Translations under genes and position numbers: made by a program | The notes under the pieces: generated by a model | Told to the model about the DNA's origin: nothing | Seen by the model: the letters and a program-made list of their open reading frames with translations, nothing else | Databases searched by the model: none | In this document: positions 1 through 32,000 of the stretch, one piece after another | How positions within the stretch are numbered: the stretch's first letter is position 1 | How the letters are laid out: every line of letters starts with the position of its first letter | Source: Wolbachia endosymbiont of Dirofilaria (Dirofilaria) immitis | Lineage (GTDB): Bacteria > Pseudomonadota > Alphaproteobacteria > Rickettsiales > Anaplasmataceae | DNA: 32,000 nucleotides | Assembly (NCBI RefSeq): GCF_013365455.1 | Contig: NZ_CP046578.1 | Coordinates: 60,001 to 92,000 of the forward strand | Direction: 5' to 3'

Positions 1-911
1 GCAGTTTGTAAAAAATGCAGATATGAAATTTCCTGCTTTGAATTGTGCTGTTTGGCTTACATTTTACAAAAAAAAGAATGTTCTTTTATGTCGTCATTGC
101 TCTTATCAATTGATGCTTCCAGAAGAATGTCCTAATTGCCTAAAGTGGACAGCCATTGTTTCTTTATGGTATAGGGATTGAAAGATTGCTTGAGAAAATA
201 GTAAAATTAATACCAAATGCAAGAACTGCGATTGTGAGTAGTGATCAGAAATCAGTGAGTAACATTATTGACTTAATATTGAAGGAGAAAGTGAATGTTA
301 TAATTGGTACGTAGATGATTGCTAAGAGACACAGTTTTTCTAAATTAACTTTAATTGGGATAATAAATGCAGATTTAGGACTTGAGAATTCTGATTTGAG
401 GGCAGCAGAAAAAAACTTATCAGTTATTGCATCAAGTTGTAGGAAGGTCTAGAAGGTTTAACAAAAGAGGGAGTTATTTTATGAAATTGAACTTGAGTTG
501 AGATTAAAAGCTAAAATACCACCTTTTAGAAGGTTAATAGCACTTATAATTTGCGGTAAGAATCAGATTGAAACACAAAAAGCAGCAAGTAGAATAACTA
601 GCTTTTTGTATAGTCAATGTTTAACTACTGCTTCTTCTTTATTGTCATTCAGTGTATAGTACCAGAATCTAGAAGAAAAGAATTTGAAATTTTTTGTTCC
701 ATTGCCGGCAGCAATAGATTTCTTAAGTAATAAGTATCGGTATAGGATATTACTGAAGATGTATAATAAACATTGTTTATCGGTACAAAAGAAGCTAAAA
801 CATTGGATTCAAGAATATAATTTAAATTCGAGCATCACAGTTACAGTAGATGTTAGTCCTGTGAGTTTTTTAACAGATTTATTACAGAATGTTAAGCCTA
901 AAATTAGATAA
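1..911 (+). pseudogene. priA: Decayed primosomal replication-restart helicase PriA (C-terminal half; 5' part lies outside the window)
   Basis: Pieces in three frames reassemble the PriA C-terminal half. Zinc-finger region: frame 1 'AVCKKCRYE', then frame 2 'NCAVWLTFYKKKNVLLCRHCSYQLMLPEECPNC' (nt ~2-145). Frame 3 from nt 168 reads 'GIGIERLLEKIVKLIPNARTAIVSSD..VNVIIGT*MIAKRHSFSKLTLIGIINADLGLENSDLRAAEK'. There, TAG at 312-314 replaces the Gln of the conserved GTQM(I/L)AKGH helicase motif. Further in-frame stops occur at 450-452 and 459-461. Then come 'PPFRRLIALI..' and the 684-911 ORF 'VPLPAAIDFLSNKYRYRILLK..VTVDVSPVSFL', which is the PriA C-terminal domain. At least 2 frameshifts and 3 stops. 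Confidence 0.8.
643..672. repeat. Degenerate copy of the dispersed palindromic-element unit, inside the priA pseudogene
   Basis: 'tgtcattcagtgtatagtaccagaatctag' shares both ends (tgtcatt... ...agaatct) and about 12 of 21 central positions with the ileS copy 'tgtcatttcaacatgtgactctagaatct' (14015-14043). It coincides with a stop in the priA reading frame ('LLSFSV*YQNLEE'). Confidence 0.45.
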
Positions 912-1461
912 TATTTTTTTATTCTATAGTTGATTAGGTAATTATCTACAAAAACTTTGTAAATTATGTTGGTTTATTGACCAAGCTCTTGATTTTTAGC
1001 AGAATTTATTATATTATTAACGTAATTAAAGCAAGGGGTATATAATCGAGTTAATTATGAAAGAATTTGTCAAGCTGGTAACAGAAAAAGTATTGGTTTA
1101 ATAGTAAACTTTATTGATAATGGTAAAGTAAAATTTGGTACTTGTTATAAATCTAATGGTTAAAAGGTGCTACATACAGAAGTTCTTCTTATTTTGCATG
1201 TAATCTGATAAGCAACTACTAGAAGATGTGATAAAGCATTTAAGAGGGGCGTTGCTGGATTATGTAAAGAACAATTTAATAAAGAATTAAGATAAAGGAC
1301 TTTATGCTTACATAAAATTTCAGAATAGAGAGGTGATATATTTATTACATTAAGCTATTAAAGTAATACACTTAGATAATGGCAGCCTTTTAGTAAAAGA
1401 CAAAAGGTAAGATTCTGTTGGATTTAGCTTAAGGAAAACAAGAGCTGCACTTTAATAATAA

Positions 1462-1664
1462 TATGAGGAGAATAAAGCTAAGTCAAAGAAGGGAAGAGCT
1501 AGATATAGTGATTTAATTGATATTGTGCCCAGTTTTTTCTTGATGTTGGATTAAGTATTGCTACTATTTTAGTAGCTATTAATGCTAGTTTAGATATAAT
1601 AGTAGTATTTCCTTTTATTGTTAGAATAGTGGCTGAATTGGCTGTAATCTTTTTGGTTATATAA
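1462..1664 (+). pseudogene. Frameshifted remnant of a small protein with a C-terminal paired hydrophobic segment
   Basis: Frame 1 'YEENKAKSKKGRARYSDLIDIVPSFF' joins frame 3 'LDVGLSIATILVAINASLDIIVVFPFIVRIVAELAVIFLVI*' if the T6 run at 1533-1538 is restored to T7. The result is two hydrophobic stretches separated by a polar turn (NASLD). No usable start codon; stops on both sides. More debris probably lies upstream (1057 onward), but it is not interpretable. Confidence 0.4.
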
Positions 1665-2006
1665 ATAAGCTAAAACGATGAATGGTGTTTGTTAATATGG
1701 TTCTGAATTCTCTTTTGTTTATAAGACATATAAAAATAAATAACTTGCTGACGAGAGTTTTACAAAAGAATTTATTGAGTAACACAAAAATCTTGATGTG
1801 TTTCCCTTGCTCATTGTAGTAAATTAGGTGCTTAAGTAACTTGCTTTTTAGGTCCTATAATAATTTCAGCTCTCAGTCAGTTTTATATAAGATTAAATTG
1901 CCGCTTTTTTCTTTTCTCACTTATTTTTATCTAAAGAAGCTAGAATCTAGTATAGATTTTTTCTACCTCTGTGATATTATAAATTTATGGTCATAGATAA
2001 GCAAAT

Positions 2007-3812
2007 ATGTATAGGTCGGCATACGCGATTATAGAACATCAGTATGATGTAGTGGTAGTAGGTGCAGGTGGAGCAGGGCTTAGAGCAGCACTTGGAATGT
2101 CTGCTACTAATTTTTCAGTTGCTTGTATCTCTAAGATCTTTCCTACGCGCAGTCATACAGTTGCAGCGCAGGGTGGAATCAGTGCAGCTTTAGGAAATAT
2201 TGCTGAGGATGATTGGCGCTGGCATGCGTATGATACAATAAAAGGGTCAGATTGGCTTGGTGATCAAGATGCAATAGAGTATATGTGTAAAAACGCTGCT
2301 GAGGCTGTTATTGAACTTGAAAATTTTGGTGTGCCTTTTTCGCGCACAGAAAAAGGCACAATATACCAGCGTTCTTTTGGCGGAATGACAACTCATTTTG
2401 GTAAGGGAAAATCAGCTCAGCGTACTTGTGCAGCGGCAGACAAAACTGGGCATGCAATTCTTCACACTCTATATCAGCAGTGTCTTAAATTCAATACTGA
2501 ATTTTTTGTTGAATACTTTGTGATTGACCTGATCATGGACAACAAAACTGGGGCTTGCTGTGGAGTTTTTGCCTGGTCGCTATGCGATGGTACGCTGCAT
2601 AAATTTCGCGCACATTTGGTGGTATTAGCAACAGGTGGATGTGGGCGTGTTTACTTTTCTACAACGAGTGCACACACCTGTACAGGTGATGGTAATGGTA
2701 TGGTAGTAAGAGCTGGATTGCCACTTGAAGACATGGAGTTTGTGCAATTTCACCCAACGGGAATATATGGTTCGGGATGCTTGATGACAGAAGGGTGTCG
2801 AGGAGAAGGTGGATACCTTATTAATTCTCAAGGTGAGAGATTTATGGAACGCTATGCACCTAAGGCAAAGGACTTAGCTTCTCGCGATGTAGTGAGTCGT
2901 GCGATAACAGTTGAAATTAGGGAAGGGAGAGGAGTTGGGCCAAAGAAAGACTGTGTATACTTAACTATAGCACATCTTGATCCAGAAGTAATAAAATTAA
3001 GGCTTCCAGGAATTAGCGAAACCGCAAAGACTTTTGCAGGAGTTGATGTTACTAAAGATCCAATACCGGTTATTCCAACTGTTCACTACAATATGGGTGG
3101 CATTCCAACTAATTATCATGGGGAGGTGGTTACGTTACAAAAAGGTAACGAGCAAGTAGTAGAAGGATTATTTGCAATTGGAGAAGCTGCATGTATTTCT
3201 ATACACGGTGCAAATCGACTTGGTTCTAATTCACTTCTTGATCTCGTAGTTTTTGGTAGAGCTGCAGCACTAAGAGCGAAGGAAAAATTAAAGCTCAATA
3301 TGCCACATAGAAAGTTGCAATCAGATTGTACGGATTGGATAGTAGATAGGTTTCACAAGATGCGATTTGCTTCTGGAGGGTTTAGAGTAGCGAAAATACG
3401 CAATGAAATGCAGAACACTATGCAAAAATGTGCATCGGTATTTCGTGTTGCTGAGGTTTTAAAAGAAGGTAAGAAAGCTATAAAAGAAGTAGCAAAAATG
3501 ATGCCTGATATTATGGTTAAAGATCGCAGTATGATATGGAATAGCGATTTAGTTGAAGCGCTAGAACTTGCTAACATGATTCCACAGGCAGTTATTATCA
3601 TGGAGTGCGCAGCTAATCGCGAGGAAAGCAGAGGTGCTCATGCTCGTGAAGATTTTCCTAAGCGTGATGATGAAAACTGGATGAAGCACACTATGGCGTG
3701 GCTTGAAGAGAAAAAAGATGAAATCAATGTAAAAATCGATTACAAAAAAGTTGCTGGAAAAACTCTGAGTGATGAGATTGACTTTATAGCGCCAGAAAAG
3801 AGGATTTATTAA
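2007..3812 (+). CDS. sdhA: Succinate dehydrogenase flavoprotein subunit
   Basis: 601-aa ORF. N-terminal FAD fold '[14 protein letters not shown]'; covalent-FAD histidine context '[10 protein letters not shown]'; 'HPTG', 'CRGEGG', '[11 protein letters not shown]'; C-terminal '..KRIY'. Confidence 0.97.
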
Positions 3813-6378
3813 TTTGCTTGTTAAATTCTAATAATTCCTGGGTGAGTTGGGATATTGATATACTGTCTATTTTAGAATTAGGGAGGTTTTCAGTATGTTT
3901 TAATTGGTTTTGCAGTTCTTTTTGTTTTTCTAAATCATTGAGCTGATTTTCTATCTTTTTGGAAGAAGGGCTATTGTATTGTATATTACTTTGGGGTGTA
4001 GTTTGCTTTTCTTTGATGAGTTCCTCTTTAATTTTTTTAAATCCTTTGTAAATATTTTCTAAATTTAGGCAGATAAGATAGCAGACTCCTATGGCTGTTA
4101 TAGTAAATGATGCAGTAATAATTGTAATACTTCCCTGAGCAATACTGAATACTACTGCACAGGTTAGAGCAGCAAACACAAGCGTTGTCACTACTTTGTA
4201 AGTAATGTTGTTGACATGTTTCACAATATCACGTGCTTTAAATTTCTTACCAAAATTAAGTTTTAGTTTAGTTCTCATGTCATTTGGAATAAGTAATTTA
4301 CCCATTGACTTCTCTATTTCTTTTATAGTTTTATAGTACTCTTTATTCCATGATGGTTTAGATAGTATTAATTGCTTTGGGTCAGCGCCATTTTGTAGTA
4401 ATTTTACACAGAACTTAATTGTGTTATTGTGGTTTTTAGGATTGTGGTGGTGATTATACCTATCTTTTACTATTTTAGAAGTTAACGCTACTTGTAGCGG
4501 TGTTTGTTTTTTGCCGTTGCTAGTGTTTATAGCTTTATTTAGCTTATCCTCAGATATATTCCCGTATTTTACTACTAGATCCAAGCATATAACCTTTTGT
4601 TCTCCTTTGAGTAAAGCAATATAGTGCAGAGCATTCTTTTTGTTACTGTCTTTGATAGTGATATCAGCACCGTTTTCTAATAGTAGCTTTAAGGCTTTGT
4701 ATCTTTTAGTATTCTCAAAACTTGCCAGTGAAGGTTTTTTGCTCTTTTTTTGCATGTATTGGAGTAGTTGGTGGAGTGGTGTTTGTCCTTTCTCATTAAT
4801 AGCATTAATAGCATAACTAAATTCGTCTTTGCTTAAAATCAACTTCAAGTATGCAATTCTTTGTTTTCCCTTGAATGGAACAATATAATGCAAAGCGTTA
4901 TTCTCTTTTTTATCCTGAATGGTAATATCAGCACCATTTTCCATCAATAGCTTGAAGACTTTATACTTGTTAGTATTTTTGAATTCTTTTTTTACTATAT
5001 TTTTTATTTTGCTTATTAATGAAGATTTTTTGCTCCTTTCCTGTATGTGCTGGAGTAGTTGATGGAGAGGTGTTTGTCCTTCTTGATTCTTGTTATTATT
5101 TATGGCATTAATAAATTGTTCTTTTTGACCTACTTTTAGTAATATATTGAGGAATTCAAGCTTTTGTTCTTTTTTCAATTTTGAAACTATCAGGTGTAGA
5201 GCATTATTGCCATTTACATCTTTAAGGCTGACATTTAACCCTTTTTGTAACAGTTTTTTAAAAAGTTTTTTATCGTAATTATTAATTGCTGAATGTAGTA
5301 GATAATTATTATTAATATCTAAAATATTTATAATTCGTGTTATAATATCTTTAATTTTTTTTTCTATATCAGATTTCTGCTCTAGTTTGGATTGCTTTAC
5401 TAACTCTGTTAATTTTTCTGAGAAATTACAATAGTATGCCTTTTGCTCTTCTCTTAATCCTTGTAATTCTTCTATAAATAATTCTAAATTACTATAGCTG
5501 GTTCTATATTTTAACAATTTTACGAAAAATTTAAGCGTGTTATTGTTATCCTGTAGTGTATGAGACTTATGTTTTTCTTTTGTTATTTTATTAATTGTTG
5601 CTTCCTGAATAGAAGTCTTTTCCTGATCTTGACTATTAATAAGCTGTTCTGGATTTTTTTTGCTAACAGTTTTAATTAGGGTACTGAAAAACTTAAGTTT
5701 CTGTTTCCTTTTTAGCGATACAATAGGGTATAAAATATTCTTTTCTTTCTTATCTTTTATGTCGCTAATATCTATGTAGCTTTTTAGGTGTTTTCTAAAT
5801 TTTCTATCATTTTGATCTTTAATCGCCTTCAGCAATTGAATACTATTATTTACTGCTCTGTTATTTATTTCTACTTTGTAATCATCTTCAATGTTGCTGC
5901 CGTAGCCACTTTCTGGTTTGCTACCTTTGCTGTTCTTGTAGTTATTTTTCTTGTGGGCAGTACTATTAAAGCAATGTTTACTGTTACAAGTAACTTCTAA
6001 AATTACTTGTCTTATTTCCTCTTTTTTTGTATAGTTTAATTCTTTTGATATCTTTTTATTTAATACTGGGATAAAGCACTGGGTATAGTGTCTATAGTAT
6101 TTTTCTTGTTTTCTTAGTGTTTCTTTTAGTATAGCTAATACTTTAAGGCTAGCACCTTTCTTGATTAGCCTTTTGTACTTCTTGATAATTCTATCTCGGC
6201 TTCTTGGTTTTTTGTGTTTATGCTCTTCTTTTTTTACCTTTTTCTCTATAACATTATACAGTTGTTCACTTTTTCTCTCTTGTTCTTGCCTTTCATTTTT
6301 ATCTATGCACCCTTCTAATTTATTCACGTTAGTAGTTAGTGCATTTATATCTATATTCATATAAATCCTCGATATCAA
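3784..6378 (-). CDS. Ankyrin-repeat protein with a C-terminal double hydrophobic segment and a coiled-coil tail (orphan, effector-like)
   Basis: 864-aa ORF. The track start is TTG at 6378; ATG at 6360 ('MNIDINAL') is more plausible. ANK signatures: '[10 protein letters not shown]', '[10 protein letters not shown]' (x2), '[24 protein letters not shown]', '[24 protein letters not shown]', '[10 protein letters not shown]' (nt ~4380-5310). A 43-aa hydrophobic block '[43 protein letters not shown]' (nt 4066-4194) is split by the polar turn AQGS. It is followed by a 93-aa Lys/Glu/Gln-rich tail. The N-terminal ~400 aa are Lys-rich and low-complexity. The 3' end overlaps the sdhA 3' end by 29 nt. Confidence 0.85.
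4420..5370 (-). repeat. Intragenic tandem repeat of ~280-290 bp (about 95-aa ANK-pair units, 3-4 diverged copies)
   Basis: Unit starts (minus strand) are at 5079 ([13 protein letters not shown]), 4788 ([13 protein letters not shown]) and 4509 (KQTPLQ), giving periods of 291 and 279 nt. Matching DNA blocks include 'ggagtagttgatggagaggtgtttgtcc' (5051-5079) versus 'ggagtagttggtggagtggtgtttgtcc' (4761-4788), and 'atatcagcaccattttc' versus 'atatcagcaccgttttc'. Confidence 0.75.
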
Positions 6379-6822
6379 AGCTGTTTAGCTATTAGTACAG
6401 AAGCTTAATCTACTGAAACTTAGCAGCAAAAATTTGGGTTAGGCTTTTAAATTAGCTAAATGTTGTATTTATGAAAATAAGATGGAAAGGCAGAAAATTA
6501 GTTTCTATTGGAAAATTTGCCATCGTAACTATGACTCCACTTTAACGTTTATCTGCTATTTTTAACCTTTTAATCTTAAAAAAGAATGAACGTAGCCAAG
6601 GTTGATCTCAATTACTTTAGCTTAAGTTGTTTTTGAAGAATAAAAAAGATGATAATAAAGCTTTATTTTTACATATGTGGAAAATGGTAGCTTTGTGATG
6701 TGTATTATTTTCATGGAGGTCAAAAAGTGAAGATAAGATTTTATGTATATACTGCATTTTAATTTAGTTGTGTTTTATAAAAAAGGCTTTAGAATTTAGT
6801 AAATATTGACATATGCAAACCC

Positions 6823-8154
6823 GTGACTAAGACTTGGAGCCTATTACAAGTAGGGCAAAAGGAAAATTATAAGGTGGCATATATAAATGCTCGTATTATT
6901 GATCCAGAGACTAAGCTTGATATAAAAGGCTCACTATTAACCGAGGGGAGTAAGATTATTGATTTTGGTGAGTCATTGTTTTCAAATAGAGTGCCAAGTG
7001 GAATTGATGAGACGGTAGACTGCAAAGGGCTTGTTCTGATGCCAGGCCTTATTGATATTCATGTGCATTTTCGTGAACCAGGTCAAGAATATAAAGAGAC
7101 TATATATACAGGCAGCAAATCTGCAGCTGCGGGAGGTGTAACAACTGTAGTTTGTCAGCCTAATACTGTTCCAGCAATAGATAGTATTGTCTTGGCTAAG
7201 TATTTGAAATATAGAGCACTTGAAACTTCACATGTGAATGTTGAGTTCTATGCTAAAATCACTATTTCAGAAGAAAGGTTGACAGAAATGGCGCTTTTGA
7301 AAGAAGCAGGTGCAATTGGGTTTACTGATGATGGTATGCCAGTTATGAATCCAATGGTTATGAGGCAAGGAATGCTTTATTCGAGTATGTTAAATGTTCC
7401 TATTGCACAGCATGCAGAAGATTTAAATTTATCAGCAGGTGGTGCAATCAATGCAGGTAAGGTTTCTGAGGAATTAGGGATAAGGGGAATTTTAAGTACT
7501 TCAGAGTCGGTTATGGTGAGTCGTGATATATTGCTCATGAAAGATATAGAAAATGTGCACTATCACATTTTACATATTTCGTCAAAAGATTCGCTTGATG
7601 CTGTTAGGCATGCAAAAAATTTAGGGTTAAATGTTACGTGTGAGGTGACTCCTCATCACTTCGCTTTAACTGAAGATGTAGTAAAACAGCATGGAGCAGT
7701 TGCAAAAGTAAACCCGCCACTTCGTACTGAAGGAGATCGTTTGGCTATGGTTGAAGGTTTAAAAACAGGTGTGATCGATTGCATTGCAACTGATCATGCG
7801 CCGCATGATCGTGGTTCTAAAGATCTATCACTAGAAGATGCTACATTTGGTATCGTAGGTCTTGAAACAGTTCTGCCTCTTTCACTTGAGCTTTATCATA
7901 GTGGACAAATGAGTTTGTTTGATGTACTAGCAAAGCTTACATATAAACCTGCAGATATAATACATCTACCACGTGGTCGTATACAAAAAAACCTTGCTGC
8001 AGACTTAATTTTAGTTGACCTGAATCATAAATGGGAAGTTAAAATTGATGATTTTGCTAGTAAATCAAAGAATTCTCCTTTTAACGGACGCAAGGTAAAA
8101 GGACACGTAGTACGCACTATTGTGTCTGGTAAAACTGTGTATTTATACAAATGA
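6823..8154 (+). CDS. pyrC: Dihydroorotase
   Basis: 443-aa ORF. Metal-binding 'DIHVHFREPG' and 'ATDHAPH', amidohydrolase fold. The start is uncertain: GTG at 6823 in the track, or an alternative GTG at 6874 preceded by 'aagga'. Confidence 0.93.
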   Translation: MTKTWSLLQVGQKENYKVAYINARIIDPETKLDIKGSLLTEGSKIIDFGESLFSNRVPSGIDETVDCKGLVLMPGLIDIHVHFREPGQEYKETIYTGSKSAAAGGVTTVVCQPNTVPAIDSIVLAKYLKYRALETSHVNVEFYAKITISEERLTEMALLKEAGAIGFTDDGMPVMNPMVMRQGMLYSSMLNVPIAQHAEDLNLSAGGAINAGKVSEELGIRGILSTSESVMVSRDILLMKDIENVHYHILHISSKDSLDAVRHAKNLGLNVTCEVTPHHFALTEDVVKQHGAVAKVNPPLRTEGDRLAMVEGLKTGVIDCIATDHAPHDRGSKDLSLEDATFGIVGLETVLPLSLELYHSGQMSLFDVLAKLTYKPADIIHLPRGRIQKNLAADLILVDLNHKWEVKIDDFASKSKNSPFNGRKVKGHVVRTIVSGKTVYLYK

Positions 8155-8600
8155 TTTTTGCAGATGGCTATACTTATACAGCCGTGAAAAATTTTATTAT
8201 TTATGCTAATAATAACTTTTTTTTTGAGCTTGACAACTTTATTGTAAGTATAAAAATGCTGTAGCAAATTCTAACTCTTTTCATTATATCTAAATTAACT
8301 TGGCTACAAATTCTTTTGTCTTTAGCAGAGCGTTTTTATGTTTTCTAGATAAGGAATAGGTTTTCTGTGATTCGATATTCTGTTGACCTATTGATTTAGT
8401 TATGTTTCGGAGTTTATATTTGGGATAGTACGTTATCTTTAGATTTGCACAAAATTAATTCTATTATAGATACATGCTTTAGTAAATTATCACCTGCAGG
8501 AAGGTAAAAGTTTGTTTTTGTCAGCATACTTTGGTTTAAAGTCTTTATTTTTTGTTCAGTCACTACAAAGTAGCATAACTTGATGATGAAACAGTAAACT

Positions 8601-8628
8601 AATATTAGAGATAAAGATCTCTAATATT
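8601..8628. repeat. Perfect 12-bp inverted repeat (hairpin) in gene debris
   Basis: 'aatattagagat'(8601-8612)-aaag-'atctctaatatt'(8617-8628). The arms are exact reverse complements. AT-rich; no adjacent gene. Confidence 0.6.
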
Positions 8629-9316
8629 GAAATGAAATTGCCTGTTAAACAAAATGTAAATCCTTCTCCCAAAGTTTGAGCTGGAGCTTTTCTATATATT
8701 TTACAAGCTCTTTTCCTACCTATATTTTTTTTATTAAGATCATCTTCTGTGTTTTAAAAAGTAGAAATATATGGATCATTTTAATGTAAATATGCTAGAT
8801 TTGATTAAGAGATGATAACTTGTCTTTAAAATTAATAATTACTTACCCTTGATATGTATGTAATTCATATTCTTTTGTATTACTATAATGTTATATATTC
8901 AACCGTATTCTATAGTTTTTTGAGAGTAGAAAAGTTCCTATTGTAAGTTTTTATCTTGTCGATAATCACTATATTATATGAAGCTAAGGCAATTGTGCAG
9001 CAATCTCCTGCATGGATTTAATATTAGGGTACTACTCTTCAGTGAATTTACATGTATGTTTTAAATTTCTCATGCTTAAAACCTTTCATTTCTGTGAATA
9101 CCCTTTTCTGGAAATCTTTTGCTTGATTGATATCAATATTTTTTACTTCATAATCATGTTCTCTTTGGGGTTTTAAGATCTATACTAACATGATAGTAAG
9201 ATAAAATAAGCTTGTTTATTTACTGCGAATGTTGCTTTATAATGACTGTTTAATGCGAATCTTTAGCTGTTCTGAGAGTCTTATGTGCGCTTTTCCCCCA
9301 TAATTTTTGCACTAGC

Positions 9317-10645
9317 TTACCTTCTACTTTTTTTTAATCTTGCAGCAATACTTTCTCTGCCGATAAAAACTAACAACCTAGCAAGTTCCGGACCTGTTTT
9401 TTTACCTGTTAAAGCTAAACGTAGCTGCATAAATAGGTTTTTTGTTTTTGTGTCTACTGCCTGTCGAATAGCTTTGACCCACTCTGACAATGTACTTTCA
9501 TTACAATCACCTTGCGGTAATACATTGAGTGCAGTTTGTATGAGCTCCTTATCAAAAATCACAGGTTCTATATCAGATTTGCATATTTGCCACCACTTTT
9601 CTACCTCCGAAAACTTTTTTATATTATTTCTTATAAAGTACCAAAACTCCGGAGAGTTTACTCTGACTTGATTTAAACGCTCTTCCATTATTTTAAATGG
9701 CATCTGTTGCAGAACTTTGCTATTTAGCTTGTATACTTCGCCTAAATTAAATTGTGTAGATGCTGAACTAAATTTTTTAATGTCAAATGAGTCAACTAAA
9801 GATTGCATGTTAGCATGGGCCTTAATAGGGTCTAATGTTCCAAGCTTTGCTAAGTAGCTGGTAAGGGCAATTGGTTCAATTTCACCTTTCTTGATAAATC
9901 TGATGTCTAGTCCACCTTTTCGCTTTGATATCTTGCTATTATCAAAATGTAGCAGAGAAAGATGAGCAAATGTTGGGACTTTTGCTTTTAATGCTAGTAT
10001 CATTTGTATTTGTGCTGCAGTATTAGTTATATGATCTTCCCCACGTACAATATGGGTTATATTAAAGTCAATGTCATCGATGACAGAAGGTAGCATATAT
10101 GTATAAATCCCATCTTCTCTTCTTACTATAGGATCGCTGATATGACTAGTTGCAATATTTATTTTGCCTTTAACTTCATCGTTCCATTTAGTGACCTCAT
10201 TTCTATTCAACTTAAATCTAAAGTGTGGTTTTCGTTTTTCTCGCTCATAGCGAGCTTTGTCCTGCTCAGTTAGAATTAATGCACCTCTATCATAAATGGG
10301 AGAAAGTCCTTGTTTTAGCTGCAGTTTACGTTTGATGTTTAACTCTTCTTTTGTTTCATAGCATGCATAAATATATCCTTCTTTTACTAACTGCAAAAAC
10401 ACCTCATTATAGCGCTCGAAGCGCTCTGATTGCTTAAAGTTTAAATCCCAATCTATATTAATCCATTGCAAGTCTTGTATGATACTATTTATGTATTTAA
10501 TGTTTGAACGCTGAAAGTCAGTATCATCAAAACGGAGTAGAAACTTTCCGTTTTGACTGCGTGTATACATCCAGCAGATAAGTGCAGTGCGAACATTTCC
10601 TACATGAAGGTAGCCAGTTGGGCTTGGAGCGAATCTTGTTAACAT
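9317..10645 (-). CDS. gltX: Glutamyl-tRNA synthetase (short Rickettsiales-type GltX)
   Basis: 442-aa ORF. HIGH motif '[11 protein letters not shown]', KMSKS motif 'KISKRKG', class-I catalytic core throughout. Confidence 0.93.
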
Positions 10646-11102
10646 TTATGTCTCTAGCTTTTTTTAATTTTATATAAATATATAGCTAAAGCAAGCAAAG
10701 CGATTTGGTTTTTTTGTAAGTGTTCTATTTACCAAAGATTCAAGTAGCTAATAGAAGTGAGATAAAAATTATTTAACAGACCTTACTGGTTCTCTTATCA
10801 CATATAATATATAATAGTAAAGGTATTCAATTATCTTCAACTTTGTATGGGGCAAATGATTGGATATTATATAGCTCGTGTCTTACATTTAATTTTTGTA
10901 CTGTGTGCGCTCTATGCCTTTATAGATTTTATCTAAACTTTTGAATCTTTGCTTATACAGACTGAAACACCCTTATCAGGTGTTAAGACTTTTTAAAAAA
11001 CGCCTATATAAAAATAGTGTTGCTAGAGTTTCTTTTTTTATTGGTAGATTTTTAAAGTGTTGAGGCAATTCTTATACAAGCATTTATTTTTACAATAGGA
11101 GG

Positions 11103-11217
11103 TAGATTTTAGTGCGTAACACTAAAATCTATATTTCTTTTTTTCTGGATTCTAGTGTTAGACTACTTGAATAGAATCTATGAGTCCTATTATCTAGATG
11201 CTTGACACTGGAACCTG
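11103..11217. repeat. Cluster of three palindromic-element units in the gltX/miaB divergent intergenic region
   Basis: H1 at 11103-11131 is 'tagattttagtg-cgtaa-cactaaaatcta', a perfect 12-bp stem followed by T-rich 'tatttcttttttt'. H2 at 11148-11178 is 'gattcta..gtgttagactacttgaa..tagaatc' with a 7-bp outer stem. H3 at 11191-11217 is 'tatctagatgcttgacactggaacctg'. H2 and H3 are inverted relative to each other and match the two halves of the ileS copy. Confidence 0.7.
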
Positions 11218-11395
11218 TTTTTTCATATAGTTTTACTATATGAAGTTTGCAGTGAAAATGATGTTGCGCAGGTAGCCAATATTTTTGAGGTTGAGTTTTC
11301 ATTATGTAACTAGTTGTTAATCCTTTGGTGTTACCTACTTAGATAATATCTGTTGTGGTATTTTAAGTAACAGTGCTTATGCTGCTGCACCTCAT

Positions 11396-12763
11396 ATGCC
11401 AGAGGTATATATGATGACTTGCAAGAAGTGTAAAATGAAGGGTTTATATATTAAAACTTATGGCTGTCAGATGAATGTTTACGACTCCATTTTAATGAAA
11501 AATATGATTAAGCCTTTGGGATTTGATATTGTAAGCGATGTGGAAAAGGCTGATTTAGTGATACTAAATACTTGTTATATTAGAGAAAAGGCAGCGGAAA
11601 AGCTTTATTCAGAGCTTGGAAGGATTCACTTGTTACAAAAGAGTAAAGAAATTATTATAGTGGTAGCCGGATGTGTAGCACAAGCAGAAGGAGAAGAGAT
11701 ATTTAGAAGAGCTCCGTTTATACATGCTGTTGTTGGTCCGCAGAGTATTGCTACTTTACCAGAGCTGATAGTTAAGATAAACAAAAATAAAGGGCATGTA
11801 ATAAGCACTGACTTTCCTGTGATTGCGAAGTTTGATAAATTACAGGATAAGTGCTACGGTAATAGCCAAGGATCTTCTGCATTTCTTTCTATACAAGAGG
11901 GTTGTGATAAGTTTTGTACGTTTTGTGTAGTACCTTATACTCGTGGAGCTGAATATTCACGACCAGTGGGTGAAATATTCCGTGAAGCATTAAAATTAGT
12001 TGCAAATGGAACAAAGGAAATCAATTTGCTCGGTCAAAATGTTAATGCTTATCGTGGGGAATGTGAAGGGAAAGTGTGGAATTTAGGAAAATTAATTAGT
12101 TATATCGCTAGAATTGAAAAGCTAGAAAGAATCCGCTATACGACTTCTCACCCAAGAGATATGCATGAATCTCTATACTTGGTGCATGCGGAAGAACCAA
12201 AACTCATGCCATTTATTCACCTGCCTGTGCAATCAGGTTCAAATAAAATATTGCGTGCAATGAATAGAAAATACACTGCAGAGGAGTATTTGGAAATAAC
12301 GAGTAAGTTTCGCAAATTGAAACCTGAAATTGAATTTTCTTCTGATTTTATTGTTGGTTTTCCTGGAGAAACTGAAAGAGATTTTGAGGAGACTATAAAG
12401 TTAGTAGAAGAAGTAAAGTATGCTCAGGCTTATGGTTTTAAATATAGTCCAAGACCAGGTACACCTGGGGCAGAAAAAAAAGATCAAGTGCCTGAAGAAA
12501 TTAAAACAGAACGTCTCCTTTGTTTACAGAAGTTAATTAATAAACAACAGCTTAAATTTAACCAGAGTATGATAGGTAAAACTATACCTGTTCTATTTAG
12601 TGGTAAAAAAGGTAAACGTCAAAACCAAATTATTGGTAAGAGCCCATATATGCAATCAGTGTGTGTTAGCGATCCTGAAGGTAAATATGGAAATAAAATA
12701 GTGAATGTGAAAATACTGGAAGCTTGGCAGAATAGTTTATTAGGAGTAAGTTTAAAGGATTAA
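11396..12763 (+). CDS. miaB: tRNA-i6A37 methylthiotransferase (radical SAM)
   Basis: 455-aa ORF. '[10 protein letters not shown]', 'NTCYIREKA', radical-SAM cluster '[15 protein letters not shown]', C-terminal TRAM-like region. The true start is probably the later Met at 11435 ('[14 protein letters not shown]'). Confidence 0.93.
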
Positions 12764-13224
12764 CTCTGTTGATCACCTGTCAAAAATTATTCTTTTGCTT
12801 AGAGAAAAGCGCCACTATGAAAACAAAAGAGGACTTTTCTCGTTTATCTCTGGTCAATTATTTTAAATTCTATAGTAACCATAATTCTTTATTATGTTAG
12901 TATGTAAAGCTTCATATAGTATACTTTTAGGTCTGCTAGTTATTCTTCTTTTGCGTTTATGATATATTGTCTAGTTTTTTCTAAGAATTATTGTTCTTAT
13001 AGAAATGTAAGTTCTAAGTTAGATTTTTATGATAATATTTTTATTATTGTTGCCTTTAGGCATAATTAGCTCCTTTATATTAAATAATGTATTTAATATA
13101 TTAATATCAGATATAGTGATATTAATATATATTAATAGATAAACTTTTATAGAGATAAGGTTTACATTTTTTTGGATTTGTAATTTTTTACGAAGCTCTA
13201 TACTCTTTAGCTTTATCAGTAAAA

Positions 13225-16200
13225 GTGAGCATGAAGCATTATCCTAGTACAATTAGCAACCCTGATTTTTCTTTGTTAGAAAATGAAGTAATAAAATTTG
13301 GGCAGGAAAATAAAATTTTCGAGCGTTCAGTTGAAGAACGTTCTAAAGATAATTGTTTCGTCTTTTATGATGGACCTCCATTTGCAAATGGACTTCCACA
13401 TTATGGGCATTTACTTACTGGTTTTATAAAAGATGCGTTTGCAAGGTATCAAACCATGTTACAAAAGAGGGTTGAACGTAGATTTGGTTGGGATTGCCAT
13501 GGACTGCCAGCTGAGATGGGTGCAGAAAAGGAACTTGGAATATCTGGTAGGACTGAGATAGAAAAATTTGGTATTGAAAAATTTAATAACCATTGCCGTG
13601 CTTCTGTAATGAGATTTTCATTGGAATGGAAAAAATATATAAATAGGCAAGCAAGGTGGGTAGATTTTCATGATAGCTATAAAACAATGGATAGATCATT
13701 TATGGAGTCGGTCATGTGGGCATTTAAGCAGCTTTATGATAGAGGTCTGGTATATGAATCGGTACGTGTTGTGCCGTACAGCTGGGCGTGCGAGACTCCA
13801 TTATCTAATTTTGAAACAAGGCTTGATAACTCTTATAGAGAAAGGACTAGCAAGGCTGTCACTGTTGCATTTGAGCTTTTGGAAAATCCACAGCAATTTA
13901 AGCAAAAATGTAAATTGCTTGCTTGGACTACAACTCCTTGGACTTTGCCAAGTAATTTAGCTTTAGCAATAGGGAAAGATATTGAATATTGTGCGGTGTT
14001 AGTTCACTCCTTGATGTCATTTCAACATGTGACTCTAGAATCTGCTTTCGGATTTCAGTGTCAAGGTGCTAGGATAACAGAGGACAATAAAAGAAATCAG
14101 GTAAGTGATGAGGTATATATCTTTGCTAAAAGCTACCTAGAAAAATTTATCGATTATTGCGAAAAGGACAATGTTACATATGAAAACTGTAACATAAGGC
14201 TTAAAGCAAATGATCTTATAGGTCTTTCTTATAAGCCACTGTTTGATTACTTTAAAGATACAAAAAATGCGTTCCGCATTTTTGCTGCTGATTATGTTGT
14301 AGGAGAAAATGGTACTGGCGTTGTACATACTGCTCCTGGATTTGGTGAGGAAGATTTTTACCTTTGCCAAGGTCATAATATTCCAGCTGTTTGTCCGATT
14401 GATAACAGTGGTAAATTTACTCTTGAAGTTTCAGATCTAGCCGGAGTGCATGTTTTTGATGCTGACGATATAATAATAAAGAAATTGAGAGAGCAAGGAA
14501 ACTGGTTTAAAACTGAGAAATATGTTCATAATTATCCGCACTGCTGGAGAACTGATACTCCTTTAATCTACCGTACTATGCCTTCTTGGTATGTTGCTGT
14601 GACAAAGTTTAAGGGAAGGATGTTGGAGTTGAATAGAAGAGTCAATTGGATACCAGATTATATAAGAGATGGTCAGTTCGGAAAATGGCTTGAAGGAGCA
14701 CATGATTGGTCAGTTTCACGCAATCGGTTTTGGGGTACACCAATTCCTGTGTGGAAATCGGATGATGTAAGGTATCCAAGAATAGATGTATATGGTTCAA
14801 TAGCAGAACTAGAACGAGATTTTAATGTTAAAGTAAATGATTTACACAGACCATTTATTGATTCTTTGACAAGGCTAAATCCTGATGATCCAACAGAAAA
14901 GTCAGTTATGCGCCGTGTACCCGACGTGTTTGACTGTTGGTTTGAGTCTGGTTCAATGCCGTTTGCACAAGTTCACTATCCATTTGAAAATAAGAAATGG
15001 TTTAAGGGTAATTTTCCTGCAGATTTTATCACTGAATATATAGCGCAAACAAGAGGGTGGTTCTATACACTTTTTGTATTATCTACTGCTTTATTTGACA
15101 GTGAACCATTTAGAAATTGTATATGCCACGGTGTAGTTTTGGATATGAAAGGTCATAAGTTATCTAAGCATTTGAGTAATTATGTAGATCCAATGGAGGT
15201 TTTTGATAAGTATGGTTCTGATGCTCTGCGCTTTTTTATGCTTTCTAGCCCTATTGTTTGTGGTGGTGATTTGTTACTTGATAAAGATGGGAACTCGATA
15301 CGAGATGTTTTAAGAAATGTGATAAAACCTATTTGGAGTAGTTATCACTTCTTTACTATGTATGCAAATGCAGATGAAATCAAGGCTGCAGTTTGTAAAG
15401 ATTATCAAAGTACTATTGATTGTTATATGGTCTCTAAATGTTTTGAAGCTATAGAAAGCATCCAGACTTTTATGAACAACTATAATTCTCAAGGAGCTTG
15501 CAAAGTTCTAATAGATTTTTTTGAAGTGCTGAATAACTGGTATATCCGTCGCAATCGTGGGCGTTTTTGGAGAAATGGTTTAGATCAGAATAAAATTGAT
15601 GCTTATAATGTTTTATACACGGTTTTTTATTATATATTAAGAGCCGCAGCTCCTTTATTGCCGCTTATAACAGAAGCTATATGGCAGGGACTTAAGTATA
15701 GGGAAACATCTGTTCATTTAGCTGATTTTCCACAATTAGAGAGGTATGATAGTAAATTTATTGCCAAAATGGATTTGGTGAGAGAAATGTGTAATGCTGC
15801 ACTCTCTGTTAGAAACACTTTTAATATACGTATTAGGCAGCCACTTGGCAGTATGGTAATTTATCATCAGTTTTTTTGTAATTTTCTTGAGAATGATTAT
15901 CAGGAGATGATAAAGGATGAGGTAAATATAAAAAGCTTGGAATTAGTTAACAAGCTTGAAGATATTGCGTCACTGGAGTTAAAGCTAAATTTTTCACTGC
16001 TTGGAAAAAAGATTCCGAGCAAAATCAAGAGGCTAGTTCAATATGTTAAAGGGAGAAAATGGAGACAGATTGAAGGTGGGCGAATATTTTTAGGAGATGA
16101 GTTAGAAAGCTATGTTATAGAAGAAGGTGAGTATGAACTATTATTAAAGGCAAATAGGGAGCATTCTGCTGTATTTGATAACAATAAAGGGGTTGTTGTC

Positions 16201-16485
16201 CTAAACATTGAACTAAATGATGAATTGATTCTAGAAGGACTTGCGCGAGATATTGTAAGGTTCATTCAGGAAACTAGGAAACAAGCTAATTTTCATATAT
16301 CTGATAGAATCAGAGTAATAATCAAAACAGAGGATGAGAAAATTGAAAAAGCGGTAAATGTGTGGGGTAAGTATATAAAAGAGCAGACTCTTGCCTTATC
16401 TTTAGAGGTTGGTGCAGAAATCAGAGCTGGCTTCTATTTTAAGAAATACCAAGATTTGATCATTGGTATTAGTTTAAATTATTAA
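13225..16485 (+). CDS. ileS: Isoleucyl-tRNA synthetase (type 2), carrying an in-frame palindromic-element insertion
   Basis: 1086-aa ORF. The track start is GTG at 13225; ATG at 13231 is likely. HIGH 'PHYGHLL', editing peptide 'WTTTPWTLPSN', KMSKS-region 'HKLSKHLSNYVDP', 'DCWFESGSMP'. Confidence 0.95.
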   Translation: MSMKHYPSTISNPDFSLLENEVIKFGQENKIFERSVEERSKDNCFVFYDGPPFANGLPHYGHLLTGFIKDAFARYQTMLQKRVERRFGWDCHGLPAEMGAEKELGISGRTEIEKFGIEKFNNHCRASVMRFSLEWKKYINRQARWVDFHDSYKTMDRSFMESVMWAFKQLYDRGLVYESVRVVPYSWACETPLSNFETRLDNSYRERTSKAVTVAFELLENPQQFKQKCKLLAWTTTPWTLPSNLALAIGKDIEYCAVLVHSLMSFQHVTLESAFGFQCQGARITEDNKRNQVSDEVYIFAKSYLEKFIDYCEKDNVTYENCNIRLKANDLIGLSYKPLFDYFKDTKNAFRIFAADYVVGENGTGVVHTAPGFGEEDFYLCQGHNIPAVCPIDNSGKFTLEVSDLAGVHVFDADDIIIKKLREQGNWFKTEKYVHNYPHCWRTDTPLIYRTMPSWYVAVTKFKGRMLELNRRVNWIPDYIRDGQFGKWLEGAHDWSVSRNRFWGTPIPVWKSDDVRYPRIDVYGSIAELERDFNVKVNDLHRPFIDSLTRLNPDDPTEKSVMRRVPDVFDCWFESGSMPFAQVHYPFENKKWFKGNFPADFITEYIAQTRGWFYTLFVLSTALFDSEPFRNCICHGVVLDMKGHKLSKHLSNYVDPMEVFDKYGSDALRFFMLSSPIVCGGDLLLDKDGNSIRDVLRNVIKPIWSSYHFFTMYANADEIKAAVCKDYQSTIDCYMVSKCFEAIESIQTFMNNYNSQGACKVLIDFFEVLNNWYIRRNRGRFWRNGLDQNKIDAYNVLYTVFYYILRAAAPLLPLITEAIWQGLKYRETSVHLADFPQLERYDSKFIAKMDLVREMCNAALSVRNTFNIRIRQPLGSMVIYHQFFCNFLENDYQEMIKDEVNIKSLELVNKLEDIASLELKLNFSLLGKKIPSKIKRLVQYVKGRKWRQIEGGRIFLGDELESYVIEEGEYELLLKANREHSAVFDNNKGVVVLNIELNDELILEGLARDIVRFIQETRKQANFHISDRIRVIIKTEDEKIEKAVNVWGKYIKEQTLALSLEVGAEIRAGFYFKKYQDLIIGISLNY
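14015..14080. repeat. ~66-nt imperfect palindromic element translated in frame within ileS
   Basis: 'tgtcatttcaacatgtgactctagaatc tgctttcg gatttcagtgtcaaggtgctaggataacag'. The reverse complement of the right half ('tatcctagcaccttgacactgaaatcc') matches intergenic 11191-11215 ('tatctagatgcttgacactggaacc'). Translated as 'MSFQHVTLESAFGFQCQGARIT'. Confidence 0.7.
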
Positions 16486-16544
16486 GTAGTTGAGAATTGT
16501 CATTGTTCATGCTACACTTAAGTTACTTCAAATGAGGTTACAAT

Positions 16545-19289
16545 ATGGATATAGCTGTTAAAGTTGGTAACTTAAGTAACGATGATGATGGTAGTTTGGG
16601 TAAAAAAGAGTCTGTTCTTACTTCGAAAGAGCAAGATGATTTGAGGAAAAGGGATGAGGTTGTTGATTTTAGTATCCCACTAAGTATATTTTATTATAAA
16701 GGTTATAACTCTGACTTTTTTACTTCCTGGTATAATGTATCAAGTAAAATCTTCAAAGAGATAAGCAGTGTTTGCCCGGAAAAACGGGTGTTAAATTTAG
16801 CTTTATCGGTTTTGATGCTTCCTTATGTTGCTTTTGTTGTATTAGGGTTAGTCATATGTAGTAGATTTAAAGCAGACGATAAAATACAGATCGGTTTTGA
16901 AGAGAATAAAGTGAAAAAAGGTGAAGTGAGTGAAAGTGTACCGAAAAGATTGGCATATGGTGTTCTTACTGCGATAGTGATTCTTGTTAACGTGGCTATG
17001 CTTGTAGTCTTAATTATCCCTGCAACACTTGCTTTAGCTACTTTTTGTCTTTTAAATAGGAAATTATCTAACTCTTTAATTGCTGCTCTTAGAATAAGTA
17101 TTGGGCTGTGTTATAATAAGCACCAAGATATTAGAGTATCTTTTCATGAAACAAGTTATGGGGCGGAAGTTCTTAATCCAAACATTATGTGGAATATGAA
17201 GATTAAGTTCCCGCCACAGTTTGAACAGTTGCTTAAAGATTTATGCGAAGATGGAAATGGTAAACTATCTATTATGCGAGATGTAGGGCATAGTACTATA
17301 CTAAAGCTATCAGCTAATGTTCGCTTAAAAAATGGTCTTGTACATTTGTATAGTGAAATTAGTAATGTGATTGCAAAGTCAATTCGAGAATTTGCAAGGG
17401 GTATTGAAAAACTGGTAAAACTAAGAAAGAATGATATCGTATACGATAGCCTAAAAAAGCTGTTGAATGAGTTTAGACTGAAGGTGATAGATAGTGTAGA
17501 TTCTAAGTTAGCAAGTCACTTAATACAGGACGCTTATAGAGTTGCCTTTATACAGGCAATTAAGGTTGCACAAAGGGAAAGAGAAAAAAGGGGGGGATTA
17601 GATATAGAAGAAAGACTGAAAGAGGTATTGGTAGAGCAAGAATTGAAAAGCCAGGGTAAGGAGTTACCGACTGAGAAAGAGATGATAATAAGGGATTTAA
17701 AAATATCAACCAACTTAAAAAGTGGTACACTTCCTTTGTTTAGAGCAAAATGGAAACAACGTGTGGTTGGAGGAGTAATTGGTGTTTACAGTGAAATATA
17801 TCCTCAGGAGACAAAAAAGGCTACCTCTGAGGCTAGAAATTTAATTGTAGAGTTAAAAGAAAAAGGAGGACGGAAATATCAGAACATAAAAGAGAAATTA
17901 GAGGTGATATATTTAAAGATACATAAAGCTTTGAAAAAAGATAGCAGTTCAGTGAGTAATAATCTAAGGAGGAAACTTGAGGATATTTTTGAATTTGAGC
18001 CTGCTAATCAATATGTTTATCGAGAGTTGGTAAAATCGAAAATAAGAAAGGCTGAAGTTATGTTAAGTCAATCGGATCTAGCAGTTGATGTAAAGCAGGG
18101 TCTGCTTGGTGAATTCTGTGATTTAAATATAAATGTGTGTTCTTATCATGAAGTAAACCTCTTGCTAGAGAAAATGTATTTAGAAATAATGAAATGTAAA
18201 ACTCAAAGTTTGTTTCAAGAGCAAGGAAAAAGTATAAGAGACATAGAAGATAATACTGGTGTATTCATGCTGTTTGATGGGGAGGATGAAGAATGCCTAG
18301 TAAATAGGATTGTTTCTTATCGAGAAGAAGTAGGAAAGTATTTAATGCAACCTGTGGAATTGAAGAAAGTAATAGAAAAGCAGAATAAGAATTTGGATAG
18401 TGAGAAAAATAGTAAAGAGAAGGAATCTTTAAGTATAGAGTTGATAGAGTTATGTTTGAAAAATAACCAGGAAATTTTGGAAACATTGGAACGATTAGGA
18501 TCAGAAAAAGAAGGGTTATTGATAAATGAGAAAACGGAAAATGATTACAGAGAAGAACTTACTTCTCGTGAAAAGATAAGATTTGCGGTAATAGAAGATG
18601 ATTTATTGAAGTTGTGTAAGCAAGAAACTTTTAATGAAAAAGAAATCAAGAAGTTATTAGAGAGAGCAGAACTTGAATGCTGTTTAGCAGAAAAATGTAT
18701 CGAATATCCTATGATTAAAACGAAAGATAATATCAAACATTTTTGTCAGGCTTTATTATCTCCTTTGATAGGTATTTTGATGGAAAATATAATAAGTAAT
18801 GTGCCAAAAAATATATCGAAAGATAATGAAAATAATTTATTAGGTCAGGGTTGGGGTTGGGTATATAGAAAAGTAATAAAGCCTGCGCAGGTTGCTCTGA
18901 ATTATAATAAGCTTGGATTATCAGCTATTGGAGATAAAAATAGTATAGAAGGAAAAGCATTAGATTCAGCTCATAATACTTATAAGGAGGTAGAGATGTT
19001 GCTTCAATATTTTGAATCAAGTTATGAGAAAGTAGGAACTTTAGTAGGTAATGTATTTTCTGATGATGGAGAAACATTTAAAAAGAATATATGGCCTCAA
19101 GTAAAAGAGCATTTGTGTAGTATGTGGAATAGATTTTTTAAGGATATTGAGTTCACACTGGTTAATGAAAGTGAAAATATCCCTCAAGAAACAGAAGAGA
19201 CAGTGAAAACTAAATTAAGTGAGCTTTATAATATAGGAATACGGCGACAAGCTCTACCTGGTAGCATAATACACTATCTTGCTAAGTAG
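16545..19289 (+). CDS. Large orphan membrane-anchored protein (N-terminal hydrophobic segments plus long helical, charged region)
   Basis: 914-aa ORF, 59 nt after ileS with no terminator in between. 'gagg' lies 7 nt before the ATG. Hydrophobic '[24 protein letters not shown]' and a 35-aa block '[35 protein letters not shown]' (nt ~16791-17057). The remaining ~740 aa are Lys/Glu-rich and helix-like, with no catalytic motif I recognise. The 3' end overlaps the alaS 3' end by 16 nt. Confidence 0.8.
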
Positions 19290-22000
19290 TTATAAATGGC
19301 TGTGATAATATCACTATCATTACAGCCTGTTTGAACAAGTTCATCGTTTCCACTGCAACTTTTTCCAGTTACAGTAGATACTAGCTCTTTTGCACTGATT
19401 TTGTCAGCTAGGTCTTTACTTACTTTTACAATCAAAGCTGTTTTACTGGACTTCTTGCTTGGTGAGAAATTAGTAGCTCTATTTGGCATCATCCCAGTGT
19501 GTGAAGTTGGAATGATAAAGGATTGCGAAAGTGTTTTATTCTTTCCAGTTACTGTAAAAGCTATTACTGTTTTTGGCTTTTGTTGCTGCAGAACAAATTC
19601 TCTTATTATATTTACTGGAATGTCAGTAAAAGCATGACTTATAAAATATATCCTATTTATTTCGATGCTTTTTATATTTTCTATTCTTAAGAGCTTTTTA
19701 TAAAGTTTTTTTATTTTAGCTTCGAATTCTTTGCGTTCTTGATTTAAAATATCTAATCGATTTATTATCTCGCTTATTGGCGCTTTTACGGATTTTGCAA
19801 CTTTTTTTAAGTTAATTTCATTATTACGGACATAATTAATTGCTTCTTGACCAGTTAGGGCTTCGATTCTTCTTACTCCAGATGAAATAGAACATTCTGT
19901 TACTATTTTAAATAAACCTATTTCTCCAGTGCATTCTACATGTGTCCCACTACATAATTCTTTTGAGTCTCCAATGTTTACAACCCTGACCTGATCACCA
20001 TATTTTTTGCCAAACGATGCTATAGCTCCTTCACTCATTGCCTGGTTTATGCTCTGAATTTTTGTGGACGTGGAAAGATTTGCTCTTATTAAAAAGTTTA
20101 CCATATCTTCTATTAAAAACAGCTGATTTTGAGTAACTTGAGTGTTATGGCTGAAGTCAAATCTTAATCTATCTGATGCAACTAAAGAACCTTTTTGAGT
20201 AATGTGATCACCTAAGGTTTTTTTCAGTACAAAGTGTAAAAGATGTGTAGCTGAGTGATTCATTCTTATGCTCTTTCTTTTTTCCTTATCAATGGTTGCT
20301 GTGACTATGTCACCTTTATGAATTGAACCAGATTTAACTATGCATCTGTGTAGATATAAGTCTTTAATTTTATTGGTATTTTCTACTGTAACTATACCTT
20401 GAATAGTATGATTTGTAGTACATGATTGGTTATTTTTTTTGTGAATCTCAGCGCTTATCAATGGGGTAGCAAAGAGAAACTCTCCAACATCCCCAGATTG
20501 TCCACCTGATTCACCATAAAAAGGCGTTTTATCAAGTATGATAGTTATCTTATCTCCCTTTTGTGCAGAGTTAATAACTTTATTTTTAGGGGAAATTATG
20601 GCTAGTACTTTTGCATCCTTTGCTTCACTAGACTCATAACCAATGAATTCTGTTTTGCCAAATTTATCAATCAAATCAAACCATACTTGCTTAACGGATT
20701 TTTCGCCAGGTCCTACTACTACCCATTTAGCACGTGCTCTTTCCTTCTGTTCTTCCATTGCGTTATCAAAACCCTTTTGGTCAAAATTTATTCTTCTCTC
20801 TTTTAAAATATCAAGCGTGATATCTAAGGGGAATCCATAAGTATCATATAGCTTAAATGCTGATTTTCCTGATAGAGTATCACCTGGTTTTAAATCTGCA
20901 ATAAATTTTTCTAAGAGATTGATACCTTTCACCAAAGTATCTTTAAAGTTCTCTTCCTCTGATTTTAATGTTATTTCTATTAAGCTTTTAGCTCTAATTA
21001 ACTCAGGGTAAATATCTCCCATATAAGCTGAGCTTGAGCTATCTATTAATACTGGAAAAATATGATGAAGAAGGGGTTTATTATATCCAAGCTGGTGAAT
21101 ATAACATGCAGCTCTCCTGATCAATCTACGTAATACATAACTTCTGCCTTCGTTTCCAGGAAGCATTCCTTCTGCAATTAGAAATGCAGCTGAACGAAGA
21201 TGATCTGCGATAATCTTATGAGCTACTTTATTTTCTATATTTGCACAGTATCCTTGTGATTTATTTATTATGGTAGAAAATAGATCAATATCATAGTTAT
21301 CGTGAACGTTTTGCATCACAGCAGCTATTCTTTCAAGACCCATCCCAGTGTCAATGCATTTCTTTTGTAATTTTTGTAAATTGCCTTCTTCATCTTTATT
21401 GTATTCTATGAATACCAAATTCCAAATTTCAACAGTTCTGTCATTATCTTGTAAGTTGGGCTTTGCATGATCGAAAAGAATTTCAGAACATGGACCACAT
21501 GGACCAGTGTTGCCCATGCTCCAAAAGTTGTCTTCTGTTGCAATTCTTATGATTTTATCATCTGAAAAACCACTTACCTTGCGCCAAATTTTGTATGATT
21601 CATTATCAGTATGATAAATGGTTATAGATAATCTGCTTTTGTCAAGAGATAATTCTTCGGTAATAAATTTCCATGCAAGTTCTATTGCTGTTTCTTTAAA
21701 GTAATCACCAAAGCTAAAATTCCCAAGCATTTCAAAGAATGTATGGTGCCTAGTCGTATAACCAACGTTTTCTAGATCATTATGTTTACCGCCGGCCCTT
21801 AAACACTTTTGACTTGAAACAGCACGTTCAGCTTCAATTTTTTGTAAACCAGTAAAGCAGTTTTTGAACTGCACCATGCCAGCATTTGTAAACATAAGTG
21901 TTGTGTCGTGTTCTGGAATTAAAGGAGAAGAAGGAATATGCTTGTGATTGTTATTTACGAAAAAATTTATGAATCTTTCCCTAATTTCGTTTAGCTTCAT
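19274..22000 (-). CDS. alaS: Alanyl-tRNA synthetase, with an apparent in-frame insertion in the C-terminal domain
   Basis: 908-aa ORF. '[10 protein letters not shown]', '[18 protein letters not shown]', '[10 protein letters not shown]', editing-site 'HSATHLLH' and 'CSGTHV'. Confidence 0.95.
19487..19517. repeat. Palindromic-element unit (core hairpin) translated in frame within alaS
   Basis: 'catcatcccagtgtgtgaagttggaatgata'. The arms tcatcccag/ttggaatga pair 9 bp with one mismatch and one G-T. 17 of 26 positions are identical to the ileS unit 'tcatttcaacatgtgactctagaatc'. The flank 'cgaaag' (19526-19531) matches the spacer in the reverse complement of the ileS copy. Encodes '[11 protein letters not shown]' on the minus strand. 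Confidence 0.6.
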
Positions 22001-25000
22001 TGTTTTTGAGGTTATTTATGAATAATAAGTTGTAATGAGGGTAAAATCAATTTACTGATCTAAATATTAATATATTACATTTAGTGTAACAAAAATGATT
22101 CTTATATAAAAATTTTAGTAAAAAATTATAGTCTCAAGTAGTCTGTTCAAATAATATAGAGATATTTATTAATTAAAGCAATATTTTTATTGATTAACTT
22201 AGAGGATATAAAATATCTATGAAATTATTACTAGGTAATATGGGATAGATATAGATTATCTGAAAAGTAATCGGTTTTATCAATTTAATTACAAATGATG
22301 AAATAGAAATTTGTTCCTCTTTGTATATTTGACATTCATGTAATTTTTGAAGTTGAAGTAGGTGATAAAGACCTTAAAAAAATTATGGTATTTAGTAATT
22401 CAATAGTCGGTGGGTAATAAATTTTGCAGTAAGTTATCTGTACTGAGAATAGCTGAGTTAAGTGATAAAGTGTGGCCTATATACCTTAAGATAAAAAAAC
22501 GTTGAGCTTGGCGCTTGTCGTTAAAGAGTTTTTAGATTGAGTTATTCCATCCTTGAGTGAATTTTTATTATCTAATATATAAAGAGAAAGAATAAACAAT
22601 ACTGTAAAAGTATATAAGATAACTACAATTACAGAAAGTACTGTAATTTGACAGCACAACAGCAAAGCTATCTCTGACTTTAATAAATTAGAAGAATACA
22701 CTACTGAAAGTAGTTAACTGTAGGATACGAGCTACTAAAAGGTTAATGTTGCTAAGTATTATAGTAACAAGATTTCTAGATTTAAACCAACATCTACTAC
22801 CGGAAAGGTTAATTATTGAGGTATATGAAGGTAGAGTAAATATATTGTGTAGAATTAGCTCTTTGAAACAATAAGAATTTTATTTTGCATTAAATAAAAT
22901 TGGTGGAGGAATTAGCTATATAATGAAAGGAAAAAAGATTGAAATGCTGATAATAAAATTGTAGTTAAGGACATAAGAGGTGTTGTTTTCTGTTCTAATA
23001 ACTTTATATCAAGGGCTATAACTACCATCTAAGTAATATGGGTGGAGTGTTGTTTAAATTGCCAGACGGACTGTAGTGGTTACTGGAATAATGGTAGTAG
23101 AATTTAATGCTGAGTGCTTGTGTTATATGAGTGCTAGGACTGTTAACTGCTGTTGTGGGGTTAAATATTGGCCTTTGATATAGGAGAAAAAAAAGAATAG
23201 TGCTTAAAAAAAGCTGGTATAGGAAGGAAAGAGGTAAGGTGTTGGCTGAAGAAGATCCTCTACTTGATAAAGTATAAGCATTGAGCAAGGAACGTATAGG
23301 TCTTTTTGACTTAATATTTAATCAGTTATAGAAAGAGCTGCTGTATTATTCTCTGTTTGTAGATCTTTTATACTAAAACTAGTATAAAAATCTGAACATC
23401 ACTTGAAATTTGTGTGCTTTTAAACAAAAACAAGTTATAGGAGCACATTCTCTTGTTGTTTCTAGTTGATTAACCACTCACATTCATCATTCTTAATTAA
23501 CTGTATATAATTTATTGCAGCTTTGTGATAAAATTTTGCAGTGGATAAAAGTAATCAAAAGAAGAAACGTTTCTTTACTGTGTTTAGGCCTATATTAAGC
23601 ATCAAATTTTCCTTTAAATATCAATTCTGAAAACATATCTATGTTATTTTTGAATATACCTCTAAGTCACTCTATAACATTCAATATATATGTTATCTTA
23701 ATAATTTAAACCTTTGCTCTTATATTTGCTAAGCATGCTTTTCACTTTGGAGTTAAAATTGAATGCCTTTATTTCAATTTTATTCGTATTGTTTAATCTA
23801 TTAGTTAATTTTATATTAGAATTCTCCATGAGTTTTGCAACTCTACCTTTGTTTTTTTATTTCTATTAAGAGTTGGTGCTAGTTAATGTCTGGAATATTT
23901 ACAACAACTTATGTGTGTTTAGTGTCATGTTTATTTAGAACCTTGAGAGTAATATATTTCACAGCTGCTTATTTAAATGTTTTTTTCTTTGGTGCTATAA
24001 TAAAAGGTTGACGGCCATGACATTACTCCCGTCAATTGTAGTGGAAAATAGGTCTTTTTTATTATATGTTTGAGTGATGCTAATTACTGCATCTAATTGA
24101 TTGGCTAAGCAGAATTTGTAAAAAAAAGCAAAAATAAATGGGACTAGAAAGTTTCAGGTACTACTACATATTAAACTTTGTAGTTTTGATTTTGTTGTTT
24201 ATAATGCCTACTGAAAAGTGGGTAGTTCTATTTAAGTCTAAACTCTTTTAAATCTAAATATTTTGCTATATATTCAACAGCAGCAGAACCAATGCTGAAA
24301 GATTTTTGATAAAAAGATTCATCAAATTTTTCCCTTTTTGTAGATGGTAAATTATTTAGGATTTAATAATTAAGCTATAATTGGATAAACTTTCTCTGAA
24401 AGAGTAAAGGTTTTTGTGTTTAACGTAAAATTTATAAAAGAATATTAATTAAGTTATATAATCTTTTTTTACAGTTCTGCGTAAAATTTACTTTTTATGA
24501 CTAAGACGTTTATAAACTTAGCTTTAAGGTAAAGCTAGTGATGAAGGGGAACTTACTAATTGTAGGTATTAATATCTCTATTTTATGCATATTAGTATAT
24601 ATTGTGTGTAATTTAAAATGTTATAATTTTTAAGTTATTAATAAGATTCAATATAGGGATAACAGACATAGGGCAATTTTGTGGGTTCTAATTGTATAGA
24701 GTATATGTTTTAGCATCTTATTCCTATAGTATTCTCTAGATAGGTTTAGTTCTAAAATTTATTGTACCAGTTTATATTGTATTGGCACTTTAGGTACCTT
24801 ACCTTTAATTAATTCTAGCGATTAGAGCTCTATTTTATTGTTGGAAGATGGGTAATTATTAGTATTTATTCTTTCTTCAGTGCTTAGATTCTTTAAGGTA
24901 ATAAGTGTTCATTACTGCAGAGAAAAATTTGTCATGCTGTTTATTAACATATTAATTATTATTTGTATCTAAGATAGAGTATTTTCTATAAACTATTAGC

Positions 25001-26375
25001 ATGATTTATTGATGAATTTTGATGAAATTTTACTGTGTATATTTATATGATATCCGGAGTATTACTTACTTTAATTACTTATGTATATGTTACCCAAAGT
25101 TGGTTCCTAAAATTAGAGGTGAGATATTTAAAAATGAAGCAAGGTCCATACTTAATAAAGGTATTTTATTGCTAAATTTGTTTAGCTTTCTTATGATTAG
25201 AGCATTGAAAAACTTTATAAATACATAGTCTGTAACATCTGTATTAGGTGTACCCTATAGATAGGTAAGTTGTGTGTAGTATTTTGAAATAGATGCTGAC
25301 TTTAGCTTTAGGTATTTATTATTTTCCTTATATATTGGTAAAGGATGCAACTAAGCACTATAGGATAATAGTTTCTTGGAATATCACTATGATAATTGTG
25401 TTCTTACTGATTTTTATGTTCACTATTAGTATAGCTTTAACATTCTCATATTACTTTCGGTATTTACCTTGCTTTTGACTACTAGAGTTTGTAAACTGTG
25501 TGCAAGATAATGTAGTAGTAAATGCTAAGACCTGTAGATAATTCTATGGCTGTGAATTCTGGTTACTAAAATCAAAGCGTACCATAAGAAGTTAATTTTC
25601 CTTTTTAGGAAAGGGGTTGCTTTGTTGCATAGCGAGCTAGATAATCATAAGAAATTTATGTAGCTAATTTGAGAATGTGTTTGTTATGTTTTTTTAATTT
25701 GACTTTTCTAGTAGGCTACTACTTTTTTGTGTGGGTGGTTTTAATCATTTTGATAAAAATGCTCTTTGTTAAATACTCTGAATGCTATGACAGAAGAAGA
25801 GTATTTATAATACAGGTAATACATTGTGCTATTAATTGGTGGTATTGATTGTGTTTGTACACTATCAATTTTTTTTTACTTTTTTATCTCTTACTCTGTT
25901 TATAGCACTCGTGTATAGCATATTTATACCTGTAGTTGTATCTCAATTGCTGCAGATAGCTATAAAAGTAATGAAGCAGTGAAATTTATTGAAAACATAA
26001 GTTCTATTATCGTGGCTGTTATGGTGATTAACTCGGTTTTAGGTAGGTTATATCAATAAAATTGATGAGTAACAACATAACATTTATGTAAACGTCGCAA
26101 TAATTATACTATTGGATTTCTATTACTTTTTGATAGGCATGATTGCATTTAATGTTTACCTACTACTTAGCAATATCACCTATAATTACTTTTTATATCA
26201 GTTATAAAATCTGTCAGACAGTGCTAATTAGAGGTGTAAACTTCTTCTTGTTTTATTTATATCAGATTCTTTATTGACTTGTCAAATTGTGTTTTTTGTG
26301 GTAGTACTGGAACTCATTTTTACTACTTGTTTTATGCCTTTGAAGGACACAATATGGTTGATGTAGATATGTATA

Positions 26376-27497
26376 CTAATTTTCTCCTGCTAACCTTTCT
26401 GCTTCGTTACGTGAAATTAATGCTTCAATAAATTCATCTAGCTCGCCTTCTTTTATAATCTGCTCTAGCCGATGTGAAGTTAGATTGATTCTATGATCTG
26501 TTATTCTTGATTGTGGAAAGTTATAAGTTCTTATACGTTCAGAACGATCTCCAGAGCCAATTTGGCTTTTCCTCATTGTTGATCTTTCTATCTCTTTTTT
26601 TTGCCTTTCAATTTCGTATAGCCTTGCTCTCAGCACTTTAAGCGCTTTGGCCTTATTTTTGTGCTGAGATTTTTCATCTTGCTGTATTACAACTATTCCT
26701 GTTGGTAAGTGAGTAATTCTTACTGCACTATCAGTTGTGTTGACTGATTGCCCACCGGGGCCGCTAGACCTGTAGACGTCTATTCGTAAATCTTTCTCTT
26801 CTATTTTAAAATCGACTTCCTCAACTTCAGGTAATATTGCAACAGTAGCTGCTGAAGTGTGTAATCTTCCTGAAGACTCAGTTTCTGGTACTCGCTGTAC
26901 TCTGTGTACTCCTGATTCAAATTTCAGTCTTGCAAAGACTTCTGTTCCATTAACAAGTGCAGAAGCTTCCTTATAGCCACCTATACCTGTGCTAGAAATG
27001 CTTATCGGTTCAAATTTCCAGTTTCTTCTTTCTGCATATTTTTGGTACATGCGAAATAACATTGCTGCAAATAATGCTGCTTCTTCTCCTCCTATGCCTG
27101 CTCTGATTTCTAGTATTGCATTTCTTGAATCATCTTCATCTGTGGGTACTAACGCTAATTTTAGCTTGATTTTTACTTTTGGTAATAGTACTTTTTGTTT
27201 TTCGAGAAGTTCTTCTTTTGCTAACTCTTTTATATCATATTCACTGTTTTCATCTTTTAGTATTTTCTCTAAATCTGAAATTTCCTTTTTTAGCATGTTA
27301 TATTCGTTGATTATCTTAATAATTGGTTTGAGTTCAGAATATTCTTTTGAAAGGTTGATAAATTCTTTTTGACTTAAGTTAATAGGATTTCCTAGTTTTC
27401 TTTCTATTTCGTTAAACTTTTTCTTTAAATCTTGTAAATTGTTTTCTATGTCCATATAGGTCAAGTCTAATATTTTAACTATCTTAGCAAATAACAT
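26376..27497 (-). CDS. prfA: Peptide chain release factor 1
   Basis: 373-aa ORF. RF1 tripeptide 'PET' ('[17 protein letters not shown]') and GGQ ('[23 protein letters not shown]'). The likely true start is Met at 27455 ('[10 protein letters not shown]'). Confidence 0.95.
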
Positions 27498-27584
27498 ATA
27501 CTTAAAATAAAAGATTTTTTACATCAAGCAATAACATTATAATATACATACTGCCTTAGATATTTCTATAATAGTGCAAGGAAG

Positions 27585-28166
27585 ATGACATCAAATAGCA
27601 ATTTTATATTTGGAGCTTCAGACATAAAATCGTTGCCGGGTGAGTCAGTTCCGGAGATTGCATTTGCCGGTAGGTCAAATGTAGGAAAATCTAGTTTAAT
27701 TAACTTGCTTATAAGTAGCAAAAAAGCTGCTAGGGTTTCTTCTAAACCTGGATGCACTAGGCAAATAAATTTTTATTCTATGTATGATAATAAGTTTAGG
27801 CTTGTTGATCTACCAGGGTATGGCTATTCTTATGCAAGCAAGGAAGAAACAATACAATATTTAAACCTAAGCAAGTATTATTTAGCTCAGAGAAGGAGCC
27901 TAAGGAGGGTGTTTGTGTTAGTGGATAGCAAAGTCGGACTAAAAGGAATAGACAAAGACTTTATTTATTGGTTAATATATAATAATATTAACTTTGATAT
28001 TGTGCTAACAAAAGTAGATAAGTTAAGTCAAAAAAATCTCGATGCAATTTTAGAAAGCACTCAAAAGTGGATTAATAATGAAAATGTGTTAATCCATCAA
28101 ATGAGCACCCGTGTTAAATGTAAAATAACCAAGGTAAGAGATGAATTTTTTAAGTTTACAAAGTAA
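27585..28166 (+). CDS. engB: Ribosome-biogenesis GTPase EngB/YihA
   Basis: 193-aa ORF. G1 'GRSNVGKSSLIN', G3 'DLPGYG', G4 'TKVDK'. Confidence 0.9.
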   Translation: MTSNSNFIFGASDIKSLPGESVPEIAFAGRSNVGKSSLINLLISSKKAARVSSKPGCTRQINFYSMYDNKFRLVDLPGYGYSYASKEETIQYLNLSKYYLAQRRSLRRVFVLVDSKVGLKGIDKDFIYWLIYNNINFDIVLTKVDKLSQKNLDAILESTQKWINNENVLIHQMSTRVKCKITKVRDEFFKFTK

Positions 28167-29079
28167 AAAGATGAAGAGCAGTGAATTTTCAAATGGTGAG
28201 ATATCATTTAAGCAAAAGACAGAAATATTGCTTGAAGTGCTATCTAATATACCTAACTTTGTAGGGGAAACTTTTGTTATAAAATGTGGTGGTGTGGCAG
28301 TCTCAGATGAAACACTGTTTAATACTTTTGTGCATAATATTGTCTTGTTGAAACAACTTGGCATAAATCCAGTTATAGTACATGATGGGGAGCGTGAAAT
28401 TGATTCTGTGCTGAAAACCTTGGGTATAGGTAGTAAATTTGTGAATAATATTAGACTTACAGATAAAGACACTATGAAGATCATAGAAATGGCGTTATGT
28501 GGTTCAGTGAATAAGAAAATTGTCCAGCGTATAAATTCTGCTGGTGGTTCAGCTATTGGATTGTGTGGAAAGGATGGCAACCTGATAAAAGCTGAAAAAG
28601 TAAGCACTACGCTGAGAGAAAATGGGTCAGACAATATTGAAAGAATATTAGACATGGGATTTATTGGTATGCCAATTGAGATTAACCCTGATATATTATT
28701 TTTTATTGAGGAATCAGATTTTATACCGGTTATTGCACCTGTTGGTCATGGAAGAAGTGGGGAGACATATCACATCGATGCTGATAGTGCTGCAAGTGCG
28801 ATAGCAATTGCAGTTTCTGCATCTAAGATGATCACTTTTAGTGATACAGAAGAAATAGATAAAATTGGTAGTAGAAGAATATCTATTAAAAATTTAAATA
28901 CATCAATTAATTGTGGTAAAATTAGAGGGGAAAGACTTATTGAAAAACTTATAGCATGCACTAAAATGGTAGAAGAATGTGCTGGAATCGCTCATATAGT
29001 TGATGGTAGAATACCTAATGTTATGATTGATTTATTTACTGAGAATAATTCGAGTATATCAGTTATGAGTGATTTATAG
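28141..29079 (+). CDS. argB: Amino-acid-kinase family protein, acetylglutamate kinase (ArgB) homologue with degenerate active-site motifs
   Basis: 312-aa ORF. ArgB-like 'FVIKCGG', 'NPVIVHDGEREID', 'IPVIAPVG', 'HIDADSAASAIA', 'GIAHIVDGR'. The track start overlaps engB by 26 nt; an alternative Met at 28171 lies 5 nt after the engB stop. Confidence 0.8.
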   Translation: MNFLSLQSKKMKSSEFSNGEISFKQKTEILLEVLSNIPNFVGETFVIKCGGVAVSDETLFNTFVHNIVLLKQLGINPVIVHDGEREIDSVLKTLGIGSKFVNNIRLTDKDTMKIIEMALCGSVNKKIVQRINSAGGSAIGLCGKDGNLIKAEKVSTTLRENGSDNIERILDMGFIGMPIEINPDILFFIEESDFIPVIAPVGHGRSGETYHIDADSAASAIAIAVSASKMITFSDTEEIDKIGSRRISIKNLNTSINCGKIRGERLIEKLIACTKMVEECAGIAHIVDGRIPNVMIDLFTENNSSISVMSDL

Positions 29080-29101
29080 TTTATACGCTATAACTTGATC
29101 T

Positions 29102-29569
29102 TTGGTATGTAGAGTGGAAAAAATTAGAGTGGAGATAAAAAAATTATTACATGGTGAAGGTTTACCTCTTCCGTGCTATGCAACTGCGCAGAGTGCTGGT
29201 ATGGATCTTTATGCAGCATTGGATGATTTTGTGATTTTAAATCCACTTGAAAGATTACTTGTTCCAACTGGGATTATAATTGCAATACCAAATGGTTTCG
29301 AGGGACAAATTCGCCCGCGTTCTGGCCTTGCTGTAAAATATGGGGTCACTATCTTAAATTCTCCTGGTACTGTAGATTCTGATTATCGAGGTGAGGTTAG
29401 AGTTTGCTTAATTAATCTAAGTAACCAACCTTATAAAATAGAAAGGGGAGATAGAATTGCACAAATCCTTATTACTTCTGTATCTTGGGTAGTTTGGAGT
29501 AATACAGAAAAGTTTTATATAGAAGAAACTGATCGAGATGCAGGCGGTTTTGGTTCAAGTGGTAGATAG
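29102..29569 (+). CDS. dut: dUTP diphosphatase
   Basis: 155-aa ORF. 'AGMDLYA', 'RPRSGLA', 'GTVDSDYRGEV', 'GDRIAQ', C-terminal 'GGFGSSGR'. The start is uncertain (TTG at 29102 or GTG at 29114). Confidence 0.9.
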   Translation: MVCRVEKIRVEIKKLLHGEGLPLPCYATAQSAGMDLYAALDDFVILNPLERLLVPTGIIIAIPNGFEGQIRPRSGLAVKYGVTILNSPGTVDSDYRGEVRVCLINLSNQPYKIERGDRIAQILITSVSWVVWSNTEKFYIEETDRDAGGFGSSGR

Positions 29570-29662
29570 TTCATGTAAATGCTGCTTAGTTAGTTTTTAC
29601 GTTAAAAATTTCTTGACTGGGGTAGTTTTTACATATAGCTTTAGTATATTAATGATTTATCA

Positions 29663-29668
29663 AAGAGG
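29663..29668 (+). promoter_or_regulatory. Shine-Dalgarno sequence of the 210-aa ORF
   Basis: 'aagagg' lies 6 nt upstream of ATG 29675. This is the best ribosome-binding site I see in the window. Confidence 0.55.
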
Positions 29669-29674
29669 TTAATA

Positions 29675-30307
29675 ATGTCAATTTTCAGGAATCATCGTGG
29701 TCAACTTCGCAAAATGAATGCAGCTCTTGTAGCACTTACTTCTCTATATGTTATAGGTGCAGCAGCAGCATTTTCAGCACCACATTGGGTATCTTCAACT
29801 TCAGCTTTAACTCCACTTGCTGCTTTTGCAGCTACACCGCTTGGAATAGGTATATTAGTAACTGTTGCTGTTGTATTGATTGGTTTAGTGGTGTATGCTA
29901 TCAGCAAAAATAATAAAATATCTGAGTTGGAGGCTATGAAGTTTATTGTTGATAGTGGTAATGTAAAGCTACAAGTAACAAGAAAGGAGTTTGAGTATAT
30001 AAAAAAGAATAACAAAAATAAGGATAAAGATGGAAAGGTTGCGGAAGGTGAGTACCGTATAGATTTTGCTAACTCAGAGGGTAAGGAGTGTTATGTTATT
30101 GTTACAAGCGAGAAGAGCCAAGAAGTAGGCAATACTTTGCTCTTAGATATAAGTTCACTGAGCATGAAAAGCGATGAAGGTAAATATGTGGCTCAGACTG
30201 AGATGTCAAAAATATTGGGACTGGACAAAGCTGGTGCTAAAGAGTTTAATACTTATTTAAACTCAGTTATTGTTGGGCAGGCTGTAGAGCAAGAACAAAC
30301 AAAGTAA
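29675..30307 (+). CDS. Small orphan membrane or secreted protein (Ala-rich N-terminal hydrophobic segments plus charged C-terminal domain)
   Basis: 210-aa ORF with a strong SD and its own terminator. Basic N-region 'MSIFRNHRGQLRK'. Hydrophobic 'AALVALTSLYVIGAAAAFSA' is signal-peptide-like. A second 32-aa hydrophobic block is 'LTPLAAFAATPLGIGILVTVAVVLIGLVVYAI' (nt ~29720-29902). It is followed by a ~130-aa Lys/Glu-rich soluble part. Confidence 0.8.
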   Translation: MSIFRNHRGQLRKMNAALVALTSLYVIGAAAAFSAPHWVSSTSALTPLAAFAATPLGIGILVTVAVVLIGLVVYAISKNNKISELEAMKFIVDSGNVKLQVTRKEFEYIKKNNKNKDKDGKVAEGEYRIDFANSEGKECYVIVTSEKSQEVGNTLLLDISSLSMKSDEGKYVAQTEMSKILGLDKAGAKEFNTYLNSVIVGQAVEQEQTK

Positions 30308-30322
30308 GTAGTATGGCTAAGT

Positions 30323-30354
30323 AAAAAAGAGGTAGATCAAGTCTACCTCTTTTT
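30323..30354 (+). terminator. Rho-independent (potentially bidirectional) terminator after the 210-aa ORF
   Basis: A-tract 30323-30328, stem 'gaggtaga'(30329-30336), loop 'tcaag', 'tctacctc'(30342-30349), then T5 at 30350-30354. It begins 16 nt after the stop codon. Confidence 0.8.
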
Positions 30355-30470
30355 ATCCTTCTTAAAAGTTCTTGAATTTCAAGCACTATATTTGTTGTAT
30401 TTTTTCCTTATCAGGGGGTAGTGCTACCATGTAAGTAACTGCATTATTAGCATCTAGAAAAAAAAGAAAT

Positions 30471-30500
30471 ACAGATTCTAGTGTCGCGTACTGAAATGAT
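30471..30500. repeat. Degenerate single unit of the palindromic-element family
   Basis: 'cagattctagtgtcgcgtactgaaatgatg' has the same layout as H1 (gattttagtg-cgtaa-cactaaaatc): gattctagtg-tcgcg-tactgaaatg. An upstream 'agcatctaga' (30449-30458) is the reverse complement of 'tctagatgct' in H3. Confidence 0.55.
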
Positions 30501-30813
30501 GTTTATCTTTAGATTATAGTTGAAAGTATTGGAAGTTTCAACAAGTAGAAAAACAAAAAAACTGTAGTGTTGAGTTCAATTAATCTACTACTATTTCCTA
30601 AAAAATCGCAGTTAATTTTTCCTTACAGATTTGCCTAAAGGCTTAATTGATAAAGAATGTTTCAGTTTTGGCTATAGGGAAGTTGGTTGATATTTGTTAA
30701 GACCTTTTAGAAGTAAGTAGTATGAGTTGATAATTTTAAGTAAGCAGAAAAGAGATCAGTTTTTGATGTGAAAATAACAGGGGTTAAGTTATTGTAAAGA
30801 ACAATAGTTGAAA

Positions 30814-30848
30814 TTACAGCAGCATATTGCATTCACCTGCTGCTGTAA
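30814..30848. repeat. Perfect 11-bp inverted repeat (hairpin) in an ORF-free tract
   Basis: 'ttacagcagca'(30814-30824) - 13-nt loop 'tattgcattcacc' - 'tgctgctgtaa'(30838-30848). The arms are relatively GC-rich for this region. Confidence 0.6.
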
Positions 30849-32000
30849 TAAAACCTTCGGGTACTAAGAAGTTAATGCTTGCCAGTTAGCTTATAAGTTA
30901 CTGCCTTGCTTGAATTAGTGGTGAATAATTGATATTAATGTTATTTTTAGTATAAAATAGACTAGCAATGAGGTACTTAAAGTAGTAGTCTCTTTTATGA
31001 GCTTCATTATTCGTTGTTTCATACCGGCAATAGTAGAAGGGGAAGAACATGGAGAAATTACTATGGCGCTCATAAAAAGAGAGCACTGATAATGTAAAAA
31101 AAAGGAGTAGTAGCGGTAAAGAGAATTCAAGCTGAATGTTATAATAAATTAGATATTAGTTATAACTGATGAGTAAGAAGTAGAACATTAGATAAATCCA
31201 TTAGGCTAGATTAAGTAGAGTTAGAATTGCTAAAATACGTGCTAAAGGAGGGTTAAATTTTTAATTGCTGAAGTACTAAACTATAGAATGAGAATATATT
31301 AGCGAGCAAACCTGTTGAATGTGCTATTTTTAAAATTATGTATACTGCTCTTGGATAAATTTAGACATTCTACTTAGGAGTAGAGTTGTAGCATTAAAAA
31401 CTCTAAATATAGAGAAGGAAATAATGTTTTTGACTCTATTTTAGAGGAGTATAAATAAGTAAGATTACAAGAAACTTCAGGCGTTATTAGTGTACTTGAC
31501 GAGTGCGCTGAAAATAAGGGAGTTACATGTATTTATAGTGACTAATCTGATGTTTACTGGTTTTCTCTAGTTGCTACAATAGTGATACCTACTCTACTAT
31601 AAATGCTTTTATGTATGTAAACTATGGTAAGGCAAGCTAAATTAGAAAGGTAAAAGAAGCTGTACTTAATACTTGTGAAAAAGATGATAAAAGTAATCTT
31701 AAGTTAACAGCAGGAAAATTTGGTGTGGGTTAGTGAGAACAACATATTAAAAGTTTTTGGATTATGTTTTAGTGAAGATTATTTGGTACAAGAGGCAATA
31801 AAAACATAAATATTTGGTAAAAAAGAAACAAGCCTACGCTCCTTTTCTAGATATTTTTTATTTTTTTAATTGATTAATATATTTAATAATTATCATCTAA
31901 TAATGATGATGCTTGTAATGTAAGAATAAGTGAATTTTGTTTACTGTTTATATCTATAAAGTAAAAGTGTTTGCATATTGTTAAAAAAACAGTAACTTAT

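Follow-up and report, generated by a model that had tools for sequence, protein, structure and literature searches.

The window analysed here, a 32-kb stretch of the genome of the Wolbachia endosymbiont of Dirofilaria immitis, carries an intact ileS gene encoding an isoleucyl-tRNA synthetase (IleRS), and the annotated IleRS of this endosymbiont is 100% identical to the window ileS product. PDB sequence matches were to human IleRS, yeast IleRS and P. megaterium IleRS2, all with E values of ~1e-205 or lower, and a model of the protein aligned with P. megaterium IleRS2 and yeast IleRS at Foldseek TM scores of 0.80–0.85. By sequence and fold the window IleRS is of the type-2 class, with a CP1 editing domain. 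The features of the gene and of an in-frame insert within it are as follows.

13225–16485, + strand: ileS, intact ORF of 1086 aa, type-2 (eukaryote-like) isoleucyl-tRNA synthetase
13924–13956, + strand: Thr-rich editing motif WTTTPWTLPSN (W234-N244) of the CP1 editing domain, from the ORF translation
13987–14004, + strand: native beta-strand aa 255–260 (EYCAVLV) before the insert, from the AF2 model; conserved in empty and filled alleles
14005–14103, + strand: in-frame insert of 33 codons (99 nt), H261-V293, HSLMSFQHVTLESAFGFQCQGARITEDNKRNQV, defined by the gap in alignments of Wolbachia and distant IleRS
14015–14042, - strand: left hairpin unit, decayed, TGTC tag followed by ATTTCAACA / TGTGA / CTCTAGAAT and C; encodes SFQHVTLES
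14043–14049, no strand: spacer TGCTTTC between left and right units, read from the sequence
14050–14079, + strand: right hairpin unit, decayed, GGATTTCAGTGTCAAGGTGCTAGGATAACA; encodes GFQCQGARIT; best unit-HMM match in the window
14080–14103, + strand: non-palindromic insert tail EDNKRNQV, homologous to ..NKGNLV (wOo) and ..EDNEVSLV (wBp)
14110–14127, + strand: native beta-strand aa 296–301 (EVYIFA) after the insert, from the AF2 model

A prior sequence-only reading had claimed that a palindromic segment is read through in the IleS frame without a stop, and the peptide ..AVLVHSLMSFQHVTLESAFGFQCQGARITEDNKRNQVSDEVYIF.. that it gave was confirmed in the intact ORF; predicted peptides of IleS that span the insert include DIEYCAVLVHSLMSFQHVTLESAFGFQCQGAR and NQVSDEVYIFAK. 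An intein, intron or frameshift origin of the insert was considered and dropped, as the 33 codons are in frame, contain no splice-like or intein motifs and are collinear with the annotated protein. The motif WTTTPWTLPSN is invariant across the Wolbachia IleS alignment and is also found in distant type-2 IleRS representatives. The insert had been placed downstream of this motif and near the editing domain: it does begin downstream, at H261, 17 residues after the motif, but its position is inside the editing domain itself. The end of the insert tail, '[LQ]V', echoes the 'LV' preceding the insert.

Among 120 cluster representatives of Wolbachia IleS the insert site was empty in 90 and filled in 30, and the orthologue alignment proposed as a check showed a clean gap exactly at the insert. 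Empty Wolbachia alleles have a two-residue turn (NG, ND, SG or NS, mostly 'NG'), and residues S294-D295, just past the insert, align with this native 'NG'. Of 116 distant type-2 IleRS representatives, 53 had a turn of 2 aa and 28 one of 4 aa, the longest being 23 aa; the IleRS of Deianiraea (Rickettsiales) has no insert, and in yeast IleRS (8wnd_A) residues 247 and 252 flank the site, with only residues 248–251 corresponding to query residues 260–294. These data indicate that the insert in ileS is a derived insertion. The filled state is common to the D. immitis strain, wOo and supergroups A, D, E, F and J.

The protein was modelled by AF2 from an 86-sequence alignment, with a mean pLDDT of 92.7; an AlphaFold model from 23 close Wolbachia sequences reached a pLDDT of 35 and was discarded. 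In the AF2 model pLDDT fell below 50 only at residues 273–285 and 287–291, between the strands at 255–260 and 296–301. The insert is therefore predicted to be a disordered loop on the protein surface, set in a beta-hairpin turn of the CP1 editing domain; whether it is a surface loop was what the proposed modelling was to show.

Relationship to a Wolbachia hairpin repeat

The sequence-only reading described an imperfect palindrome of ~66 nt within the insert. The sequence is present, but its folding alone is not above chance: the 65-nt palindrome at 14015–14079 had an RNA minimum free energy (MFE) of -14.1 kcal/mol (z = -0.91), 33 of 200 shuffles being equally stable. The 121-nt context of the palindrome folded with z = -0.43, and an ungapped inverted-repeat search of the window did not report 14015–14079. 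The window was also scanned by nhmmer with an HMM of a 29-nt hairpin unit built only from other Wolbachia genomes. The right unit was the best match (E = 0.0044, then E = 2.4e-4), and the weakest of the four counted matches scored 11.2 bits. The left unit was not significant by itself (E = 9.4) and was recognised via orthologous ileS inserts, which read TGTCATTCCAGCGCGTGACGCTGGAATC-spacer-GGATCCCAGTGTC..GCACTGGGATGACA, TGTCATTCCAGCGCGTGACGCTGGAATC being its counterpart in other Wolbachia. Since the window palindrome is not above chance and the left unit is not significant, the identification rests on orthology with other strains. The inter-unit spacer of these orthologues is also 7 nt in group A and is 16–17 nt in supergroups D, E and F.

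A palindrome at chance level would fit an ordinary, lineage-specific expansion of an IleRS loop at a naturally variable turn, with only a chance likeness to the repeat, and some distant IleRS do have 6–23 residues at this turn. Such an expansion is nevertheless very improbable. The orthologous inserts elsewhere reproduce almost perfectly a repeat that occupies hundreds of sites in Wolbachia genomes and whose canonical unit occurs in at least 120 stretches of public genomes, nearly all Wolbachia among the matches listed; the right unit fits an independent HMM, for which none of 200 Markov-simulated windows reached even 11.2 bits; and the peptide motifs are fixed translations of the repeat.

The canonical unit has the consensus GGATCCCAGTGTCAAGCACTGGGATGACA. 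Four of its six reading frames are open and all four translations were seen in host ORFs, the unit peptides of the family being SFQRVTLES, WIPVSSTGMT and VIPVLDTGI. Across the loci fetched, 51 of 196 unit sites lay in long ORFs, and the ten longest host ORFs were assigned by Pfam to UvrD/AddA-type helicases, PurL, PPDK, ClpB, a PD-(D/E)XK nuclease, LeuRS, PheRS-beta, transketolase and CcmF. The expectation of further genomic copies was thus borne out: the family is multi-copy in Wolbachia and stands in frame in many other housekeeping genes. The tags-outward dimer, which is the ileS arrangement, was the commonest elsewhere, making up 46 of the 69 adjacent pairs of other genomes. An Rfam scan found no family match anywhere in the window, and a protein search with the 41-aa canonical insert peptide returned 7 candidates, missing IleS itself owing to a word-index limit. 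Judged from sequence, the insert comprises two units of the 29-nt Wolbachia hairpin repeat as a dimer and by anatomy matches the CGTC-4 REP family ('WPE-like').

Further copies of the ileS-repeat family in the window are listed below.

11104–11130, no strand: intergenic single hairpin, AGATTTTAGTG CGTAA CACTAAAATCT; pairs with 30459–30497; weak nhmmer match, E = 0.34
11147–11215, no strand: intergenic dimer, tags inward, between gltX and miaB; units at ~11147–11175 (+) and 11185–11215 (-)
19436–19531, - strand: in-frame relic in alaS, aa 824–855; nhmmer match at 19513–19489 (-), E = 7.4e-4
20399–20470, - strand: second in-frame relic in alaS, aa 511–534, more decayed; from protein alignment only
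30474–30499, + strand: intergenic single unit, AGATTCTAGTGTCGCGTACTGAAATG; nhmmer E = 0.0029; 82% complementary to 14017–14044

In the dimer at 11147–11215 the nhmmer match was significant for the right arm only (11213–11199, - strand, E = 0.013), the left arm giving E = 6 (11147–11160, + strand). Strings that had been reported as shared with the ileS palindrome were found as described, cagtgtcaa at 14057–14065 equalling ttgacactg at 11202–11210 and ctagaatc at 14035–14042 equalling gattctag at 11148–11155. The further claim that 11145–11217 is the same unit holds as to family; it is not the same 66-nt unit but has the two units reversed, tags inward. The stem of the hairpin at 11104–11130 is intact though AT-converted. 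The alaS relic at aa 824–855 is common to wOo and absent from the AlaRS of supergroups A, B, D and F, Mesenet and Ehrlichia. That at 20399–20470 gave no significant DNA match to the unit HMM; its counterparts read ..VIPVLDTRIQKKND.. in the Wolbachia of Wuchereria bancrofti and ..VIQVADTRIQKEEN..SRAGMT.. in group A. The copies at 11104–11130 and 30474–30499 and the two in alaS are additional to those listed by the sequence-only reading. An nhmmer match at 21342–21358 was rejected as a false positive, as it encodes the conserved AlaRS motif IDTGMG.

Decay, constraint and origin of the insert

Orthologous ileS dimers ranged from strongly folded to unstructured, with MFE and z values of -47.2 and -9.6 in wCfeF, -38.6 and -7.1 in group A, -37.2 and -6.7 in wFol, -32.1 and -6.1 in wBp, -30.4 and -4.0 in wOo, and -5.0 and +0.8 in wCtub. 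Orthologous stems ATTCCAGCG/CGCTGGAAT and ATCCCAGTG/CACTGGGAT pair perfectly. Both window stems begin with AT and keep 4 Watson-Crick and 1–4 wobble pairs out of 9, the left-unit stem retaining 4 Watson-Crick pairs and 1 wobble, and no intact hairpin core was found anywhere in the 32-kb window. Relative to the group-A copy 13 of 18 substitutions are GC-to-AT; window GC is 32%. The copy in the D. immitis strain is a dead element, both of its hairpins having been destroyed by AT-biased, mostly GC-to-AT mutation, and it consequently has no significant DNA or RNA structure now. The ileS insert is an old, orthologous, decayed relic, neither recent nor active.

We consider the segment to be a molecular fossil, left by a small palindromic repeat of non-autonomous type that inserted into an ancestral ileS and is now a passive disordered loop, with a probability of about 0.87. 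The original repeat would have been a dimer of ~29-nt hairpin units, each with a TGTC/CGTC tag, a 9-bp stem starting with AT, a 5-nt loop and a short tail, together with short flanks. It would have entered ileS in the common ancestor of several Wolbachia supergroups, landing in the two-residue turn of the CP1 editing-domain beta-hairpin, 17 residues past WTTTPWTLPSN. As a multiple of three bases was added and the frame was free of stops, translation of the repeat would have given the enzyme one more disordered surface loop, which it tolerated and of which 33 weakly constrained codons remain today. Most likely the insert has no function of its own and persists because its removal needs a rare precise deletion. 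The sequence-only interpretation, a selfish palindromic insertion tolerated in an essential aminoacyl-tRNA synthetase, is supported by the alignment gap, the repeat family and the modelled loop. The data show the polarity of the insertion, the family it belongs to, its decay, its in-frame state and the place of the loop in the model; we infer that it is translated in vivo and neutral, that it entered once, long ago, and was then lost precisely several times, and how it was mobilised.

Placed on an NJ tree of the 120 alleles, the filled and empty states require a minimum of 11 changes; this tree is confounded by recombination, so that 'one ancient insertion' is not proven. Such a patchy distribution would also arise if the turn were a hotspot that was hit repeatedly and independently, so that the inserts of the supergroups, including C, would be separate, non-orthologous arrivals of the same repeat there. 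Allele P0016 is an apparent independent insertion two codons away, with its dimer in another reading frame and placed after rather than before 'NG'; at one alaS site the inserts of supergroup C and of wFol differ; and same-site variation of Rickettsia palindromic elements has been discussed (PMC3767692). Against this, the alleles that are filled in A, C, D, E, F and J agree in left junction (V|H/R/N-S/P-L..), in frame and in the order of units, and their tails are homologous and end in [LS]V; the window and wOo inserts are collinear; and precise loss between short direct repeats that flank a hairpin is a familiar process. We regard recurrent insertion as unlikely. The direct repeat at the insert edges is imperfect, 5–7 nt long (TTAGT in wOo), and suggestive of a target-site duplication.

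Non-synonymous divergence (pN) was 2.5–6 times as high in the insert as elsewhere in the gene. The dN/dS of the insert was below 1 in most pairs (0.16–0.7), with a value of 0.16 against wOo and one pair above 2, and 4 of 6 nucleotide changes in the SFQxVTLES half were synonymous; from these sequence comparisons the insert may be under some protein-level constraint. A selfish repeat might then have been exapted, at least the SFQxVTLES half having gained a role kept by selection, which could be contact with tRNA(Ile), modulation of editing or binding of a partner. The pattern H-S-x-x-S-F-Q-x-V-T-L-E-S is kept across supergroups A, C, D, E and F, and the synonymous changes fall within these 13 codons, where the hairpin is destroyed and the peptide preserved; the low dN/dS against wOo points the same way. 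However, the loop is dispensable, as 90 of the 120 Wolbachia IleS representatives lack it, wCtub has diverged to NPLVSLQHLKSKS, and the segment is disordered in the model. The raised pN and the pair with dN/dS above 2 also speak against a role, DNA-level homogenisation can explain conservation where the hairpin is intact, and the synonymous excess is marginal (binomial estimate p ~0.06, n = 6). Exaptation thus appears quite unlikely.

In a more far-reaching reading, the insert would be older than most supergroup splits, bounded by a duplicated 'TTAGT' target ([LS]V ... [LS]V) and precisely excised many times (at least 11 changes among 120 alleles), and where kept after hairpin decay, as here, SFQxVTLES would be under purifying selection as a new editing-domain appendage. 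There is a small chance that this reading is correct, and if it were true the beta-hairpin turn would be a natural test bed for selfish hairpin DNA becoming protein sequence.

Returning to the fossil-repeat interpretation, the odd Cys/Gln/Phe-rich stretch in this essential aminoacyl-tRNA synthetase is a sign of neither sequencing error nor a pseudogene. The ileS orthologues form a series from z = -9.6 (perfect hairpin) to +0.8 (none) with the frame open throughout, as a selfish palindrome becomes an ordinary loop in a reduced, AT-drifting genome. When Wolbachia genes are aligned, placed in phylogenies or scanned for selection, segments derived from such repeats should be masked, the treatment that Badawi et al. 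gave to WPE-like segments of addA, addB and priA (PMC4224334). In IleRS, a candidate target for drugs against filarial Wolbachia, strains differ by a disordered editing-domain loop of 30–60 residues, which is probably irrelevant to the active sites and matters for construct design.

Comparison with known palindromic repeats

Short hairpin units, inverted dimers and multi-copy occurrence liken the repeat to classical REP/BIME sequences and bacterial MITEs. Classical REPs are mostly extragenic, carry a GTAG tag and have an associated RAYT; we know of no link between CGTC repeats and a transposase. Unlike MITEs, the ileS insert has no established MITE-type terminal inverted repeats and no clear target-site duplication.

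Palindromic elements were reportedly described in Rickettsia (RPE) by Ogata et al. in Science in 2000 and Genome Res in 2002, and in Wolbachia (WPE) by Ogata, Suhre and Claverie in Trends Microbiol in 2005. The likeness to RPE lies in selfish palindromes standing in frame in essential genes, including an IleRS, and tolerated as surface additions, RPE-7 occurring in R. japonica ileS (RJP_0691, 144 nt; PMC3767692). RPE differ in belonging to another genus and to repeat families of 100–150 bp, and the ileS parallel is one of gene. Old RPE copies are hard to recognise, and whether same-site variation reflects a hotspot or common origin is debated (PMC3767692). The motif ATGAC is common to RPE-4/6/7 and WPE; of the two ileS units in the window, only the left keeps it (TGTCAT). 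The tie of the repeat to the RPE families comes through the literature.

'WPE-like' regions are known in addA, addB and priA (Badawi et al. 2014, PMC4224334), and genes for UvrD/AddA-type helicases and a PD-(D/E)XK nuclease also host the ileS-type unit in the loci examined. The likeness to WPE, Wolbachia palindromic repeats found in frame and without stops in housekeeping genes (PMC4224334), is one of description, not of consensus; the 99-nt insert is such an in-frame repeat, without stops or gene loss, in an intact 1086-aa ORF. The wBm genome paper contained nothing specific on WPE, and the Wolbachia CGTC-4 repeats (wMel/wRi) are stated by Di Nocera et al. to be unrelated to the WPE of wBm (PMC3733652).

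The CGTC-4 REPs have a terminal CGTC that is often TGTC or CCTC, a 9-bp stem beginning with AT, a 5-nt loop and a 3-nt tail (Di Nocera, De Gregorio, Rocco 2013, BMC Genomics 14:522, PMC3733652). They often form inverted dimers foldable into one long hairpin, include intragenic copies and have no dedicated transposase known; CGTC-4 in R. conorii is RPE-4, and a CGTC-1 dimer lies within the IleRS of Erythrobacter litoralis (PMC3733652). The ORF lists of the window likewise contain no obvious transposase. In the window the left unit has its TGTC tag at 14015–14018 and that of the right unit is now a decayed TGTT (AACA at 14076–14079, read as its reverse complement), TGTC being present on both units of orthologous ileS copies. 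The loops are TGTGA (14028–14032) and TCAAG (14061–14065) and the tails are C plus spacer and GG. Repetition is evident from the 32-kb window, where four family matches are significant, and from public genomes, where the unit occupies at least 120 stretches, almost all of them from Wolbachia. Differences are that the decayed window copy keeps only part of the CGTC-4 stem pairing and that the ileS insert has non-palindromic flanks of 10 nt on the left and 24 nt on the right; its dimer has the tags outward. CGTC-4 peptides listed in the supplement of that paper are 'VIPVLDTGI' (wRi WRi_011360) and 'WIPWSNHGMT' (R. conorii), and the forms VIPVLDTGI and WIPxSxxGMT recur in Wolbachia ileS alleles and host ORFs, the window version having decayed to GFQCQGARIT. 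The ileS insert is a fresh case of a type of event that is well described in Wolbachia and Rickettsia.

Host gene and position of the insert

The 1086-aa product of the ORF at 13225-16485 matches at 100% identity the isoleucine-tRNA ligase annotated on a 920-kb contig of the Wolbachia endosymbiont of Dirofilaria immitis, a strain of supergroup C. The window IleS belongs to the eukaryote-like type 2 of IleRS; PDB entries for human, yeast and Priestia megaterium IleRS2 were matched with E values of ~1e-205 or lower, and the final model superposed on these structures with TM scores of 0.80-0.85. The WTTTPWTLPSN motif lies at residues 234-244 and the insert peptide HSLMSFQHVTLESAFGFQCQGARITEDNKRNQV at residues 261-293 (nt 14005-14103), preceded by ..DIEYCAVLV and followed by SDEVYIFAKSYLEKF. 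The sequence-only reading, in which a ~66-nt palindrome at 14015-14080 had inserted in frame into ileS, described this segment correctly: motif, read-through peptide and flanking IleS blocks were all located, and the strings it quoted occur both here and at 11147-11215.

An AlphaFold2 model of IleS generated from a deep alignment of 86 sequences (mean pLDDT 92.7, pTM 0.87) contained values below 50 only at residues 273-285 and 287-291. Mean pLDDT was 61, 45 and 46 for residues 261-270, 271-280 and 281-290, respectively, and the insert is bordered by beta-strands at 255-260 and 296-301. These strands and the low insert pLDDT indicate a predicted disordered excursion from a beta-hairpin turn of the CP1 editing domain, 17 residues past the Thr-rich motif. 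By Nei-Gojobori counts, pN was 0.15-0.54 in the insert against 0.06-0.11 in the remainder of ileS (2.5-6x), with dN/dS mostly below 1 (0.16-0.71; one pair 2.2). The insert is missing from most alleles and strongly diverged in strain wCtub. Of the six differences between the window and canonical sequences in its SFQxVTLES half, four are synonymous and hairpin-breaking; this tiny sample hints at some peptide-level constraint on that half.

Several distant alphaproteobacterial or Rickettsiales-like IleRS (cluster representatives P0127, P0128, P0133, P0135, P0144 and P0145) are 1130-1370 residues long, their extra sequence starting shortly past the insert-site hairpin and helix of the editing domain. 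P0135 itself and members of the P0145 cluster carry the source names 'isoleucyl-tRNA synthetase / GNAT acetyltransferase' or 'GNAT family N-acetyltransferase'.

Filled and empty alleles

Wolbachia IleS proteins were aligned first as a set of 23 and then as all 120 cluster representatives from the search. In 90 of the 120 the gap expected of orthologues was present at the exact insert position, the empty site reading ..[LS]V-NG-E[VI].IF.. with nothing between; almost every strain labelled group B is empty here, as are some alleles of the group A-like and F-like types. Inserts of 25-60 residues filled the site in 30/120. Group A strains, wBp, wLs, wFol, wCfeF, wCtub and the Onchocerca strain (P0002 cluster) have a common insert start junction and a common H-S-x-x-S-F-Q-x-V-T-L-E-S motif, followed in many by ..WIPVSSTGMT... 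Among 116 outgroup representatives of distant type-2 IleRS families with the WTTTPW motif, the interstrand loop was two residues in 53 and four in 28 (maximum 23). The IleRS of the Rickettsiales member Candidatus Deianiraea vastatrix reads ..EYSLCKKNDEILIIAS.. at this site, and the HMMER alignment to yeast IleRS 8wnd_A is broken (query 15-259 to chain 10-247, then query 295-1033 to chain 252-1014), so that 35 window residues stand against four in yeast. The short loops in distant type-2, Deianiraea and yeast IleRS mean that the 'NG' empty allele is ancestral and the insert derived.

Filled alleles have junction, frame and unit order in common, plus a tail ending [LS]V that resembles the pre-insert [LS]V. 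In the Onchocerca ochengi Wolbachia (wOo), TTAGT occurs immediately before the insert and again at its end, a direct repeat that is possibly a target duplication. Mapped on an NJ tree built from the flanking protein, presence or absence of the insert must change state at least 11 times, and the midpoint root is 'filled'. The insert would have entered the site once, long ago, and then been lost precisely on repeated occasions, with alleles also exchanged by recombination; a hairpin flanked by short direct repeats is the classic setting for such loss. Repeated insertion at the ileS turn may also have occurred, as in the P0016 allele the dimer is in a different frame and located after 'NG' rather than before. 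This dimer (locus L005, ~3760-3900) lies at the same hairpin turn, its first unit being read in another frame (..SNGPLPQPPVIPVLDTGIQEENRWIPASRTGMTQNQSNE..); a possible direct repeat, TAAYG, accompanies what looks like an independent insertion.

Hairpin units, decay and further copies

On its own, the ileS palindrome would fail a test against chance. The segment is present as had been described, but its fold was indistinguishable from chance: the 65-nt core gave an MFE of -14.1 kcal/mol (z -0.91; 33/200 shuffles equally stable) and the 121-nt context a z of -0.43, and an ungapped inverted-repeat search did not recover it. Orthologous insert DNA consists of two ~29-nt hairpin units, inverted relative to each other with a spacer between, the left being TGTC-ATTCCAGCG-CGTGA-CGCTGGAAT-C and the right GG-ATCCCAGTG-TCAAG-CACTGGGAT-GACA. 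A unit HMM trained solely on other strains had its top match within the window at the right unit, 14050-14079 (E=0.0044; E=2.4e-4 once 65 distinct units of other genomes had been added to the model). When the window was simulated 200 times as a first-order Markov sequence, no run attained 11.2 bits, the score of the weakest of four counted matches. The left unit (14015-14042) had no significant score (E=9.4) and is apparently too decayed, yet by position orthologous to the left unit of other alleles.

Fold stability of orthologous dimers forms a gradient from wCfeF to wCtub.

Predicted folds of orthologous ileS dimers (copy; MFE in kcal/mol; z)
wCfeF; -47.2; -9.6
P0016; -42.9; -7.9
Group A; -38.6; -7.1
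wFol; -37.2; -6.7
wBp; -32.1; -6.1
wOo; -30.4; -4.0
Window; -14.1; -0.9
wCtub; -5.0; +0.8

Relative to the group A copy, 13 of 18 substitutions in the window dimer are GC-to-AT, and its GC content is 40% against 54% in group A and 32% for the whole window. No intact hairpin core was found anywhere in the 32-kb window, and the ileS element there is a fossil.

Further copies were found as three more significant matches in the window (included in the list below). The canonical unit also occupies at least 120 stretches of publicly available genomes, almost all of them from Wolbachia or from 'Rickettsiales' MAGs that are Wolbachia-like.

11104-11130, intergenic single hairpin, stem intact, AT-converted (ATTTTAGTG/CACTAAAAT)
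11147-11215, intergenic tags-inward dimer (HMM match 11213-11199, minus strand, E=0.013)
19274-22000, minus strand, alaS, with two in-frame relics of the hairpin repeat
19436-19531, minus strand, alaS C-terminal-site insert, 31-32 residues, in frame (HMM match 19513-19489, minus strand, E=7.4e-4)
20399-20470, minus strand, more decayed in-frame alaS relic, equivalent to ..VIPVLDTRIQ.. / ..SRAGMT.. in other strains
30474-30499, plus strand, intergenic single unit (HMM match 30474-30498, plus strand, E=2.9e-3)

The empty/filled pattern, derived polarity, unit-family homology and modelled loop show that the ileS observation is real and support its reading as an in-frame repeat insertion.

The hairpin at 11104-11130 retains a perfect 9-11 bp stem despite CCC/GGG to TTT/AAA changes in both arms relative to the family consensus; such symmetrical changes, unlike those of the coding copies, suggest selection or hairpin-templated correction. 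alaS is the second essential aaRS gene in the window with repeat relics, both common to wOo. The 19436-19531 insert is present in wOo and not in supergroups A, B, D, F, Mesenet or Ehrlichia; wFol has a different, longer insert, indicating repeated use of the C-terminal site. A candidate copy at 21342-21358 (E=0.024-0.045) was rejected as a false positive: the DNA there (ACCCATCCCAGTGTCAATGCA) resembles the repeat unit and codes for IDTGMG, a conserved AlaRS motif. Other strains have two further variable insertion sites in IleS (columns ~927-970 and ~1032-1075 of the Wolbachia protein alignment A2), which carry ..GEPLSVIPEFSPVIQVADTGIQ.. and ..VIRVADTGIQ..IPASRAGMTE.., indicating at least three repeat-tolerant sites in Wolbachia IleS; both were without insert in the window, wOo and wCtub. 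Separately, an 864-aa protein (3784-6378, minus strand) whose sequence looks ankyrin-repeat-like contains, as internal repeats at 4582-5088, the window's largest direct repeats (132 nt and 69 nt; spacing 264-291).

Relation to known palindromic repeats

Among adjacent unit pairs in the examined loci, 46/69 were tags-outward inverted dimers, the commonest arrangement and that of ileS, and 51 of 196 unit sites lay within long ORFs (at least 60 residues on either side). By Pfam scan the ten longest such ORFs encode UvrD/AddA-type helicases, PurL, pyruvate phosphate dikinase, ClpB, a PD-(D/E)XK nuclease, LeuRS, PheRS-beta, transketolase and CcmF. The unit is open in four of its six reading frames, and each of the corresponding translations (IPVSSTGMT, DSSVTHWDD, VIPVLDTGI and SSQCLTLGS) was found in ORFs.

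CGTC-tagged REPs, including family 4 (CGTC-4), were defined by Di Nocera et al. 2013 (PMC3733652). The canonical unit resembles CGTC-4, for which no transposase is known, in its TGTC/CGTC tag, 9-bp stem beginning AT, 5-nt loop and short tail, and in its frequent dimers and copies inside genes. The same work assigns 'VIPVLDTGI' of one wRi protein to CGTC-4 (supplement), gives 'WIPWSNHGMT' in R. conorii, where CGTC-4 is RPE-4, and lists an Erythrobacter litoralis IleRS with a CGTC-1 dimer inside (supplement). Badawi et al. 2014 (PMC4224334) applied the term 'WPE-like' to similar palindromic stretches lying in frame in Wolbachia addA, addB and priA, and R. japonica ileS bears RPE-7 (PMC3767692). 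As CGTC-4 was considered unrelated to the WPE of wBm (Di Nocera et al.; PMC3733652), the ileS element would be placed with CGTC-4 or the 'WPE-like' regions, not with WPE in the strict sense. Palindromic repeats that code for protein have been described in Rickettsiales since 2000-2013, with aaRS and specifically IleRS genes among their hosts, and the ileS insert in the window is a new, decayed instance of this known phenomenon.
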